Assembly: GCA_002793915.1 (NCBI GenBank)
Contig: PFEF01000005.1
Location: 7,571 to 71,570, forward strand
Length of the DNA: 64,000 nucleotides
Direction of reading: 5' to 3'
Origin: Candidatus Ryanbacteria bacterium CG10_big_fil_rev_8_21_14_0_10_43_42
GTDB taxonomy: Bacteria; Patescibacteriota; Minisyncoccia; Ryanbacterales; 2-02-FULL-48-12
Below are positions 1 through 64,000 of the stretch, in pieces (position 1 is the stretch's first letter; every line of letters starts with the position of its first letter). The notes under the pieces were generated by a model. That model was not told the DNA's origin. It saw nothing but the letters and a program-made list of their open reading frames with translations, and ran no database searches. A program made the position numbers and the translations under genes.

Positions 1-125
1 AAACGTTTGCGCGGAAGCAAGAAAGGGAGCTGTCAGTAAAGAAAGAGGGGAAAGATATTTAAGTAATGTTGTCATTATGCTCTTTGAATATTAATTAATA
101 ATACGAAAAGTTCGACCTGTATTGG

Positions 126-485
126 TTACTGATTTGGTCCCAAGGGAATATCGGTAAAGCTGTCAGCCCCTTGTCCAAAGATAAAATCGAGAATAAGGTT
201 TACGAATCCCCAAACGGCAACCATAACGGCAAGAAAGATAATGCCCCACACAATCATCCCGCGGGCTTCTTTTCGTTTTTCTTCATCGCCACTTGCCAGG
301 ATGTAGCGCACAATACCCAAAAGGAAGAGGAATGTGGCAAGAAGAATAAGGAAACTTATCAGGATGTTGATAATATCGGAAGCGTCTGCAAGGAGATCTT
401 CAATATTCACATTTACCTGCGCAAGGGCGATAAAAGGAAAAAGAAGAGATCCTGCCGCAATGCCGTAACGTAAACGATGTATCAT
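126..485 (-). CDS. small membrane protein, VirB2/TrbC-pilin-like paralog P1 (signal peptide + 2 TM)
   Basis: 119 aa. N-terminal signal peptide ends ...ALA|Q. Core motif LLATxxFxxGIVRYIxAxGDxxxxxEARxxIVWGIIFLAVMVAVWGFV is shared with the five upstream paralogs. Confidence 0.6.
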   Translation of the reverse strand: MIHRLRYGIAAGSLLFPFIALAQVNVNIEDLLADASDIINILISFLILLATFLFLLGIVRYILASGDEEKRKEARGMIVWGIIFLAVMVAVWGFVNLILDFIFGQGADSFTDIPLGPNQ

Positions 486-693
486 GACAAGAAAATTATA
501 TTAATAATGTCTGCCCGCGGATAAAGCAGGCAACCTGCTTGTTTGAGTAAGAATTGCATGTATGGTGCATACAATAATGACCTTTGAAAAGTACATATAA
601 ATGTATCGTAATAGTATCATGAGCCAAATAGTGTCTACAATACGCAAGAAAGGAATGTTGGGGATAGTTTTCTCCAGTGAAAATTTTCGTTCA

Positions 694-1089
694 TTACGGA
701 AGGGCGCCTTTATCAAGGCGCGGGCCGGGAGGAATTACATCATTATTATTAATGGCATTTGGGTCATCGAATACAAAGTTAAGAAGAAGCGCAACAAATC
801 CCCAGATGGCAACCATCACAGCAAGAAAGATAATACCCCATACGATAAACTTTCGTGCTTCGGCAATTTGGTCTTGGTCTCCATGTGCCGATATGTACCG
901 CACGATGCCCCACATAAATACCGCCGTTGCTAGAAGTACAAAAAAAACGATACTGGCATTGATAAAATCAGCAACGTCAACGAGAACGTCCCCAATATCA
1001 ATGTTACCCTGGGCTGATGCAAAAAACGGCAGGGATAATATGCTGTACATAACGGCTATGGGTGAGATGTATGCGTAGTGTTTGAACAT
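694..1089 (-). CDS. pilin-like small membrane protein paralog P2
   Basis: 131 aa. Signal peptide ends ...ASA|Q. Two TM helices flank a GIVRYISAHGD...EARKFIVWGIIFLAVMVAIWGF core. Confidence 0.6.
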   Translation of the reverse strand: MFKHYAYISPIAVMYSILSLPFFASAQGNIDIGDVLVDVADFINASIVFFVLLATAVFMWGIVRYISAHGDQDQIAEARKFIVWGIIFLAVMVAIWGFVALLLNFVFDDPNAINNNDVIPPGPRLDKGALP

Positions 1090-1122
1090 AATGATAATTA
1101 TGAATAAAGGACAGTACTTATA

Positions 1123-1518
1123 TTAGGGTAGTCTGTCAATTAATGCGTTCGTATTTCCTTCGGGACCCATTGGTATGGTGGTGAAATCATCTGCTTCTTT
1201 GTTAAAAAAGAAATCGAGCAAGATATTGACGAATCCCCAAACGGCAACCATAACGGCAAGAAGGATAATGCCCCATACGATAAACTTTCGCGCTTCGGTG
1301 CGCTCGTTTTCATCTCCTCCGGCGGCAATATAGCGAACAATACCCCAGAGAAAAAGGAATGTGGCGCCTAAGATGGCGAGGGATATAAGGATGTTGAAAA
1401 GAATGGAAAAAGAATCAAGAACATTGAAAATATCATCTCCCGAAAACTGCGCGAGTACCGCTCCGGGAACGGCAAGAAAAGAAAGGGAAGGCAGGATGTA
1501 GTGTAGAAATGTTTTCAT
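1123..1518 (-). CDS. pilin-like small membrane protein paralog P3
   Basis: 131 aa. Signal peptide ends ...VLA|Q. Same two-TM core (WGIVRYIAAGGDENERTEARKFIVWGIILLAVMVAVWGF). Confidence 0.6.
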   Translation of the reverse strand: MKTFLHYILPSLSFLAVPGAVLAQFSGDDIFNVLDSFSILFNILISLAILGATFLFLWGIVRYIAAGGDENERTEARKFIVWGIILLAVMVAVWGFVNILLDFFFNKEADDFTTIPMGPEGNTNALIDRLP

Positions 1519-1541
1519 GTTTTGTGCGGTGCTGATATTGT

Positions 1542-1838
1542 CTATATGGGCTGTACGATATCTATGGGAATGGTTGGTGCCGGATCAAGGCCTGATCCGA
1601 AAACGAATCCGAAAAGCAGTGCAACAAGTCCCCATACGGCGGTAACGACGGCAAGAGAGACGATGCCCCAGACAATAAATCTTCGTGCTTCAGCGATTTG
1701 GTCTTCATTTCCGCCGGCAGTGAGGTAGCGGACAATACCCCACATAAATACCGCCGTTGCCGTTACCATTAAAAGAGGAATAACGATATTATTTAGAAGA
1801 AGCGCAATATTATGCAGTATGGCATCTATAGTAAGCAT
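1542..1838 (-). CDS. pilin-like small membrane protein paralog P4 (no recognisable signal peptide)
   Basis: 98 aa with the same two-TM core. Its start codon overlaps the P5 stop (TAATG on the minus strand), suggesting translational coupling. Confidence 0.55.
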   Translation of the reverse strand: MLTIDAILHNIALLLNNIVIPLLMVTATAVFMWGIVRYLTAGGNEDQIAEARRFIVWGIVSLAVVTAVWGLVALLFGFVFGSGLDPAPTIPIDIVQPI

Positions 1839-2155
1839 TATAATGCACTGAAGAAGTTAGAAATAACGAGCATGATGGCGCCGGTGCCAAACATAATAAA
1901 CATACCGACAATGCCCCAAATGATATAGCGTTTTCCCGTTGCCTGCGCTTCCTCGCTGTCAGCGCCCGCAATAAACCGGATGAGACCTATAATGAATACT
2001 ACGGTAGCGAGTACAAACAAAAATACAATGGCCGGTAATATGGCCTCATTCCATAGTTTTTTAATGATATCACCAAGCGTAGGGCTTGCCGGAATCTGTG
2101 CATGCGCCGAAGGGATGCCAAATAATAATTCCATGTAGGAAAGAATAATACTCAT
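1838..2155 (-). CDS. pilin-like small membrane protein paralog P5
   Basis: 105 aa. Signal peptide ends ...AHA|Q. Two-TM core with GxxxxGKRYIIWGIVG. Its start overlaps the P6 stop (ATGA). Confidence 0.6.
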   Translation of the reverse strand: MSIILSYMELLFGIPSAHAQIPASPTLGDIIKKLWNEAILPAIVFLFVLATVVFIIGLIRFIAGADSEEAQATGKRYIIWGIVGMFIMFGTGAIMLVISNFFSAL

Positions 2156-2589
2156 GGTACGCTAAGATTTTTAGCAAAGTTTACGATGGCCGTTGCGATA
2201 GCAAAGGCACCGATAACAATGACACCGCCGATAAGTGCCCAATAGAAAGTTGTTTTTGCCTGTTGGAGTTTTTGTTCATTTCCGCCGGACGTAACAAACA
2301 AGAACCCGGCGTAAATAAGAAAAATGGCAACGAGAGGAATGCCTATAGCAATAACGGCATTTGCGATTGCTTGTACGAGTTCGCCGAATGTTTTTGCGGC
2401 GATGGGATTGCTAATACCAAGCCCTCCGGTGGGTCCGGCAGGTGGCGGCGGTGTGGGTGTGGGTGAAGGAGGTGGTGGAGGAGGTGGTGGAAGTGATTGC
2501 GTATTCCCTGATAAGGGCAGGGTGAGTGCAAACAGGGCGAGAAGCATTGCGCGCTTTTTTGCAAAACGGATTACGGATGAAATAGTCAT
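2152..2589 (-). CDS. pilin-like small membrane protein paralog P6 with poly-Pro/Thr linker
   Basis: 145 aa: signal peptide, P8-SPTPTPPPP linker, then TM-SGGNEQKLQQAKTTFYWALIGGVIVIGAFAIA (canonical VirB2/TrbC-like layout). It is the first gene of the minus-strand array. Confidence 0.6.
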   Translation of the reverse strand: MTISSVIRFAKKRAMLLALFALTLPLSGNTQSLPPPPPPPPSPTPTPPPPAGPTGGLGISNPIAAKTFGELVQAIANAVIAIGIPLVAIFLIYAGFLFVTSGGNEQKLQQAKTTFYWALIGGVIVIGAFAIATAIVNFAKNLSVP

Positions 2590-2707
2590 GTAATTATAAT
2601 ACTACAGAAAAAGAAACTGCTATAGAGGATTATCCACAGAACAGAGAAAGTATAGCGGAATTCTATAGTATAATGAAAAGCATTATAAGATATTAACTAT
2701 TGTAACC

Positions 2708-5143
2708 ATGATACGCGCGCGCTTTTCCTTTATGCACATACTTTTTTCTGTCGTATTTGGCGTGGGAGGTATGCTGGCGTTATTTTTTACATTCACGTAT
2801 GCACAGTCATCAGCGTGTCATCTTTTGAATTCAAGCAATCCGGTTCCGCAGGGATATGGTGCCGCATATAATTCATTTTCAACAGGAAGAGAGCTTATTG
2901 CCGAGACGTTCTGTGACAATAATACCGTATCTGTTGTGGTAGGACAAAATGAAGATCAAAGTACGGTGGCGGTATGGAAACAGGGGTGGAAATGGAACGG
3001 ATCGTCGTGGTCGGAGATAACACTTTCCGGAACGCCGTTCACGGAAGATAGTAACTGGATTTTAGGAACGGGGCGCGTATTTATTCCGAGCAGTTCTTTT
3101 TCGGAAGGAGTACATGCGGTGGCGGTATTCGCCTGTGTTCTTGAGGGGGGTAATTGGCAATGCGGGTGTCGCGATAACTCTTGCGGTACCAGTAATTGGA
3201 TGCTTCAGCAATTTGCTGTTTCCTCAACACTTCCTCCGTCACCGAGCGGATGTATAGGCGCACCGCAGGGAGTGTGCGATGCGTACGATAACGGAACGGC
3301 AACGGGTACATACTGCAAAGACGGAAATACCCGTACCGTAACGGGGGATCCGGATTATGTATTTTGGGCCGCAAACAACACTATTTACCATCGTCTTTCC
3401 GCGCATGTCTTTATTGAGGTGTCTACGGGAGAATGGGATGCCGGACAAGCGGTATGCGAATCGGTGGAAAGCGCGCTTGATGTTGGCGGCGGCGGACAGT
3501 CATGTATAGGCGCACCGCAAGGAGTGTGCGATGCGTATTTAAATGAAACGGCCACCGGTACATACTGCAAAAATGGCATAATGAGTACCGTAACAGGGAC
3601 GCCCGAATATGTATATTGGGGTGCAAATAATACTATTTATCACCGCATGGCACACAATGTATTTGCCGATGTTCCCCAAGCAGATTGGGACGTATACGAG
3701 ACAGCATGTCAGGCAGGTACGACGCCAAACGGGTGCACGGGCGCGCCACAAGGAGTATGTACGGCATATATTAATGAATCGGCAACGGGCACGTATTGCA
3801 ATGACGGCGTGGAAAGTACCGTGACGGGAGATCCGGATTATGTATATTGGGGTGGGAACGATACCATTTATCATCGTCTTTACGATAGGGTTTTTAATAC
3901 GATTTCAAAAAGCGAATGGGACGGCACGAAAGCTATTTGTGCGGCGGAAGAATCGATTGCCAACTCGATAGTGCAGTGTAAGGGCGCGCCTCAAGGAGTG
4001 TGTGATGCGTATACAAACGGCATAGCAACGGGTACATACTGTAAAGACGGAAATACCCGTACCGTAACGGGAGATCCGGATTATGTATTTTGGGCGGGGA
4101 ATAATACTATTTATTATCGTCTGGGGACTGGTTCATTCGTACCGATTTCAGAGGCGGACTGGAATGCCGGACAGGCGGCATGCGGGAATGAATCGGTGCC
4201 ACGGTGCATAGGCGCGCCTCAAGGAGTGTGTGATGCGTATACAAATGGTACAGCAACAGGCACGTATTGTACGGATGCAAGTACCCGTACCGTAACGGGA
4301 GATCCGGATTATGTATTTTGGGGTGGGAACGATACTATTTACTACCGGCTTGCCGAAGGAGTATTCATACCCGTACCGCGTTCCGAATGGGATGCCGGGC
4401 AGAGTGCCTGTGAGGCAATGGAAAGCCAGCTTTCTTTGGGTACCGCATGCGTAGGCGCTCCGCAGGAATTGTGTACAGCATACAATAATGGAACGGCAAC
4501 GGGTAATTATTGTGCGCATGGCATAATGAGTACGGTTGCGGGAGACCCTGATTATGCATACTGGGGTCCTACCGATACTATTTATTACCGTCTTGCTCAT
4601 AACGTTTTTGTTCCGGTGGCGCGCAATGAATGGGACGCATATGAACAAGCATGCCTTCTTGGTATTAATAATGAAAACAGATGTGAGGGAGCATCAAGTT
4701 TTGTGTGTGACACCTATAAGGAGGGTATCGCTACAGGAACATATTGTCGGTATGGTGCGGAAAGTACCGTAACGGGAGATCCGGATTATGTATATGACGG
4801 TTTTTCCGACACTATTCACTATCGTTTGTGGGATGGTGTGTTTGAAACAGTGTTGAGTCCTAGTTGGGCGGCGGGACAAGCGGTATGTGCGTTGGAAGAG
4901 TCGGTGCGGAATACCTATACAACATGTACGGGCGCGCCGCAAGGGGTATGTAATGCGTATAATAACGGAACGGCAACGGGTACATACTGCAAAGACGGAA
5001 ATACCCGTACCGTAACGGGGGATCCGGATTATGTATTTTGGGGCGGGAACGATACCATTTACTACCGGCTTGATAAAGGATCTTTTGCGGAAATACCCCG
5101 TGCTACCTGGGATGCATTTCAAACACAATGCGATAGTATGTAA
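2708..5143 (+). CDS. secreted repeat protein: N-terminal signal/TM + 8 tandem ~80-aa four-cysteine repeats
   Basis: 811 aa. Repeat consensus C-x-GAPQGVCDAY-N-TATGTYC-DG-RTVTGDPDYVFWGGNDTIYYRL...W-D-Q-C. Repeats 1, 4 and 8 share a ~67-nt identical DNA stretch. Confidence 0.8.
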   Translation: MIRARFSFMHILFSVVFGVGGMLALFFTFTYAQSSACHLLNSSNPVPQGYGAAYNSFSTGRELIAETFCDNNTVSVVVGQNEDQSTVAVWKQGWKWNGSSWSEITLSGTPFTEDSNWILGTGRVFIPSSSFSEGVHAVAVFACVLEGGNWQCGCRDNSCGTSNWMLQQFAVSSTLPPSPSGCIGAPQGVCDAYDNGTATGTYCKDGNTRTVTGDPDYVFWAANNTIYHRLSAHVFIEVSTGEWDAGQAVCESVESALDVGGGGQSCIGAPQGVCDAYLNETATGTYCKNGIMSTVTGTPEYVYWGANNTIYHRMAHNVFADVPQADWDVYETACQAGTTPNGCTGAPQGVCTAYINESATGTYCNDGVESTVTGDPDYVYWGGNDTIYHRLYDRVFNTISKSEWDGTKAICAAEESIANSIVQCKGAPQGVCDAYTNGIATGTYCKDGNTRTVTGDPDYVFWAGNNTIYYRLGTGSFVPISEADWNAGQAACGNESVPRCIGAPQGVCDAYTNGTATGTYCTDASTRTVTGDPDYVFWGGNDTIYYRLAEGVFIPVPRSEWDAGQSACEAMESQLSLGTACVGAPQELCTAYNNGTATGNYCAHGIMSTVAGDPDYAYWGPTDTIYYRLAHNVFVPVARNEWDAYEQACLLGINNENRCEGASSFVCDTYKEGIATGTYCRYGAESTVTGDPDYVYDGFSDTIHYRLWDGVFETVLSPSWAAGQAVCALEESVRNTYTTCTGAPQGVCNAYNNGTATGTYCKDGNTRTVTGDPDYVFWGGNDTIYYRLDKGSFAEIPRATWDAFQTQCDSM

Positions 5144-5164
5144 TTGCACATAATACAGACAAAA

Positions 5165-5193
5165 ATCCGTTATTTATATAACGGATTTTTGTT
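5165..5193. terminator. bidirectional Rho-independent terminator between convergent genes
   Basis: 8-bp stem atccgtta/taacggat with loop tttata. T-runs follow on both strands. Confidence 0.6.
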
Positions 5194-5215
5194 TAGGCAC
5201 CATTTATGGTGTGTC

Positions 5216-5776
5216 TCAAAGGGGAGTTCCGGTGGGACAAAAACTTAATCCCAGTTCTTTGCCGATGTATTTATCATTGACGCTTTGTGGGACACGGACG
5301 GAAATTTTTAATGTACATGCCTGTTGTGGTGTAATATCCAGAAGCATAAGCAGGTCACGTTCCATTTCAGCACGTACAAAAGGGATATTGGAGCCGTTGT
5401 TTATGCTTACGGTAAAGCTTGTATCCGGCGGGTAATACAAAAGCGTATACGAAGTTTGTTCGTCGTGGAGAAATACAATATGTTCTTCGGTGATTATGAT
5501 CGTGGGATCCGTATAAAAATTATGTACGGACATTGGCTCACCGGACCAGTCGTTAACGGTGAACGTATCTCCCGTAGGTAAGGGGGGTGCGGTAATATTT
5601 CCGTCCCCGGTATTCGATCCCGGTATTGTTCCGGGAACGGGAAGCCCGTTTTGACCGGGATTAATTATGACGTCCGGAGGCGTCACGGATGTACGAAAAA
5701 AGAACGCGTATATACCGAAACCAGTAATACTGACTACGACTATAACTATAACAATAAGTAAATGGCGAATATTCAT
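5216..5776 (-). CDS. hypothetical membrane-anchored protein
   Basis: 186 aa with an N-terminal TM helix (LLIVIVIVVVSITGFGIYAFFF) and a Pro/Gly-rich segment. No recognisable domain. Confidence 0.5.
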   Translation of the reverse strand: MNIRHLLIVIVIVVVSITGFGIYAFFFRTSVTPPDVIINPGQNGLPVPGTIPGSNTGDGNITAPPLPTGDTFTVNDWSGEPMSVHNFYTDPTIIITEEHIVFLHDEQTSYTLLYYPPDTSFTVSINNGSNIPFVRAEMERDLLMLLDITPQQACTLKISVRVPQSVNDKYIGKELGLSFCPTGTPL

Positions 5777-5841
5777 AAATGTACTGTACTATAAATCATG
5801 ATTTTAAAAAATGACGTATAAGTAAATGATAAAAGATGTAA

Positions 5842-7008
5842 TTATAATAGATTACAGTCGCCGGCGGTTGACCAATCTTTCCAGGTATTCCCCGCTTCCG
5901 CATATACCTGACATGCTGCCTTAATGTTTGATTTGGCATTTTTTGCCGCAACAACACAGCTTGTATAGAGGCTTTGGTTTACAATGACATACTTGCCTCC
6001 GCTCAACTGAAATGCGGATGGACAATTGAGTCCTGCCACTGAATGAACAGCTATATTGATTTGAAACAGTCCGATGGAGAAAGGGCAATTATTGGGTGGA
6101 TAAGGCGCGGGGCATCCGCCTCCGGTGGCGCGGTCCACCGTGCTTTCTCTCGTCGGGTTACCCGCGCTTTCAGCGCCACATATCTGCGATGCTTGGTTTG
6201 CCACGGATGCAAAGCATGAGGAAGGAGAAGAAAGAGCGGAGACAGAGCACGGTCCGATGCTTACCGGACTGCATGTTCCCCCTCCCGCCGCCGGACAGTT
6301 ATCTCCCGGATTATTATCTTGGCACGTTGTCCATACTTTGCCGTATGTCGCGTTCTCGGTACATACTTGAGAGCCGCTTGCCGGTCCGCAACCCATAAAA
6401 TTACATGCCTGGGTATCTCCCAAATTTTCCGTACAAATCTCAAAGCATGCTGTGTCCCATATACCGTTTAAACACGCTTGTGTACCAGCACCTCCGGAGG
6501 TGGTTGTGCACGCACGCGTTGGTGTAGCTGTCGGGTCGCATGCTTCCGCGCCTCCTCCCCCTCCTCCGCCGCCCGTAAATGCTGGAACGATACGTGCCTG
6601 ACAGGTAGGAAAATCGTTCCAGGGAAGACCGCCTCCGAAGTTTTTAAATCCGATTGTGGAAAGAAGAGTGCTGATAATAACCCATGCGGCAAATGCAATG
6701 AGAATACCGATAATTGTGTTGTATAGAGCGGCTTTTCCGGTTTCGAGTTGTCCGGGGTTTCCGCGGGATGTAAGAAGGAGTATACCGCCTATAAGAAGGG
6801 ATATAACGGCTACCGGAAGAATAAACTTAAAGAGGATAAAATCGATAATATTCTTGACGAGTACATATAAGTCGCATAAATCGCATGCTTTTGTATCCCC
6901 GCAGGGAACAAGACCGCCACTTTGCGCATGTGCCATGTCACCCAATAATACGCCGCCTAATCCGAAAAGGAGAACAATAATAAAGAGAGTTGTAAGGATG
7001 CGGCGCAT
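5842..7008 (-). CDS. fusion protein: VirB2/TrbC-pilin-like N-domain + poly-Gly + Cys-rich VirB1/IagB-like lytic transglycosylase (SLT) C-domain
   Basis: 388 aa. Signal peptide ends AHA|Q, then two TM helices with SRGNPGQLETGKAALYNTIIG (pilin-like), then G8. The C-terminal domain carries AESAGNP...GLFQIN, matching the catalytic ES and GLMQIN motifs of SLT family 1. Confidence 0.55.
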   Translation of the reverse strand: MRRILTTLFIIVLLFGLGGVLLGDMAHAQSGGLVPCGDTKACDLCDLYVLVKNIIDFILFKFILPVAVISLLIGGILLLTSRGNPGQLETGKAALYNTIIGILIAFAAWVIISTLLSTIGFKNFGGGLPWNDFPTCQARIVPAFTGGGGGGGGAEACDPTATPTRACTTTSGGAGTQACLNGIWDTACFEICTENLGDTQACNFMGCGPASGSQVCTENATYGKVWTTCQDNNPGDNCPAAGGGTCSPVSIGPCSVSALSSPSSCFASVANQASQICGAESAGNPTRESTVDRATGGGCPAPYPPNNCPFSIGLFQINIAVHSVAGLNCPSAFQLSGGKYVIVNQSLYTSCVVAAKNAKSNIKAACQVYAEAGNTWKDWSTAGDCNLL

Positions 7009-7025
7009 AGTTATGGTGTGTATTA

Positions 7026-8336
7026 TTATTTTCTATCGTCGAGTAAGGTTGTAAGGCGTGCATGCGCTTCCGTTGCCGCGGTGTGCGGTTCGCGCCCGGC
7101 CAAAACGGCTTGTATCATATTTGTAAAAATGGTATCGGTTTCTTTTTCATGCGGATCATACCAGGTACGCGCCCGACGCGCCTCTTCATACATAATCGAA
7201 AAAATAGAATTTTCATGTCCGCGAGCAAGTACTGATCTTCGCACCGGCGCCATGCCAAAATTGGCGGCTATAAAGGGCGCTATGTCTTCCGAAGCAAAAA
7301 ATTTAGCAACTTGCCACGCCTCTTCCTGGTTGGTTGATGTTCGGGATACCACGAATCCTTCCGTGCGTCCGTATCCCATACGAAGAGGGGCATCCGTATA
7401 TTGAGGTACTAACGCTACCCCTATATTTACATGCACATTTGCTTTCATAATATCCGTAAGGTCACTGGCACGACCGACAAACATGGCGAGATCTTCGCGT
7501 GCAAAAGCCGATACGGGATTGGAGAATGTGCTATTCCAGCTGTAGGATGTTTTTTCTCTCTTGCCAAAATCCGTATAGAATCGAAGAGCCGATTCCGTAG
7601 GAGAAACATTAATGGAGTTTATGATGCGGCTTTCTCCCAGCGTGACATCTTTTGTTGCCGGATCAACAATAGCAGTGCCTCCCTGTAGAATAAGCAAGCT
7701 CATAATATCTTTTGCGTGTGGGATATTACGCGCAAGACCCATGGCGGATCCTGCACGCGTGATATTATCGCCCCCATTTTTTTTGGTAAGACGGATGCTT
7801 TGAATAAGAAATTCATCCCACGTGGTGGGCGGCAAGGACAGCGCCTCTCCGGCAAATAAATCTTTATTCCAAAATAGCACGAGAGGATCAATGGCGAGAG
7901 GAATGCCGAGGATGAGGCCATTTTGAAAAAATATATCACCGGCGGCTTCAATGTTTGTTTCTTCAAATTCTCTTTGAGTCATGTAAACGGAGGGTACCGG
8001 TGTTATCTTGTCTCGCATACGATGAAGCATGGTGTCGGGAATAAGCCACATATCAGGACCCGTGTCTATAGCAAGAGCGTTGATGAGATCATTTTCGAAT
8101 GTATCCGAACTTTTTTCAACGTAGGAAATTTTAATACTTGAATACTCCCGTTCGAATAAATCAATACTATCTTTCATGACGGAGTACGGATGTATGCCCC
8201 ATATGGTAAGGAATGTTTTTCTATTTGTATTGCGAATACCGGGGATAATACCAAGTAAAATAAGTACCACGACAAAAATAATGGCAATGGTGCCGATATA
8301 AATGGCAAGCTGGAGTTTGCTAGTTTCTTTATTCAT
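7026..8336 (-). CDS. extracellular solute-binding protein (ABC transporter, family 1-like)
   Basis: 436 aa. N-terminal TM anchor; the overall layout is consistent with MalE-type periplasmic binding proteins. Confidence 0.55.
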   Translation of the reverse strand: MNKETSKLQLAIYIGTIAIIFVVVLILLGIIPGIRNTNRKTFLTIWGIHPYSVMKDSIDLFEREYSSIKISYVEKSSDTFENDLINALAIDTGPDMWLIPDTMLHRMRDKITPVPSVYMTQREFEETNIEAAGDIFFQNGLILGIPLAIDPLVLFWNKDLFAGEALSLPPTTWDEFLIQSIRLTKKNGGDNITRAGSAMGLARNIPHAKDIMSLLILQGGTAIVDPATKDVTLGESRIINSINVSPTESALRFYTDFGKREKTSYSWNSTFSNPVSAFAREDLAMFVGRASDLTDIMKANVHVNIGVALVPQYTDAPLRMGYGRTEGFVVSRTSTNQEEAWQVAKFFASEDIAPFIAANFGMAPVRRSVLARGHENSIFSIMYEEARRARTWYDPHEKETDTIFTNMIQAVLAGREPHTAATEAHARLTTLLDDRK

Positions 8337-8344
8337 AGCATTGC

Positions 8345-8887
8345 TTATTTACCGCCATCCGTTTTTTTAAATAACATACCATAGTGATGTGATCCGGCAC
8401 TGAATTCTTTATCAAATACAAATCCTTCCTGTATCAGTAAATGTTCCACTTCCTTGCGGGGAACACGATATGGCAAAGGAGGCCCCGTATCCGATCCGCC
8501 TTCATCCCAATCGATAACGGCAGTATATCCGCGGGGTTTAAGTATGCGCCATGCCTCTTTAATAACAGCATTCTTTTTATCCGTCTGAAACAGTATATTA
8601 GCTATAAGAACAAAATCGATGGCGGTATCGGCAAGGCCGGAACCGCGTGGGCGTTCTACATCGGCACGGATTGATTCAATATGGTGGATACCGGCGGTTT
8701 CCGCTTGAGAGCGTACGGCTTCCAATGCTTCTGTTTGTACGTCAATGGCATATACGATTCCTCCGGGTCCTGTTAATTTTGCAAGCGAGAGCGCCCAGTG
8801 TCCGCCGCCGGTGCCAAAATCGGCAATATGCATGCCGGGCAAAATATTAAATGCTTTTGCAACAACGTCGGGGTGTAAAAATGCCAT
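8345..8887 (-). CDS. class I SAM-dependent methyltransferase
   Basis: 180 aa. Motif I is DFGTGGGHWALSLAK, followed by an acidic motif II (VYAIDV). Confidence 0.7.
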   Translation of the reverse strand: MAFLHPDVVAKAFNILPGMHIADFGTGGGHWALSLAKLTGPGGIVYAIDVQTEALEAVRSQAETAGIHHIESIRADVERPRGSGLADTAIDFVLIANILFQTDKKNAVIKEAWRILKPRGYTAVIDWDEGGSDTGPPLPYRVPRKEVEHLLIQEGFVFDKEFSAGSHHYGMLFKKTDGGK

Positions 8888-9322
8888 ACGGATAGTATAC
8901 CGCAGTACCGGGTAAGTGGTAAGTGGGTTCTATAAAGAATATGTGAATAGATGTATGAGTGTGGGGAAATAAAAACACCCCTATATGGGTGCAAACAAAG
9001 ATAAACGCCCATATATTTTATGGGCGTCTAGATGCGGCAGGAAATGAGGTGGGGGTTATATGGGTGGAGGTCCTCCGCATAAGTAAAATTTTAAGTAAAG
9101 AACTTAAGGGTCAGCCCGTGGCTGGGCCGGTGAGTATTTCATCTGCCCTCCTCTTTAGGTTGATGTTTAGGTTGATGGGTTGATGAGATTAACGGGATAT
9201 TAGCATAAGGCGTATTATGCGTCAAGCCCTTATGTTTTTTACTGTAAGTAACGGCAAGTAAAAAAATATTGTGAAATAATGCTTTTATTCCAATTAAAGT
9301 AATCAATCTTCTAAAAAAGGAA

Positions 9323-11764
9323 TTAGAGAGTGGTGATGGACGCTATTTTATCATTTGTATCCATCTTCATGATGCGTACGCCTTGTGTGGACCTGCCGAG
9401 CGTGGATACGGTGGATAAGGTGGTGCGAATAACCTGTCCGTGCTGGGAGACAGCGATAAGATCTTCTTCATCGGTTGATATAATGCGCGCGGCAACGATA
9501 GGTCCGGTTTTCGCCGTTATGTTCATAGTCTTAATGCCGGATCCGCCGCGTCCTTGTATTTTATATTCTCCGATATTGGTTTTCTTTCCGAATCCGTTTT
9601 CCGCAACTACCAAAAGTTTCTGATTTTTTGCCGTTTTTGCTATTACGTCGGCTCCCACAACGTTATCATCTTTCTTTAGTTTAATACCGCGCACGCCCGC
9701 TGATGTGCGTCCCATGGTGCGCGTATCTCCTTCCTGAAAGCGGATACTCATCCCTCCCTTGGTAACAAGAATAACGTCATCGCTTTTATGCAGTGTATGC
9801 ACCCACCCGAGCGCATCGCCTGCTCCCAGTTTAATGGCAATAATACCGGATCTTCGGACATCGGTAAAAAATTTCGCTTCTATTTTTTTAACGATACCGC
9901 ATCGGGTAATCATAATAAGAGAAAGTTCCGCAATATCTTTTTGGGCTTTTGGTATGGGCAGAATGGAAGTTATCTGCTCGGTGTCGGCAAGCATGAGAAA
10001 ATTGGCTATGGATTTTCCCTTTGACGTGCGTCGTCCTTCGGGAATTTCATAGGAGTGAATCTGATATACTTTGCCCAGGGAGGTAAAGAATAAGAGATTA
10101 TCATGTGTATGCACGGTAAGAAACTGATCCACAACGTCTTCTTCTTTTGTGGCCATGCCGATAGTGCCCTTTCCACCGCGTTTTTGCATACGATACTCCT
10201 GTGGATCAATGCGCTTAATGTAACCGCTTTTTGTAAGGATGATGGCCGCTTCCTCCTCCGGTACCATGTCTTCTATGGAAATGGATTTTGCGGCATGCGC
10301 TATTACGCGCGTGCGGCGCTCTTCGGGGAATGCTTTTTTCAGTTCCTCTGTTTCATTTTTAATGATGGCTAAAATCTTTTTCGGATCCTTTAAGATGCCC
10401 TTTAATTCGGCAATCAAGCGCAGTTTTTCGGCAAGTTCATCTTCTATTTTTTTACGTTCCAGTCCGGCGAGAGTTTGCAGACGCATTTCAAGAATGGCGC
10501 TTGCTTGTATGGTGGTAAGTGTGAAATTATTTATCAGATTTTTATGTGCTTCTTCTTTATCTTTCGATTTTCTGATTGTGGCTATTACCTTATCAATGTG
10601 GTCAAGGGCGATTTTAAGACCCTCCAGAATATGAGCGCGTTCTTCGGCTTTTGTAAGGTCAAAACGCGTGCGCCTTTCAATAACCACTTGCCGGTGCTTT
10701 ATAAATTCTTCCAGTATTGTTTTGAGAGCGAGAACTTGAGGCTGTAGACCATCTATGAGTGCCAGGGTATTTACATGAAATACGCGCTCCAGATCAGTGT
10801 GCTTATAAAGAGCGTTAAGTACTTTTTGCGGAAAAGCGCCGTTTTTAAGGTCGATGGCTATACGCATACCGTCTTTATCAGATTCATCGCGCAGGTCACG
10901 AATACCCTCTATACGTTTTTGATTTACCAGGTCGGCAATTTTTTCCAGAAGCGTCGTTTTATTCACCTGATAGGGGATGGAGTTGATGATGATTTGGAAT
11001 GATCCCTGTTTTGTTTCTGTTATTTCAGCTTCACCCCGTGTGAGAATACCGCCTCTGCCGGTTGCATAGGTTTGTCGGATGTCTTTTTTATTGAAAATAA
11101 TACCTCCCGTAGGAAAGTCGGGACCTTTTACGAATTCCATTAAATCTTCCGTAGTGGCTTGGGGATTTTCTATTAGGTGTATGATGGCATTCGCGAGTTC
11201 CAGCATGTTGTGCGGTGGAATATTTGTTGCCATGCCAACGGCAATACCCAAAGAGCCATTGAGGAGTAATTGCGGTACAACAGTAGGAAGTACGACGGGT
11301 TCTTGTTTGGATCCGTCATAATTCGGACTAAACGGAACGGTATCTTTTTCAATATCGGCAAGCATAAGCTCGGCAATGCGCGCCATACGGCACTCGGTAT
11401 ACCTCATTGCCGCCGCTGAATCTCCATCAATACTGCCAAAATTACCCTGTCCTTCAATGAGCGGATAGCGAAACGAGAAATCTTGCGCCATGCGCACCAA
11501 AGAGTCGTATACGGCGGTATCTCCGTGCGGATGATATTTCCCCAGTACTTCTCCCACAACATTTGCCGATTTTCTGTATTTGGCAGAATGGGTAAGTCCC
11601 AGCTCATGCATGGCGTATAAAATACGGCGGTGTACGGGCTTTAGTCCGTCACGAACATCGGGGAGGGCGCGCATGACAATAACAGACATCGCATAATCCA
11701 AATACGATTCTTTCATTTCGGTGACAATTTCGCGTCCCTCGGTTCGTTCAATAATATCGTCCAT
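9323..11764 (-). CDS. gyrA: DNA gyrase subunit A
   Basis: 813 aa. N-terminus has [28 protein letters not shown], with the active-site Tyr region, plus C-terminal beta-pinwheel repeats. Confidence 0.95.
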
Positions 11765-11790
11765 AAAAAGTAATGGGAAGTATAATTATA

Positions 11791-12042
11791 TTAATCGTAA
11801 AAATGTGTAATGGAATCATGAATCATTTCTCCCAAAAAAGAAAATGGGGAGGAAATATCGGCGGAAAAATCCTTAAACAAAATGGTTGGAGATGATTCTT
11901 TAATGGTAAGAGAATGTCTTGTAACGGCAAGCCACATACCGATAATGCTTGTCATGATCAGAGCAACGCTTATGAAAAGAATGCGTTTTCGTATATGTTT
12001 CGGCTTGTTTTGTACGCGAGCGATAAATGAAAAAAAATCCAT
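11791..12042 (-). CDS. small hypothetical membrane protein
   Basis: 83 aa with a single TM helix (ILFISVALIMTSIIGMWLAV). Lies directly downstream of gyrA. Confidence 0.4.
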   Translation of the reverse strand: MDFFSFIARVQNKPKHIRKRILFISVALIMTSIIGMWLAVTRHSLTIKESSPTILFKDFSADISSPFSFLGEMIHDSITHFYD

Positions 12043-12092
12043 AAGGGTTAACTTGTTTTTATAGTGAAATTGCTCAATGCCGATATGTTCGT

Positions 12093-12704
12093 TTATTTGC
12101 CGCCCTGCAAATAAACGAGCCGCATACCTTCCGTTGGCAGATCCTTTATTTTAAACGTGAACTTTTCCTCCGGCTTGGTTCCTTCTCCGAATTCTTTAAT
12201 AAATGCATCGGGCGCGTCAAGAGGAAGAGAAAGTCCCGGAAGTGCATAATACATAGGAATAATAATACGCGGTTCAATTTGAGTTACAATAGTTGCCGCT
12301 TCCGATGCGGTAATGGAGTTACTTCCTCCGACAGGTACAAAGAGCACATCCGGTGTGCCGATAAAGGCGCGTATTTCATCAGATAGCTTTGCTGTGCCGA
12401 TGGGTCCTAGATGACAAAGGCGCATCCCTTCCCATTCTATTGTATATAATGTGGCAAGTTCGCCCGCCATACCTTCTATGGTAATGCCTTTTACCTCATA
12501 TTCTCCCGGATCAGTTATAAGAAATGGGTTTCCCGTGAGGGTATCCATGGTATTGTGTGCGGCATTTGCTTTGGTGGTAAGAGCCACATCTGCCTGAAAC
12601 CGCGGGGGAGTAAGGCCTGTTTCTTTTGAAAAAGGATCAATCGCAAGAACCGTATCTCCCGATTGAATTTTAAAGCATGTCACGCCATAATAGGTGATTA
12701 TCAT
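12093..12704 (-). CDS. MBL-fold metal-dependent hydrolase (UPF0173-like)
   Basis: 203 aa. Starts MIITYYGVTCFKIQSGDTVLAIDPF, typical of the UlaG/UPF0173 beta-lactamase-fold family. Confidence 0.5.
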   Translation of the reverse strand: MIITYYGVTCFKIQSGDTVLAIDPFSKETGLTPPRFQADVALTTKANAAHNTMDTLTGNPFLITDPGEYEVKGITIEGMAGELATLYTIEWEGMRLCHLGPIGTAKLSDEIRAFIGTPDVLFVPVGGSNSITASEAATIVTQIEPRIIIPMYYALPGLSLPLDAPDAFIKEFGEGTKPEEKFTFKIKDLPTEGMRLVYLQGGK

Positions 12705-12800
12705 TTTCGCATTGTAGCGTTTTATACATGCTTTGGATAGCTTGACAAATTTATAAATACAATATAGAGTATTGTAAAACTCATTGATGAGGAGGGTGTT

Positions 12801-13181
12801 ATGGAAAGGGGTTTTAGGCCTTGGGAAGTGCCGTTTGTGATGTTGGCGGTTTTATACCTTATGTCGGAAGAAGGAGAGCAGGGACTTACTATCCATGAGA
12901 TAATTGACCATGTTTACAGTATAAATGAAGGGAAGCGCAAGCTTTTTTATGGAACGGCACGAAATGCGCTTTTTCGTATGGAGCGCATGCGTTATGTCAA
13001 AATGACATGGGAGTTGAGAAAAACAAAAAGGGGCAACCGTCATATGTGGGAAGTGACCATTCTCCCCGCAGGGATGGATGCCCTCCAGGAAGAACTGAAA
13101 ATGGTTGCTTCCCAGTTTAGCTTTGTCCTTGCTGTACGAAATGTTGATATGTTGAATATTCGCCGCCGTAAAGCGGCATAA
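12801..13181 (+). CDS. PadR-like winged-helix transcriptional regulator (putative)
   Basis: 126 aa. The pattern GLTIHEI...YGTARNALFRMERMRYVKMTWE...RGNRHMWEVTILPAG resembles PadR. Confidence 0.4.
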   Translation: MERGFRPWEVPFVMLAVLYLMSEEGEQGLTIHEIIDHVYSINEGKRKLFYGTARNALFRMERMRYVKMTWELRKTKRGNRHMWEVTILPAGMDALQEELKMVASQFSFVLAVRNVDMLNIRRRKAA

Positions 13182-13183
13182 GG

Positions 13184-13210
13184 GCCGGAACGTATTGCTC
13201 CGGTTTTTTT
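13184..13210 (+). terminator. Rho-independent terminator
   Basis: Hairpin gccgga-N9-tccggt followed by T7. Confidence 0.65.
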
Positions 13211-13253
13211 CTTGCATTTTTTTTAAATCTCCGTATACTGACGGATACATATT

Positions 13254-14513
13254 ATGACTGAAGAACAAGCCCACAACAAGGACACGTCCCTTCATCGAGC
13301 ACCGGAAGGAAGCGAAGAAAACGGCGGTACCGATCAGGCAACAGCTGTTTTGGATGATGCTGAGCACGCCGCTTCCCAGCGCCGGTTTATGGATGCCGTA
13401 TATAAGATTATGCAACCTATTGCTGTGCCTAAAGTCGGCGAGCTCATGGATGGTGTAATAATTGCCCGTAAGGGGCCGTATGTTTATATTGATCTGGGTC
13501 CTTTCGGCACCGGTGTTATTTATGGTCGCGAGTACTATAATGCCCGTGATCTCATAAAGCCGCTCAAAACGGGAGATGCCGTAACTGCAAAGGTGGTGGA
13601 AATAGAAAATGAGGATGGATATGTTGAGCTTTCTCTGCGTGAGGCGGGACGGGATAAAATATGGCAAGAAGCTGAAGACCTCATGAAGAAGAAACAGCCG
13701 GTACCTATGAAGGTATTTGCGGCCAATAAGGGCGGACTTGTTATTTATTGGAACGGCGTACAGGGATTCCTTCCGGTATCACAGCTTACAGCAAAACATT
13801 ATCCGCGTGTGGAAGGGGGTGATAAAGGACGCATTCTTTCCGAGCTTCAGAAATTTGTGGGCGGGTTTATGGACGTAACAATTCTTGATTATGACCCTAA
13901 AGAAGAAAAACTTATCTTCTCGGAGAAAAACGTGGAATCGGATGAACTGAAAGAAACATTATCTCATTATGAGGTGGGACAGGAGATCGAAGGAGAGGTG
14001 ACGGGAGTTGTTGATTTTGGTGTATTTGTGAAAATAGAAGAAGGTCTTGAGGGACTTGCTCATATCTCTGAACTGGATTGGGGGCTTGTTGAAAACCCTT
14101 CCGATCTTTTTTCGGTGGGGGAGAACGTACGCGCTAAAATAATCAGTATTGAAGGCGGTAAAATTTCCCTTTCCATCAAGGCGTTAAAACATGATCCGTG
14201 GCAGGATTTTGCCGGTAAGCACGCGAAGGGTGATATTGTGGAAGGTCATGTTAAAAAGCTTGATAAGTTCGGCGCCTTTATTGAAATTCCCAAATTCTCT
14301 TTGAGTGGTCTGGTGCATATTTCCGAATTTGGTTCCGAAAAAGTTATGAACGAATCTTTGGAGGCGGGAAAAGATTATCATTTTCAAATTTTAAATTTAA
14401 ACCCGGCAGACAGAAAACTATCTCTTAGTTTTGTCAAAGAAGGAGGTGAAGCAAGTACGAAGAAGGTCAAGAAAGAAGAAAAAGAAAAACCTGACACCGA
14501 GAAGGAAGAATAA
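13254..14513 (+). CDS. rpsA: 30S ribosomal protein S1
   Basis: 419 aa with four S1 domains (GxV..G..FGVFV / GAFIEI signatures) and a KE-rich tail. Confidence 0.85.
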   Translation: MTEEQAHNKDTSLHRAPEGSEENGGTDQATAVLDDAEHAASQRRFMDAVYKIMQPIAVPKVGELMDGVIIARKGPYVYIDLGPFGTGVIYGREYYNARDLIKPLKTGDAVTAKVVEIENEDGYVELSLREAGRDKIWQEAEDLMKKKQPVPMKVFAANKGGLVIYWNGVQGFLPVSQLTAKHYPRVEGGDKGRILSELQKFVGGFMDVTILDYDPKEEKLIFSEKNVESDELKETLSHYEVGQEIEGEVTGVVDFGVFVKIEEGLEGLAHISELDWGLVENPSDLFSVGENVRAKIISIEGGKISLSIKALKHDPWQDFAGKHAKGDIVEGHVKKLDKFGAFIEIPKFSLSGLVHISEFGSEKVMNESLEAGKDYHFQILNLNPADRKLSLSFVKEGGEASTKKVKKEEKEKPDTEKEE

Positions 14514-14537
14514 CGAAATAAAAACAAAAAGCAAAAA

Positions 14538-14571
14538 ACAGCAGTTATCTTTAACAGCTGCTGTTTTTTTG
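14538..14571 (+). terminator. Rho-independent terminator after rpsA
   Basis: Stem acagcag/ctgctgt followed by T7. Confidence 0.7.
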
Positions 14572-14581
14572 GGAGGCATGT

Positions 14582-14857
14582 ATGAATCGAGCGGAAGAGA
14601 AAGAGTTATTTGAATATGCGGTGGTGCGCTTCATTAAAAAGGCATCCCCCGTCGATATGCGCATTTTGTCTTGTATGATCAAAGAAGTATCGCTCAAGCA
14701 TAATCATGAATGCATCATATGGGCGTGGCAAGAGAAGTGTGGCAAACTTAATATAAAAAACGATTACGGCGTTACGGAAAAGGTGCGTGATGAACAACGC
14801 CGCTATTATAGCTGTCCGCAGGAATGTTGCATCGCGTTTCTTCGCTTCATAAGATAA
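14582..14857 (+). CDS. hypothetical protein
   Basis: 91 aa ORF, no recognisable motif. It sits between the terminator and the convergent mfd. Confidence 0.35.
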   Translation: MNRAEEKELFEYAVVRFIKKASPVDMRILSCMIKEVSLKHNHECIIWAWQEKCGKLNIKNDYGVTEKVRDEQRRYYSCPQECCIAFLRFIR

Positions 14858-14859
14858 TC

Positions 14860-16935
14860 TTATGAAGTTTTTTTATGCTGTAGCTCTTCCACCGCTTCCG
14901 CTAGCATTTGGCAGTAAAGATTCATACCAATCTGATTTACATGTCCGGATTGATTGCGTCCGAGTATGTTTCCCGCGCCACGAATATCTAAATCACGCAT
15001 GGCTATGTCCTGCCCGGCGCCAAGATATTGTGTACGAAACAAGGCATCCAGACGCATAGAGGCCTTTTCTTTGAGATGTTTCGCCTGATAAAGAAAGTAG
15101 GCGTATGACTGCACGGAACTGCGCCCGATGCGTCCGCGAAGTTGATGCGCTTGGGAAAGTCCGATACGAGAGGCGTCTTCCACAATAAGTGTGTTCGCGT
15201 TTGAGATATCAATGCCGTTTTCAATAATGGTGGTGGCAAGAAGAATATCCGTTTTATGGTCGCGAAAGTCATGGATGGTGGAAATAATATCATCTTCTTT
15301 CATGCGTCCGTGTATGGTGCCGATACGGGCACGGGGAATCAGTTTTTGCAGAAACTCTTTTGTAGGACTTAATGTGCGAATACGGTTTGATAAAAAATAT
15401 ACTTGTCCTCCACGCTCCAGTTCCGCTTCAAGTGCCTGTGCAACGGTACGTTTTCCAAAAGGAAGGATGAATGTTTTTGGCGCTATGCGATCCGGCGGAG
15501 GCGTATGAATAGAGCTCATGGTGCGCAGGGATGAAAGGGCGAAATGGAGCGTGCGTGGTATGGGCGTTGCCGAAAGAGACAATACGTCCGTTCCCTCTCG
15601 CTTATTCTTCAGCTGTTCTTTTTGTTTCACGCCGAAGCGTTGTTCCTCATCTATAATAAGAAGACCTAATTGTCTGAACTCTATATCTTTTGAAAGGAGG
15701 CGGTGCGTACCTATAACAATATCAACCGTACCTGCTTGCAAGCGGCGCACAATATCACCCTGTTCTTTTTTCCCTTCTACACGGCTTAATCGTTCCACAC
15801 AAACGGGGAATTCTGCAAAACGGCCGGAAAATGTTTCAAAATGTTGTTCGGCAAGAATGGTTGTGGGAGCTATTATAGCAACTTGCCTCTTGTTGAGAAC
15901 TGAACGAAATGCGGCACGGAGTGCTACCTCTGTTTTTCCAAAACCGACATCCGCCAAAAGAAGATGATCCATGGGATGAGGAGATGCCATTTCCGAAAGA
16001 ATACTCTCAATGGCGCGTATCTGATCGGGTGTTTCTATGTGTTCGAATCCGGCGGCGAGTTCTGCCTCCATAAGAGGAGTTGCGAGAGCGGGTGTTCGTT
16101 CGGCAAGCTCACGAGTTGCATACAAGGTAAGAAGATCTCGCGCGAATGCGATAATATCTTCCCGGACTTTTTTCTTTGTGCTGTACCATGTCGATCCTCC
16201 CAGGCGATGTATGGCTGGTGTACGGAATCCAACATAGGGGGTTATTTTTTTTATCATATCCTCCGGCACTAATAGTATATCCGGAGGCGCATTTGCTCCC
16301 TTTGGTCGCGCATATTCGATTTGAAGATACGACGCATGCGCATTATTCGCGGGTATTTCCGGCGTCACGGAAGGATTTATCGGCACGGCACTCTTTTTTG
16401 TATTTTCTGGCGGCGGTATTGGGGCGACAGGTTTACTATCTCTTTGGATAATTCCCTTAAAAATTCCTACGCCATGATCCACATGCACAACAAAATCACC
16501 GGGGCGAAGAGATCCCAATGAGCATTTCTCAAGAAGTTTCTTTTGTGATGCGTCAAGTTCCGCTACGGGTACCGGCGGCGGTATGGCTTCAATTTCTTCC
16601 ACCGTATTTCCCAAAAAATCTATACGGTACGGTGTTTTCGTATTAATGGGAAATATGCGCACCTCACCTCCCATAACCGTACACTCACCAGGATATGTAA
16701 GCATATGTACTTTTTCGTAGCCAAGATCGTTTATAGTGCGGAGAAATTCGGATATTTTAAGGGGGGTATTTTTTGTGATAAGAGTCGTATGTGTGCGCCA
16801 GAAAGGGTTTAATGTGCGCGCATGCCGTATGGCTTTGGTATTTTTTCCAAACCAAACAACGGACTTTTCCAAAAGATGGGGGTGTAGTCCGGCTATAAGA
16901 AGTTCCTGTAATTTATCTGCCTTTTTCGGTGGCAC
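14860..16935 (-). CDS. mfd: transcription-repair coupling factor Mfd, compact form lacking the N-terminal UvrB-homology module
   Basis: 691 aa. Present: VRIFPINTKTPYRIDFLGNTVEEIE (D3-like), RNAP-interacting motif VHVDHGVGIFKGI, SF2 helicase motifs (GFGKTEVA, DEEQRFGV, LSATPIPRTL, QLRGRIGRS) and the TRG motif DIRGAGNILG. Confidence 0.85.
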   Translation of the reverse strand: MPPKKADKLQELLIAGLHPHLLEKSVVWFGKNTKAIRHARTLNPFWRTHTTLITKNTPLKISEFLRTINDLGYEKVHMLTYPGECTVMGGEVRIFPINTKTPYRIDFLGNTVEEIEAIPPPVPVAELDASQKKLLEKCSLGSLRPGDFVVHVDHGVGIFKGIIQRDSKPVAPIPPPENTKKSAVPINPSVTPEIPANNAHASYLQIEYARPKGANAPPDILLVPEDMIKKITPYVGFRTPAIHRLGGSTWYSTKKKVREDIIAFARDLLTLYATRELAERTPALATPLMEAELAAGFEHIETPDQIRAIESILSEMASPHPMDHLLLADVGFGKTEVALRAAFRSVLNKRQVAIIAPTTILAEQHFETFSGRFAEFPVCVERLSRVEGKKEQGDIVRRLQAGTVDIVIGTHRLLSKDIEFRQLGLLIIDEEQRFGVKQKEQLKNKREGTDVLSLSATPIPRTLHFALSSLRTMSSIHTPPPDRIAPKTFILPFGKRTVAQALEAELERGGQVYFLSNRIRTLSPTKEFLQKLIPRARIGTIHGRMKEDDIISTIHDFRDHKTDILLATTIIENGIDISNANTLIVEDASRIGLSQAHQLRGRIGRSSVQSYAYFLYQAKHLKEKASMRLDALFRTQYLGAGQDIAMRDLDIRGAGNILGRNQSGHVNQIGMNLYCQMLAEAVEELQHKKTS

Positions 16936-17104
16936 ATTGTTTTATATACTATAGAAATAAATAGCAAACAAGGGGGGTACTGTGGAACTGAAAAAAAACA
17001 TCCCTACGCGGTCTTTTGAAGCATGGGCGGAGGGTAGTAGTATTATCGGTTTGGTTGCTTTCAGGTTCGTGCTCCTTGGTATTATAGGCATTGCCGTTGT
17101 CGCG

Positions 17105-17725
17105 TTATTTTTCTGAATGCACGGCATTCATTGCCTTTGAGAGTCCGTAACAGAGCACCGCTTCCACGGCAGAAGCGGCTTTTTTTACCCCCTTTTTCAG
17201 CACCGTTTTTTCTGCGGGAGACAAAGGGCCTGTCACTATCTTATGAACAATTGCTTTGCTTTGTGATTTTTTAATGTCGCTTGCTTTTGCAATACCAATG
17301 CGTATGCGCGTAAATTCCTTTGTTTTAAGGGAACGTACAATGGATTCAATCCCTTTGTGTCCGGCGGTACCGCGATTAAACATTATTTTTACGGTTCCGA
17401 GAGGCAGATCCAAATCATCGTGCACCACAATAACACGTTCTGTGATTTGTTTTTTAGACGGAATTTTAAGCGCCGTTGTTGTACGCCCGGAATTATTCAT
17501 AAATGTTTCGGGAAGTAAGAGGAGTACGGGTTTTTTTGCAATATACCCCTCTGAAACAAGTGCTTGTAGTTTTTTTTCTTCTTTGAACGAAGAGAAATTA
17601 TTATCATGTGCTAAAAGTTCCAGTGCCGCCCGCCCGGCATTATGCCGTGTGTCTGCGTATTCCGCTCCCGGGTTGCCGAGCCCCAAAATATATATTGGTT
17701 TTTTGTTCATGTATTCATTATGCAC
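17105..17725 (-). CDS. pth: peptidyl-tRNA hydrolase
   Basis: 206 aa. IYILGLGNPGAEYADTRHNAGRAALELLA is the canonical Pth N-terminus. Confidence 0.9.
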   Translation of the reverse strand: MHNEYMNKKPIYILGLGNPGAEYADTRHNAGRAALELLAHDNNFSSFKEEKKLQALVSEGYIAKKPVLLLLPETFMNNSGRTTTALKIPSKKQITERVIVVHDDLDLPLGTVKIMFNRGTAGHKGIESIVRSLKTKEFTRIRIGIAKASDIKKSQSKAIVHKIVTGPLSPAEKTVLKKGVKKAASAVEAVLCYGLSKAMNAVHSEK

Positions 17726-17775
17726 GACCGGTACTCATTTTAACAATAAAGCGAATCCTTGATTTTTACTGAAAT

Positions 17776-18429
17776 ATGGGGTATTATTGTCTTTATAGAA
17801 TAAAAAATATGCAAGAAACACAGGAAAAAAAATCAACACATAAAGAAGATGAAGATATAGCGATTACAAAAAACGAGACGAAAGACAAGCACCGATCTTT
17901 TAAGGAAGAAGTTTTTGATCTCTTTAAAGTTATCGTTATTTCTCTCGTTATCGTACTTCCCATTCGGTTGTATGTAGCTCAACCCTTTATTGTACGCGGC
18001 GCTTCTATGGAGCCAAATTTCTCAAATGGGGAATATCTCATCGTTGATGAAATTTCTTATCGCTTACATGAGCCGAGGCGCGGGGACGTTATCGTGTTTC
18101 GATATCCGGAAGATCCTTCGCAATTTTTTATAAAACGCATTATTGGCCTTCCGGAAGATACGGTAATCATTAAAAGTGGGACGGTTACCATTCAAAATGA
18201 TAATTATCCTAATGGATTATCTCTCGATGAAACATATATCCCTTCGGAAACACGCACCGTACCGGACGGAGAAATCACGGTGGGCAAGGATGAATATTTC
18301 GTATTGGGAGATAATCGTGAATTTAGTTCCGATTCCCGAAGATGGGGAATGCTTAACGAGGAATTTCTTGTGGGACGCGCATGGCTTCGGCTGTGGCCCC
18401 TTCTTAATATTGGGGTAATCGGAGAGTAA
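17776..18429 (+). CDS. lepB: signal peptidase I
   Basis: 217 aa. Boxes present: VRGASMEPNF (catalytic Ser), GDNREFSSDSRRWG (box E) and the catalytic Lys region. The start may instead be at 17809. Confidence 0.85.
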   Translation: MGYYCLYRIKNMQETQEKKSTHKEDEDIAITKNETKDKHRSFKEEVFDLFKVIVISLVIVLPIRLYVAQPFIVRGASMEPNFSNGEYLIVDEISYRLHEPRRGDVIVFRYPEDPSQFFIKRIIGLPEDTVIIKSGTVTIQNDNYPNGLSLDETYIPSETRTVPDGEITVGKDEYFVLGDNREFSSDSRRWGMLNEEFLVGRAWLRLWPLLNIGVIGE

Positions 18430-18468
18430 GGTGTTAGTAATGTTATAAGTTTAATTGAGTATACCAGT

Positions 18469-19809
18469 ATGCCGGCAAAAAGAATTCCAAAAGAACAGAT
18501 ACAAACTCCCAAAGGAACACGGGATATTCTGGCTCAAGATGCGCCTTATTTTGAGCGCGTTATTCAGGTAGCAGAAGAGATTACGCGTTTTTACGGTTTT
18601 ATGCTTATTCAGACACCGCATTTTGAAAAAACAGAAATCTTTGAACGCACACTTGGCGAAGCGAGTGATATTGTCGAAAAGGAAATGTATAATTTTCGCA
18701 CGCGGGGCGGAGATCATCTTACTTTGCGCCCGGAAGCAACGGCGGGTATTGCGCGGGCGTACATTCAGCATGGCATGGGATCGTGGCCGCAACCGGTAAA
18801 GATTTATACGCACGGATCTTTTTTTCGGCATGAGCGTCCTCAACGAGGCCGCTTTCGGGAACTAAGACAATTTGACTGGGAGATATTAGGGGAAGATGAT
18901 CCTATTACTGATTCCCTTGTTATTCGTATCATGTATACGGTTCTTGTTGAGCTCGGGTTTAAAAATATCGCTGTTCAGATTAACAGCATCGGGGACACCG
19001 AATCACGCGCAGTATACAGAAAAGAGCTTGTTGCTTTTTATCGGAAAAATGTAAATACTCTTTGCAAAGACTGTAAGCGTCGTTTGAAGGAAAATCCTCT
19101 TCGTTTGCTTGATTGCAAGGAGCATACCTGCATCGAACTTCGGGAAGATGCGCCGCAAATAATTAAATATCTGGGAGATGCGTCCAAAAAACGTTTTAAA
19201 TGCCTGCTCGAATTTTTGGAGGAAGGAGATATTTCTTATTTTATCAATCCGTATTTGGTGCGCGGATTGGATTATTATACCGATACGGTATTTGAGATAT
19301 TTGTTAATTGCGAGGATGCATCCGGTATTATGGAACAGGAAAATACAGATGGGAATAAGCCGACGCCGCTCGCACTTGGAGGGGGTGGCCGATATGATGG
19401 CCTTATGAAAATATTGGGAGGAAAACCCACGCCGGGAGTGGGTGCCGCATTGGGTATTGATCGGATAGTAATGGAAATGAAAGAACAGGGACTTAAAGCC
19501 GCCGAAGAAGTTCGTCCGCATGTGTTTCTCGTGCAGTTAGGACCTTCCGCAAAGCGTAAATCATTCGGACTCATGGAAGAATTTCGTAAGGCGCATATCC
19601 CTATAATGGAATCGGTGGGAAAAGATTCTATTAAAAGTCAGCTTAAAATTGCGGATAAGGTGGAGGCGGATTACACGCTTATTTTGGGGCAAAAAGAAGC
19701 ATTGGATGGCACGGTCATTGTGCGTGAAATGACTACGGGCGTTCAGGAGACGGTACGGATGGCGGACGTGGTACAGAATGTTAAAGACAAGCTAAAAAAG
19801 AAGCGCTAG
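18469..19809 (+). CDS. hisS: histidine--tRNA ligase
   Basis: 446 aa with class II aaRS motifs. GGGGRYDGL motif 3 and the C-terminal anticodon-binding domain are present. Confidence 0.9.
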   Translation: MPAKRIPKEQIQTPKGTRDILAQDAPYFERVIQVAEEITRFYGFMLIQTPHFEKTEIFERTLGEASDIVEKEMYNFRTRGGDHLTLRPEATAGIARAYIQHGMGSWPQPVKIYTHGSFFRHERPQRGRFRELRQFDWEILGEDDPITDSLVIRIMYTVLVELGFKNIAVQINSIGDTESRAVYRKELVAFYRKNVNTLCKDCKRRLKENPLRLLDCKEHTCIELREDAPQIIKYLGDASKKRFKCLLEFLEEGDISYFINPYLVRGLDYYTDTVFEIFVNCEDASGIMEQENTDGNKPTPLALGGGGRYDGLMKILGGKPTPGVGAALGIDRIVMEMKEQGLKAAEEVRPHVFLVQLGPSAKRKSFGLMEEFRKAHIPIMESVGKDSIKSQLKIADKVEADYTLILGQKEALDGTVIVREMTTGVQETVRMADVVQNVKDKLKKKR

Positions 19810-19855
19810 GGTTTCCTAACTCAATCAGTGCCTTTTGTGGTACAACATACATTTT

Positions 19856-20179
19856 ATGGAAGATTGTATATTTTGCAAAATAACCAAAAAGGAAGCGCCG
19901 GCGGAAATACTGACCGAAACGGATAATTTGGTGGTATTTAAGGATATTAAACCATCAGCGCCGGTGCACCTCTTGATTGTTCCCAAAAAACATGTAGTAT
20001 CAATTGCAGAGCTGAAGGCAGAAGATCGTGGCCTTGTTACCGATATGATATATATGGGAAAGGATATGGCGGTAAAAGAGGCTCTTTCCGGGTATCGCTT
20101 ATCGTTTAATGTGGGGCGCGGAGGAGGTCAGCTCGTGGATCATCTTCATCTGCATTTGTTGGGAGGATGGAATCAATAG
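19856..20179 (+). CDS. HIT-family (histidine triad) protein
   Basis: MEDCIFCKI start and HLHLHLLGG triad. The ORF track starts at TTG 19835, but ATG 19856 fits the family N-terminus. Confidence 0.8.
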   Translation: MEDCIFCKITKKEAPAEILTETDNLVVFKDIKPSAPVHLLIVPKKHVVSIAELKAEDRGLVTDMIYMGKDMAVKEALSGYRLSFNVGRGGGQLVDHLHLHLLGGWNQ

Positions 20180-20212
20180 TACTCCTACCTAAAATAATAA
20201 TAATATAGAGAT

Positions 20213-20431
20213 ATGCCATTATTTGTACATAAAAAGCAAAAGGAGTCGGTAGGCGCGTTCTTGCGTCGTTTTTCGCGTGTCGTGCAACACAGCAAAGTTC
20301 TTGTGCGCGTGCGAAATAATCAATTTAGAAAGCGTCCTTTAACGGAGCGGCTTGAGAAATATAACGCCATTCGTCGTGCGGAGAAGCATGTAAAAATGGA
20401 GAAATTACGCAAACTGGGTAAGGTAGAGTAG
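20213..20431 (+). CDS. rpsU: 30S ribosomal protein S21
   Basis: 72 aa basic protein. VLVRVRNNQFRKRPLTERLEKYNAIRRAEK matches the S21 pattern. Confidence 0.75.
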   Translation: MPLFVHKKQKESVGAFLRRFSRVVQHSKVLVRVRNNQFRKRPLTERLEKYNAIRRAEKHVKMEKLRKLGKVE

Positions 20432-20438
20432 AGAACAT

Positions 20439-20894
20439 ATGTCGAAAAAGCAAATAGAAGAACATCTCATGCAGGCCATGAAAGAAGGGAACGACGAAAA
20501 GCGTTCCATCTTACGTATGGTTCTTTCCACGATCCGTAATGCGGAAATTGAAAAGGGTAAAAAGGATGAAGGTCTTTCTCCCGATGAAATGATTCAGCTT
20601 TTGCGTACTGAAGTAAAGAAGCGAAAAGAAGCGGCGGCTGAGTTTTTAAAGGGAAACCGTTCCGATCTTGCCGAAAAAGAAGAACGTGAAGCCGCTATGC
20701 TTACGGTATATTTGCCCCCGGAGCTTACCGATGATGAGCTTATCGCTATTATACGGAAAGCCATTACGGAAACGGATGCTACGTCGGAAAAGGATTTTGG
20801 GGTGGTTATGAAAACAACCATGACGCTTGCAAAAGGGCGTGTGGGGGGAGATCGGGTATCTATTGCGGTAAGAGAAGAGCTTAAGAAATTGTAA
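20439..20894 (+). CDS. yqeY: GatB/YqeY domain protein
   Basis: 151 aa. Shows the ...LRMVLSTIRNAEIEKGK...LAEKEEREAAMLTVYLP...DFGVVMK pattern of the YqeY family. The rpsU-yqeY linkage is conserved. Confidence 0.7.
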   Translation: MSKKQIEEHLMQAMKEGNDEKRSILRMVLSTIRNAEIEKGKKDEGLSPDEMIQLLRTEVKKRKEAAAEFLKGNRSDLAEKEEREAAMLTVYLPPELTDDELIAIIRKAITETDATSEKDFGVVMKTTMTLAKGRVGGDRVSIAVREELKKL

Positions 20895-20906
20895 GCTAGA
20901 ACATTT

Positions 20907-21329
20907 GTGGTGTCTCGAAAAAAAATCAGCACATTAGCTATTACAAATACTACGTCATACCGCATCCCGCGCAAACTTTTGCAGGATGCCTTTTCTCTTG
21001 CGGCTAAAAAGCATATCATGGAGGTAAGTCTTGTATTTTTATCGAATGCAAAGATGCGTACTCTAAATGCAACGTATCGGGGGAAGGATTATTCTCCGAA
21101 TGTTCTTGCTTTTCCGCTTGATGAACATGGCGGAGAAATTTGTATAAATCCCATGGTGGCGAAACGGGAAGCTAAAGAATGTGGATGCACGTTACGTATG
21201 CGTTTTGTGCAATTATTTGTCCATGGTCTTTTGCATCTACAAGGGAAAGATCATCAAAATACAAAAGACGCCGAGGAAATGGAACGGGAAGAAGACAGTA
21301 TCGTGCGGAGTGTAATACCTACTGTATGA
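20907..21329 (+). CDS. ybeY: rRNA maturation RNase YbeY
   Basis: 140 aa with the HGLLHLQGKDH zinc-binding motif. Confidence 0.8.
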   Translation: MVSRKKISTLAITNTTSYRIPRKLLQDAFSLAAKKHIMEVSLVFLSNAKMRTLNATYRGKDYSPNVLAFPLDEHGGEICINPMVAKREAKECGCTLRMRFVQLFVHGLLHLQGKDHQNTKDAEEMEREEDSIVRSVIPTV

Positions 21330-21395
21330 GAAGTTTCCGGAAATGGAGTTTCTTAAAAAGCCCCTGTTCTATTACATAAATCTTAACCAAAAAGG

Positions 21396-22625
21396 ATGGG
21401 AAGAAATAATATAACGGTAGGGCTTGATGTGGGCTCATCCACTATTCGTATTGCGGCTATGGCACCGGACACAAACGAAGGTGCTTCTTTGTTGGGATAC
21501 GGCGTTTCTCGCGCGCTTGGTGTGCGCCGGGGAATTGTTATTGATGTAGCGGATGCAACAAAAAGCATTTCTGAAGCGCGTACGGAAGCGGAGCGTATTA
21601 TTGGCATGCCTATTACGCATGCGTATGTTTCGTTTGGCGGACCGGGGCTTATGGTATATTCCGCCCGCGGAACGGTTGCGGTTTCCCGTGCCGACGGAGA
21701 AATTAGTGAACATGATATTGACCGTGTTCAACAGGCAGCTCACGCCGAGTTGCCACAGCTTTCGAATAGGGAGATTTTACACGAAGTCGTTTTAACATAT
21801 GCCGTAGATAGGGAGGTTGATATTAAAAATCCGGTGGGCATGATTGGTAATCGCTTGGAAGCGCAAATGCTTTTTATAACGGCATTTACACCGCATCTAA
21901 AGAATTTATTACGCAGTGTAGAGGCCGCCGGTATTACGGTGGATGATGTTGTGGCGGCTCCTCTGGCATCCTCTCGTGCGATATTATCCAAGCACCAGAG
22001 AGAAATTGGCGTTTTGCATATGGATATAGGGGGCGCTACGGCATCACTGGCGGTGTTTGAAGAGGGATCGCTCCTTTCGGCAAGTATTTTCCCCTTGGGA
22101 TGCGATCATATCACTAATGATATCGCTATAGGGTTTCAAATTCCGCTTGATGCCGCGGAGCATATGAAGATCATGCATGGTACGCTTCTTTCCGAGGCGG
22201 AATCGAAAAAAGACGTAGTACGCCTGGCAGATTTCATGCCGGAATCGGAAGCATTTGTTTCGCGGAAAGATCTTGCCGATATTATGGCCGCTCGTGCCGC
22301 TGATATTTTTGAAATGACGGAAAAGCATTTGAAGAAAATTGGACGCTCCGGCTTACTGCCTTCGGGCGTAGTGCTTACGGGAGGGGGAGCGAGTATGCAT
22401 GGCGTTGTTGATTTCGCTCGCAGAGAACTTAAGCTTCCGGCGGAGATCGGTATGATTCAGGCGGTTGCCGCACCGGAGCATATTCTTATTGATCCGGCTT
22501 GGACGGTGGCGATAGGACTTTGTTTATGGGCCGGAGAAAGTAATACGGGGCGTTCATTTGGTGCGTTTTCAATGCCAAAGGTGGGAGCATATATTATGCG
22601 CGTTATTCGTCCGCTTATTCCGTAA
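21396..22625 (+). CDS. ftsA: cell division protein FtsA
   Basis: 409 aa actin-like ATPase. ITVGLDVGSSTIRIA phosphate-1 motif. Lies directly upstream of ftsZ. Confidence 0.9.
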   Translation: MGRNNITVGLDVGSSTIRIAAMAPDTNEGASLLGYGVSRALGVRRGIVIDVADATKSISEARTEAERIIGMPITHAYVSFGGPGLMVYSARGTVAVSRADGEISEHDIDRVQQAAHAELPQLSNREILHEVVLTYAVDREVDIKNPVGMIGNRLEAQMLFITAFTPHLKNLLRSVEAAGITVDDVVAAPLASSRAILSKHQREIGVLHMDIGGATASLAVFEEGSLLSASIFPLGCDHITNDIAIGFQIPLDAAEHMKIMHGTLLSEAESKKDVVRLADFMPESEAFVSRKDLADIMAARAADIFEMTEKHLKKIGRSGLLPSGVVLTGGGASMHGVVDFARRELKLPAEIGMIQAVAAPEHILIDPAWTVAIGLCLWAGESNTGRSFGAFSMPKVGAYIMRVIRPLIP

Positions 22626-22780
22626 ACGTATTTTATCCCCACTCTATCCACAAGAAATACCCATATGTGTTCTTTAGAGCACATATCTTTTGTTATTAGC
22701 GCAAGATTGACGGCGCTTCATGAGGGCATTAGGATAGACATACACAGGTACGCCGAATTATAGTAATTTTTCATTGTATT

Positions 22781-23956
22781 ATGCCAAGTATTAAACCAGA
22801 CGTAGAAGCATTTGCCCGTATTAAACTTGTCGGTGTGGGGGGAGCCGGAGGAAATGCGGTAAATCATATGATTCGTCTCAAAGTACAGGGGACGGATTTT
22901 ATTGCCATCAATACCGATGCGCAGGATCTTCATCATAATCTTGCTCCCAAAAAAATTCACATAGGAAAAAATCTTACAAAAGGATTAGGTGCCGGCATGA
23001 ATCCCGAGCTGGGACGACAAGCGGCCGAAGAAACAATTGAAGAAATTAAGGATGCTCTTAAGGGAGCGGATATGGTTGTTGTTGTTGCGGGTTTGGGTGG
23101 CGGCACCGGCACCGGAGCGGCTCCGGTTGTCGCCGAAGCGGCGCGTCAGCAAGGAGCACTTACTATTTCGGTGGCAACAAAACCGTTTTCATTTGAGGGC
23201 GCACAACGCATGCGTATTGCTGATGGCGGTATGGAAAAACTTAAAGATGCCGTGGATGCCATGGTTATGATTCCAAATGATCGTTTACTCGCCGTGATTG
23301 AAAAAGGAACATCGTTCAAAGAGGCGTTTATCGTATGTGACGAAGTGGTGCGTCAAGCTGTTCAGGGAATTTCCGATCTCATTACTATGCCGGGTATCGT
23401 AAATGTGGACTTTGCAGATGTAAAAGCGGTTATGCAGGACGCCGGATCGGCGCTTATGGGTATCGGAAAAGGAACGGGAGAAACGCGTTCTACGGATGCG
23501 GCAAAGCAGGCAATTAATTCGCCCCTTCTCGATATCGCCATTGATGGTGCGCGCGGCGTTCTCTTTGCTATTCATGGTGGAGCAGATATGTCCATGTGGG
23601 AAATTCAAGAAGCCGCCCGCGTTATTACGGAATCTATTGATAAAGATGCAAAAGTTATATTCGGCGCCGTGGAAGATACGCGTCTTAAGAAGGGTGAGAT
23701 GCGAGTTACCGTTATTGCTTCGGGATTTCCGGCCGATGCACGCATTGGCATGGGGCAACCTTCGGGAGTTCCAATAGCATCGGTGGCGGACACGTCTTCC
23801 ACGGAACGAAAACGTTCACCTTCGGGAGAAACGGTGATTAGTGTTACAAAATCAAATCCGGCACGTACCCAACCGGCAAAAAATGAAAACGAAGAAGACG
23901 AGGAGAAGGAAGATAATGAGTGGGATGTTCCGGCATTCTTTCGCCGCCGAAGGTGA
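22781..23956 (+). CDS. ftsZ: cell division protein FtsZ
   Basis: 391 aa. Carries the tubulin signature [14 protein letters not shown] and [16 protein letters not shown], plus an acidic C-terminal tail. Confidence 0.95.
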
Positions 23957-24022
23957 GGTTGGCAAAGAGTTATATATAGATTTTGAATTCTCGTGATATC
24001 ATGAGTAATCGCAAAAAGAAAA

Positions 24023-24048
24023 ACACTCGTGGAAACACGAGTGTTTTG
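24023..24048 (+). terminator. Rho-independent terminator after ftsZ
   Basis: 9-bp stem acactcgtg/cacgagtgt with a GAAA loop, followed by TTTT. Confidence 0.75.
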
Positions 24049-24227
24049 ATAGGAGCGCGCGTCATTTTAGTTAGATGGCGGCAAGTTTAACAGCAGTAAC
24101 AGGGCTAAAATAATAAAAAATACACCAAAAACATAAAGGAGACACAGTCCCACTTTGGTTGTTGTGCTTATCCGCATTAAGAACCTCCTATGACTCTTTA
24201 TATATTAAAATACATTGTCGAGCAATC

Positions 24228-24253
24228 AAAAAACCCGCCGGTAAGGCGGGCTT
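24228..24253 (-). terminator. Rho-independent terminator of rnpB (minus strand)
   Basis: On the minus strand: aagcccgcc-ttacc-ggcgggtttttt. Confidence 0.7.
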
Positions 24254-24261
24254 AATGACGT

Positions 24262-24698
24262 GCGTATATCTATAAGCCGGGTTCTGTACCAATTTTATAC
24301 AGAATATAAAATTGGCGATGATCATCTATCTAGTCGTACAATTACTTGTACGATCAAGCTCCTTCCTTACATTAAGTAATGCAAGGCACAGGATTGCACC
24401 GGATAAGTGTTTTTCACCCGATATTGTTGCCAATGCCGGCTGTGAGCTCTTACCTCACCTCTTTTCACCCTTACCCGGCACATATTTGATATGCGAATAC
24501 ATACCAAATATGTGCCGGGCGGTATAGTTTCTGTGACACTATCTCGTTCCGCATAATGCGGAAGGCGGCCGTTAGCCGCTATCACTCCTTCGACATTGCG
24601 TCAAAGCGGTGCCCGGACTTTCCTCCCGACATATATCTATTTCTAATAGATATGTATCTAAGAAATAGATATACACCCGGCGATCATCCGATATACAA
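24262..24698 (-). ncRNA. rnpB: RNase P RNA, bacterial type A
   Basis: The reverse complement contains GGGAGGAAAGUCCGGGC (P4), ACAGAAACU..ACCGCC, GGGUAAGGGUGAAA.GGUG.GGUAAGAGC.CAC and ACAGAACCCGGCUUAU. P1 pairing is GUAUAUC..CCGGG/CCCGG..GAUAUAC. ORFs 24312..24527(+) and 24367..24585(-) are spurious. Confidence 0.85.
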
Positions 24699-24820
24699 CG
24701 CATATTATACAACCTTAATAAATATAAGTCAATAATGCTCTTACTTGCTTGGATGAGCGGTATGCATCTATAATGAAGTGTACGTTGTGTGATATCAGGA
24801 TAAGTTAATTAATAGGAATT

Positions 24821-27301
24821 ATGGAACCACCATTAACAAAAACATCTTTTCGGAGTGAAAATGTTTCCGGGGAATGGGAAGAAGAAGCAGGATCAATAGC
24901 GATACATGGAAATACTGTTTTCGAAGAAGATGAACAGCTAAAAACATCTTCATCCGACGAATCAGAGGAGGATTCTGTATGGACGCGCATTACTCGCTGG
25001 GTAGTGTATCTAATAGCGTTGTTAGCGCCGCTTTGGTTTTTGCCGACGACGGTAACACCGCTTGAAACCAATAAGCTTTTCCTTGTTTCCTTTCTTGTTA
25101 TTATCGGATTCATCGCATGGTTGGGTCGTGCCATTTATGCGGGAAACGTTCGCATACCCCGCAGTCGTTTGCTCCTTGCTTTGCTTGTGTGGCTAGGTAT
25201 ATATCTCCTTGCTTCTGTTTTTTCTGGAAGTCCGGATACAAGTTTTTGGGATCCGACGGCACGTTCATTTTTCAGCCTTTTGATATTTTCACTAATAACA
25301 TTTCTCACCGCTGTTAGTTTGGAAGCAAAAGATATCCGCCGAGTATACGGCTTTCTTCTTATAGCTGGTACGATAGTTGCGGTATTTACTCTTTTTCGTA
25401 CGGTGTTTAACCTTAATTTTCTCCCCTGGACATTTGCGGGCGGGCGTACATTTAATCTTATCGGATCATGGAATGCGCTCGGTATCTTTTTCGGATTTTT
25501 ACTGGTGACGGTGGCGCCTCTCTTGGAAGGCAGTCTTCCGCGCATTACAAAAGCATTTTTGGGTATACTTGCGGCGGGATCATTATTGTTAGCGGCTCTA
25601 GTTAATTTTTCTTATGTATGGATTGGTATCGGCTTTATATCCATTATGTTTCTTGCGTATTATTTGTCTCGTTCCGTCAGTAGAAAAGCAATCGGTATGC
25701 CGCTTATTCTTCTTCTTATATCCGTTTTATTTTTTCTTTCCCGCAATCAGATTGGCGCGTTTGTAACGGCTCTTAACGCACCTCTTGATGTAACGCCGTC
25801 ATTTTCCACCACGTTGCATCTTACGGGAGAGGTGTTAAAAAAATCACCCGTTTTCGGACTGGGACCAAATACATTTGGTCAGGCATGGGATTTATATAAA
25901 GATCCAAACATTAACAATACTGTTTTCTGGAGTCTTCGTTTTGAAACGGGGTCAGCTTCTGCGACAACTCTTCTTGCCATGACAGGCGTACTGGGCGGTA
26001 TCGGATTTCTTGTGTTTATAGGACTGATTATATGGTATGGCCTTATGTTGTTGGGAAGGTTTCCTGATGAGGAAGGACCAATTAAGAAATCCATTGTGAT
26101 AGGAACTTTTTTGGGAACCGCCTTCCTGCTGTATGCATGGTTTGTGTATCCGCTTAATAGCGCGCTTTCCATACTTACATTCTTGTCTATCGGACTTTTG
26201 ATTGCCGAGGGGCGCATTATCGGCTTGGTTAAAGAGCGGAAATTTTCCATTGTAGCTGATTCTTCCAAAGGGTTTATCGCCGCTCTTCTCATAATTTTCT
26301 TTATGGTGTTTGGTGTTGTCGGTGTTTATATTACCGGACAAAAATATGTAGCATCGGTGTTTTATGGTCAGGGTATTTCGCGTCTTAATGAAGATGGAGC
26401 TGTTAATGCCGCAGAAGATTCATTTCGGCGCGCTGTTACGTTTGATGCAAATCGTGATGAATATTTGCGCGCGCTTGCTCAAACATCATTTATAAAATTA
26501 CAACGCAGTGTGCAAAATGCCGAAAATCTTCCCGCCGAAGATGTTCAGAATACATTTCAGCTTGCCCTCTCCAATGCTATATCGAGCGCTCTTGCCGCTA
26601 CACATGCAAATGGCGGGGATTCGGTGAATTGGCGGCTTCTCGGACAAATCTATGAAGTTGTCATTCCGTTCGTAGACGGAGCATCGGAAGCATCCATTAA
26701 TGCATATAAGGAGGCTATTGACCGTGCGCCATTAAATCCATCGCTCCGTGATGATGTTGCCCGCGTATATCTGATTATGGGGGATCAGGTTCAGGCACGG
26801 GAATCATTGCAAAAAGCCATTGAGCTTAAAGGGGACTACGCAACGGCTCATTTCCGGCTTGCACAGATTGCGTCCATTAAAGGAAATACGGAAGACGCAA
26901 TTCAGAATACCGAACGAGCAGCTCTTTCGGCTCCGAATGATATCGGTATTCTGTTTCAATTGGGGCTCCTGTATTATCAGGAAGACCGTTTTTCCGATGC
27001 CCGGCAGATTTTGGAACGCGCAGTACGTTTAAGTACTAACTTTTCCAATGCACGTTATTTCCTTGGTCTCACGTATGCCGCATTAGGAGAGGATGTCAGT
27101 GCTATAGAGCAGTTTACGCGTATCGCGGAGCTTAATCCGGATAATAGGGAAGTTAAACAGATTTTAGCGAATTTGGAAGCAGGACGAAATCCTCTTTCGG
27201 GTATTTCGCCTCCCGGACCTGCTCCTCTTGAGCGGGAACAGCCTCCGGTGGAAGAAGAAATTACGGAAGAGCCGTCGGATGAAGTCATAAACGAAGAATA
27301 G
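24821..27301 (+). CDS. O-antigen ligase (Wzy_C)-like polytopic membrane protein with C-terminal TPR repeats
   Basis: 826 aa. The first ~480 aa hold at least 10 TM helices. The C-terminal ~300 aa hold TPR-like repeats (AHFRLAQIASIKGNTEDAI; ARYFLGLTYAALGED). Confidence 0.6.
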   Translation: MEPPLTKTSFRSENVSGEWEEEAGSIAIHGNTVFEEDEQLKTSSSDESEEDSVWTRITRWVVYLIALLAPLWFLPTTVTPLETNKLFLVSFLVIIGFIAWLGRAIYAGNVRIPRSRLLLALLVWLGIYLLASVFSGSPDTSFWDPTARSFFSLLIFSLITFLTAVSLEAKDIRRVYGFLLIAGTIVAVFTLFRTVFNLNFLPWTFAGGRTFNLIGSWNALGIFFGFLLVTVAPLLEGSLPRITKAFLGILAAGSLLLAALVNFSYVWIGIGFISIMFLAYYLSRSVSRKAIGMPLILLLISVLFFLSRNQIGAFVTALNAPLDVTPSFSTTLHLTGEVLKKSPVFGLGPNTFGQAWDLYKDPNINNTVFWSLRFETGSASATTLLAMTGVLGGIGFLVFIGLIIWYGLMLLGRFPDEEGPIKKSIVIGTFLGTAFLLYAWFVYPLNSALSILTFLSIGLLIAEGRIIGLVKERKFSIVADSSKGFIAALLIIFFMVFGVVGVYITGQKYVASVFYGQGISRLNEDGAVNAAEDSFRRAVTFDANRDEYLRALAQTSFIKLQRSVQNAENLPAEDVQNTFQLALSNAISSALAATHANGGDSVNWRLLGQIYEVVIPFVDGASEASINAYKEAIDRAPLNPSLRDDVARVYLIMGDQVQARESLQKAIELKGDYATAHFRLAQIASIKGNTEDAIQNTERAALSAPNDIGILFQLGLLYYQEDRFSDARQILERAVRLSTNFSNARYFLGLTYAALGEDVSAIEQFTRIAELNPDNREVKQILANLEAGRNPLSGISPPGPAPLEREQPPVEEEITEEPSDEVINEE

Positions 27302-27374
27302 CAATATAATGAAAATAAAGCGGTTACGATTAAGTCCGGTAAAGACGGTGTCGTTGTGACCGTTTTTATGTAAC

Positions 27375-29051
27375 ATGAGACGAGTTCTGGAGTTGTTCCA
27401 TAGAGAATTAAAAGGAGTACATCAAGCTGCCGTGCTTCTTGCGGGAGCAACAATCGTAAGTAGTCTTTTAGGGCTTTTGCGTGATCGTTTTTTGGCGTCC
27501 ACCTTTGGTGCCGGTGCCGAGCTTGATATTTATTATGCGGCATTTCGCATTCCTGATTTTCTCTACACGGTTTCCATTTTATTTATAGCGTCTACGGCAA
27601 TTATTCCCGTATTTCTTGATGTTCTTGTAAAAAACGAAGAACGTGCCAGGGAAATTATTCATGCGCTTTTGACAATTTTTCTGTTATTTATGGGGGTGGT
27701 ACTAGGGATCGTATATCTGGCGCTTCCGAATATATTGCCCTTTCTTGTTCCGGGATTTGGCGGCGAAGACAGTGCGCGTGCCGTTGAGGTATCGCGTATT
27801 TTACTTCTTTCTCCTCTATTTCTTGGTCTTTCGCATCTTCTCTCAAGCGTTACGCAGACATTTAAGAGGTTTTTTATATATGCCTTAAGTCCGCTCTTTT
27901 ATAACATGGGTATTATAGGGGGAATTATATTTCTAGTGCCTCGTTTTGGCTTGTCGGGACTTGCAGTGGGTGTTGTTGTGGGGGCGTTTTTACATATGGC
28001 TATTCAACTACCAAGCATTATACGGCTGGGATTTCCTCTCGGCTTTACATTTGTATTTCCGCGGGAAATAAAAGATATTCTTATGATTTCTTTTCCGCGT
28101 ACTATCGGTCTTGTTGCTATGCAACTCACGTTTATAGCCATTACCGCCATAGCATCCACTATTGGTGTGGGGTCTATTGCAGTATTTAATCTCTCTTATA
28201 ACTTGCAGTCCATTCCGCTTTCCGTTATCGGTCTTTCTTACAGTATTGCGGCATTTCCCACCATGGCGGAGCTTGTCATAAAAAAAGACCGAAAAGTATT
28301 TTTCGACCATTTGGGCATGGCGGCGCGGCATATTATGTTCTGGACCATGCCGCTTTCCATTTTATTTTTGGTGTTGCGTGCGCACATTGTCCGCATTATC
28401 CTGGGCGCCGGAGCATTTGGGTGGGTGGATACGCGCCTTACGGCAGCAAGTCTCGCATTATTTTCTTTTGGTATTGTGGCACAGAGTTTAGTTGCGTTAT
28501 TTGTACGATCATTTTATGCGCTAGGGCGTACAACAGCTCCGGTGGTTCTTAATGTATTTTCTATGGGACTCACCGTTGTTTTTGCATTCGTCTTTGTTTC
28601 CCTTTTGAATACAGGATCAATGTTTGCCGATATATTTTCACGTATCCTTCGCGTAGAAGGTGTTCCTAATATTTCCATGCTGGGACTTCCTTTTGCGTTT
28701 GCATTAGGGAGTATTATAAATGCTGTGTTGTTGGGAATAGGTCTTTCGCGTATTGATTCATTGTTTCGAAATTGCCGTATTCTTGTTTCTTTGGGGGAAA
28801 TTATGGTTTCAAGCGCATTATTGGGAATTACATCCTATATAGTTCTTCATGTTTCGGCAAATTGGTTTAATCAGGAAACATTTCTGGGTATATTCCTGCA
28901 AGGAATATGTGCCGGTCTTGCGGGAATAGGTATGTTTCTATTATTTCTTAGAATAAGAAATAATAAAGAATTCAAAGAAGTATACGTGGCCCTCACACGA
29001 AAGTTTTGGAAAGAAAACGATGCTTTTGCGCCGGAGCAAGACAGGATCTAA
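27375..29051 (+). CDS. murJ: lipid II flippase MurJ
   Basis: 558 aa with 14 TM helices. N-terminus is AVLLAGATIVSSLLGLLRDRFLASTFGAGAELDIYYAAFRIPDF. Confidence 0.85.
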   Translation: MRRVLELFHRELKGVHQAAVLLAGATIVSSLLGLLRDRFLASTFGAGAELDIYYAAFRIPDFLYTVSILFIASTAIIPVFLDVLVKNEERAREIIHALLTIFLLFMGVVLGIVYLALPNILPFLVPGFGGEDSARAVEVSRILLLSPLFLGLSHLLSSVTQTFKRFFIYALSPLFYNMGIIGGIIFLVPRFGLSGLAVGVVVGAFLHMAIQLPSIIRLGFPLGFTFVFPREIKDILMISFPRTIGLVAMQLTFIAITAIASTIGVGSIAVFNLSYNLQSIPLSVIGLSYSIAAFPTMAELVIKKDRKVFFDHLGMAARHIMFWTMPLSILFLVLRAHIVRIILGAGAFGWVDTRLTAASLALFSFGIVAQSLVALFVRSFYALGRTTAPVVLNVFSMGLTVVFAFVFVSLLNTGSMFADIFSRILRVEGVPNISMLGLPFAFALGSIINAVLLGIGLSRIDSLFRNCRILVSLGEIMVSSALLGITSYIVLHVSANWFNQETFLGIFLQGICAGLAGIGMFLLFLRIRNNKEFKEVYVALTRKFWKENDAFAPEQDRI

Positions 29052-29425
29052 TATAAAATATATGTTATAGAGGAACTTATGCACAGGAATATGGAAACAA
29101 GCAAGGAGTATATGGTATAATATAGGTCATATGGGAAACATGTATACTAATCAAAAAAGCACAACATCTCGCTCTGAAGAACGGCCGCATAAATATGGTC
29201 CTTCCGTTATCCATCTCATCGCTATCGGCGGCATTCTTCTTATAATGATAGCGACCATTTTTGCAATGCAGTCATAGGGTGTGTTGCAAGGAGGAAATAA
29301 AAAAACCACGCTTATAGGTGTGTTTTTTTTATGGAATAATCGTATGGTAATATTCTTTTTTTAGAATCTTTTTCTGTAAGCATAATTTTGACAAAAGGCT
29401 TGCCGCGTAGCACAATGGATACGCT

Positions 29426-31255
29426 ATGAATACATCACCAGACCGCATACGTAATTTTGTAATTGTTGCTCATATTGATCACGGAAAGTCCACGTTGGCT
29501 GATCGTTTCTTGGAGGTGACCGCCACCGTTGAAGACAGGAAGATGAAACCTCAACTTTTAGATCAGATGGATCTGGAGCGTGAGCGGGGCATTACTATTA
29601 AAATGCAGCCGGTTCGCATGCTCTATACCCTCCATGAAGTTCCGTATACTCTTAATTTAATAGATACACCCGGACATATAGATTTTTCGTATGAAGTATC
29701 GCGCGCGCTTGCCGCAGTGGAAGGTGCCATTTTGTTGGTGGATGCAACGCAGGGTGTGCAGGCGCAAACGCTTACCAATCTTTATATTGCTATGGATCAG
29801 AATCTTACGATCATTCCCGTTTTGAACAAAATAGATATGAAGGAGGCGAACATAAAAGAATCGGAAGATGAGCTTATACAGCTTTTAGGGGTTGAGCGGG
29901 AAGATATTATGAAAGTTTCGGGAAAAACCGGAGAGGGTGTAAAAGATCTGCTGGAAGAGGTTATAAAAAAAGTTCCACCGCCTGCGGTTTCCGGAAATAC
30001 TTCCCTGACACGCGCCCTTATATTCGACTCGGCATACGAAAGTCATAAGGGAATTATTGCATTTGTGCGTGTTATGGAGGGGTGTATTGCGCGCGGAGAT
30101 AAGGCTCATTTTCTCGCAACGGATGCTTCGGCGGACGTAAAAGAAGTAGGAATTCTTCTTCCGGAACACACATCCTCCCATTCCTTGGAAGAGGGTGAGA
30201 TCGGGTATATTGTAACAGGAATTAAAAATCCGTCCGATGTGCGTATCGGAGACACTGTCTCGGTACAGCATACGAAGCAGATAATGAAGGTAGAACAGCT
30301 TCCCGGCTATCGGGAATCGCGTCCGATGATTTGGGCAAGTTTTTACCCCGAATCTCAAGATGACTTTGATATGCTGGAAGAGGCACTGGGTCGTTTGCAG
30401 TTAAATGATGCCGCGCTTACATTTGAAACGGAATCATCTTCCAGTATGGGACGCAGTTTTAAATGCGGATTTCTCGGTATGCTTCATTTAGAGATAGTAA
30501 CGGAACGCTTAAAAAGGGAATTTAATGTTCCCGTTATAACAACAAGTCCATCGGTGGCATATGAAGTAACGCGAAATGACGGCAGTACGGAAATTATTTC
30601 TTCTCCGGTAAAGTTTCCACCCAAGGATCAAATTATGCATGTACGTGAACCATGGTTCTCCGTGGATATTATTGTTCCGGAAGCATATCTTGGTAATATT
30701 TTAAAACTTATTGATGCTCACGAAGGATCAGTCCTTTCCACCAAGCCGTTCGGACAGGGAGAGAATAGCGGGGATTCAGGACGGCTTATAGTGGCATCGG
30801 AAATACCGCTTCGGGAAATTGTTTCGGATTTTTTTGATACGCTAAAAAGCGTAAGTTCTGGATATGCCTCCATGCATTACGAAGATGCCGGCATGCGTCC
30901 GGCGGATGTGGAGCGCATGGATATTCATGTAGCGGGTGACAGTGTTCCGGCGCTCTCGCGTATTCTTTCCCGAAAAAAAGCTCCATATGCGGCCCGTGAA
31001 GCCGTGAAGTCATTAAAAGAAATACTGCCCCGCCAGTTGTTTCAGGTAAAAGTCCAAGCTCTTCTGGAGGGACGCATTATAGCATCGGAAACAATATCCG
31101 CCCTCAAAAAAGACGTTACCGGCTATCTTTACGGAGGGGATAGGACACGCAAAATGAAGCTTTGGAAAAAACAGAAGGAGGGAAAGAAGAAATTAAAGGA
31201 GATGGGACGAGTTACCATTCCTCCGGAAGTTTATCTTAAAATGATGAAAAAATAA
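29426..31255 (+). CDS. lepA: translation elongation factor 4
   Basis: 609 aa. IRNFVIVAHIDHGKSTLADR G1 motif, DTPGHIDF, NKIDM, and the LepA-specific C-terminal domain. Confidence 0.95.
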   Translation: MNTSPDRIRNFVIVAHIDHGKSTLADRFLEVTATVEDRKMKPQLLDQMDLERERGITIKMQPVRMLYTLHEVPYTLNLIDTPGHIDFSYEVSRALAAVEGAILLVDATQGVQAQTLTNLYIAMDQNLTIIPVLNKIDMKEANIKESEDELIQLLGVEREDIMKVSGKTGEGVKDLLEEVIKKVPPPAVSGNTSLTRALIFDSAYESHKGIIAFVRVMEGCIARGDKAHFLATDASADVKEVGILLPEHTSSHSLEEGEIGYIVTGIKNPSDVRIGDTVSVQHTKQIMKVEQLPGYRESRPMIWASFYPESQDDFDMLEEALGRLQLNDAALTFETESSSSMGRSFKCGFLGMLHLEIVTERLKREFNVPVITTSPSVAYEVTRNDGSTEIISSPVKFPPKDQIMHVREPWFSVDIIVPEAYLGNILKLIDAHEGSVLSTKPFGQGENSGDSGRLIVASEIPLREIVSDFFDTLKSVSSGYASMHYEDAGMRPADVERMDIHVAGDSVPALSRILSRKKAPYAAREAVKSLKEILPRQLFQVKVQALLEGRIIASETISALKKDVTGYLYGGDRTRKMKLWKKQKEGKKKLKEMGRVTIPPEVYLKMMKK

Positions 31256-31508
31256 CCACTATCCGAAATATTCGGAAGCGAGATTTCCGCCGTCCACTCG
31301 AAGCCGGAGAATATCGAGAGGTTTTTCCTTTTATGGTATCCTGGTATTAGCCAAGTTATCAGAAAAAAAGAGAAGGACCGAAAGAGAAAATAATCATGCT
31401 AAGAGCAATGAGGATACTAAAGATAACCCACATGCTCTTAAGAACTTGTTTTGATTTTCGTGACCGCATATATACAAGTATAAAGAATTAGAAAACAATA
31501 AGGAAGTC

Positions 31509-31895
31509 ATGAGAAATTTTCAAGAAAAACGACAATGGCGCGACATTTTATCTTCCCGGTTTATTATTATACCGCTCTTTTTACTTCTTATTATTGGAGG
31601 CGTTTCCAGTTTTCGCGCCCTTATGCAGGGATGGGAAGCTCAAAGTGCACGTAAAGAAACGGAAGTGCGCATTCAGGAGCTTGAAGAAGAGCGGCGCCAG
31701 CTATCATCCGAACTGGAAGAGTTTAAGAGCGGGCGCGCTATAGAGCGCGAAGCACGGCAAAAATTGAATTTACGTAAACCTGGTGAAGAAGTCATTATTA
31801 TTGTAGATGGCGAAGATAAGGAAGATAGTCCTGTTTTGGAGAAAAAGGGAATCGGCGCCCGTGTGGCCGATTTTTTCAGGCAGTGGAGAGAATAA
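31509..31895 (+). CDS. ftsB: septum formation initiator family protein (FtsB/DivIC-like)
   Basis: 128 aa: one TM helix, a coiled coil, then the EREARQKLNLRKPGEEVII signature. Confidence 0.6.
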   Translation: MRNFQEKRQWRDILSSRFIIIPLFLLLIIGGVSSFRALMQGWEAQSARKETEVRIQELEEERRQLSSELEEFKSGRAIEREARQKLNLRKPGEEVIIIVDGEDKEDSPVLEKKGIGARVADFFRQWRE

Positions 31896-31941
31896 GAAGT
31901 TTTTGCTATGCTGTAATTATTATTATGAATACTTATATTAT

Positions 31942-32508
31942 ATGAAACGATCCGCTGGTGTTATTCTTGTTATTGTGGCCATTTTTGGTCTGGGGCTATT
32001 TTTTACGGGACTCTATCCGGTGGCACGCATAAACGAGGATATTGTTCTGCGTCGTACGTTTAGTGAACGCGCAAAAGCGCTTATACAGTTTGAAAACAGA
32101 ACGCGCTCACGCATAAACGGAGCAGAACTTACGGAGGATGAACAGCGGGAATTGGAGCGTGTTGTTCTTGAAAATCTTATTATAAACACGGTTCTCACGC
32201 AATACATTAGACATAATTTTACCGAAACAGATCTTTTTATTGAAGCGGAACTGCGAGTGGAAGAAGCGCTTTCATCGGCCGATGCCGATGTATTACCGCG
32301 TGCTACAAGCGAGCTGTATGGATGGAGTGTTGATGAGTTTAAAAAGAATGTACTTTTTCCACAGGCGCTCATGACCGTTCTTGAAGAGCGGGTTTCTGTG
32401 GATAATTCCAATTTTAAGGAATTTGTACGGGAACAGCTTGTGTATAGTGACGTTTCCCTTTATCTTATTCCGTGGAAATGGCAAAACGGCGAGGTGGTGG
32501 AAAGATAA
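31942..32508 (+). CDS. hypothetical membrane-anchored protein
   Basis: 188 aa from ATG 31942 (MKRSAGVILVIVAIFG...). The ORF-track start at 31807 overlaps ftsB and is rejected. Weak SurA-N-like character. Confidence 0.45.
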   Translation: MKRSAGVILVIVAIFGLGLFFTGLYPVARINEDIVLRRTFSERAKALIQFENRTRSRINGAELTEDEQRELERVVLENLIINTVLTQYIRHNFTETDLFIEAELRVEEALSSADADVLPRATSELYGWSVDEFKKNVLFPQALMTVLEERVSVDNSNFKEFVREQLVYSDVSLYLIPWKWQNGEVVER

Positions 32509-32611
32509 ATTCGCAAGAAACCATACATTATATGGGTGGTACGCATATTCACGGAATAGGCGGACACCGTTTAGTAACGGAGTGTAATCGTGCGTAATAT
32601 AAGCGCTACCG

Positions 32612-32682
32612 GCGAGTGTGGTATAACGGCATTACGTAAGCTTCCCAAGCTTGAAACGAGGGTTCGACTCCCTTCACTCGCT
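32612..32682 (+). tRNA. tRNA-Gly (anticodon CCC)
   Basis: Manual fold: acceptor GCGAGTG/CACTCGC, D-loop with GG, anticodon loop TTCCCAA, T-arm GAGGG-TTCGACT-CCCTT, discriminator U. CCA is not encoded. Confidence 0.7.
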
Positions 32683-32737
32683 CATTCGGTTATACTCCCC
32701 GCAAGAAACCTGCCGGTGCGTTAATGAAAAAAGGACG

Positions 32738-33058
32738 TTACGGTTCCAATAATAATCGCTTTTCGAAGCTTCCACGTTCTTCAATTATTTTGTTTTTCAC
32801 CGCATTAACATCTTCCTGTGAAAACCCTTTTATGCTTCGCATAATATCGGTAATTTCGTAGAGGTATGCAAGTCGTGTTTTAATAAATTCCGCATTATCC
32901 GGCTCCTCCGTCATTTCTTGTATTTCTTCAATAAGTTTTCGTCGAAGCCACTCAAAGTATTCTGTATCATCTTCCAGAACGCGTGTTTTAAGTTTCGTGC
33001 CTTCGGCCGCAAATTTTTCGGGCATCTTGTCCCGAATCAGTTTTTTAAATATTTTCAT
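32738..33058 (-). CDS. hypothetical protein (MazG-like NTP pyrophosphohydrolase fold?)
   Basis: 106 aa acidic helical protein. EEIQEMTEEPDNAEFIKTRLAYLYEITDIM loosely resembles the MazG/HisE fold. Confidence 0.35.
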   Translation of the reverse strand: MKIFKKLIRDKMPEKFAAEGTKLKTRVLEDDTEYFEWLRRKLIEEIQEMTEEPDNAEFIKTRLAYLYEITDIMRSIKGFSQEDVNAVKNKIIEERGSFEKRLLLEP

Positions 33059-33151
33059 ACAGATAGTATACTATACTCTGTACTTTTTATGCCACCGTTT
33101 TTTTGTCATTGAAAAACATGAATTACCATGCTATTTTTGTACATACGTCAT

Positions 33152-33227
33152 GCCACCTTAGCTCAGCTGGTAGAGCGGTTCCTTCGTAAGGAAATGGTCC
33201 GCGGTTCGAATCCGCGAGGTGGCTCCA
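33152..33227 (+). tRNA. tRNA-Thr (anticodon CGT), CCA encoded
   Basis: GCCACCTTAGCTCAGCTGGTAGAGCG..., anticodon loop TTCGTAA, T-arm CGCGG-TTCGAAT-CCGCG, acceptor AGGTGGC-T-CCA. The final A is the A of the prfB ATG. Confidence 0.85.
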
Positions 33228-34309
33228 TGAACGATCTAAAAGAACGTCTTGTGCAGATAATGGAATCCGTTTCCCACTGGCAGGCGGGAAATATTGACAT
33301 TGCAGGAAAAAAGGAAGAAATCATTCGATTAGAGCACGAGGCAACTCTGCCGGCATTCTGGGATAATTCAGAGCATGCGGCCGAGGTGACAACTCGCATG
33401 GCTGACCTAAAGGAAGAAATAGAAATATGGGACGCATTATTCGGCGAAGCAAAAGAACTGGAAGAACTATTGGCGGTTGCCGGTGCGGATGAATCCCTGT
33501 ATGAGGAACTTACGGAAAAAATAACGGTTCTTGAAAAAAAATTAAAGGATGCCGAAATGACCCTTTTATTTGCAGGAACATATGCCCGCAAGGGTGCTAC
33601 CGTATCTATCTATGCGGGTGCGGGCGGACAGGATGCGGAAGATTGGGTGCGTCTTCTTCTTCGAATGTATCAAAAGTATGCAGAAGATAACGGATGGTCC
33701 GTAACGGAACTGCATCGGCATGAAAATGAAATGGGCGGTATTAAAAACATAACGTTTGAAATTGCGGGGAAAAACGCATACGGATATTTAAAAGGAGAGC
33801 AGGGCGTACATCGTTTGGTGCGTATTTCTCCGTTTAATGCCGATAAAAAACGACATACGTCATTTGCGTATGTAGAGATATTCCCCGACATTGATGATGC
33901 GCCTGATGTTCATATAAACGAGGATGACATCGAATACGACTTTACACGTTCCGGCGGCAAGGGCGGACAAAACGTTAACAAGCGCGAAACGGCCGTGCGG
34001 CTTACGCATAAGCCGACCGGCATTGCGGTGCGCGTGGAAACACAGCGTTCACAGGGACAAAACAAAGAACGCGCACTCAAACTTCTTCGGGCAAAACTGT
34101 ATCAGTTGCGGGAAGCATCACATAAAAAAACAATAGAAGAATTAAAAGGCGCAAAAATAGCTATAGAATGGGGGAGTCAAATTCGTTCGTATGTATTTCA
34201 TCCGTATCAGATGGTAAAGGATCATCGCACGGGCGTGGAGACGTCCCAAGTTGATGATGTCCTTGAGGGAGGGCTGGATGATTTCATTGCGGCGGAAATT
34301 CGGTTATAA
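33227..34309 (+). CDS. prfB: peptide chain release factor 2 (uninterrupted, no programmed frameshift)
   Basis: 360 aa with SPF tripeptide (RISPFNA) and GGQ motif ([11 protein letters not shown]). The ORF-track extension to 33128 reads through tRNA-Thr and is rejected. Confidence 0.9.
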
Positions 34310-34321
34310 TAGAAATCACAT

Positions 34322-35005
34322 ATGATATTTTTTGATAACGTATCACGGATCTATTCAGGAAATGCGATAGCGCTCGAAGGAGTAACTCTCACCATCGAGC
34401 CGGAAGAGTTTGTTTCTATCGTGGGACAGTCAGGAGCGGGAAAGAGTACGCTTCTTCGTCTCTTACTCGCAGAAGAGAGTCCTTCTTCGGGAAAAGTTTT
34501 TTTTGATTCTCTGGCATTAGATGAGCTAAGCCAAAAACAGCTCACGCCCATACGCCGTCGCATTGGTACGGTGTTTCAGGATTTTCGTCTGCTACCGCAT
34601 AAGACCGCATATGAAAACATTGCCTTTGCAATGGAGGCGGCCGGTCAGCCGGATGATGCAATTCATTCCGATGTTCCGCAGGTACTGGAACTTGTGGGTC
34701 TTCTCGATAAAGTGGAAAACTTTCCGCATGAGCTTTCCGGGGGAGAAAAACAGCGCGTTGCTATAGCGCGCGCCATTATAAACCGGCCGGATGTGGTTAT
34801 CGCAGACGAGCCCACGGGAAATCTTGATCCGCTTAATACTTGGGAAATAATTAAACTGCTTGCAAAAATAAACGAGTTGGGAACAATCGTTCTTTTAGCC
34901 ACGCATAATCGTGATATTATTAACGCATTAGGAAAACGGGTCATCACGCTTGAAAAAGGGCATGTCGTTCGGGATGAAAAAAGAGGCCGTTACGTACTTA
35001 AATAA
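34322..35005 (+). CDS. ftsE: cell division ATP-binding protein FtsE
   Basis: 227 aa. Walker A GQSGAGKST, ABC signature LSGGEKQRVAIARA, Walker B VVIADEPTGNLD. ftsX is adjacent. Confidence 0.85.
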   Translation: MIFFDNVSRIYSGNAIALEGVTLTIEPEEFVSIVGQSGAGKSTLLRLLLAEESPSSGKVFFDSLALDELSQKQLTPIRRRIGTVFQDFRLLPHKTAYENIAFAMEAAGQPDDAIHSDVPQVLELVGLLDKVENFPHELSGGEKQRVAIARAIINRPDVVIADEPTGNLDPLNTWEIIKLLAKINELGTIVLLATHNRDIINALGKRVITLEKGHVVRDEKRGRYVLK

Positions 35006-35013
35006 CGCATACT

Positions 35014-35922
35014 ATGTTTATAACAATCAAGCGCATCACCAAAGGAGGTATTATAAATTTTTGGCGCAATGGCTGGATATCATTTGCCACCGTTTTGGTT
35101 ATGGTCATAACTCTTTTTGTAGTGGGAGGTCTTTTTTTGGGGAGTGTTGTTCTTTCATCGGTACTTGATTCTCTGGAGGATAAAGTTGATATCACAGTAT
35201 ATTTTGCCCAGGAAGCGCCGGAGGGGGATGTTGTTGCTGTGCGGGATGCACTTCTTACGCTTGGCGAAGTAGAGGACGCGCAGTATATTTCCCGCGAGGA
35301 AGCATTATTAAGTTTCCAGGAACGGCACAAGGAAAATACTCTTATTACGCAGTCGCTTGCCGAACTGGGTGAAAACCCCCTCGGTGCCAGTATAACCATT
35401 CGTGCCACCGATCCGTCGCATTATGAGGCAATTAGTAATTTTCTGGAGGCGAATGTTCTCTCTAGTATTCTCGATAAAGTAAACTTCCGGCAAAACGAGC
35501 TTGTTATCAATCGGCTTACTAATATTCTTGATGTATCGCGTCGCGTAGGCATTGGTGCCGGGATTATTCTGGGATTTGTCGCGTTTATCGTTGCGTTTAA
35601 TACCATACGCATGGCAATTTACACGAGCCGCGAAGAAATAAAAGTAATGAAGCTTGTGGGTGCTTCTAATTGGTACACGCGCGGTCCGTTTTTAGTAGAA
35701 GGCTTTCTCCACGGTCTCTTTGCGAGCATTATTACGATACTGGTATTTTTCCCCATTACGTTCTGGGTGGGACCGCGCGCGGAAGCGTTTTTCGGCGGTC
35801 CTGATTTGTTCATATACTACACAACCCATATCATACAATTATTCCTCCTCCTTTTCTTTGTGGGCATTATGATAGGCATCCTCTCAAGTTCCTTTGCCAT
35901 TCGCCGGTATTTACGGGCGTAA
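35014..35922 (+). CDS. ftsX: cell division permease FtsX
   Basis: 302 aa. N-terminal TM helix, periplasmic domain, then three C-terminal TM helices. Confidence 0.8.
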   Translation: MFITIKRITKGGIINFWRNGWISFATVLVMVITLFVVGGLFLGSVVLSSVLDSLEDKVDITVYFAQEAPEGDVVAVRDALLTLGEVEDAQYISREEALLSFQERHKENTLITQSLAELGENPLGASITIRATDPSHYEAISNFLEANVLSSILDKVNFRQNELVINRLTNILDVSRRVGIGAGIILGFVAFIVAFNTIRMAIYTSREEIKVMKLVGASNWYTRGPFLVEGFLHGLFASIITILVFFPITFWVGPRAEAFFGGPDLFIYYTTHIIQLFLLLFFVGIMIGILSSSFAIRRYLRA

Positions 35923-36140
35923 AACGGAGAGCCTCGATCTACACTTGCTTTTTTTATGCGCTTTTGATACCCTTAAAAAAGATCCTCTCTTTACCTGCCG
36001 TAAGCGGACAGGGTCATAAGCAATTCTCTCCTCCTGAATTAAGCTGGCCTTGTCCGCTCCCTCTTCATTTTTCTCTGCCCTTCGGGGCTTTTCTTTTTGG
36101 TTGATTAATCATCTTTCATACGTTACATTATGAGTACCTA

Positions 36141-36214
36141 TTGCCGGATAGTGAAATGGTATCACGATTGGTTCTGGTCCAATTATTCTAGGTTCGAGTC
36201 CTAGTCCGGCAGCC
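36141..36214 (+). tRNA. tRNA-Gln (anticodon CTG), CCA encoded
   Basis: U1-A72 acceptor TGCCGGA/TCCGGCA, anticodon loop TTCTGGT, T-arm CTAGG-TTCGAGT-CCTAG. The antisense ORF 36109..36354 is spurious. Confidence 0.85.
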
Positions 36215-36321
36215 AGTTCGTGCGTAGTGTTTATGCTCAAGGAGCGTAGCGATCTCGTGCGCTCAAGGTGCGTTGTAGGCAACTTGTTATAAAAATATGG
36301 CGGTTGCGATAAAATAAAACT

Positions 36322-36942
36322 ATGAATAAAAAAACTAACATTCTGTGCATCCATGGAGGGATGACGTTTAAAAATAAGAAAGATTATCTAAGTTTCTTAA
36401 GGAATAGGAAGATATCGATTGATAAGAAGGTAAAGTGGTCGGGCAAGTATTTAGATGAGAAGCTAGGGCGAAATTTCCAGATCATTAGGCCAAGGATGCC
36501 GTTACAAGACAATGCTATGTACGAAGATTGGAAAATTCACTTTGAAAGACACCTTCCATTTTTGAAAGGGAAATTTATTCTCATTGGAGAATCACTCGGT
36601 GGTGTCTTCTTGGCTAAATGGCTATCAGAAAATAAATTACCTAAGAAAGCAGTTTCTGCATTCTTAGTATGTCCTCCTTTTGATAATGATCTGATTGGAG
36701 AAGATTTAGTTGGAGGTTTTAATCTATCTAAAGACCTGTCTAAACTCACTCACAACGCTAAAAATATTTATCTGATGTTCTCAAAGGATGATGATTGTGT
36801 CCCTGTGTCTCATGCTGATAAATATAGCAAGAAGCTACCCGATGCGAATATCATTATTTACAAAAGCAAGAACGGACACTTCAATATCTCCAGCTTTCCT
36901 GAAATTGTGAGATATATAAAGGATGACGTTCGTAAAAGGTAA
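36322..36942 (+). CDS. alpha/beta-fold serine hydrolase (RBBP9/YdeN-like), AT-rich
   Basis: 206 aa. ILCIHGG...ILIGESLGGVF nucleophile elbow (GxSxG), a late His (NGHFNI). GC is about 30-35%, versus about 45% for neighbouring genes. Confidence 0.6.
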   Translation: MNKKTNILCIHGGMTFKNKKDYLSFLRNRKISIDKKVKWSGKYLDEKLGRNFQIIRPRMPLQDNAMYEDWKIHFERHLPFLKGKFILIGESLGGVFLAKWLSENKLPKKAVSAFLVCPPFDNDLIGEDLVGGFNLSKDLSKLTHNAKNIYLMFSKDDDCVPVSHADKYSKKLPDANIIIYKSKNGHFNISSFPEIVRYIKDDVRKR

Positions 36943-37072
36943 GGTGTCTTGCCCGAGTGTTTGTTAACGTGCTCGAAGAGCGTCGAATTGGTAAAATAAA
37001 ATAGTTGAAAATAACCTTGCGGGGCTTGATCGACCACGGTTCTAGCTCGACTCGGCCAGCCCAAATTTTGCC

Positions 37073-37138
37073 CAAATCTTCGATTTGGATGCAAAACTTT
37101 AGGGCACTGGAGCTCCACAGAGCTTAGCGCATACATTA
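37073..37138 (+). repeat. 66-bp direct repeat, copy 1
   Basis: caaatcttcgatttggatgcaaaactttagggcactggagctccacagagcttagcgcatacatta. Differs from copy 2 at one position (c/t). Confidence 0.85.
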
Positions 37139-37263
37139 TAAAGAAACGCAGCGACTATACGATTTTGTTTACTTATAACCGAAAGGAGTTAGAAAACAAG
37201 AAGTGCCCTCGTGGTAAAAACTTCAGGTGCCAAAGCCCGCGCACGGGCGTGGTACATACCTGT

Positions 37264-37329
37264 CAAATCTTCGATTTGGATGCAAAACTTTAGGGCACTG
37301 GAGCTCCACAGAGCTTAGTGCATACATTA
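37264..37329 (+). repeat. 66-bp direct repeat, copy 2 (flanked by ggtgccaaagcccg...tacctg boxes at 37226-37262 and 37330-37360)
   Basis: 65/66 identity with copy 1. Flanking ~30-bp boxes are themselves repeated. Confidence 0.85.
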
Positions 37330-37383
37330 GGGTGCCAAAGCCCGTCGCGGCATACCTGTTGAGTGCAGTATCCAGAAAGAAAA

Positions 37384-37410
37384 ACCCACCCGCGAGGGTG
37401 GTTTTTCTTT
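37384..37410 (+). terminator. strong Rho-independent terminator closing the repeat region
   Basis: cccacccgcgagggtgg followed by TTTTTCTTTCTT. Confidence 0.7.
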
Positions 37411-37438
37411 CTTCCAAAATCAGCTATAATTTTAATTA

Positions 37439-37861
37439 ATGAAAACTGTTTCGCCGATTTCAAAGTACCTCCTTCTATTCGCTGTTCTGGCGTTCTTTCT
37501 TGTCAGTTTTTTTGGGTTGGGACATACAAACATGGCAACAGGTCCGGATGGACAAATGTCCTCAAGTAACTGCTTCATGCCCGGCATGACGGCATCGCTC
37601 TGTCAAATGAATCCATTTGAGCATATCGCCACGTGGCAGAGTATGTTCACTGCGATACCGAGTCAGAGTGATTTTGTCTTGCTTCTTTTTGCTTTACTCG
37701 CGCTTAGTGCTTTTTTCATTCGGTCATATCAGAGTATGGCCCCACCTCAAGCACTCGTCTTGTTACAACCAGTATTTGCATACTACAAACGGCGCATGCC
37801 AATAATGCATTCACTTCAAGAAGCATTCTCAAACGGCATTCTCCACCCAAAGATTTTCTAA
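37439..37861 (+). CDS. hypothetical membrane protein (Cys/Met-rich loop)
   Basis: 140 aa with two TM helices. Loop sequence SSSNCFMPGMTASLCQMNPFEH. First gene of the Dsb-containing operon. Confidence 0.5.
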   Translation: MKTVSPISKYLLLFAVLAFFLVSFFGLGHTNMATGPDGQMSSSNCFMPGMTASLCQMNPFEHIATWQSMFTAIPSQSDFVLLLFALLALSAFFIRSYQSMAPPQALVLLQPVFAYYKRRMPIMHSLQEAFSNGILHPKIF

Positions 37862-37936
37862 ATACAGCTGCTCTCGTTAGCAAAAAGCAAAGCGGTTTTT
37901 TGCCGTTTATTAATCCTTAATCATACTCAATTAATT

Positions 37937-38659
37937 ATGGAAGAATCATCAAAAACAAATATATTATCAATCCCCATAGCAATTGTCATTGCCGGAGTAC
38001 TCATTGCCGGAGCTGTTTACATGGGCACTAGTAATAAGGCGGGCATTGCAGAAAACCGGCAGCCGCAAGTTGCTGAACAACAGCAATCAGGAAATCTCGA
38101 TCAGATGGCTCCCATTACAAGCGAGGACCATATTCGCGGCAATCCGAATGCCCAAGTTATAATCGTCGAGTATTCCGATTACGAATGCCCGTTCTGTAAA
38201 GGATTCCATTTGACTATGCAGAGAATTGTTGATGAGTATGGCGACAAAGTTGCATGGGTCTATCGGCACTTTCCGCTCGATTCCATTCACTCAAAAGCGC
38301 GCTCGGAAGCGTTGGCGGCAGAGTGTGCCGCAGAGCTTGGCGGTAACGATGCTTTCTGGAAGTTTACTGATCGCTTCTTCGAGCTGACGCCGTCAAATAA
38401 TCAAACAGACACGGCTACCGTACTGCCGCAAATCGCGCGTGAGATTGGACTTAACGAACCACAGTTTGCTTCATGTCTCACAAGTGGAAGGTACGATGAC
38501 CACATTCAAGCAAATCTCGATAACGGTATTGCAACCGGCGGAAACGGTACTCCATGGAGTATTGTTGTTACAAAGAGTGGTAAAAAATACCCGCTCTCGG
38601 GCGCACAGCCGTACGCATCAGTGAAGCAGTTCATTGATCTTGCGCTCCAAGAGAAATAA
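37937..38659 (+). CDS. DsbA-family thiol:disulfide oxidoreductase (membrane-anchored)
   Basis: 240 aa. N-terminal TM helix; thioredoxin fold with CPFC active site (YSDYECPFCKGFH) and an inserted helical domain. Confidence 0.75.
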   Translation: MEESSKTNILSIPIAIVIAGVLIAGAVYMGTSNKAGIAENRQPQVAEQQQSGNLDQMAPITSEDHIRGNPNAQVIIVEYSDYECPFCKGFHLTMQRIVDEYGDKVAWVYRHFPLDSIHSKARSEALAAECAAELGGNDAFWKFTDRFFELTPSNNQTDTATVLPQIAREIGLNEPQFASCLTSGRYDDHIQANLDNGIATGGNGTPWSIVVTKSGKKYPLSGAQPYASVKQFIDLALQEK

Positions 38660-38661
38660 CT

Positions 38662-39222
38662 ATGAGCACCCATCTGCACAACATCAAACAAGCGTTTACG
38701 GAGGTGTTCGCACATACTTCCTACATCGCGCTCGCAAGCGTACTTACGCTTTTTGCGTTTGTGTTTGCAGTGTGGTTCCCGAATCTCGGACTCATCATTG
38801 ACGTATTCACCACTTCAAGTGCTCCGATAGTAGCAAAACTTAAACTCATAATGAGCTTACTTGGCGGTATCGGTACCAACTTTAGTGTGCTTTCTGCAGG
38901 ATACACAATTGCTATTGCCATTCTCTTCGGAATACTTGTCGCGATGATTGTCTATCTTATAAGGAAGAGACAAGCACAACTTGGAGGTGGCACTCTTGCT
39001 ACGGGACTTGGTGGCGTGTTCAGTGGCATCCTTGGTGTTGGATGTGCAGCTTGTGGATCCTTCCTCCTCATGACAATACTTGCTTCATTCGGAGCGACGG
39101 GTGCAATAGCGCTTCTACCACTCAAAGGAGGAGAGTTCGGTGTTGTGAGTGTCGGATTACTTGTTATATCACTTGCGATCACCGCCAGGAAAATTACTGA
39201 ACCATTAACATGCGAATCATAA
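38662..39222 (+). CDS. polytopic membrane protein with membrane-embedded CxxC (candidate DsbB/VKOR-analogous DsbA partner)
   Basis: 186 aa with 4-5 TM helices. GVGCAACGSFLL places a CxxC at a TM boundary. Starts 2 nt after the dsbA-like stop. Confidence 0.5.
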   Translation: MSTHLHNIKQAFTEVFAHTSYIALASVLTLFAFVFAVWFPNLGLIIDVFTTSSAPIVAKLKLIMSLLGGIGTNFSVLSAGYTIAIAILFGILVAMIVYLIRKRQAQLGGGTLATGLGGVFSGILGVGCAACGSFLLMTILASFGATGAIALLPLKGGEFGVVSVGLLVISLAITARKITEPLTCES

Positions 39223-39224
39223 CT

Positions 39225-39821
39225 ATGAACAAACAAACGATATTCGCTGGAACCATAGTTTTCTTGTTTATCGCGGGGGTATTCATTCTCGGAGATTCTC
39301 CTAGCGGACAAGACGAACATGGCATCAGCGGGGTTACGAAAACAGCACTTGCCGCGAAGTTCGAGGATTTATCACAAAACGGCAACTCATCTTGTTCGGG
39401 AGGATTCAAGGAATCCATAGCCGCCATGCCGTCCGAGGCACATCTCAAAGGGTCGTGCTGTTCGCCCATGAGCCTGCATCGCTACTCCGAACAAGTGGAA
39501 GGCCTGGAAAAATTCAAATCAGTTCCGGGGCAAGACATCAATCTCATTCCGAACAATCCATACGACATTGAAGTAGGACTCGCCCAAGAGTTCATCGGCT
39601 ACTACGACCTCATCCTGACGCCGGAAGAACAAGCGGCATACGACTACGCGATGCTGAACTCAAACGAAAGAGGTCCGTGCTGTTGCCAATGTTGGCGCTG
39701 GTATGTGTACGGAGGCTTGGGTAAGTACCTTATTCAAAATCACGGCTTTACTGGCGAGCAGTTGACTGAACTCTGGAATCTCTCTGACGGCTGCGGTGGA
39801 GATAGTGAGCATCGCCACTAA
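39225..39821 (+). CDS. secreted cysteine-rich protein
   Basis: 198 aa from ATG 39225. Signal/TM, then 10 Cys including CSGG, GSCCSP and GPCCCQCWRW. Confidence 0.5.
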   Translation: MNKQTIFAGTIVFLFIAGVFILGDSPSGQDEHGISGVTKTALAAKFEDLSQNGNSSCSGGFKESIAAMPSEAHLKGSCCSPMSLHRYSEQVEGLEKFKSVPGQDINLIPNNPYDIEVGLAQEFIGYYDLILTPEEQAAYDYAMLNSNERGPCCCQCWRWYVYGGLGKYLIQNHGFTGEQLTELWNLSDGCGGDSEHRH

Positions 39822-39840
39822 TACAAACTAAACAACCATT

Positions 39841-40296
39841 ATGAAAAATATACTTATCATCAGCGGTATCGCCATACTGCTTCTTGCCGGAGGGGTATGG
39901 TGGTCAAAGTCGCTCCAATCAAGCGATCCAAATGTTATCTCAACACGTGGCGTGCACTGGCATCCAGAACTGACCATCTACGTGAACGGCGAGAAGCAAG
40001 ATATTCCCCCAAACATCGGCATAGGGACGCAGTATGCATCCATGCCGACCTTCGACCAAAGCATGCGCATGACCGCTATGCACACGCACGAACCGGACGG
40101 TATCATCCATCTTGAGTTTCCCGGTCGTGTGACGCTAGAAGACACGACACTCGGCAACTTCTTCGCTATATGGGGCAAGGACATGATGAAGGACTTCGGA
40201 ACACTCACAAGCATGACCGTGAACGGAAAAGAAGCAAACGAGTTCGAGGCGTATGAAATGAAGGATGGTGATAAAATTGAGTTGAGGTACGAATAA
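39841..40296 (+). CDS. secreted Met/His-rich protein (possible periplasmic copper-binding protein)
   Basis: 151 aa with signal anchor. HWHPE...MRMTAMHTHEPDGIIHLE resembles CopC/PcoC-type Met/His motifs, but no firm family assignment. Confidence 0.4.
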   Translation: MKNILIISGIAILLLAGGVWWSKSLQSSDPNVISTRGVHWHPELTIYVNGEKQDIPPNIGIGTQYASMPTFDQSMRMTAMHTHEPDGIIHLEFPGRVTLEDTTLGNFFAIWGKDMMKDFGTLTSMTVNGKEANEFEAYEMKDGDKIELRYE

Positions 40297-40476
40297 ATCC
40301 ATGATCAAGATTCTTAATGAAAACAACGCAACGTTCTATTAGTGTGAAATCTGCGTCTATCGGTACAAAGAAAAAGAGTGGACGGAGAAATGCGAAGTGT
40401 GGCTTAAAGAGCACCACAGCTGCAATCTTGATATAACTTCTCACGCTTAAGAAAATAAATAATTTACACTCAACAA

Positions 40477-40512
40477 AAAAACCACCCTCGCATGTGGTTT
40501 TTTTGTTGATGA
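40477..40512 (+). terminator. Rho-independent terminator
   Basis: aaaaaccaccctcgcatgtggtttttttg. Confidence 0.6.
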
Positions 40513-40652
40513 TTTTCTTATGCCATCGTCACCATCTTTTCTGTTTTCATGCCGAGCTATGTATGTGGCAGTGCCGCTCTCAACTCAAATCATAAATACA
40601 GTATAATGTTCCTCTATCCTTTTTATGGAGGTAATATGGTATACAGTATTAT

Positions 40653-41204
40653 ATGAGAAAGACATTTTCAATTATTATCATCATACTAGTCGTTGCCGGT
40701 TTTGGCGTAGCGTGGAAGGTTACGAAAAAAGAGGCGGCGATACCTGATTCGATCGTAACAAATTTTGAAGAATGTGTGGCGGCGGGTAATTTGGTTATGG
40801 AGTCATATCCCCGCAGGTGCCGGAATGCAGGAGAAACATACACCGAACATATAGGTAACGAGCTTGAAAAAGCGGATCTCATCCGTATTAATTCGCCGCG
40901 CCCCAATCAGAGTATTGAAAGCCCTCTTACCATTATAGGAGAAGCACGGGGCAGTTGGTTTTTTGAAGCAAGTTTTCCTGTATTTCTTACCGACTGGGAT
41001 GGTCGCATAATTGCCCAAGGAATTGCCACGGCCGAGGGAGAGTGGATGACAACGGACTTCGTACCGTTTAAGGCCGTACTTGTGTTTACGGTGGATGAGA
41101 ATGTCTACAGCACCAGAGGAACTCTTATTCTTCAAAAGGACAATCCTTCCGGACTACCCGAGCATGATGATGCACTTGAAATTCCGGTAGTGTTTGTAAA
41201 ATAA
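40653..41204 (+). CDS. secreted protein with Gmad2 (GerM-like immunoglobulin-like) domain
   Basis: 183 aa. N-terminal TM; C-terminal I.SP.PNQSIESPLTIIGEARGSWFFEASFPV..DWDGRII..G.ATAEGEWMT.DFVPF matches the Gmad2 pattern. Confidence 0.55.
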   Translation: MRKTFSIIIIILVVAGFGVAWKVTKKEAAIPDSIVTNFEECVAAGNLVMESYPRRCRNAGETYTEHIGNELEKADLIRINSPRPNQSIESPLTIIGEARGSWFFEASFPVFLTDWDGRIIAQGIATAEGEWMTTDFVPFKAVLVFTVDENVYSTRGTLILQKDNPSGLPEHDDALEIPVVFVK

Positions 41205-41253
41205 TAAATATCTCACGGTTGGGTGACGGGTTTGTATATCGTCTACTCGTAAG

Positions 41254-42171
41254 ATGTTAACCTATACATATATGAAAAAAATAATCTTATTCTTTGTTTT
41301 AGCAGGAATAGTTTTTGGCGGATGGTATGTTTATACGCATATAGCAAGTCCGGAGACTGTAATGAGTGTTTCGGATCCTCTTAACGCAACCTACGTTATT
41401 GCCGGAGAATCATTTACGTTAGTTGATGGATTGGCGGAAAAGGAGATTGCGCCCGGATCCGCTTCAAAGAAAGTAGTGCGGTATTTTGGCAATGAGCTTT
41501 ATAAAGATCTCAATGATGATGGCAGGGAAGATGTTGTTTTTCTGCTTACGCAAGAAACAGGAGGTTCGGGCGTATTCTTTTATGCAGTTGCGGCACTTAA
41601 TATGGAAACCGGTTATGTTGGATCGGAAGGGATATTTCTGGGCGACCGTATTGCCCCACAAACAACCGAACCGGGTACCGGAAAAATTGTGATTATTAAT
41701 TATGCGGATCGTGCGCCCGGTGAAGCATTTGCCGTTCAACCGTCTTATGCCAAAAGTTTATATATACTGCTTGATCCGAACACCATGCAGTTTGGCGAGG
41801 TTGTTCAGCAATTCGAAGGTGAAGCCGATCCGTCCCGTATGACGCTTGATATGAATGTATGGACATGGATTAAGACGGTCTATAATAATGACACGGAGTT
41901 GGTACCGCGTAATCCAGAAGCGTTTACCATCAGTTTTGCAAACGGCGAGTTTTCTGCCACAACGGATTGCAACGCCATGATTGGACAGTATAAAGTCGAA
42001 GGCGATACAATCACATTTGGGGACATTGCTTCGACAAAAAAGTTTTGTGAAGAATCTCAAGAGCAGGAATTTGCTTCCATGCTTAGGGATACGGGATCGT
42101 TTTTCTTTACAAGCAAGGGCGAACTTATCTTTAATCTCGTTTTTGACGGTGGTTCCGTTTTGTTTCGGTAA
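41254..42171 (+). CDS. secreted protein with C-terminal META/HslJ-like domain
   Basis: 305 aa with signal anchor. C-terminal W.W.......L.......F...F..G.FSATTDCN...G.Y.V.GD.ITFG.IASTKKFC...QE..F...L....F....G.L matches the META pattern. Confidence 0.5.
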   Translation: MLTYTYMKKIILFFVLAGIVFGGWYVYTHIASPETVMSVSDPLNATYVIAGESFTLVDGLAEKEIAPGSASKKVVRYFGNELYKDLNDDGREDVVFLLTQETGGSGVFFYAVAALNMETGYVGSEGIFLGDRIAPQTTEPGTGKIVIINYADRAPGEAFAVQPSYAKSLYILLDPNTMQFGEVVQQFEGEADPSRMTLDMNVWTWIKTVYNNDTELVPRNPEAFTISFANGEFSATTDCNAMIGQYKVEGDTITFGDIASTKKFCEESQEQEFASMLRDTGSFFFTSKGELIFNLVFDGGSVLFR

Positions 42172-42285
42172 GATATCTTGCAATCTTTTTTGTCGATCCG
42201 ATTGTCGGCACGGCACTACAATTACCGGACATCTCCCTTTAATGAAGAAGATGTATTATCGGGTATAAGCTAACCTAGTAACAAT

Positions 42286-42672
42286 ATGAAAGGATATATC
42301 ATTAACATTGAAAAATCTACAAAAGATAATACCGATTATCGGCGAGTTTTATATACGGCAAAACACAGTCAGCTTGTTATTATGAATATACGCCCGGGCG
42401 AGGAAATCGAGGAGGAAGTGCATGATCTTGATCAGTTTATACGCTTTGAGGCGGGGGAAGGTGTGGTGATACTCGACGGCGTTGAGCATAATGTAAAAGC
42501 GGATGATGCCGTTATAATTCCGGAAGGCACGCGTCATACAGTTGTAAATACGGGTTCTGTTGACCTTAAGCTTTATACAGTATATTCTCCTCCGGAACAC
42601 AAGGATAGTGTTCTGCAGAAAACGAAAGCAGATGAGCATGAAGAACATTTTGATGGCGTAACAACAGAATAG
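42286..42672 (+). CDS. cupin domain protein
   Basis: 128 aa. The stretch G..EEEVHDLDQF..FEAGEGVVILDGVEHNVKADDAVIIPEGTRH.V.N.G spans cupin motifs 1 and 2. Confidence 0.7.
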   Translation: MKGYIINIEKSTKDNTDYRRVLYTAKHSQLVIMNIRPGEEIEEEVHDLDQFIRFEAGEGVVILDGVEHNVKADDAVIIPEGTRHTVVNTGSVDLKLYTVYSPPEHKDSVLQKTKADEHEEHFDGVTTE

Positions 42673-42722
42673 GGCTGTTATTGGCAAACGGTAATGCGTA
42701 AGAGGGAGGTTGTTTCTGAATG

Positions 42723-43295
42723 CTACCGCTTCCGATGGTGAATCAGCATCCAATTTTTTGCGAAATATACGAAGCATACGCCGGCGGAGAGAATCAGCAA
42801 ATAGGTAAGCATGATTACCGTATATGAATACGGAACGTCTCGGAGAGTCCCCAATATAATGGCAAATGTCCACGAAACAGCCGAAACAACGCCGCTTGAG
42901 AGAAGAAATACGCGATGTCGAATAAATTCATCAGAAGAAGGAAGATGATGGTTTAAGTGCCGAAATAAGCGGGGCAAATGGCTTTTATGGAATATAACGC
43001 CGTTTATGACGATAAGAAGAACGATAGTCATTTTAGAGAGAAACTTGGAAGAAGAAAGATACATTTCCATATCAAGAAAAAATAGACCGGCACCGGAAAG
43101 GATAAGAAAGATGAGCCCGATAATAACCATGGAACTTCCCAGGGTAAGAAACCCCAGTTCCGTTTTTGATATGCGTTCATCACGCACGGATTTAAAAAAC
43201 ATGGCATCCGACGTAAAAGCGCCTCCCGCGCCGATAGCAACGCCGAACAAATGAGTAATAAGGAATACTGTTTTTAGATCAATAAAATCGAACAT
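42723..43295 (-). CDS. hypothetical polytopic membrane protein
   Basis: 190 aa with 5 predicted TM helices. No recognised motif. Confidence 0.5.
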   Translation of the reverse strand: MFDFIDLKTVFLITHLFGVAIGAGGAFTSDAMFFKSVRDERISKTELGFLTLGSSMVIIGLIFLILSGAGLFFLDMEMYLSSSKFLSKMTIVLLIVINGVIFHKSHLPRLFRHLNHHLPSSDEFIRHRVFLLSSGVVSAVSWTFAIILGTLRDVPYSYTVIMLTYLLILSAGVCFVYFAKNWMLIHHRKR

Positions 43296-43377
43296 AAATC
43301 TATAATAAACAGGGTGCGGCGGTTTGGAAAGGCATGATTATTTGATTTTATTCGGCATGCGAGGGAGTATTAAGGAT

Positions 43378-43821
43378 ATGAAACAGACAGGATTTTTTTA
43401 TATTCTTATTTTCGTATCACTCGCTCTGCATGTAGTATGGGAATCGTTGCATGTGGAATTGTATACTGGCTACGAACATATAACCGGACTGCCTATCGTA
43501 TTGTACGCGTCCTTAGGAGACGTACTATACACCTTTCTTGCGCTTGGCGTGGTGGCACTGTTTAGGGATTTGCCGCGGGCGCTTTTTTCGATGCACCCGC
43601 GCGATTATATCGGCCTTGCCGTTCTCGGATTTTTCATAAGTGTTTTTGTGGAATATAAGGCGTTTTTCTTCATGCGGTGGGAGTATACGGACGCCATGCC
43701 GATTATTCCTTTTTTGGGAATAGGGCTTTCACCGGTTCTCCAAATGACAATTCTCCTCCCGCTTTCGGTGTGGATTTCTTGGTACATATATGGCCTATGC
43801 ATAAAAAGATTACCCACTTGA
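43378..43821 (+). CDS. hypothetical polytopic membrane protein
   Basis: 147 aa from ATG 43378 (RBS aaggat). Four TM helices. The ORF-track start at 43324 is TTG. Confidence 0.45.
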   Translation: MKQTGFFYILIFVSLALHVVWESLHVELYTGYEHITGLPIVLYASLGDVLYTFLALGVVALFRDLPRALFSMHPRDYIGLAVLGFFISVFVEYKAFFFMRWEYTDAMPIIPFLGIGLSPVLQMTILLPLSVWISWYIYGLCIKRLPT

Positions 43822-43965
43822 TTATAGGTTGGTTTTTGTTTGTAATTTCTATATGTTTTAGGTGGTTGCTATGTTTAAGGGGATGTGGTTATGAGGGATG
43901 AAAGGGGTACTGGAAGATATCTTTTTCCTCCTGTATACTGGCTTCATAAACAGTAGCTGTCATAC

Positions 43966-45921
43966 ATGAACCATATCGACAAAGAAGATTTTGACGAATC
44001 AGTGTCTCCCGGAGACGATTTTTTTCAGTATGTAAACGGCGGATGGTTGGAGAGTACAGAAATACCTCCCGCGGAAAGTACATGGGGTACGTTTTATATT
44101 CTTCGCGACCAGAGCAATGCTCAACTAAGAGAGATTGCGGAAGATTTGCTGGAGGATAACAATAGGGAAAAGGGGAGTAATGAGCAAAAAATCCGTGATT
44201 TTTATAAAACGGGAATGGATATGAGTACGCGAAATGAGCATGGTATAAAAGCCATTCAAGAAGAGCTGTATAGAACGAATGTTGATACGAAAGAAGATGT
44301 TATTCAGACACTCGCCCGTTTCCATACTCTGGGTATCGGTGCTTTGTGGATGCCCTATATAGAATCGGATGATAAAAATGTGGATGTTATGATTTTTCGC
44401 CTGCATCAGGCGGGTATCGGACTTCCGGACAGAGAGTACTATCTTGCAAAAGACAGTGAGCGGGAACAAATTCGGCAGAAGTATGTATCTCACATAGTGC
44501 GCATATTTTTGCTTATTGGTAAAAATGAAGAAGAAGCCCGAAAGGGCGCGGATAGTGTTTATGCTATTGAGCATGCGCTTGCTGAAGTATCCATGACGCG
44601 TACCAAGCTTCGGGATATAGCGGCACAGCACAATAAAATGACGCGTGAGAATCTTGCAATATCGTATCCCGCTATTCCGTGGGCGGCATATTTTTCTGCC
44701 GTTAATCTTCCGGATACGGAGCAGGAAATTATTGTAGATCAGCCGGAATTTTTCACAGCGATAGAAAAACTATTACAAACGCTATCATTCGAAGACTGGC
44801 GTTTATATCTTACGTGGTGTCTTGTTCACGCCGCCGCTCCTTTTTTAAGTGAAGAATTCATTAATGAAAACTTTGCATTTTACGGACGTGTGCTTGGTGG
44901 TGCAAAAGAGTTGCGTCCGCTCTGGAAACGCGTAATTACGGTGCTTGATGGCGTATTGGGAGAATGTATTGGTCAGGAGTATGTAAAACGTTATTTCAGC
45001 AAAACAGCAAAGGAGCGTATTAATGAATTGGTTGATAATCTCATTCTTGCCTATGAGGATCGTATTAAAAATCTTTCATGGATGGGTGAAGAAACAAAAC
45101 AAAAAGCGATTGAAAAATTACACGCTATTGAAAGAAAATTGGGCTATCCTGATACATGGCGGGATTATTCTGCGCTTTCCATAGGAAGCGATTCATATAT
45201 AAAAAACTATTTTCGGGCAATGGTGTTTGAATGGAATCGGATGATTGCCAAATTAGGCCGTCCGGTGGATCGTACGGAATGGCATATATCTCCGGCAACC
45301 GTTAATGCTTATTACAACCCGCTCTACAATGAGATTTTGTTTCCTGCCGCCATCTTACAGCCCCCGTTTTTTCATGAGCGCGCTGATGATGCTCTTAACT
45401 ATGGCGCAATTGGTTCGGTAATCGGACACGAACTCACACATGGATTCGATGATCAAGGAAGTCAATTTGACGCAAAAGGAAATCGAAAGAACTGGTGGAA
45501 TGAGGAGGATAAGAGAAAGTTTGAAGAAAAAGCCGGCATGTTGGTCGAGCAATATAATGCGTACGAAGTACTCCCGGGAAAATATATAAACGGCGAACTT
45601 ACATTAGGGGAAAATATTGCCGATTTAGGCGGTCTTACCATTGCTTATGATGCGTTTCAAAAATCACAGAAAGGAAGGGAATTTCTTCAGATAGATGACA
45701 TGACACCAGATGCACGGTTTTTTGCCAGTTTTGCCATTGGAGAGCGCGGTAAGATGCGCGATGAGCTTGCGGCACAGATGCTTATTGTCGATCCGCACTC
45801 ACCGGCGAAAGCGCGGGTAAATAATATTGTTTCCAATATGGATGAATTTTATAATGTTTTTCGTGTTACGGAGCAAGATAAACTTTATCGTTTACCGGAA
45901 AAACGGGCAAAAATTTGGTAA
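43966..45921 (+). CDS. M13-family zinc metallopeptidase (PepO/neprilysin-like)
   Basis: 651 aa. Carries VIGHELTHGFDDQG (HExxH), N-AYY substrate motif, ENIAD and GE third-ligand region. Confidence 0.85.
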   Translation: MNHIDKEDFDESVSPGDDFFQYVNGGWLESTEIPPAESTWGTFYILRDQSNAQLREIAEDLLEDNNREKGSNEQKIRDFYKTGMDMSTRNEHGIKAIQEELYRTNVDTKEDVIQTLARFHTLGIGALWMPYIESDDKNVDVMIFRLHQAGIGLPDREYYLAKDSEREQIRQKYVSHIVRIFLLIGKNEEEARKGADSVYAIEHALAEVSMTRTKLRDIAAQHNKMTRENLAISYPAIPWAAYFSAVNLPDTEQEIIVDQPEFFTAIEKLLQTLSFEDWRLYLTWCLVHAAAPFLSEEFINENFAFYGRVLGGAKELRPLWKRVITVLDGVLGECIGQEYVKRYFSKTAKERINELVDNLILAYEDRIKNLSWMGEETKQKAIEKLHAIERKLGYPDTWRDYSALSIGSDSYIKNYFRAMVFEWNRMIAKLGRPVDRTEWHISPATVNAYYNPLYNEILFPAAILQPPFFHERADDALNYGAIGSVIGHELTHGFDDQGSQFDAKGNRKNWWNEEDKRKFEEKAGMLVEQYNAYEVLPGKYINGELTLGENIADLGGLTIAYDAFQKSQKGREFLQIDDMTPDARFFASFAIGERGKMRDELAAQMLIVDPHSPAKARVNNIVSNMDEFYNVFRVTEQDKLYRLPEKRAKIW

Positions 45922-45928
45922 GGCATTA

Positions 45929-46561
45929 TTACATTTTTGGTTTTTTTATCACCTGGACAACTTTTCCGTTTATAAGAAAATTGTCATCGGGATGAATATA
46001 GATGGGAGGGAAGTCTTTTGTGGAATCGGAAACAAGAACAATCTGTTTATTTTCCGCGTCCCAATAATAGCGTTTGATATTTGCGGTATCATCGATTATG
46101 GAAAGCACAACATCACCATTCTGGGGGACGATGGCATCCGGATCTATAATAAGATAATCTCCGTCCTCAATATTTTTTTCGGCAATAGAAGCCTTGTTCA
46201 TGGAAGGACCACTCGCCTTAATGGCAAAGATGTTTTTTTTGCGGCCCAAAATTGCAGAAGATATTTTTAAATATCCCTCAATATTTTCGTCTGCAAATAT
46301 TGTTGCGGGACCGCAGTTGGCGGCTCCCACAATAGGTACAGAAACAAGAGGAGAGTTATGAATACGTCCGCGGGATACTTTCTCGATGGACTTTTTGTGC
46401 GTATCTATTTTAAGGAGACCTTTTTTCTCTAGCTGGGATAAATGATGTTTTACTTTTTGGGGATACTTTTCGCCAATATGAGATCCAATTTCTCGAAGCG
46501 TCATACCGCTAATATTTTTTTCATTTACAAGAGTAAGAATTTTTTCTTGAAGAATATGCAT
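45929..46561 (-). CDS. lexA: LexA-family repressor (wHTH + S24 peptidase)
   Basis: 210 aa. N-terminal winged helix; C-terminal S24 domain with AIKASGPSMNKASI (Ser nucleophile) and a later Lys (GKVV). Confidence 0.7.
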   Translation of the reverse strand: MHILQEKILTLVNEKNISGMTLREIGSHIGEKYPQKVKHHLSQLEKKGLLKIDTHKKSIEKVSRGRIHNSPLVSVPIVGAANCGPATIFADENIEGYLKISSAILGRKKNIFAIKASGPSMNKASIAEKNIEDGDYLIIDPDAIVPQNGDVVLSIIDDTANIKRYYWDAENKQIVLVSDSTKDFPPIYIHPDDNFLINGKVVQVIKKPKM

Positions 46562-47099
46562 GGCATACAGGTTAATAAATAAGTAAAAGTCATAACAATA
46601 CTTGTAGAATACGCCGAAGAGGGTGGTATGTCAAAAAGTTATCCACATCTTTAGAAAACTAGAATTGTTGACAAGCTGTACGGATAGAAACTATCATAAG
46701 AATATTATTAAATAAAAAGGCAAGGGATGTGTTGATGTACAGCATTTTATAGATTATGTACTGCTAATGCATACCGTCTTTCAAACACCATGAATAAAAT
46801 TACATCGGTGCGACTCGTTAAAGGAGAATTAAAAAAGGTCAATCAAATTATCGATTACAAAATTCTTCACGGATTTTCTTACCATAAAGAGGCGCAGTAT
46901 CATAAGTCGCTCTTGAATCGCCTGAATAGTCTTACGCGCCATGGGTGGATGGGAAATCCGTTTACAAGCTTTACATAACATCATATGGATACGGCACTTT
47001 ATTCTATGCAAGAAACATGTGAGATTCTCGGACGAGTTTATTCAACACCGGAAAAAATAGCAAAGATACATAAAAATTACAAAAATAAAAAGGGGAATT

Positions 47100-47480
47100 A
47101 TGAAAATAACACTTTGCGGATCATTAGGCGTAATGGACACTATTATGGCCATAGGGAAGGAGCTCAAACAATATGGCCACACCGTTTTCTTTCCCACCCA
47201 AGATAATAGGCAGGAAAATAACAGCGTGCAGAGAAAAACTTATATAAGTAAGCATATGAATAAAATAAAAAACTCTGATGCAATCTTTGTGGCGAATGTT
47301 GCAAAAAATGGTGAAAAGAATTACATTGGCGCACATACATTTATGGAAATGGGATACGCACATTATTTGGGAAAGAAAATATTCACCCTCAACGATCTTC
47401 CCGATCAGTCATATATAAAGGATGAGATTATGGTAATGAATAGCATGACTGTAGGAGGTGATTTTTCAAAACTTGTATAA
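47100..47480 (+). CDS. hypothetical protein (nucleoside 2-deoxyribosyltransferase-like fold?), AT-rich
   Basis: 126 aa. Starts MKITLCGSLGVMDTIMAIGKELKQYGHTVFFP. RBS aaagggga. GC is below 40%. Confidence 0.4.
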   Translation: MKITLCGSLGVMDTIMAIGKELKQYGHTVFFPTQDNRQENNSVQRKTYISKHMNKIKNSDAIFVANVAKNGEKNYIGAHTFMEMGYAHYLGKKIFTLNDLPDQSYIKDEIMVMNSMTVGGDFSKLV

Positions 47481-47492
47481 AATTAGTATCGC

Positions 47493-48119
47493 ATGAATAT
47501 AAAAAAGAACGGTATAACAAACGCAAATTCACATACACGTCGTTGTGCGTGGATAAAAGGAGACACCCTTATGACAGCATATCATGATGCTGAATGGGGT
47601 GTTTCTTTACATGATGATAAAAAATTATTTGAATTTCTTATCCTCGAATCTTTTCAGGCAGGATTAAGCTGGAAAACCATTTTATATAAACGAGATAATT
47701 TTAGAAAAGCATTTGATAATTTTGATATTAAAAAAATTTCATTGTATGACGATAGAAAAATACATACGCTTCTTAATGACCGCGGGATTATTCGTAATCG
47801 TCTGAAAATATGCGCCGCAATAAAAAATGCCCGTTTAATTATTAATATAAAAGAAACATACGGTAGTTTTGATGCGTATATATGGAACTGTGTTCCGGGA
47901 CTTCCACTGCAGAATGCATGGAAGCATGTAAGTAATATTCCTGCGCGCACAAAAGAATCCGATTTTATGAGTATATGTTTAAAAAAGTATGGATTTCAGT
48001 TTATTGGCTCGACCACGTGTTATGCTTTTATGCAGGCAATCGGAATGGTAAATGATCATACAATTGACTGTTTTAGGTATAAAGAGGTATGCGAGTCACG
48101 TTCTGTGTCTAATAAATAA
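47493..48119 (+). CDS. tag: DNA-3-methyladenine glycosylase I
   Basis: 208 aa. RRCAW...YHDAEWGV...LFEFLILESFQAGLSW.TIL.KR.NFRKAF and the C-terminal CYAFMQA..MVNDH..DCF zinc site. Very AT-rich. Confidence 0.85.
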   Translation: MNIKKNGITNANSHTRRCAWIKGDTLMTAYHDAEWGVSLHDDKKLFEFLILESFQAGLSWKTILYKRDNFRKAFDNFDIKKISLYDDRKIHTLLNDRGIIRNRLKICAAIKNARLIINIKETYGSFDAYIWNCVPGLPLQNAWKHVSNIPARTKESDFMSICLKKYGFQFIGSTTCYAFMQAIGMVNDHTIDCFRYKEVCESRSVSNK

Positions 48120-48203
48120 GGATATATGTATTTGTGTATCGTTATTTGGTATCATGATGGTGTAGATGTGGCGGGGTATATTATTAGAAATTAGAAGATT
48201 ATT

Positions 48204-48581
48204 ATGGATGCAAAAAAGAAAATTCTCCTTATTGACGATGACATGGCAATGGGGAAAACACTCAGTGATTATCTGGGGAAAATAGGATACGAGGTACATT
48301 CGGCACTTGACGGGGAAAAGGGTTTTGCAGAGGCAAAGGATTGGATGCCGGATATTATTCTTCTCGATATGATCATGCCTGTTATGAATGGCATGGAGAC
48401 GTTAAAAGCGTTACGGGAAGATCCGCAAACAGAGAAACTTCCGGTGATTATACTTACGAACGTGGAAATGCCGGAAGAGGTTTCCGAGGTTATGCAGATG
48501 GGAAGCGTTTACTACTTAATAAAAGCGAATTATAGTATGGAGGATATTGAGAAGAAGATTAAAAGTGTTCTTGCTGAATAA
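48204..48581 (+). CDS. orphan response-regulator receiver domain protein (CheY-like)
   Basis: 125 aa. ILLIDDD, phospho-acceptor D in IILLDMIMP, T and K positions. No output domain and no adjacent kinase. Confidence 0.75.
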   Translation: MDAKKKILLIDDDMAMGKTLSDYLGKIGYEVHSALDGEKGFAEAKDWMPDIILLDMIMPVMNGMETLKALREDPQTEKLPVIILTNVEMPEEVSEVMQMGSVYYLIKANYSMEDIEKKIKSVLAE

Positions 48582-48629
48582 GATACGGGTAAACGATGGT
48601 ATATATAATTAACGGAACAATTACAGAAT

Positions 48630-49343
48630 ATGTTTGACGTATCTCTTTTTGTGGCGTTTGGTGCCGGTATTGTGTCGTTTCTTTCCCCTTGCGTGCTTCC
48701 CATTGTACCGGGATTTTTGGCTTATTTGGCAGGTTCTTCACTCGACACAGCGGATACAACTGGGCGCCGTGAAATTTTTATAAACAGCATATTTTTTGTT
48801 TTGGGGTTTTCCGTTATATTTGCTGTTTTAGGGGTAATACTAAATGGTTTTTTGCAGGCGGCAGCATATACACTGCAGGAATGGCTTTCCCGTGTAGGAG
48901 GTGCTGTTATTATTATGTTCGGCCTTTACCTTACCGGTCTTATATCCTTACCATTTCTTGAAAAATCTCATACAGTACGCGTAACAAAAACATTTCAATC
49001 GCGCTATGTAACATCCTTTGTATTTGGAACAGCATTTGCTGTAGGGTGGACACCCTGTGTAGGAGCGGCATTGGGAGTTATTCTCGGTCTAGCGGCGACT
49101 AACCCGGGAACGGCACTGTATCTTTTGTTTTCTTATGCGTTAGGGTTGGGATTGCCGTTTTTGTTGGTAGGATTTTTTGCGGCGCAAGCGGCAGGTGTTA
49201 TAAATCGGTATGCGGAAAAATTGCATTATATAACAGTTGTATTCGGCGGTATTCTTATTATTCTTGGTATTTTGGTATTTACACAGAGTCTTTCCCAGAT
49301 AGCCAATTTTGAACTTTTAAATAGATGGCTTTTACGGGAATAG
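48630..49343 (+). CDS. ccdA: cytochrome c-type biogenesis / thiol-disulfide transporter CcdA (DsbD core)
   Basis: 237 aa with 6 TM helices. LSPCVLPIVPGFLAY, plus a second Cys in GWTPCVGAALG. Confidence 0.85.
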   Translation: MFDVSLFVAFGAGIVSFLSPCVLPIVPGFLAYLAGSSLDTADTTGRREIFINSIFFVLGFSVIFAVLGVILNGFLQAAAYTLQEWLSRVGGAVIIMFGLYLTGLISLPFLEKSHTVRVTKTFQSRYVTSFVFGTAFAVGWTPCVGAALGVILGLAATNPGTALYLLFSYALGLGLPFLLVGFFAAQAAGVINRYAEKLHYITVVFGGILIILGILVFTQSLSQIANFELLNRWLLRE

Positions 49344-49374
49344 AAGTCATATATTATAAAAAATCGATAGATTC

Positions 49375-50514
49375 ATGAAACGAAAAAGCATTATAAGTAT
49401 ATTGGTTGTGGGCGCTATTATGGGCGTCATTATATTTTTGGAGTCTGGTAAAGTTGATATGGTAAAAATTCAGGATGGTCTGGGCGATCTTAATATATCA
49501 TTATTTGGCACGGACGATGATTCCTCACAGGACCGTATTCAGAAAAAACAGGAACAATATGAATTTGCAAAAGAAATTTCTACGCCTGACGGATTTATAA
49601 ATACGGATGGCAGTACAATTGAAGAGCTTATAGGAGAGAAAATTATCCTGGTTGATTTTTGGACCTATTCCTGTATTAATTGTCAGCGTACAATTCCTTA
49701 TCTTAACTCATGGCATGAAAAATATGCCGACGAAGGATTGGTCATTCTCGGTATTCATACGCCGGAATTTGAATTCGAAAAAGAATATGCAAATGTAAAA
49801 CGTGCGGTAGAACAATTTGGTATTATGTATCCGGTCATTCTTGATAATGATTTTTCTACCTGGCAATCGTACAAAAACCGCTACTGGCCGCGAAAATATC
49901 TTATTGATATAGATGGCTTTATTGTATACGATCACATTGGAGAAGGTGGATACAATGAGACGGAAGAAAAGATAGTAGAACTCTTAAATGAGCGGCGGGG
50001 CGTATTGGGAGAACAGGGGAATGTTTCCATAAATACCGCCTCTCCCGTAGGCGTTGAAAGCATTACGGACGTTCGCACACCGGAGACATATTTGGGTGCA
50101 AAACGGGTGGAATATTTGGCAAACCTCCCGTCGGAAAAATGCATAAGCATGTCATGTACGTATGAGGTCCGAGGGGAGATAGAACAAAATACATTTCAGC
50201 TACAGGGCGTATGGCAATTACGTCCCGAGGAATCTACGCTTATTTCCGGAGAAGGATCTTTATTTCTTCATTTCTTTGCCGGCAAGGTAAATGTGGTGGC
50301 GGGATCTGAAACTCCTGTTGAGGCCGAATTATATCTCGATGGAAAACGCGTTGAGGATGAATTTGCCGGTGCGCATGTAAAAAATGGATCTGTCATATTC
50401 CAAAATCACGATCTTTATAATCTTATCGATCTTAAGGGAGATGCCGGTGCTCATATTCTTGAAATCCGCGTGAAAAAATCAGGACTTTCCGCGTTTGCTT
50501 TTACGTTTGGATAA
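49375..50514 (+). CDS. TlpA/ResA-like thioredoxin-fold protein with C-terminal extension
   Basis: 379 aa. TM anchor, then ILVDFWTYSCINCQRTIP (CxxC) ...YPV..D.....W..Y....WP..YLID..G, then a ~150-aa extra domain. Confidence 0.7.
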   Translation: MKRKSIISILVVGAIMGVIIFLESGKVDMVKIQDGLGDLNISLFGTDDDSSQDRIQKKQEQYEFAKEISTPDGFINTDGSTIEELIGEKIILVDFWTYSCINCQRTIPYLNSWHEKYADEGLVILGIHTPEFEFEKEYANVKRAVEQFGIMYPVILDNDFSTWQSYKNRYWPRKYLIDIDGFIVYDHIGEGGYNETEEKIVELLNERRGVLGEQGNVSINTASPVGVESITDVRTPETYLGAKRVEYLANLPSEKCISMSCTYEVRGEIEQNTFQLQGVWQLRPEESTLISGEGSLFLHFFAGKVNVVAGSETPVEAELYLDGKRVEDEFAGAHVKNGSVIFQNHDLYNLIDLKGDAGAHILEIRVKKSGLSAFAFTFG

Positions 50515-50524
50515 GCCGTATATT

Positions 50525-51295
50525 ATGAAATTAGTATCTTGGAATGTAAATGGTCTTCGAGCCGTGCATAAACGGGAAGAATTTTTGCCGTTTTTAAGCG
50601 CGATAAAACCGAACATACTCTGTTTGCAGGAAACAAAGGCGCATCCTGATCAATTGCCAAAGGAGCTCACGGAAATTCCCGGGTATTATGCTTACTTTGC
50701 ATCTTCTGAGGTAAAAAAAGGATATAGCGGAGTAGCTTTATATACAAAACGAGAGCCAAAACGTATAAATACAAAGTTGGGAATTTCCAAATTTGACGAA
50801 GAAGGACGTATGATAGAAGTGGAATATGACGACTTTATGTTGTTCACGGTATATTTTCCGAATGGCGGCCAGGGTTCGCACCGGATCGAATACAAACTTG
50901 AGTTCTATGATGCATTTCTTTCATACATAGAAAAATTACGGAAGAAAGGGAAAAATATTATTTTCTGTGGGGATGTAAATACGGCGCATGAAGCAATTGA
51001 TTTGGCGCGCCCGAAAGAAAACGAAAAAAATACCGGCTTTCTGCCAGAGGAACGCGCCTGGTTGGATGAGCTTGCGGCGCAGGGATACATTGATACATAT
51101 CGGCATTTTAATCCGGAAAAGACGGGGGCGTACACGTATTGGGATATGAAAACATTTGCTCGCGACCGCAATGTTGGCTGGCGGATCGATTATTTTTTTA
51201 CCCATGCCACCTATATGAAGAATGTAAAAAAAGCAGATATCCTCGCAAATATCTACGGCTCGGACCACTGTCCGGTGACATTAGAGCTTATATAA
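50525..51295 (+). CDS. xth: exodeoxyribonuclease III
   Basis: 256 aa. [27 protein letters not shown]. Confidence 0.9.
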
Positions 51296-51410
51296 TTATT
51301 TTTTCTTTGTCATACATTTAAAAAGATATAATTTTGCATGTTATGGTGTTGGGGAGGTGATTTTTTGGAATCGCCTTTTTTATTTTCCTCATACGCGATA
51401 TATTTTATAT

Positions 51411-51893
51411 ATGAAAAATAATTTAAAAATAGCCACTTTCGGCGCGGGATGCTTTTGGGGTGTGGAGGCGGCATTTCGGAAAATAAAAGGTATAGAGGAT
51501 ACGGCTGTGGGATATATGGGCGGGAAGACGGAAAATCCGACATATGAGGATGTGTGCGGCAACACAACGGGACATGCCGAGGTGGTGCAAATAGAGTATG
51601 ATCCGGAGATTGTTTCTTATAAAGAGCTCTTGGACGTATTTTGGAAGATTCATAACCCCACAACGATGAATCGCCAGGGACCGGATATCGGTTCGCAGTA
51701 TCGATCGGTCATCTTTTTTCATACGCCGGAACAGGAAGCTATGGCGTGCGCATCAAAGCATGCACTTAGCGAATCTCATGCGTATGACGATCCGGTTGTA
51801 ACGGAGGTTGTGCCTGCGGACGTATTTTATAGGGCAGAGGAATACCATCAGCGTTATTTTGAAAAAAATGGCGGAGGAACGTGCCATATATAA
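51411..51893 (+). CDS. msrA: peptide methionine sulfoxide reductase MsrA
   Basis: 160 aa from ATG 51411. [15 protein letters not shown] catalytic Cys motif. HQRYFEKN is also present. Confidence 0.9.
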
Positions 51894-51974
51894 TATGTTC
51901 CATAATGGAGTGAAAATCCGGCCTTCCCGGTTTTTTTTATGCAGTTTTTTGGATAAATAGAGTATAGTAAATAT

Positions 51975-52712
51975 ATGAAAGGAAGTATTATTTTTGGCAT
52001 AAGTATAATTTTTTTATTTACGGGAATAAAAGGTGTTCAATTCTATAAACGGTTTCGCATTAGTAAAGATCTTGTTCAGAGCGCGAAGCCGTTTTCTTAT
52101 ACAAATCCTCTTTCTTTTAAAAAAATACTGATAGTAGGTGATAGTACGGCTGTGGGCGTGGGAGTATCCGCACCTGAACAATCCATTGCCGGAAGGATCC
52201 ATAAAGATTACCCGGAAATTTCCATAGAAAATATGGCTGTAAGCGGGCAAAGACTTTCCGATACATATGCTATTTTAAAGACCGTCACCGCTTCGTATGA
52301 CCTTATTCTCATACAGAGCGGTGCTAATGATATTTTATTTTTTACCGGTAGGGAGGATACTTTTCGTAAAGCGCGTCTTATGGTTATGGAAGCGAAAAAA
52401 CACACACAAACGGTTGTTTGGCTCACGTCTGGTAATATCGGTCTGGCACCTCTTTTCCCCCGGCCAATAGGTTGGTTGTATGAAATGCGTTCTCGAAACT
52501 TTTTGCGCGAATTTCAAATAATTGCTGACGATACAGATGTTTTATTTGTTGATGTGTATACGACAAAAGAACATGATGTATTCGGTAGGGATGTGGAAAG
52601 ATATTATGCGGCGGATACCCTGCATCTTTCCGGTGAAGGGTATGCCGTGTGGTATAATAGCATCATAGAAACATTGCGGGAATCAAACACTTTGCATGTT
52701 CTTGGGGAATAA
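51975..52712 (+). CDS. SGNH/GDSL-family hydrolase
   Basis: 245 aa. N-terminal TM; KILIVGDSTAVGVG (GDS block I), GAND block III, and a DxxH-like region near the C-terminus. Confidence 0.7.
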   Translation: MKGSIIFGISIIFLFTGIKGVQFYKRFRISKDLVQSAKPFSYTNPLSFKKILIVGDSTAVGVGVSAPEQSIAGRIHKDYPEISIENMAVSGQRLSDTYAILKTVTASYDLILIQSGANDILFFTGREDTFRKARLMVMEAKKHTQTVVWLTSGNIGLAPLFPRPIGWLYEMRSRNFLREFQIIADDTDVLFVDVYTTKEHDVFGRDVERYYAADTLHLSGEGYAVWYNSIIETLRESNTLHVLGE

Positions 52713-52735
52713 GTAGTTATAAGGCAATAACACAT

Positions 52736-53116
52736 ATGAGTATGTATCTTTTCGCTCGATGGTTTATAAATGCATTCGCCATTATGGCGGTGGCATACCT
52801 TCTTCCGGGCATTGAAATTTCGGGGATCTATATAGGACTTATAGTGTCTCTTATAATAGGTCTTTTAAATGCAGTAATACGTCCTATACTGGTTCTTCTT
52901 ACTCTCCCTATAACCATTATAACGTTGGGATTTTTTATATTGGTCATAAACGGACTTCTTTTTTGGCTTACAGCAAGTTTCATAGATGGTTTTACTGTTC
53001 ATGGATTTGTCCCTGCTGTTATAGGCTCACTACTTTTATCGGTCATTAGTTGGATGGGCAATAGAATTCTATTAGACATAAAGGACGATGGTAAAAAAGA
53101 CAATAAAATGTACTAA
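52736..53116 (+). CDS. 4-TM 'phage holin family IV'-like membrane protein (PF04020-like)
   Basis: 126 aa. W.INA.AI..VA.LLPGI.I.G....L.V.L.IGLLNAV.RP.L..LTLP.TIITLG.F.LVINGL.FWL.A matches the family pattern. Confidence 0.55.
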   Translation: MSMYLFARWFINAFAIMAVAYLLPGIEISGIYIGLIVSLIIGLLNAVIRPILVLLTLPITIITLGFFILVINGLLFWLTASFIDGFTVHGFVPAVIGSLLLSVISWMGNRILLDIKDDGKKDNKMY

Positions 53117-53175
53117 AGTGTCTTTATAAGTCTTATAGATTTGACATTCGGACATGAGTCTCCTAGATTGGAATT

Positions 53176-53892
53176 ATGTCCGATATACAACAACGTTCTC
53201 TTTCTGAATTTTCTCTATCGCTCACATCCGCTCTTTATCGTGTTACTGATTTGTTAGCGGAAGAAGAACCTCTTCGCGAAGCACTTCGCAGGCATGGAAT
53301 GCATATTCTTGAACTCGCGTCAGCCATTGAGACAATTGAGGAGTTTGGTAAAAAATTAAAATCTATCGAATATATCTTACAATCTATATCTTCCATGAAA
53401 AACGCCCTCGCTGTAGCAAAAGAGGGAGGATATGTATCGAGAATAAATTTTACCGTACTTTTTGATGAATACGGACGATTGGAAACATATATAACCAAAC
53501 TTCGCATGCCCTTTTTACAAATGACTACAGGAGCCGAGAACACTGATATATCGGACAATATATTAAAGGACATAAAAGACAAATTTAATAAGGAACAATC
53601 TTCCGCTTCCGATCAGTATGGCAAAGATGAACCGTCTTACGAATCCTCCAAGCATACGCGTAAGAATTCCCGTGTTCCGTCGTCATCTATTAACGAACGG
53701 CATGAACGCATATTATTGTTTTTGCGGGAACAGGGATCGTGGATGAGTGTTTCGGATATAGCGGTACTTTATGGAGAAGGTGTGAGCGCAAAAACCATTC
53801 AGCGTGACCTTAATGATCTTCTTTCTCGGGGATTAATCATAGCTGAAGGGGAGCGAAGATGGCGTCGATATGCTATTATCCGGGAAACATAA
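53176..53892 (+). CDS. hypothetical protein with C-terminal winged-helix (DeoR-like) DNA-binding domain
   Basis: 238 aa. The C-terminal ~60 aa, ERILLFLREQGSWMSVSDIAVLYGEGVSAKTIQRDLNDLLSRGLI, are HTH-like. Confidence 0.45.
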   Translation: MSDIQQRSLSEFSLSLTSALYRVTDLLAEEEPLREALRRHGMHILELASAIETIEEFGKKLKSIEYILQSISSMKNALAVAKEGGYVSRINFTVLFDEYGRLETYITKLRMPFLQMTTGAENTDISDNILKDIKDKFNKEQSSASDQYGKDEPSYESSKHTRKNSRVPSSSINERHERILLFLREQGSWMSVSDIAVLYGEGVSAKTIQRDLNDLLSRGLIIAEGERRWRRYAIIRET

Positions 53893-54417
53893 TAGGGAGT
53901 CTGTATAAGCTAATGTGGCATTGACGAAAGGGGCGATATTTCGTATACTGTACAGGATCCGCGAATTGTTTCTTGACTTGTCTTATCCACAGTTTTTAGG
54001 GCAAGTTCCTTTGGAAATAGAGGAAATTATTCTTATAATGGGTGTACCTTTCGCGTAAGCGATGTTGCGGTGAGCGGAATGTAGCGCTTTTTGTTTCTTT
54101 ACTATCCGTCTATACAATATATTAGCTTGAATGATGGTGGCATATTTTCACTTGAAATATATGTACATGTCGGTATCATTCAGGTCGATATGTTAGTCCG
54201 GAGAATGTAATCCGGTTCTGCAAGACTGAACATTAACAAATGAATAGTGAGCAAAAAGACGGCACAGAAATGTGTGAAGTTTTTTCATTTGTTATTCGAC
54301 AGAGTTATTTCACAAGTCGATTACATTATTAGTTCGGATGTGCGTGTTGTGCGTATGGTCGGTATGTGCAACATATTACACACATCCAAAAAAACATTAC
54401 TATTAGATTTTAAGCAT

Positions 54418-57400
54418 ATGAGTAGATATCAGAAGATGGTGCGAAAAGCCACTTCCGTATTTGTGAGCTTGACGACGACTATCTGGCTTGCCGGATTCGG
54501 TACACTTGTACCTTTTGCCGCTAACGCGCAATCGGTAGCGGATTTGCAGGCGCAGATTAACGCTCTCTTGGCGCAGATTACGGCGCTTCAAGCGCAGTTA
54601 GCAGCTGGCGGCGGATCAGTTTCCACCGGCGCTGTATCGTGTAACTTTACACGAAGTCTTACAATCGGAGTGCAGGGCGAAGATGTTCGTTGCTTACAGC
54701 AATACCTTAATGGCGCAGGCCACACGCTTGCTTCCAGCGGCGCTGGATCACCGGGAAGCGAGACCACATACTTCGGTCCCATTACCCGCGCGGCAGTATC
54801 AAGTTGGCAGGCGGCAAATGGCGTGAGTCCAACGGCAGGATATTTCGGTCCTATTTCGATGGCGAAATATAATGCGTTAATTGCGGCCATTCCTCCGGTA
54901 ACGGGTGGTGGTACCGGAACAGGCACGGGCACCGGAACAGGCACGGGCACAGGTACTACCGGAACGGGTATTACGGTAGGATCAGCATCCCAGCCGGCGG
55001 CAACGCTTGCGGTACAAAATGCTATCCACGTTCCATTTACCTCGTTTACCTTAACGGCATCGTCCGACGGTAACGTATTGGTAGATTCCATAACGGTGGA
55101 ACGAACGGGCTTGGCAAATGATGCCGCGTTTGCAGGAGTGGTTCTCTTAGATGAGAACATGATGCAAATTACGCAGAATCCAAAAACATTTAATTCTAAT
55201 CATCAGGCAATCTTGACCGATGATTTCACGGTTCCCGCCGGACAGACCAAGCGGTTTTATCTCGCAGGTAATATGGCGGCAAGTCTTACGGCATACGCAG
55301 GACAGGTGGCAAACCTTCGCTTGGTAGCGGTAAATTCAACCGCGCAGGTGAATGGCGCACTTCCTATAGAAGGAACGGGACACACTATCAACGCTTCCCT
55401 TTCCGTAGGTTCGGTAACGCTTACCCGCGGTACGAACGATCCAAATACGGGCGTTACGAAAGAAGTGGGAACAACGGGCTATACGTTTTCTTCCATAAAG
55501 GCAACAGCCGGATCCGCGGAAGATATGCTGGTCAAGTCCATTCGATGGAACCAGTCCGGATCAGCCTCCAAGGATGATTTGGAAAACGTTATAGTAGTTG
55601 ATACAAAAACAGGAAATGAATATACGCCGACGGTTTCTTCCGATGGCAAATACTACTCTGCCGATTTTGGTAGCGGTATTTCTATCAAGAAGGGAGAAAA
55701 TACGGAAGTATATATCAAGGGAGACATTAAGTCGGGTTCCGGTCGTACGGTAGACTTCGACTTATACCGCTATGATGACTTTGTATTCGAAGGTAAGACC
55801 TTTGGTTACAAGATTAAACCATCTTCAACCGAAACATCGGCTGACAACGATGACGACTCCGAATTCCAGGATTCACAACCACGTTATGATGCAAGTCAGG
55901 TTGAAATCGGCACGGGAAGTCTTCGCGTTGAGAAATCAAATGACGTGCAGGCAAGTAACGTTGCAAACGGTGCCGACGGCGTAGAACTTGGTTCGTTCAA
56001 GTTTGATGTAGACGGCGAGGCAATTAGCTTCACGCAGTGGGTTCTTACGATCGCAACAACCGATGCCGACAGTGGTGGTGAGAACAGTGTTCTTACCAAC
56101 ATCACGGTATACGACTCAAACGGTAATGCTGTAGCTGGCCCTACTGATCCAAATTCAGCAGGAAGCGCAGTAACCATTACCGATTCCATAACGGTACCGG
56201 TGGGTGATAATATCTACACGGTGCGCGGTGACTTAAATAACAACTGGCAAAACAACGATACGATTATTGTTTCCTTTACCCCATCTAGCGCATTATCGCA
56301 GGTAACGGGTGATACAACAGGAAACACTATCACTCCAACGCCTTCCACGGCTGTTTCGGCAAACGTGCAGACAATTAAGGCGGGAGGTCTTGTTGTAACG
56401 CCTTCAACTTCGCTCGCAAGCCAGACCCTTATCGAAGGATCAAATGGCGTTGAGCTCGGACGATTCGTTCTTGATGGAACCGCTTCCGGTGAAGACATTA
56501 AGATTACGGTCGTGAAGATTCTTGGTGATGTAACAGGTGCAGACATCAACGATTTCGTAAGTTTGCAATTGTTTGACGGCACAACGGCTTTGAACACCGG
56601 TTCAAATGTTCTCCAGCCGGCGGCAACTGCGGATGGCACCGACCTCGTCCTCTCCTTCACACTTGATTCTCCGGGACTTATTATTCCAAAGGGAAGCACA
56701 AAGATTATTTCCCTGAAGGGTAATATTACCACCGCGGCAAACGATGGCGATCAGGCCAAATTTGACTTCTCGGCAAGCGTTTCCGATGGTGACTGGGGTA
56801 CATCCGGTGTAGATTCCGGGCAGGATATTGTCGAAACCTTCTCAACGGCGGCAGGTGCAACAATCACCACGCAATCAGGTGGCGGTTGGAGCGTTTCAGC
56901 GGCACCTTCCAAGCCAACAGAGAAATGGGTAACGGCGGGAGCAACGGGTGTAACATTGAACGTACTTCGTTTCAACTCAACGTCTGAAGAATTTGCTCTT
57001 ACCGATCTTCGCTTACAGATCGACACAACGGGTTCATCTACGGGTGCCGACTTCACGAAGATCTATCTCTATGATGGAAGTACGCTCTTGCAGTCCAAGA
57101 CACCTGCCTTTACGAATGGCGTAGAAGACTTTACTTTCCCAACAACGGGAACAGGGGCCTTTGTTATTCCGAAAGATGATTTCAACGAGCTTACTATCAA
57201 GGCTGATCTCGCAACCATTGGCGCATCCCAGCCAGGTACGGCAGGACAGCTTGTGGGTGTTGATTACGATGGTGCTAATTCAACAAAGAATAAGGCACAG
57301 GGTAAGGCATCCGGAACAAGTAAGCATTCCAGTACGGCATCTGACGTAACCGGAAACGGTGTTGTCTACTTCCGTTCGGTACCAACCATTGAACGGGTAA

Positions 57401-58053
57401 GTCTTCCACAAACAACGCTTACATCTGGTAATCATGTGCTTTATCGGTTCAAGATAACGGCAGACCCAGCATATGATGTTGCATTGCATAAAGTAGCCTT
57501 TAGTGTTGCAACAACCGGTCCGGCAACTATGGCTTTCTCCGGTTCTCCAGCAAACTTCACGCTTTGGAACACAACTGATAACAAGAGAGTATCAGCGGCG
57601 ACAGGTACAACAAATGCGATCTATGACGACATTAACTACTACAATGCAAACAGTCAGTTAATTGTTCGTATTCTCGCAGATACCACCGATTATTCCAGCG
57701 CATGGGTAACTATTCCGGCAGGTCAGACACATACCTTTGATCTTCGCGCGGATATTATCAGTGATGGTTCTGGTGATTCGGTGTCTACGAAACTCCTTGG
57801 TGATGATGCGCGGGACCCAAGACTTTCGTTAACGGGATCGGCTGCCGTTACCATGCAGACTGTTGCTGCGATAGACGATGGTCATAATGCGGGTGGAACC
57901 TCGAACGTTGCTTCCAGTTCCAACTTCATATGGTCAGACTTCTCTACTGACGCAACGACGACGCATGCTATAACCACGCATGACTGGATGAACGGCTTCA
58001 AAGTGCCGGGACTCCTCTCAACGGGTCTTGACTCATCGACATTGTCGAACTAG
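54418..58053 (+). CDS. large cell-surface protein (signal anchor, coiled coil, PG_binding_1-like domain, (GT)n linker, ~1000-aa Ser/Thr/Gly-rich beta region)
   Basis: 1212 aa from ATG 54418. SVADLQAQINALLAQITALQAQL coiled coil; CLQQYLN...YFGPITRAAVSSWQAANGV PG-binding-like; GTGTGTGTGTGTGTTGTG linker; no Cys thereafter. Confidence 0.7.
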   Translation: MSRYQKMVRKATSVFVSLTTTIWLAGFGTLVPFAANAQSVADLQAQINALLAQITALQAQLAAGGGSVSTGAVSCNFTRSLTIGVQGEDVRCLQQYLNGAGHTLASSGAGSPGSETTYFGPITRAAVSSWQAANGVSPTAGYFGPISMAKYNALIAAIPPVTGGGTGTGTGTGTGTGTGTTGTGITVGSASQPAATLAVQNAIHVPFTSFTLTASSDGNVLVDSITVERTGLANDAAFAGVVLLDENMMQITQNPKTFNSNHQAILTDDFTVPAGQTKRFYLAGNMAASLTAYAGQVANLRLVAVNSTAQVNGALPIEGTGHTINASLSVGSVTLTRGTNDPNTGVTKEVGTTGYTFSSIKATAGSAEDMLVKSIRWNQSGSASKDDLENVIVVDTKTGNEYTPTVSSDGKYYSADFGSGISIKKGENTEVYIKGDIKSGSGRTVDFDLYRYDDFVFEGKTFGYKIKPSSTETSADNDDDSEFQDSQPRYDASQVEIGTGSLRVEKSNDVQASNVANGADGVELGSFKFDVDGEAISFTQWVLTIATTDADSGGENSVLTNITVYDSNGNAVAGPTDPNSAGSAVTITDSITVPVGDNIYTVRGDLNNNWQNNDTIIVSFTPSSALSQVTGDTTGNTITPTPSTAVSANVQTIKAGGLVVTPSTSLASQTLIEGSNGVELGRFVLDGTASGEDIKITVVKILGDVTGADINDFVSLQLFDGTTALNTGSNVLQPAATADGTDLVLSFTLDSPGLIIPKGSTKIISLKGNITTAANDGDQAKFDFSASVSDGDWGTSGVDSGQDIVETFSTAAGATITTQSGGGWSVSAAPSKPTEKWVTAGATGVTLNVLRFNSTSEEFALTDLRLQIDTTGSSTGADFTKIYLYDGSTLLQSKTPAFTNGVEDFTFPTTGTGAFVIPKDDFNELTIKADLATIGASQPGTAGQLVGVDYDGANSTKNKAQGKASGTSKHSSTASDVTGNGVVYFRSVPTIERVSLPQTTLTSGNHVLYRFKITADPAYDVALHKVAFSVATTGPATMAFSGSPANFTLWNTTDNKRVSAATGTTNAIYDDINYYNANSQLIVRILADTTDYSSAWVTIPAGQTHTFDLRADIISDGSGDSVSTKLLGDDARDPRLSLTGSAAVTMQTVAAIDDGHNAGGTSNVASSSNFIWSDFSTDATTTHAITTHDWMNGFKVPGLLSTGLDSSTLSN

Positions 58054-58134
58054 TAGTCCCTCGATTTTACTCGGGATAAATCCTGAATCGGTCGAAGAAA
58101 AAAGTCCTAGATCCTTGTGCTAGGCAAGGTAAAA

Positions 58135-58166
58135 CCCCCTCCCGTATTGGGAGGGGGTTTTCGTTT
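58135..58166 (+). terminator. strong Rho-independent terminator
   Basis: 9-bp GC stem ccccctccc-gtatt-gggaggggg followed by TTTTCGTTT. Confidence 0.8.
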
Positions 58167-58219
58167 ATTTGGGTTTATTCATACTTTCTAATTTGTTTTT
58201 CTCGTGCTACTATATCCGC

Positions 58220-58948
58220 ATGAAAACAGAAATTAAAATTATTGGGGGCATTATTATTGCAGGACTTTTCGTCTGGGGCGGTATATTCTTTCTGGGAAAT
58301 AAAAACGCGGAAGTACCTGCTAATGGGGATGGTATATCGATGGAACTGCCACCCAAGCCATCCGGATATGATATTTTAAACAAGAATGACGTCATTATAG
58401 CAGAGATTCCGGAAGACAGGCGAGTGCAGTACGAAGATGAATTCGAAGAAACGCTTCAAACGATAACAGAACACCCTGATTCGTTCCTCGCATGGATGAA
58501 CTTGGCAACCATCAAGAATGCATTTGGGGATTATGAGGGTGCGGAAAAAGTATGGCTCTATGCAACCGAAATTTCGCCTAATCAGGGGAGATCTTTGGTG
58601 AACTTAGGTGATTTATACTGGAATAAGCTTAAGAATTATCCGCGCGCCGAATGGGCATATATAGAAGCAATTGATCGGGATCCGGTAAACGCGCGGGCAT
58701 ATCGTGATTTGGCCTCTTTGTACCAATTTTCCTATACGGAAAAAAAGGATATGGCCATTAATATACTACTGTTGGGAATAGAAAATAGTCCTGATAATGA
58801 GGTTGAATTTTTAGCGCTGGCAGGTCTTTGGGCTTGGGAAAATGGCGATATTACGGACGCTATAGGGTACTACGAGCGTTATTTGGAGTTAAATCCGGAT
58901 GACAATGTTGCGCGCGCGGATCTTGTAAAACTGCGGTCGTTGCGTTAA
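58220..58948 (+). CDS. TPR-repeat protein with N-terminal TM anchor
   Basis: 243 aa from ATG 58220. At least 4 TPR-like repeats (WMNLATIKNAFGDYEGAEKVW; YRDLASLYQF...). Confidence 0.6.
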   Translation: MKTEIKIIGGIIIAGLFVWGGIFFLGNKNAEVPANGDGISMELPPKPSGYDILNKNDVIIAEIPEDRRVQYEDEFEETLQTITEHPDSFLAWMNLATIKNAFGDYEGAEKVWLYATEISPNQGRSLVNLGDLYWNKLKNYPRAEWAYIEAIDRDPVNARAYRDLASLYQFSYTEKKDMAINILLLGIENSPDNEVEFLALAGLWAWENGDITDAIGYYERYLELNPDDNVARADLVKLRSLR

Positions 58949-58978
58949 AAATTTCTAACAATCGGAAGTATAAAAAAT

Positions 58979-59008
58979 CTGTGTACCACTTATACACAGG
59001 TTTTTTTT
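58979..59008 (+). terminator. Rho-independent terminator
   Basis: ctgtgta-ccactta-tacacag followed by T8. Confidence 0.7.
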
Positions 59009-59060
59009 GACAACTATATACCTATATGGTCTAAGAGTATACCATAAAGTGTATTACTAG

Positions 59061-59828
59061 ATGAAATTAAAATATATGGAGAATGTATATATGCTTTTCT
59101 CGTGGAAGGACATACGGGTGGGATTAGTGGCATTTTTAGTGGCAGCAGTTTTCTTTGTCGCTATAAGTGTTTGGGCTACAACAATTGGCACTAATATTGA
59201 CGCAACGGGCACGCTCGGAGCGGCTACAAGTACGCCATGGGGCACGCTTGCCGTTGAACAGCGGGCTGATCAAGGTGAGCTAAAACCGGTATTTGTTGTA
59301 GGGGATTCCGGCACAAGTTCGCCGGCTATATTTGTATCGCAAAAAGGGGTGGTGAGTTTTGGTTCGTCGACACCAACAGCTACACTCCTTAATTTAGGAG
59401 ATGTGGCCATTGGGCGTAATGGATCAACGAATGATGTATATATTTCCGGCGGATTAGGTGTTGGGAATGCTACTACTACGGATGGAAATCTTGAAGTAAA
59501 CGGTCGGACGCTTACCGCGACTTTAGCAGTGGGTACCGGCAATGGTAATGTGGTAGACAGAATGGTGCATGGCACCTGTACGGTTAATCCGCCGAGTTTA
59601 TCTGCCGGAGATACGGGACATGCCGCTTGTACGGATGCCACAGGCGTTACGGCAAGTGACCGTGTTCTTACCGGCGTGGAAGGTTCTGCATGGCTTGATG
59701 ATGTGGTTATTACGGCGGCATCATCAACGGCGGCAGATACGATCAATTTTGTGTTCAAAAATACATCCACAACAACAATTCGTGATATCGCAAGTGGGGT
59801 TCATATTTATTACTTCGGCACACAATAA
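59061..59828 (+). CDS. hypothetical secreted Gly/Thr-rich protein with N-terminal TM anchor
   Basis: 255 aa. No recognised domain. Confidence 0.5.
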   Translation: MKLKYMENVYMLFSWKDIRVGLVAFLVAAVFFVAISVWATTIGTNIDATGTLGAATSTPWGTLAVEQRADQGELKPVFVVGDSGTSSPAIFVSQKGVVSFGSSTPTATLLNLGDVAIGRNGSTNDVYISGGLGVGNATTTDGNLEVNGRTLTATLAVGTGNGNVVDRMVHGTCTVNPPSLSAGDTGHAACTDATGVTASDRVLTGVEGSAWLDDVVITAASSTAADTINFVFKNTSTTTIRDIASGVHIYYFGTQ

Positions 59829-59840
59829 TATACAACAAGT

Positions 59841-61142
59841 ATGATAATACAAGTACGTAATACTTTTGTTGGCACGCAAATTACGTGGTGGCTGGGGGCA
59901 GTGTTTTTAGTAGCGACTCTTTTTGGGGCGCGGTGGGCCGATGCGATAACAACAAGTCAGGACGTTACGCTTCAAGCCGCAACCGGCGGGGATGTTACCA
60001 TGATTTCGGGATCGTCATTCGATACGCTTACCACCAGTGGAAATTTCTTCACCTTTACATTATCAGGTGCACAATCTGTTACATTGCGTGATAGCGACAA
60101 ACATATAATGAAAACGAATGTGAGCGACCTAACGTTTACATGTAATGAGGGCAACTCCGAGCTTGTGATTTCAGCGTCAGATGCGGCAAGTATTCAGGTT
60201 TCAATAGAAGGGTTTTCCTGTGGAGGCGGTCCTGGAGGGGGTGGTTCCGGCGGCGGAAGTTCTTCCGGCAGCAGTTCATCTTCTACTACAGATACAACAT
60301 CTACCGCAACAACAGAAACAGCAGATGATTCCACAACAACTGTGGCGGATACTACAACAACAGACGATAGCCGATTAAGCGGTACGGGAACAGCAGCTGC
60401 ACTCGAAGCGGCCGGCTCTGACTCATCGCCGATAACTACTAGCAATAATATTTCAACGGCAGGCAGGTTTCCTGATATTCTTAAGCTTTCACGCGGACTT
60501 GATATAGGTTCTGAAGGGAATGATGTACGTTCTTTACAGGAAGCGCTTGCCAGTATGCCGGATTTGTATCCGGAAGGGATAGTATCGGGATATTACGGCT
60601 CTCTTACCCGAGCGGCAATAGCGGCGTTTCAGATGAAATATGGCGTTGTTAGTTCCGCCAATGATGCGGGGTATGGATACGTAGGACCAATGACGCGCGC
60701 AAAGCTGATAGAAGTATTCGGAGGGAGCGGTAGTGTCACTAGCGGCTCTATTACCTCTACCGGGCCGGTACTCAACTCATCATTTACGTTTACACGGGAG
60801 CTCCAGTTGGGGGACGAAAATAATGATGTTTTGCAATTACAAACATTTCTTGCGGGCGATGCATCTCTTTATCCGGAAGGGATAGTGTCAGGATACTATG
60901 GTTCACTTACCCAAGCGGCAGTGCGCCGGTTCCAGGCAAAGTACGGCATTAGCCAAGTGGGGCGTGTCGGACCGCAGACAATGGCAAAATTGAACGAGGT
61001 TATGGGATCGTCAGGAAACGCGCCCTCCACTACTAATGGGAGCACGGACGATACGGCGGAGGCGGCCGCACTAAAGAGTCAGATAGAACAACTGCAGGAC
61101 ATGATCGGCTCTCTAAACGCACAACTAGGAACAGATCAATAG
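59841..61142 (+). CDS. secreted protein with two PG_binding_1-like domains and C-terminal coiled coil
   Basis: 433 aa. Two copies of GNDVRSLQEALA...YPEGIVSGYYGSLTRAAIAAFQMKYG. G/S/T low-complexity linker. C-terminal EAAALKSQIEQLQDMIGSLNAQL. Confidence 0.65.
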   Translation: MIIQVRNTFVGTQITWWLGAVFLVATLFGARWADAITTSQDVTLQAATGGDVTMISGSSFDTLTTSGNFFTFTLSGAQSVTLRDSDKHIMKTNVSDLTFTCNEGNSELVISASDAASIQVSIEGFSCGGGPGGGGSGGGSSSGSSSSSTTDTTSTATTETADDSTTTVADTTTTDDSRLSGTGTAAALEAAGSDSSPITTSNNISTAGRFPDILKLSRGLDIGSEGNDVRSLQEALASMPDLYPEGIVSGYYGSLTRAAIAAFQMKYGVVSSANDAGYGYVGPMTRAKLIEVFGGSGSVTSGSITSTGPVLNSSFTFTRELQLGDENNDVLQLQTFLAGDASLYPEGIVSGYYGSLTQAAVRRFQAKYGISQVGRVGPQTMAKLNEVMGSSGNAPSTTNGSTDDTAEAAALKSQIEQLQDMIGSLNAQLGTDQ

Positions 61143-61154
61143 AATATACGAGAA

Positions 61155-61185
61155 AAACCCCTGCTTTAAAAAGTGGGGTTTTTTG
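61155..61185 (+). terminator. Rho-independent terminator
   Basis: aaccccN13ggggtt followed by TTTTTTG. Confidence 0.55.
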
Positions 61186-61270
61186 TGTAGAATAATACTT
61201 TCCTATATTTGAGAACGTGATATACTGTTTTTAGAGGGGGGTTAGTAATATAAGACTAATCTCTTTTTTT

Positions 61271-62803
61271 ATGTCTCGATTTGTAATTTCTCTCATAATT
61301 TTTGCATTCCCAGCACTTGTTTCGGCAGATGTTTTTATAAATGAAATCGCTTGGATGGGAAATGGGAACTCGGCAAATGATGAATTTATTGAACTTTATA
61401 ATAATGGTGGAAATACGGTTAATCTTGAAGGATGGTCTCTTGTCGCGGGTGACGGTTCTCCTAATATAGTGCTTTCAGGAACTATTTCTGCAAAGGGATA
61501 TTTTTTATTGGAAAGATCCGACGACGATTCCGTTCCCGGTACTTCGGCAGATATTATATACGCGGGCGCTCTTGGGAATAGCGGCGAACATCTCACGCTC
61601 ATGAACTCAAGCGGTGTTTCTATCGATGCGCTTTCCTATGGAGACGGATGGCCGGCGGGGGACAATACAACAAAGGAAACCATGCAACGCACATCGTCCG
61701 GTGCATGGATAACGGCGGTCCCCACTCCGCGGACGGCGAATATCGTTACCACCGAAGAGAGTAAAGAAGAAACAACGGAACAGAATAATATGTCTTATGA
61801 TGCATCCAATGAATCCGGTAATACAGCATACATTCCCCCCGAAAAATTACCGCACATTACTGTTTATGCGGGGAAGGATAGAACTGTAATTGCGGGAGAA
61901 AGAATATTATTTGACGGATCGGCATTTGGTCTCGAGGGTGAGCATCTTGAAAATGCCCGGTATGTGTGGAGTTTTGGAGATGCGCAGGTGCGTGAGGGAA
62001 AAAAAGTTCCCTATGAATATATGCATCCGGGGTCATATATAGTTCGTCTTACCGTTTCTTCGGGTAAGTTTAGTGCGATAGATGATATGCGTATTACGGT
62101 TGTTGCCGGGGAAATTGCATTAAGTGAAATAAAACCCGGCGCGGATGGGTGGATTGAGATTGTTAATAATGAGTCGAGGGATGTGCATTTGGGGGGATGG
62201 ATACTGAAAACACGTTCATCGCCGGCAACAACGTTTATTCTTCCCTCCGGCATGCTTATTGCAGGGAATAGCCATATTGTATTACTAAATACAACAACGC
62301 ATCTTTCTTTTACGGAGGCGGGTGGATTGGTTACGGCATCCTATCCGAATGGTACAATATTTGACAGCATATCATATGCCATGTACGTTCCGCCCGATAA
62401 GAGTATTTCAAAAGACAATACGTTCATAATGCTTACCAATCCAACGCCGGGTAGGGTAAATGGCATTGATGGCACGGAACAAGACATGAAGATTAGGGAG
62501 GAAAATACGGGAGCCATAAAGTCTAAGGAAAAAAACGAAGAGAAAAATATACAAAGTGTAGAAAACATAAAACAAAACGAGGAGAACAAGAAAATAACAT
62601 CAGAAAAGGAAAATACACAGAGTGAAGAGTTTCGTCCATTATCAGCAACGGTATATGATAGCGGAGGAAGCGGCGGCCCTTTATCCGTTACGTTTCGCTC
62701 CTTACTTATTAGTATGGGAATCGGTGTGGGCGTAGCTATTCTTGCTTTGATTGCGAAGAAACGGCTTCATCCTGATATAACGCGGTTGTCCGGTCAAGCA
62801 TAG
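61271..62803 (+). CDS. lamin-tail-domain (LTD) protein with C-terminal TM anchor
   Basis: 510 aa. Two LTD-like segments (DVFINEIAWMGNGNSANDEFIELYNNGGNTVNLEGWSL; IALSEIKPGADGWIEIVNNESRDVHLGGWIL) and a C-terminal hydrophobic anchor. Its 3' end overlaps the convergent GT4 gene by 68 nt. Confidence 0.6.
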   Translation: MSRFVISLIIFAFPALVSADVFINEIAWMGNGNSANDEFIELYNNGGNTVNLEGWSLVAGDGSPNIVLSGTISAKGYFLLERSDDDSVPGTSADIIYAGALGNSGEHLTLMNSSGVSIDALSYGDGWPAGDNTTKETMQRTSSGAWITAVPTPRTANIVTTEESKEETTEQNNMSYDASNESGNTAYIPPEKLPHITVYAGKDRTVIAGERILFDGSAFGLEGEHLENARYVWSFGDAQVREGKKVPYEYMHPGSYIVRLTVSSGKFSAIDDMRITVVAGEIALSEIKPGADGWIEIVNNESRDVHLGGWILKTRSSPATTFILPSGMLIAGNSHIVLLNTTTHLSFTEAGGLVTASYPNGTIFDSISYAMYVPPDKSISKDNTFIMLTNPTPGRVNGIDGTEQDMKIREENTGAIKSKEKNEEKNIQSVENIKQNEENKKITSEKENTQSEEFRPLSATVYDSGGSGGPLSVTFRSLLISMGIGVGVAILALIAKKRLHPDITRLSGQA

Positions 62804-63914
62804 TATTAAATGAAAACATGTCGCAAACATGCGCATGTAATGTTTTTGCCAAATGTATGCGTAAATCGGGACGCGAGAGAAGGCGTATAAGGGCAAAGGA
62901 AAGATCGGTGGAAGATGCCGGATCTACCAAGAGGCCATGAGTTTCGTGTTCAATAATATCGGGTATCCCGCCGACACGAGACGCAATAACCGGTATTTCT
63001 GCAAGTCCCGCTTCGAGGATGGTATAAGGAAGGCCCTCCTTAAGGGAAGGAAGGACAAATATATCAAATGCTTTCAAGTAGGGTGCGGCGGGAGAGAGGG
63101 AAATAAATAAAACAGACTCTTCTACGCCGAAATCTTTGCTTTTTTTTCTTAAATCCTCCTCATCCTCACCCCAACCTATGAGCACCAATTTTGTTTCCGG
63201 AAATTTTTGAAGAATGTCTCTGTACGCCCGCAGTAGGTATAAGATACCTTTATTTGCCGTCCATTCGGCAATACAGCCAATAACCAAAACGGAAGGATCT
63301 ACGCCGAGTTTTTGGCGGACTTGCTCTCTGGACATAAATTCAGGGGGAATAATACCATTTTGTATAAGCGTAACTTTTTGGGCGGGAGCAATGTTATACG
63401 AAAGTGTTGCCGCTTTATCTTTTTGGGAAATAACGATAAGAACATCCTGAAACCGTGCCGTAAGGCGGCTTGCGAGGCGCCGCAGAAAAAGATCCCACGC
63501 GGGACGATGTTCTAAAAATGCCCAACCATGTACGGTAAATAGTGTTTTTGGCCGGTTCCCCGTAAGAAGTCGGTAGATGAAAACGGCAACTCCCGTAAGA
63601 CCGCCGGCTTTTGAACTGTTTGCATGTACGACGTGAGGGTGAAATTCATATAAAATGGAGAGAAGTTCAAAAAGAGCCCCTATTTCTTTGAAGGGATTTA
63701 CGGATTTCTGAAAATTCTCCACATCAAACGTGGAAATATTGGCGTCTTCGAGTCTTTTGGCAAGATCGCCCGTTCCTCCCAGGGCAACTGCTACATCATA
63801 TGTTTCTATGTCTGCATGAGTCGCGAGATCATATACATATTTACCTGCGCCGCCCCATACCGATTTTGTTATAACGTAAAGAACGCGTATTCTTTTGTGA
63901 GGGTTGTCTTCCAT
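62736..63914 (-). CDS. GT4-family (GT-B) glycosyltransferase
   Basis: 392 aa. E..PYTILEAGLAEIPVIASRVGGIPDII is the EX7E motif region. N-terminal GT4_N-like domain. Confidence 0.8.
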   Translation of the reverse strand: MEDNPHKRIRVLYVITKSVWGGAGKYVYDLATHADIETYDVAVALGGTGDLAKRLEDANISTFDVENFQKSVNPFKEIGALFELLSILYEFHPHVVHANSSKAGGLTGVAVFIYRLLTGNRPKTLFTVHGWAFLEHRPAWDLFLRRLASRLTARFQDVLIVISQKDKAATLSYNIAPAQKVTLIQNGIIPPEFMSREQVRQKLGVDPSVLVIGCIAEWTANKGILYLLRAYRDILQKFPETKLVLIGWGEDEEDLRKKSKDFGVEESVLFISLSPAAPYLKAFDIFVLPSLKEGLPYTILEAGLAEIPVIASRVGGIPDIIEHETHGLLVDPASSTDLSFALIRLLSRPDLRIHLAKTLHAHVCDMFSFNTMLDRTTALYQDEAVSSQSKQE

Positions 63915-64000
63915 AAATAAATGGTATACTAATCATATCATACACACTTTAGGATAAGGATGGAAAAAAGCAAAAAAGGTATTATTATATTTTCAACGGC

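Follow-up and report, generated by a model that had tools for sequence, protein, structure and literature searches.

The block at positions 36142-40512 of the 64-kb stretch of DNA analysed here (the window), from Candidatus Ryanbacteria, a very small bacterium of groundwater, is probably a genomic islet of composite make-up, now decaying, that lies 3' of tRNA-Gln(CTG). It would consist of two horizontally acquired gene modules with decayed junction DNA between them, and its site appears to be a hot spot for recombination and integration in Parcubacteria. We put the probability of this reading at about 0.68. The original prediction had proposed integration at the 3' end of the tRNA; integration or accretion there is supported, but by the comparison with relatives and not by the evidence first advanced. 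Acquisition by site-specific integration is argued by analogy, because the window contains no integrase, no recombinase and no clean att duplication. The region 36100-37460 was 100% identical in three independent JGI assemblies and is therefore not an assembly artefact.

Gene content downstream of tRNA-Gln

The anchor of the variable region is tRNA-Gln(CTG) (36142-36215, + strand), identified by ARAGORN and by Rfam (tRNA, 61.6 bits). The order FtsE-FtsX-tRNA-Gln is kept in Parcubacteria, and the tRNA adjacency was found in L008, L009, L011, L015, L017, L019, and L020. What follows the FtsX-tRNA-Gln(CTG) junction differed in 7 of 7 related genomes that have it, the nearest genomes compared sharing only ~70% FtsX identity and none exceeding 90% ANI; the block is thus not syntenic at the tRNA-Gln loci compared. 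In two of these relatives (L009 and L019) large serine recombinases (Resolvase+Recombinase+Zn_ribbon_recom) abut the tRNA.

The distal part of the block is a gene cassette that recurs next to tRNA-Gln elsewhere. In L049, L050, L051, L052, and L059 the homologue of the first cassette gene, orf140, is preceded at a distance of 150-205 nt by a tRNA-Gln gene (CTG or TTG), and the gene upstream of the tRNA is different in each. An 8.6-kb segment with 97% identity is shared by L050 and L051; it begins near position 50 of a tRNA-Gln gene that is different in each locus, and it has a large serine recombinase at its end. In at least one lineage the cassette, directly after the tRNA-Gln gene, ends in a large serine recombinase. 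In L053, 2.7 kb with other genes and then an orphan 3' fragment of a tRNA separate an intact tRNA-Gln from the cassette, an arrangement that shows tandem accretion. In relatives the cassette runs on into copper or metal genes (CsoR, P-type ATPase, cupredoxin, multicopper oxidase, and DUF305).

In the window the cassette head begins with a small, conserved hairpin or palindrome, ATACCTGTTGAGTGCAGTAT (37350-37373, + strand), which has nhmmer matches in relatives and compensatory changes (CTGC/GCAG versus CCAG/CTGG) in L049, L050, L052, and L059. A bidirectional intrinsic terminator (37380-37412; stem 37386-37401, z=-5.6), previously placed at 37384-37410, comes next and is homologous in the same four loci. 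A TATAAT -10 box read from the sequence (37425-37430, + strand) stands 8 nt before the orf140 ATG and is kept in relatives as TATAAT or TATACT; its position suggests that the orf140 leader may be short or absent. The cassette genes, all on the + strand, are orf140 (37439-37861), a membrane protein with no known domain and 115 homologues, all Parcubacteria-type and always followed by the DsbA-like gene; the 240-aa DsbA-like thioredoxin-fold protein itself (37937-38659; PF13462 E=1.2e-21, PF01323 E=1.2e-15); orf186 (38662-39222), a multi-pass membrane protein with a CAAC motif that may be a redox partner of the DsbA-like protein; orf203 (39210-39821), a Cys-rich secreted or membrane protein; and orf151 (39841-40296), a His-rich exported protein. 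The description of these genes as a Dsb operon holds for the DsbA-like gene but not for the other four, which had no Pfam or NCBIfam match.

Compared with L047, the window is 82% identical at the nucleotide level over ~3 kb (37476-40437, blastn), and homology does not extend past 40437, the point at which a P-type ATPase stands in L047. The protein identities form a mosaic: 66% for orf140 versus 86-92% for the other four, including 86% for orf186, 92% for orf203, and 91% for orf151 (86% to L054). The truncated right end of the cassette is a pseudogene of a small Cys-rich ORF (40301-40450, + strand), carrying an in-frame TAG (40340-40342) and a single Cys-to-Leu change; L047 has the intact ORF and then the ATPase. 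A strong terminator (40470-40509, + strand), the second in the block, closes it. Judged from these alignments, the window copy is mosaic and truncated. In composition, the cassette had been described as ~50% GC; its genes range from 44.8 to 50.1%, and only orf203 (z=+2.4) and orf151 (z=+3.2, the highest GC3 in the window) are GC3 outliers, with tetranucleotide z-scores of ~2.2-2.3 over 38.0-40.25 kb.

These data also bear on whether the association of tRNA-Gln with the cassette is old vertical synteny, in which case the cassette would be a normal chromosomal operon and only the hydrolase segment would have been inserted later. Such synteny would account for a linkage that recurs in six loci whose orf140 identities span 60-66%, for the conservation of the hairpin-terminator-promoter head, and for the lack of a recombinase in the window. 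However, the genes upstream of the tRNA differ at every locus, both CTG and TTG isoacceptors are used, and the near-identity of L050 and L051 extends only from the tRNA onward, with the recombinase. Furthermore, the nearest genomes (L008, L009, and L010) have no cassette after FtsX-tRNA-Gln, L046 and L047 have the cassette without any tRNA, and the mosaic identity to L047 and the GC3 and tetranucleotide outliers likewise argue against a purely vertical history. We consider this explanation unlikely as a full account, although part of the recurrent linkage could reflect old synteny and not repeated integration.

Repeats and junction DNA ahead of the cassette

Homology to the tRNA-Gln trailers of relatives begins only at ~37341-37349 (nhmmer against the L052 trailer, E=1.5e-11, from 37341). 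Where relatives have 150-205 nt the window has 1223 nt, and ~1.13 kb (36216-37348) is extra. Near the right end of this extra DNA are two 66-nt direct repeats on the + strand, copy A (37073-37138) and copy B (37264-37329), which match at 65/66 positions, with one C>T difference in copy B; our repeat search agreed with the original prediction on both. The boxes that had been noted around the second copy are also present: box 1 (37226-37262, + strand) reads GGTGCCAAAGCCCG...ACATACCTG and box 2 (37331-37358, + strand) reads GGTGCCAAAGCCCG...GCATACCTG, the 14-nt GGTGCCAAAGCCCG being exact at 37226 and 37331 and both boxes terminating in CATACCTG. It is at the 3' end of box 2 that the sequence becomes alignable with the relatives' trailers. 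Between copy A and box 1 lies an 87-nt insert (37139-37225, + strand) with a small-gene 3'-end relic and a hairpin: 37160-37216 is 81% identical to L055:597-653, a segment comprising the last part of a 43-aa ORF and a hairpin (nhmmer E=1e-5 in a search of 1.18 Mb). A close hydrolase homologue (79% aa, as in L058) is encoded in L055 as well. The layout, 66-mer, 87-nt relic, box, 66-mer, box, fits one tandem duplication and one insertion.

The 66-mer occurs twice in the 64-kb window and zero times in every shuffle, a count made in these 64 kb, since the scanned collections apparently lack contigs of the window organism itself. Searches of phages, IMG/VR, JGI metagenomes, and related loci totalling 1.18 Mb gave no homologue, and the unit had no protein homologue in any frame, no Pfam match, and no coding signal. 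The concern that it might be a common dispersed repeat (MITE) was not borne out in anything searched.

The original prediction had offered, as its other reading, a duplicated small RNA or regulatory element. The two units and boxes would then be a small RNA in two copies or a tandem leader that regulates in cis like an attenuator or riboswitch, acting on the downstream cassette or derived from the tRNA-Gln/hydrolase transcript. Several features are in keeping with this: the spacer, whose + strand is more stably folded than its shuffles (z=-5.7), as a structured transcript would be, has a strong terminator at its end, shortly before the cassette; there are two palindromes per unit (CAAATCnnnGATTTG and TGGAGCTCCA); and the copies have stayed 65/66 identical as the flanking boxes diverged. 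However, the unit alone has an unremarkable fold (z=-1.4, either strand). The only strong hairpin is a long imperfect one at 37059-37105 (+ strand; fold of 37050-37140, -28.1 kcal/mol, z=-3.5), and the repeat boundary cuts through it: copy A begins with its 3' two-thirds, while the 5' arm falls outside the repeat and is absent at copy B. The 66-mer has no Rfam match and, as above, no homologue in any collection or related locus searched; no promoter-like site precedes either copy; and relatives share the terminator and promoter without the 66-mer. The cassette -10 box is downstream of the terminator, and the repeats are therefore not in the cassette leader. A small RNA or leader thus seems quite improbable, and the 66-mer is most likely a private, local tandem duplication that would be functionally neutral, with no sign of function.

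The hydrolase gene and its flanks

As predicted, an alpha/beta hydrolase gene follows tRNA-Gln: it encodes a 206-aa serine hydrolase (36322-36942, + strand; PF06821 Ser_hydrolase, E=5.5e-10). The gene is promiscuous and horizontally mobile. Of its 2295 homologues, more than 100, spread over CPR phyla and proteins annotated as Woesearchaeota, share 65-80% identity with it. Direct repeats of 13-93 nt bracket its homologues in 7 of 78 loci (9%), compared with 1% of control positions. In L058, tRNA-Ser 3'-end copies lie on both sides of the hydrolase, at tRNA-Ser; in L075 and L103, arrays of tRNA-Tyr T-arm-like fragments surround it, at tRNA-Tyr; and tRNA-Gln is within 600 nt of it in L086, L129, and L132, against ~0.24 such loci expected by our Poisson estimate. 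The low GC reported for the gene was confirmed (z=-2.3 among 56 ORFs), but at 35.8% it falls outside the 30-35% first given, and its GC3 (z=-0.6) and tetranucleotide deviation (z≈0.7) are ordinary, so the gene is either old here or intrinsically AT-rich. Low-GC genes are also present elsewhere in the window, and the compositional argument for a foreign block is only modest.

In the spacer between the tRNA and the gene (36216-36321, + strand), 36226-36255 weakly resembles the relatives' 5' tRNA trailer and 36956-36983 after the hydrolase (gapped local alignments, p≈0.02-0.05, marginal), and the two flanks have marginal mutual similarity (p≈0.04); nhmmer found no significant trailer match in this spacer. 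The 3' flank (36943-37015, + strand), which ends in AAAATAGTTGAAAATAAC, is alignable with L058, the closest homologue having flanking sequence, in an nhmmer alignment spanning 36305-37015. Beyond it lies the degenerate look-alike of the tRNA-Gln T-arm/acceptor 3' half (37038-37066, + strand) that had been proposed as a decayed att copy at 37040-37066. It matches the tRNA 3' half at 17 of 24 positions (local score 10). On its own this does not exceed chance, as ~12% of 496-nt tiles or shuffles score equally (p≈0.12, for the 496-nt spacer), and Rfam detected no truncated tRNA there. L058, however, carries a tRNA-Ser 3'-end copy at the equivalent position, and with this post hoc positional prior only 0.33% of 60-nt tiles score equally (p≈0.003, for the 60 nt after the L058-homologous flank). 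A decayed att site at this specific place is uncertain, and the match is suggestive at best.

In at least 11 loci a hydrolase homologue is flanked by attC-like hairpins whose ends (ATATAAC...GTTAT) are conserved and whose inner stems covary, and integrons have been described from Archaea, the DPANN phylum Nanoarchaeota among them (PMC9668308). The gene might accordingly be an integron-type cassette (ORF plus attC) that entered a secondary GTT site within or close to the T-loop or trailer of tRNA-Gln, with 36951-37066 as a degraded attC, and an imperfect inverted repeat does directly follow the hydrolase stop codon. As single-stranded DNA, however, this inverted repeat folds no better than shuffles (z=+0.6 and -0.6), the profile of the attC-like family found nothing in the window, at the tRNA-like fragment or elsewhere (best E=5, at another position), an attC-like scan of the window was empty, and no IntI was seen, which makes this origin very unlikely. 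Still more doubtful is the notion that the 66-nt copies are attL/attR or the terminal repeats of a small element with its interior largely deleted: near-identical direct repeats 191 nt apart do bracket a foreign relic (the 87-nt segment homologous to L055), much as direct repeats bracket hydrolase homologues elsewhere, but they do not bracket the hydrolase gene, boxes 1 and 2 duplicate in register with the 66-mers as simple tandem duplication predicts, and the 66-mer is unlike the tRNA or any att-like sequence in relatives.

A proposed history of the islet

The composite islet could have been assembled in the following way, the order of events being our reconstruction. Module 1 (~37349-40450) is a copy of a widespread Parcubacterial cargo cassette consisting of the hairpin-terminator-promoter head, orf140, the DsbA-like gene, the CxxC membrane protein, and the Cys-rich and His-rich proteins. 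The copy in the window has lost the ATPase and any recombinase; without them, and with a pseudogene at its right end, it would be fixed in place. Module 2 (36216 to ~37348) is the extra DNA that separates the tRNA from the cassette head; on it lies the serine-hydrolase gene, promiscuous and passed between CPR bacteria and DPANN archaea. The ~400 nt of non-coding DNA after the hydrolase would be junction debris, made up of a possible decayed tRNA-end copy, the small-gene 3'-end relic, and the lineage-private tandem duplication of 66-mer plus box. Read in this way, the Ryanbacteria islet is an ordinary sort of genomic islet in a little-studied group.

Probable insertion at the 3' end of tRNA-Gln

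Judged by an identical protein and by its nearest genomes, the organism belongs to Candidatus Ryanbacteria (Parcubacteria, CPR). The block starts at the last base (36215) of tRNA-Gln(CTG), placed at 36142-36215 by both ARAGORN and Rfam, and occupies the position 3' of a tRNA gene that is typical of tRNA-linked islands. The order FtsE-FtsX followed by tRNA-Gln(CTG) is kept in seven relatives (loci L008, L009, L011, L015, L017, L019 and L020), and the gene content 3' of the tRNA is different in each of them. The hydrolase was found in none of these seven loci, and in none did the cassette adjoin the tRNA. This presence/absence polymorphism at the FtsX–tRNA-Gln locus holds among distant relatives (FtsX identity ≤72%), which are the nearest comparison genomes. 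Contigs L001-L007 are same-strain DNA, 100% identical over the region, and were for that reason uninformative for conservation. Three independent JGI assemblies agree fully across the 66-nt direct repeats in the block, so misassembly does not explain the repeats.

The gene abutting tRNA-Gln in two of the seven relatives (L009 and L019) encodes a large serine recombinase with Resolvase, Recombinase and Zn_ribbon_recom domains, and recombinases also occur in L050 and L051, two loci that carry a homologous cassette. Three serine recombinases that we compared had a mutual identity of only 32-38%; a tblastn search with all three as queries found no recombinase in the 64-kb window. A GIY-YIG-like ORF was seen to overlap the tRNA-Gln gene of L015. 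From the loci compared, tRNA-Gln appears to be a recurrent insertion site in Parcubacteria, and of the two origins named in the original prediction, the first, in which DNA integrated at the 3' end of a tRNA, gains support from the comparison with relatives.

Genomic islands and islets linked to tRNA genes are a familiar concept. The block resembles them in lying immediately 3' of a tRNA, in its sporadic occurrence among relatives and in its mosaic content. Relatives carry an orphan tRNA 3' fragment (L053), tRNA-end copies (L058) and T-arm-like arrays (L075 and L103), as well as integrase-class genes at the same site. However, the window has neither an integrase nor a clean att direct repeat. 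The block measures only ~4.3 kb, and its hydrolase part has little compositional signal. Furthermore, the relatives' recombinases are of the large serine type, whereas tyrosine integrases are more usual in tRNA-targeting islands. Similar to large-serine-recombinase elements (phiC31/Bxb1-type integrases, ccr of SCCmec and TnpX-type), such a gene adjoins tRNA-Gln in the two relatives, and one forms the end of the Dsb/copper cassette of L050 and L051, although the window itself lacks one. Serine recombinases leave no long direct repeats, and the absence of clean att repeats in the window fits this property. In the literature on CPR bacteria (Patescibacteria), we found no description of tRNA-Gln-targeted islands or serine-recombinase elements.

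A Dsb-like/copper cassette shared with relatives

The cassette comprises five co-oriented ORFs (37439-40296), and a terminator at 40470-40509 closes the block. The second ORF (37937-38659) encodes a DsbA-like protein (PF13462, E=1.2e-21; PF01323, E=1.2e-15). The remaining four, orf140, orf186, orf203 and orf151, had no Pfam or NCBIfam match. Accordingly, the Dsb operon originally predicted here holds for a DsbA-like thioredoxin-fold oxidoreductase and not for a recognizable DsbB, VKOR or DsbD partner. From its membrane CAAC motif, we infer that orf186 could act as the partner of the DsbA-like protein.

There are 115 homologues of orf140. In all contigs retrieved, the DsbA-like gene and the gene for the CxxC membrane protein come after the orf140 homologue, and the relatives' cassette usually continues with genes for CsoR (PF02583), a P-type ATPase, a cupredoxin, a multicopper oxidase, DUF305 and PAP2. 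The module is like CsoR/CopA-type copper clusters with periplasmic thiol-disulfide oxidoreductases in that the relatives' five genes precede metal genes, and unlike them in that the window copy has no metal gene at all. Because four of the five proteins lack a recognized domain, it is context only that suggests a role for the cassette in copper or disulfide handling.

In five of these loci (L049, L050, L051, L052 and L059), a tRNA-Gln gene (CTG or TTG) lies 150-205 nt upstream of the orf140 homologue, and the genes before the tRNA differ among the five. L050 and L051 have 8.6 kb in common at 97% identity, starting inside two different tRNA-Gln genes, near position 50 of each, with a large serine recombinase at the far end of the shared stretch. 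In locus L053, 2.7 kb of DNA bearing MarR, MatE and flavodoxin-like genes separates an intact tRNA-Gln(TTG) (2467-2538) from the orphan tRNA 3' fragment (GGTTCGAATCCTACTGCGGCAGC, ~5300-5322), which stands directly before the cassette. This arrangement is a textbook case of tandem accretion at a tRNA; tandem island arrays at tRNA and tmRNA genes have been noted (PMC9580842). The Dsb-like/copper module is thus probably shared mobile cargo in Parcubacteria.

Compared to L047, the window cassette is a mosaic: orf140 is 66% identical and the other four proteins 86-92%, with 82% nucleotide identity over 37476-40437. The homology ends where L047 has a P-type ATPase gene. At 40301-40450, the window contains a small Cys-rich ORF (…CEICxxxY…C…W[C/L]KEHHSCNLDITSHA; no Pfam match) with an in-frame TAG (40340-40342) and a Cys-to-Leu change. 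The L047 copy of this ORF is intact and precedes the ATPase gene, while a related copy in L046 follows the ATPase gene there. Since the homology to L047 stops at the ATPase, the small ORF is interrupted and the window has no recombinase, the window cassette is a truncated, immobilized remnant.

The head of the cassette is a conserved module. A small hairpin, a terminator and a TATAAT box (window 37350-37438) are conserved before the orf140 homologues of L049, L050, L052 and L059, and both stems show compensatory changes. In the window, as in L047, only 8 nt separate the end of the -10 TATAAT box from the ATG, suggesting a cassette mRNA that is leaderless or nearly so. Homology between the window and the tRNA-Gln trailers of relatives starts only at ~37341-37349 (E=1.5e-11 against L052) and takes in this hairpin, the terminator and the TATAAT box. 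The distance from tRNA to orf140, 150-205 nt in the relatives, is 1223 nt in the window. The extra 1.13 kb (36216-37348) consists of the hydrolase gene and ~400 nt of non-coding DNA.

A promiscuous hydrolase gene

The hydrolase gene (36322-36942) encodes a PF06821 serine hydrolase of 206 aa. It has 2295 homologues, of which over 100 share 65-80% identity with it and come from several CPR phyla and from proteins annotated as Woesearchaeota, with which the gene is shared at 65-70% identity. For comparison, FtsX identity drops to 40-55% within Parcubacteria. The sequences point to a promiscuous gene, a small hydrolase that would be exchanged between CPR bacteria and DPANN archaea and, in some lineages, would reside inside integron-like arrays.

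In at least 11 distinct loci, the hydrolase lies within same-strand arrays of a hairpin element of ~95 nt. The element has conserved ends ATATAAC...GTTAT (AAC...GTT), its internal loop is asymmetric, and its inner stem covaries (compensatory changes in 15 of 25 pairs). This is the anatomy of integron attC sites, and we regard the family as candidate attC-like elements. They are found at L056:160-253, 1030-1153 and 4511-4609; L082:1547-1650 and 2534-2637; L096:2123-2224, 2303-2400 and 2504-2602; L118:847-951 and 1735-1839; L121:680-757 and 1544-1648; and also in L077, L097, L098, L107, L108 and L110. The contigs bearing these arrays have low GC. Published reports of integrons extend to Archaea and cover the DPANN phylum Nanoarchaeota (PMC9668308). 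The hydrolase is like an integron cassette in that its homologues elsewhere sit in such same-strand arrays and the gene is common to CPR bacteria and Woesearchaeota-annotated proteins; however, the window gene has no attC-like element. The best match of the family profile in the window (E=5) fell at another position, and a pattern scan found no match. The inverted repeat after the stop codon was no better than in shuffles (single-stranded DNA fold z=+0.6 and -0.6). By these scans, no attC hairpin with R''/R' and L''/L' boxes follows the ORF, and the view of the window hydrolase as an integron gene cassette is not supported. An attC remnant at 37040-37075, suggested by an eyeball match to the family core, was likewise dropped when the family profile gave no match.

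Adjacency of the hydrolase to tRNA genes is not enriched in general (6 of 80 metagenomic loci versus ~5 expected). Enrichment was seen for tRNA-Gln only, with such a gene within 600 nt of the hydrolase in 3 of the 80 loci (L086, L129 and L132) versus an estimated ~0.24 expected. Direct repeats of 13-93 nt bracket the hydrolase in 7 of 78 loci; at control positions in these loci, such bracketing occurred in 1.0%. A 93-nt repeat (L113:1197-1289 and 1978-2070; 94% identical) and a 33-nt promoter-like repeat (L120:3966-3998 and 4799-4831) each bracket a hydrolase homologue. A candidate direct repeat on either side of the window hydrolase (36226-36247 and 36956-36983) had p≈0.04, which we took as marginal. 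In L075 (19-330) and L103 (456-1510), the hydrolase lies downstream of tRNA-Tyr(GTA) within an array of four to five degenerate T-arm-like fragments (variants of GGTTCGACTCCTA), spaced 60-130 nt apart, with intervals that have no coding capacity. Between tRNA-Gln(TTG) and the hydrolase of L132 (~3670-4000) is a tandem duplication of ~108 nt whose sequence resembles the C-terminal end of a small gene of the GIY-YIG type. In L124 (3544-4618), a Gmad2-domain gene that shares 63% identity with window 40653-41204 is immediately upstream of the hydrolase homologue; in the window, the cassette stands between the hydrolase and this Gmad2-homologous gene.

The GC content of the hydrolase gene is 35.8%, while genes of the window average 44.3% (z=-2.3). 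Neither its GC3 (z=-0.6) nor the tetranucleotide usage of this region (z≈0.7) stands out. The highest GC3 values in the window are those of two cassette genes, orf203 and orf151 (z=+2.4 and +3.2), and 38.0-40.25 kb ranks 12th-18th of 251 windows in tetranucleotide deviation (z ~2.2-2.3). The compositional heterogeneity ascribed to the block is therefore real but modest, and there are other outliers elsewhere in the window. Low GC is also found in ORFs at 47100-48119 and 52736-53116 (z -2.2 to -2.9). The two most tetranucleotide-deviant stretches, 55500-58000 and 3000-5000, fall in a 1232-aa ORF (54355-58053) and an 811-aa ORF (2708-5143).

The spacer and the composite islet

A spacer of 496 nt follows the hydrolase. 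It contains two 66-nt direct repeats, at 37073-37138 (copy A) and 37264-37329 (copy B), that match at 65 of 66 positions and differ by one C/T. Together with two copies of a box (GGTGCCAAAGCCCG; 37226 and 37331), they are arranged as [66][87 nt][box][66][box], and a bidirectional terminator (stem 37386-37401) ends the spacer. The homologue of the 87-nt piece on L055 consists of a hairpin and the 3' end of a 43-aa ORF, and this locus also bears a hydrolase homologue 79% identical to that of the window. The simplest history would be a single tandem duplication of a [66 + box] unit; the relic would then have been inserted or retained, and an indel would have arisen in one box.

Just 5' of copy A lies the sequence that had been read as a copy of the tRNA-Gln 3' half (GGTTCTAGCTCGACTCGGCCAGCC, 37040-37066), which shares 17 of 24 positions with the tRNA. 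By itself, the match is not above chance: an equal score occurred in ~12% of random 496-nt tiles or shuffles (p≈0.12). No copy of the tRNA 3' end with ≤3 mismatches was found, and Rfam detected no truncated tRNA at this site, including in a scan cut to 37030-37075. The position of the match is nonetheless suggestive. In L058, the 3' flank of another 79%-identical hydrolase homologue aligns with the window as far as 37015 and is directly followed by a copy of the local tRNA-Ser 3' end; a second copy lies just upstream of the gene. In the 60 nt after the corresponding flank in the window, as good a score was obtained in only 0.33% of tiles (p≈0.003). This positional prior was picked after the fact and, because it is post hoc, we put the odds that the degenerate fragment is a real att relic at roughly even.

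The direct repeats had alternatively been proposed to represent a duplicated small RNA or regulatory element. The spacer as a whole does fold well (z=-5.7), and copy A with its 5' flank forms a long hairpin (37059-37105; z=-3.5). Copy B cannot form this hairpin because the 5' arm is outside the repeat, and the structure of the 66-mer alone is not unusual on either strand (z=-1.4). An Rfam scan of the block at E≤1 returned the tRNA alone, RNAI and Phe-leader look-alikes being sub-threshold matches to the terminator. With no covariance-model match and no homologues found, a known structured RNA (sRNA, riboswitch or leader) is not indicated and the proposal is not supported. In 1.18 Mb of related loci, nhmmer searches with the 66-mer, its boxes and its flanks detected only the 87-nt relic, which matches L055, and blastn of the 66-mer against phage genomes found no match. 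Six-frame translation of 37016-37350 had no match among 5.8 billion proteins at E≤10, and the spacer ORFs had none in Pfam.

A common dispersed repeat or MITE, the other alternative raised for the 66-mer, fares no better: the window has two adjacent copies only, with no second locus and no terminal inverted repeats, and none was found in related loci. An exact 37-mer and 22-mer from the repeat had 0 matches in IMG/VR and JGI metagenomes, a result that pertains to other organisms and does not cover the rest of this genome. The organism's own contigs seem to be absent from these collections: the exact 22-mer was unmatched and the best FtsX and hydrolase matches were ~70% identical. Readings as a diversity-generating retroelement (DGR; sole difference C/T and not A-specific, no RT among annotated neighbours), a CRISPR (only two 66-nt copies, no cas genes among annotated neighbours) or a type I toxin-antitoxin system (no hydrophobic peptide) were discarded. 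In these searches, we found no evidence of function for the 66-nt repeats, although the good fold of the spacer as a whole leaves a function some small probability.

Collectively, the comparisons mark the block as a composite islet in decay, located at a tRNA-Gln hot spot and of a well-known kind. The observations behind the original prediction were largely accurate. A bolder joint reading would make the hydrolase gene a minimal integrase-less cassette in CPR bacteria and DPANN archaea that is captured by different recombination systems, which may be integron-like attC arrays, tRNA 3' ends (Gln, Ser and Tyr) and short direct repeats peculiar to each locus. Such cassettes and serine-recombinase islands would then accumulate beside tRNA-Gln in Parcubacteria, with this flank as their dedicated landing pad, and the 66-nt region would be a capture scar or still-active recombination substrate and not neutral debris. 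We consider this joint reading improbable, at about one chance in seven.

The mobile DNA of CPR genomes is poorly charted. To this the block contributes no new principle but three testable observations: a tRNA-Gln insertion site, Dsb-like/copper mobile cargo and CPR–DPANN exchange of a hydrolase. The more interesting by-products lie outside the window, namely the Dsb/copper module that in Parcubacteria is linked to tRNA-Gln and accompanied by serine recombinases, and the putative attC-like cassette arrays that bear the hydrolase.

Follow-up and report, generated by a model that had tools for sequence, protein, structure and literature searches.

An unannotated membrane CxxC protein encoded directly behind DsbA genes in bacteria and archaea: a possible route for DsbA re-oxidation

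Which protein would serve a DsbA whose nearest neighbor is a membrane protein unlike any established DsbA-regenerating enzyme? The question is raised by a five-gene cassette in the stretch of DNA analyzed here (the window, 64,000 nucleotides of a Candidatus Ryanbacteria genome), where a DsbA-like gene (ORF2) is followed directly by the gene for a small membrane protein with a CxxC (ORF3). DsbB and VKOR are both absent from the 64-kb window. In the literature consulted, these two were the only DsbA-regenerating enzymes named before 2026 (PMC11208910). MauE, which has a CXC pair only, replaces DsbB in Escherichia coli, and about 20% of bacterial species are without DsbB, VKOR, and MauE, with more oxidative-folding pathways expected (bioRxiv 10.64898/2026.03.05.709764).

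Results

The cassette and its boundaries

The cassette comprises five co-directional genes on the plus strand, with terminator-like hairpins on both sides. All five ORFs lie where the earlier note, made from this DNA alone, had placed them: ORF1 at 37439–37861 (140 aa), ORF2 at 37937–38659 (240 aa), ORF3 at 38662–39222 (186 aa), ORF4 with a longest ORF of 39210–39821 (203 aa), and ORF5 at 39841–40296 (151 aa). The motifs quoted in that note were likewise found, namely CPFC in ORF2 (C84/C87), CAAC in ORF3 (C128/C131), GPCCCQCWRW in ORF4, and MRMTAMHTHEPDG in ORF5, as was the 2-nt spacing between ORF2 and ORF3. Its 13-nt overlap of ORF3 with ORF4, on the other hand, is an artifact of choosing the longest ORF: the start in homologues and in the NCBI model is MNKQT (39225), which leaves a 2-nt gap behind the ORF3 stop. 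Nor does the unit end at 40296, as had been supposed; it runs on through a decayed sixth gene (40301–40450, plus strand) to a closing terminator-like hairpin with 16 pairs and a T-run (40470–40509, plus strand).

The ORFs are real genes and not chance reading frames, since relatives of ORF3, ORF4, and ORF5 are numerous (988, 1825, and 328, respectively, in the database at E≤1e-3) and ORF2 scores above the Pfam cut-offs for both Thioredoxin_4 (1.2e-21, 78.1 bits; cut-off 23.2) and DSBA (1.2e-15, 58.3 bits; cut-off 25.6).

Ahead of ORF1, an element with a detected hairpin (37342–37401, plus strand) is made up, in order, of GCATACCTGTTGAGTGCAGTATCCAG, an A-run, a GC hairpin (37386–37401), and a T-run. 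It ends about 35 nt ahead of ORF1, and a TATAAT lies between the hairpin and ORF1 at 37424–37429. The element is kept at the DNA level before ORF1 homologues in related loci L054, L080, L062, and L050, among which the stem sequences of the hairpin differ. It may be a terminator, attenuator, or operator; an Rfam scan of the upstream 0.5 kb returned sub-threshold terminator-like matches only.

ORF2 resembles the strongly oxidizing PaDsbA2

Besides the Pfam matches given above, ORF2 has an N-terminal anchor and the active-site CPFC (C84/C87), which bears out its earlier reading as a membrane-anchored DsbA. A second cysteine pair is formed by C130 and C180; in an alignment of the CPFC class (n=61), C84/C87 are 100% and C130/C180 95% conserved. 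The best solved relative of ORF2 is PaDsbA2 of Pseudomonas aeruginosa (4N30, E=6.9e-15), which also has a CPFC, a second structural Cys pair (C111 and C157, aligned with C130 and C180 of ORF2), and a Thr before the cis-Pro (GTP in ORF2, in a loop that aligns with Thr183-cisPro). Four cysteines and Thr before cis-Pro define the alpha-DsbA class (PMC3870256), and by these marks ORF2 is a membrane-anchored member of the four-cysteine PaDsbA2 (alpha-DsbA) class. The E0' of PaDsbA2, −67.5 mV, makes it "one of the most oxidizing," and its extra disulfide controls the potential (PMC3870256). So oxidizing a potential would make a protein of this class a poor reductant that needs an oxidant. PaDsbA2 differs from ORF2 in being soluble and periplasmic, whereas ORF2 is TM-anchored and paired with ORF3; PaDsbA2 is re-oxidized in vitro by DsbB1 or DsbB2, and no ORF3-like neighbor has been described for it. 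The dipeptide in the CPFC of ORF2 is also that of DsbL.

ORF3 founds a family of predicted four-helix membrane proteins

Neither Pfam nor NCBIfam holds a model for ORF3, whose family amounts to 1433 clusters at 50% identity. By these searches, ORF3 is the founder of a large unannotated family. No description of the family came up in literature searches on it, on DsbA in Patescibacteria, or on copper-linked DsbA partners.

ORF3 has four predicted TM helices, with both termini inside and an invariant GxGC128xxC131G in the outer half of TM3. The CxxC falls inside helix 109–142 in the AF2 model (63-sequence alignment, pLDDT 86.9), which superseded a poor one built from 23 sequences (pLDDT 61). The N-in/C-in topology, with the CxxC facing the outer half of the membrane, is drawn from the positive-inside count (K+R of 8.4 inside versus 1.8 outside) and from a C-terminal methyltransferase fusion in one family member. 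The four to five TM helices with a CAAC at a membrane boundary that had been proposed are thereby corrected to four helices with the CxxC within TM3. The invariant residues are C128, C131, P153, G156, and E158, the last three sitting at the outer end of TM4. The earlier note had called the CAAC the only Cys pair and overlooked a third Cys, C184, in the cytoplasmic C-terminal part, which is present in 240 of 248 full-length relatives; 204 of the 248 have exactly three Cys, two in the TM3 CxxC and one on the cytoplasmic side.

The AF2 helices, the K+R count, and the fusion together give ORF3 the general layout of DsbB, with four TM helices and both termini cytoplasmic. As had been argued from the cysteines, it is nevertheless neither DsbB nor VKOR. 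DsbB shows no similarity to ORF3 in sequence, profile, or fold (no match to PF02600 or NCBIfam; hhalign probability 0.2% against the DsbBs of related loci). The cysteines of DsbB lie in loops, whereas ORF3 has a single outward pair inside TM3, no second DsbB-like pair, and a conserved cytoplasmic Cys in addition. For VKOR there was no model match, no fold match in the PDB, and no loop Cys pair. MauE was rejected on the absence of a Pfam match at E≤0.1 to 1 and on the place of the cysteines, a CxxC in TM3 and not a CXC in the TM3–TM4 loop. CcdA/DsbD_TM (PF02683, PF13386) gave no Pfam match and an hhalign probability of 0.2% when compared with the CcdA proteins encoded in the window and in related loci. 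A PDB search by sequence found nothing, and Foldseek of the ORF3 model against the PDB gave a best E of 2 with TM≤0.34. Homology to a transporter family or loss of the CxxC among orthologues, raised beforehand as possible objections, was not seen: no transporter family matches, and orthologues keep the CxxC invariant.

A likeness to MerC (GCAAC...LASFGA) prompted a further comparison, from which homology was rejected. Hhalign gave a probability of 31% over 33 columns with close relatives but 8.6% over 10 columns with a deep alignment, and PF03203, on which an authentic MerC scores 90.8 bits, matches no ORF3-family member. We keep the resemblance as a motif-level analogy, ORF3 having a TM CAAC motif and a single C-terminal Cys.

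ORF3 homologues lie behind DsbA genes in two domains of life

To ask how closely ORF3 is tied to DsbA, we compared the gene order in related loci. Of 71 loci, 59 have a DsbA gene directly before the ORF3 homologue, and 54 of these 59 DsbAs carry CPFC. The two genes are most often spaced by 2 nt (22 loci), followed by −4 (7) and 3 (7). The pair recurs in Patescibacteria (ultra-small bacteria), Burkholderiales, and Halobacteria; a plasmid of the cultured haloarchaeon Halorussus halophilus has the same order with a 4-nt overlap, and this host is available for genetics. The linkage agrees with the earlier proposal that ORF3 is a dedicated DsbA partner. ORF3 is very likely the functional partner of ORF2, and the two probably form a dedicated, translationally coupled pair.

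Some loci depart from this order: ORF3 occurs with ORF4 or ORF5 and no adjacent DsbA in about 10 loci, and a Natrononativus plasmid has ORF3 alone. ORF4 follows straight behind the ORF3 homologue in 23 loci. These observations would suit an ORF3 that does not recycle ORF2 at all and is a client, for example a redox-gated channel oxidized by DsbA, or has an unrelated membrane function such as assembly of ORF4 or ORF5. Tight and near-universal DsbA–ORF3 adjacency in two domains of life, together with an invariant CxxC, is the pattern of an enzyme and its partner, and we consider a client or unrelated function quite improbable, the least probable of the readings treated here.

A possible role for ORF3 in re-oxidizing ORF2

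The kinship of ORF2 with the very oxidizing PaDsbA2 and the precedent of MauE, a single-Cys-pair protein that replaces DsbB, lead us to favor re-oxidation of DsbA over a reductive relay or a Cu(I) relay. Since MauE re-oxidizes DsbA with a single Cys pair, a second pair is not required. Like ORF3, MauE is small and crosses the membrane several times, and a Glu and a Lys are conserved in its helices; the two differ in that the CXC of MauE lies in the TM3–TM4 loop and the CxxC of ORF3 inside TM3. The gene arrangement is that of DsbA–DsbB and of E. coli DsbL–DsbI, in which an exported DsbA-fold oxidase stands beside a four-TM, N-in/C-in protein with an outward CxxC. VKOR and CcdA/DsbD_TM offer a related idea, their TM-embedded cysteines exchanging electrons with thioredoxin-fold partners outside, although the number and placement of these cysteines differ from those of ORF3.

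ORF2 and ORF3 would accordingly act as a thiol-disulfide exchange pair. ORF2, as a strong oxidant, would put disulfides into exported proteins, among which the eight-Cys ORF4 is an obvious candidate client. The outer-leaflet CxxC of ORF3, beside the invariant Glu, would accept electrons from reduced ORF2 and hand them to a membrane or external acceptor, perhaps quinone, or O2 or Cu(II), and ORF3 would be a nonhomologous functional analogue of DsbB, VKOR, or MauE. We put this account forward tentatively, in its oxidative direction, with somewhat less than even confidence.

Several observations count against it. No loop Cys pair is at hand to carry electrons from the soluble DsbA domain to a membrane-buried CxxC, and the loci with ORF3 and ORF4 or ORF5 are missing an adjacent DsbA to be re-oxidized. 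Patescibacteria are generally thought to be without quinones. A DsbB analogue would be redundant in a Yanofskybacteria locus (L004) where a single DsbA (CPAC), a genuine DsbB, and an ORF3 homologue are encoded side by side. Counting in favor of the account are 10 loci in which a second DsbA of the CEAC class adjoins a true DsbB while the CPFC DsbA adjoins ORF3; these two parallel pairs in one locus recall DsbA–DsbB with DsbL–DsbI.

The near-invariant C184 would be idle in a DsbB-like oxidase and suggests a link to the cytoplasm. Such a link would fit a reductive transmembrane cysteine relay like that of ScsB, DsbD, or CcdA, in which cytoplasmic reducing power would pass to C184 and on to the TM3 CxxC, keeping ORF2 and thereby ORF4 reduced, either for the repair of copper-induced mis-oxidation or for Cu(I) binding. 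The presence of ORF3 beside DsbB in the 10 loci and in L004 fits this reading as well, as do the CC and CCCxC motifs of ORF4, which look like Cu(I)-thiolate sites, and all characterized thioredoxin-fold proteins of copper islands act when reduced and have a membrane reductant beside them. A parallel is ScsC/ScsB, which, as the pair of the cassette may be, is a horizontally acquired, copper-stress-linked Dsb-like pair that coexists with canonical Dsb (PMC10907172). ORF2 matches ScsC structures weakly (4gxz, 6nen, and 6mhh, E 6e-4 to 5e-6). In contrast to ORF2, which has the look of a strong oxidase, ScsC is maintained in reduced form, and ScsB is a DsbD homologue, which ORF3 is not. A member of the PaDsbA2 class would be a thermodynamically poor reductant, and ORF2 is without an isomerase-type oligomerization domain. 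C184 and the CxxC, moreover, are on opposite sides of the membrane with no second membrane Cys, unlike CcdA or DsbD, and ORF3 has no DsbD_TM homology. Reductive systems are also already on hand: a CcdA and thioredoxin-like pathway lies 8 kb downstream in the same window, and in the Burkholderiales islands CcdA or DsbD is found together with TlpA-like redoxins. We judge a reductive relay unlikely.

Re-oxidation of ORF2 stays our preferred reading. Because the ORF3 family is large, is without a model, and is encoded directly downstream of DsbA genes in bacteria and archaea, it is a concrete, testable candidate for a missing oxidative-folding pathway or, failing that, for a new copper-stress cysteine relay. 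The broader proposal is rather doubtful, though possible: that the family is a further, unrecognized class of DsbA-regenerating membrane enzyme, nonhomologous to DsbB, VKOR, and MauE and disseminated on mobile elements among Patescibacteria, Burkholderiales, and Halobacteria, which may work without quinones and whose electron sink could be O2 or Cu(II), possibly via ORF5. The four-His ORF5 is fused to a DsbA domain in some loci (L041, L061, and L063).

Copper genes often adjoin the cassette in its relatives

A copper-handling cassette on a horizontally acquired segment had been suggested for this locus. In its relatives, copper genes and serine recombinases do adjoin the cassette; the 64-kb window itself has no genes for copper efflux, sensing, or oxidation and no serine recombinases. 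A P1B-ATPase is near the cassette in 38 of 77 related loci, a multicopper oxidase in 15, and CsoR in 11, and CusRS, MerR, SCO1, and YHS also occur. In Patescibacteria and Burkholderiales, the usual neighbors of the pair are P1B-ATPases, CsoR/CusRS, and multicopper oxidases, and serine recombinases are often present too, whereas no metal genes are near the haloarchaeal loci, which are on plasmids. Compositional signals of transfer in the window are weak (cassette GC 47.2% versus 43.9% for the window; GC skew negative or near zero at 37–40 kb and positive across most of the window), and no tRNA-Gln-derived att repeat was found around the cassette, so that mobility is argued from the relatives. 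The whole may be a mobile module for protecting the envelope that usually travels with genes for copper efflux and copper oxidation.

A role in metal handling would account for the copper association no less well than re-oxidation does. In a relay like that of MerP with MerT or MerC, Cu(I) or Ag(I) would pass from the CPFC of ORF2 to the CxxC of ORF3 and on to C184, or the reverse way, and ORF1, ORF4, and ORF5 would be extracytoplasmic metal buffers. The three tiers of cysteines (an exported CxxC protein, a TM CxxC, and a cytoplasmic Cys) parallel mer transport, and GCAAC is common to ORF3 and TM1 of MerC. Patescibacteria and Burkholderiales members sit overwhelmingly in metal islands, every cassette product is rich in Cys, Met, or His ligands, and a metal relay would account for coexistence with both DsbB and DsbD systems. 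Against this, the MerC similarity shrinks on deeper alignment, as noted above, no mer genes are nearby, and the exported partner has a DsbA fold and not an HMA fold. We know of no DsbA-fold protein that shuttles metal to a transporter. There would be little point in importing copper where a resistance island lacks a detoxifying enzyme for the cytoplasm, and among the 150 ORF3-family representatives listed, none is long enough for a fused HMA domain, the one methyltransferase fusion excepted. With the haloarchaeal loci also free of metal genes, a metal relay seems to us improbable, on a level with the reductive one.

The accessory genes

ORF1, ORF4, and ORF5 appear as variable accessories for which no family models exist. 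All three would be accessory exported proteins that probably bind metal, judged for ORF4 and ORF5 from residue composition only. ORF1, which has no Pfam or NCBIfam family, is a two-TM membrane protein with a Cys/Met/His loop (C-x9-C-x-M-N-P-x-E-H-I-x-x-W-Q-x-M-F) on its exposed side and a C-terminal AFSxGILxPKIF. Its homologues stand first in the cassette at 23 related loci, and an alignment of 23 sequences shows the loop motif to be conserved.

ORF4 is an anchored exported protein with a His-rich C-terminal tail. It has eight cysteines, not the 10 first counted, and all are invariant: C62, CC83-84, CCCxC157-161, and C195, numbered on the longest ORF (from 39210). No Pfam or PDB relative was found, the sole PDB match being microplusin at chance level (E=0.39). 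ORF5, also anchored and exported, has four invariant His (HxH 39-41 and HxH 81-83) and a beta-grasp-like C-terminal segment with weak DUF4430 and ThiS matches only; a PDB search by its sequence found nothing. Pfam scans over all aligned ORF4 and ORF5 relatives gave noise only. An ORF5-like half also forms part of a haloarchaeal "MoaD/ThiS family" protein that adjoins the pair.

The sixth gene type encodes a small (about 49 aa) cytosolic Cys-rich protein, CxxC...CxxWCxxHxxC. Here it has decayed, with an in-frame TAG in place of a conserved Gln and one Cys lost (WC to WL), and at least 12 related loci have an intact homologue behind the cassette.

The DsbA-ORF3 pair is the conserved core of the cassette

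Reading of the window placed the five ORFs of the cassette where the earlier note had put them, all on the forward strand: ORF1 (37439-37861); ORF2 (37937-38659), encoding a membrane-anchored DsbA with a CPFC active site (C84/C87); ORF3 (38662-39222), encoding a 186-residue membrane protein with a CAAC motif (C128/C131); ORF4 (39225-39821); and ORF5 (39841-40296). The motifs quoted in that note were all found in the ORF sequences, while some of its details needed amendment. ORF4 has 8 cysteines, where 10 had been claimed, and the 13-nt overlap of ORF3 with ORF4 was an artefact of taking the longest ORF; the homologues begin at MNKQT (39225), 2 nt past the ORF3 stop, which is also the spacing between ORF2 and ORF3. 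Terminator-like hairpins bracket the unit upstream (37386-37401) and downstream (40470-40509). The cassette is slightly richer in GC than the window (47.2% versus 43.9%).

We assembled 80 related loci from genomes that represent GTDB species, and three further look-ups supplied additional loci; the counts, made by simple ORF calling and BLAST thresholds, are lower bounds. A DsbA-like gene was directly upstream of the ORF3 homologue in 59 of the 71 non-redundant loci where the latter was called, with a gap of 2 nt in 22 loci, -4 in 7, and 3 in 7, and 54 of the 59 genes encoded CPFC. Because DsbA genes number only a handful per genome, this adjacency cannot be due to chance. Homologues of ORF1, ORF4, and ORF5 were present in 23, 23, and 26 loci, respectively, ordered as in the window. 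A tblastn search of plasmids showed that Halobacteria also have members of the ORF3 family. In plasmid NZ_CP044526.1 of Halorussus halophilus (4698-7477), the gene for a thioredoxin-domain lipoprotein with a CAIC motif and Thr-cisPro overlaps by 4 nt a full-length ORF3-family gene, whose product matched ORF3 with an hhalign probability of 99.8% and all three cysteines aligned. Beside this pair is a "MoaD/ThiS family" protein with an ORF5-like C-terminal half (probability 87%). Since it recurs across bacterial loci and in Halobacteria, the DsbA-ORF3 pair is the conserved core. H. halophilus is a cultured haloarchaeon, and ORF3-like genes or fragments were also seen on Haladaptatus, Natrononativus, and Halalkalicoccus plasmids.

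ORF3 represents a membrane protein family outside the known Dsb partners

The Candidatus Ryanbacteria (Patescibacteria/CPR) organism from which the window comes has a hypothetical protein at NCBI that matches ORF3 at 100% identity. An indexed search returned 988 relatives, all unnamed and without Pfam domains, and an exhaustive profile search expanded the family to 1433 cluster representatives at 50% identity. The earlier note, which proposed ORF3 as a candidate re-oxidant partner of the DsbA, had named loss of the CxxC in orthologues as a finding that would refute it; C128 and C131 are invariant in a 63-sequence alignment (mean identity 37%), as are P153, G156, and E158, while conservation reaches 90% or more at Y21, at N41, at several glycines of TM3, and at C184. 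The last of these had been overlooked when the CxxC was described as the only Cys pair: a C-terminal cysteine is found in 240 of 248 full-length members bearing GxGCxxC, and 204 of the 248 have exactly three cysteines.

The AlphaFold2 model built from the 63-sequence alignment was confident (pLDDT 86.9, pTM 0.79), with helices at residues 19-51, 76-107, 109-142, and 157-179 and the CxxC within the third. Lys plus Arg counts were 2.4 at the N-terminus, 3.6 in the 100-110 loop, and 2.5 at the C-terminus, compared to 1.4 and 0.4 in the other two loops. In P0363, a 381-residue protein of the representative library that we used as a topology marker alone, the ORF3-family domain is followed by a C-terminal SAM-dependent methyltransferase (Methyltransf_25, 1.7e-8). 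The charge distribution and the fusion predict that both ORF3 termini are cytoplasmic, an orientation that would place the CxxC and E158 in the outer half of the membrane and C184 inside the cell.

Neither ORF3 nor its distant relatives matched a Pfam or NCBIfam model, ORF3 matched no PDB sequence, and Foldseek of the ORF3 model against the PDB found nothing (best E=2, TM<=0.34). Profile-profile comparison gave a probability of 0.2% against DsbBs taken from related loci and again 0.2% against CcdA sequences of related loci and the window. A resemblance to TM1 of MerC (GCAAC...LASFGA) scored 31% with close relatives and dropped to 8.6%, a 10-column motif match, with a deep alignment. As all of these comparisons were negative, we place ORF3 on sequence and fold grounds outside the DsbB, VKOR, MauE, CcdA/DsbD, and MerC families, and the earlier judgment that it is neither a DsbB nor a VKOR stands. 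Functionally, ORF2-ORF3 is nearest to DsbA-DsbB, DsbL-DsbI, and MauE and, for the copper setting, to ScsC/ScsB (PMC10907172), but ORF3 does not group with the membrane components of these systems. A description of the family was not found in the literature searched. ORF2-ORF3 would be a Dsb-type pair whose membrane component is non-homologous; such a pair holds real promise for filling a recognized gap, and its function can be tested directly in E. coli delta-dsbB.

ORF2 has the features of a strongly oxidizing DsbA

ORF2 scored above the Pfam DSBA and Thioredoxin_4 thresholds and has an N-terminal hydrophobic anchor; its N-terminus has no lipobox Cys. Among solved structures, the closest is P. 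aeruginosa PaDsbA2 (4N30, E=6.9e-15), with BdbD, Wolbachia alpha-DsbA1, and ScsC ranking behind it. Both active-site cysteines are present in all 61 relatives of the CPFC type; conservation of the second pair (C130/C180) is 95%, and Thr precedes the cis-Pro. Judged by these residues, ORF2 shows the defining features of the alpha-DsbA class, from which we infer that it is a strong thiol oxidase.

The direction of electron flow is tentatively oxidative

ORF3 very probably works with the DsbA. It would re-oxidize ORF2 via its outer-side CxxC, a direction that we favor tentatively. This reading is favored because the class of ORF2 is extremely oxidizing, and hence a poor reductant, and because the CxxC is predicted on the outer side of the membrane beside an invariant Glu. 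It gains further from 10 ORF3-bearing loci with a second, CEAC-type DsbA class that always adjoins a bona fide DsbB (L047, L050, L054, L062, and L080 at about 8.5-9.6 kb, L058 at about 4.9-6.0 kb, and also L077, L079, and L085). A CPFC DsbA directly precedes ORF3 in L047, L050, L054, L058, L062, L080, and L077, so that CEAC DsbA/DsbB and CPFC DsbA/ORF3 form parallel pairs in one island; in L079 and L085, the DsbA adjoining ORF3 is itself of the CEAC type. The genome also already encodes a canonical reductive cluster for the envelope 8 kb downstream (48630-51893, forward strand), with a CcdA (DsbD_TM, 6e-17), a Redoxin/Thioredoxin_10 protein, and, two genes past the latter and behind a phosphatase-family gene, MsrA. 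This cluster demonstrates a separate reductant system in the genome. We consider a reductive relay of the ScsB/CcdA kind, running through C184 of ORF3, an unlikely alternative.

C184 itself weakens the re-oxidant reading, since a near-invariant cytoplasmic cysteine has no role in a DsbB-like cycle. It would have one in that reductive relay, and likewise in a Mer-like relay that passes Cu(I) from CPFC via the transmembrane CxxC to C184, which we regard as equally improbable and which is to be set beside both the copper genes of many loci and the faded MerC resemblance. The re-oxidant reading is weakened further by a buried CxxC that, without a shuttle loop, is sterically awkward, and by a Yanofskybacteria locus where a single DsbA, a true DsbB, and ORF3 are consecutive. 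Patescibacteria are generally regarded as lacking quinones, which we also count against it. In some loci, ORF3 is paired with ORF4 or ORF5 and the DsbA is not adjacent, which again speaks against re-oxidation; that ORF3 is a client or has an unrelated function is more doubtful still than either relay, given the adjacency in 59 loci. As for the single CxxC of ORF3, a MauE with only a CXC pair substitutes for DsbB in E. coli (2026 preprint, bioRxiv 10.64898/2026.03.05.709764), and therefore a second Cys pair is not obligatory for re-oxidation.

The pair is associated with copper genes in bacteria

In bacteria, the pair is strongly, though not universally, associated with copper genes. A 603-kb metagenomic contig holds homologues of all five genes, with CsoR and a CPH-type P1B-ATPase upstream and a multicopper oxidase and serine recombinase downstream. 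A cluster of ~700-residue P-type ATPases is represented at most 8 kb away in 38 of 77 loci, and the locus set includes a multicopper oxidase in 15, CsoR in 11, and a serine recombinase in 9. On high-GC Burkholderiales contigs, the GC content of the pair matches that of the host, and the pair adjoins CusRS or sits in an island of HMA-ATPase, MerR, SCO1, cytochrome c, TlpA-like redoxin, multicopper oxidase, and part of DsbD. No ATPase, CsoR, or multicopper oxidase was present anywhere in the 64-kb window, and no metal genes were found near the plasmid-borne H. halophilus pair.

Going by residue composition alone, ORF1, ORF4, and ORF5 plausibly hold copper ligands. ORF1 has two TM segments and an exposed loop with C-x9-C-x-M-N-P-x-E-H. 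ORF4, which has 1825 relatives and like them matched no family model, has an N-terminal anchor and eight invariant cysteines (C, CC, CCCxC, C) and ends in a tail rich in His; the eight cysteines could fit either four disulfides, as in a DsbA client, or clusters of Cu(I) thiolate. In ORF5, four invariant histidines (HxH...HxH) precede a C-terminal segment that is beta-grasp-like. Immediately 3' of the ORF3 homologue, three loci (L041 8560-9765, L061 8585-9778, and L063 2493-3686) encode a 397-401-residue fusion of a CEAC/CEVC-type DsbA to a His-rich domain resembling ORF5 and to an additional Cys-rich tail.

Flanking elements and other features of the window

At least 12 related loci encode, 3' of the cassette, a ~49-residue cytosolic Cys-rich protein (CxxC...CxxWCxxHxxC; consensus M.K..YQCEECgf.Y...wAekCEaWCkEHqSCNiEI) that has no family assignment. 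Its homologue in the window is a sixth small frame (40301-40450, forward strand) between ORF5 and the second hairpin. Because a conserved Gln is replaced by an in-frame TAG and one Cys is lost, this copy is probably a pseudogene, or else reflects a sequencing error.

A 0.5-kb non-coding stretch (36943-37438) precedes the operon, and its folding was far above that of shuffled controls (z=-5.1); it matched no Rfam family. Two repeats lie within it: a direct repeat of 66 nt, whose copies at 37073-37138 and 37264-37329 are 98% identical, and another, short one, GGTGCCAAAGCCCG...CATACCTGT, with copies at 37227-37263 and 37331-37360. The stretch may have arisen by tandem duplication, or it may encode a small RNA or act as a leader. 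Just 5' of ORF1 homologues, an element of 35-49 nt (GCATACCTGCTGAGTGCAGTATCCAG...), with an A-run, a hairpin, and a T-run behind it, is kept at the DNA level (window 37342-37401; L054 6339-6373; L062 6657-6704; L050 6652-6699; L080 6351-6372), despite only 30-60% identity at the protein level, with hairpin stems that vary in sequence. It may serve in regulation, attenuation, or recombination. An att-like tRNA repeat was sought at the cassette and not found; tRNA-Gln lies 1.2 kb upstream. GC skew over 37000-40000 was -0.083, -0.008, and +0.018, and it is positive over most of the window.

Elsewhere in the window, an 811-residue ORF (2708-5143, forward strand) matched no Pfam family at E<=1e-5. 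The longest ORF of a prfB-like release-factor gene (33128-34309, forward strand) begins within tRNA-Thr (33152-33227), and translation probably starts further downstream, near MNDLKERL.
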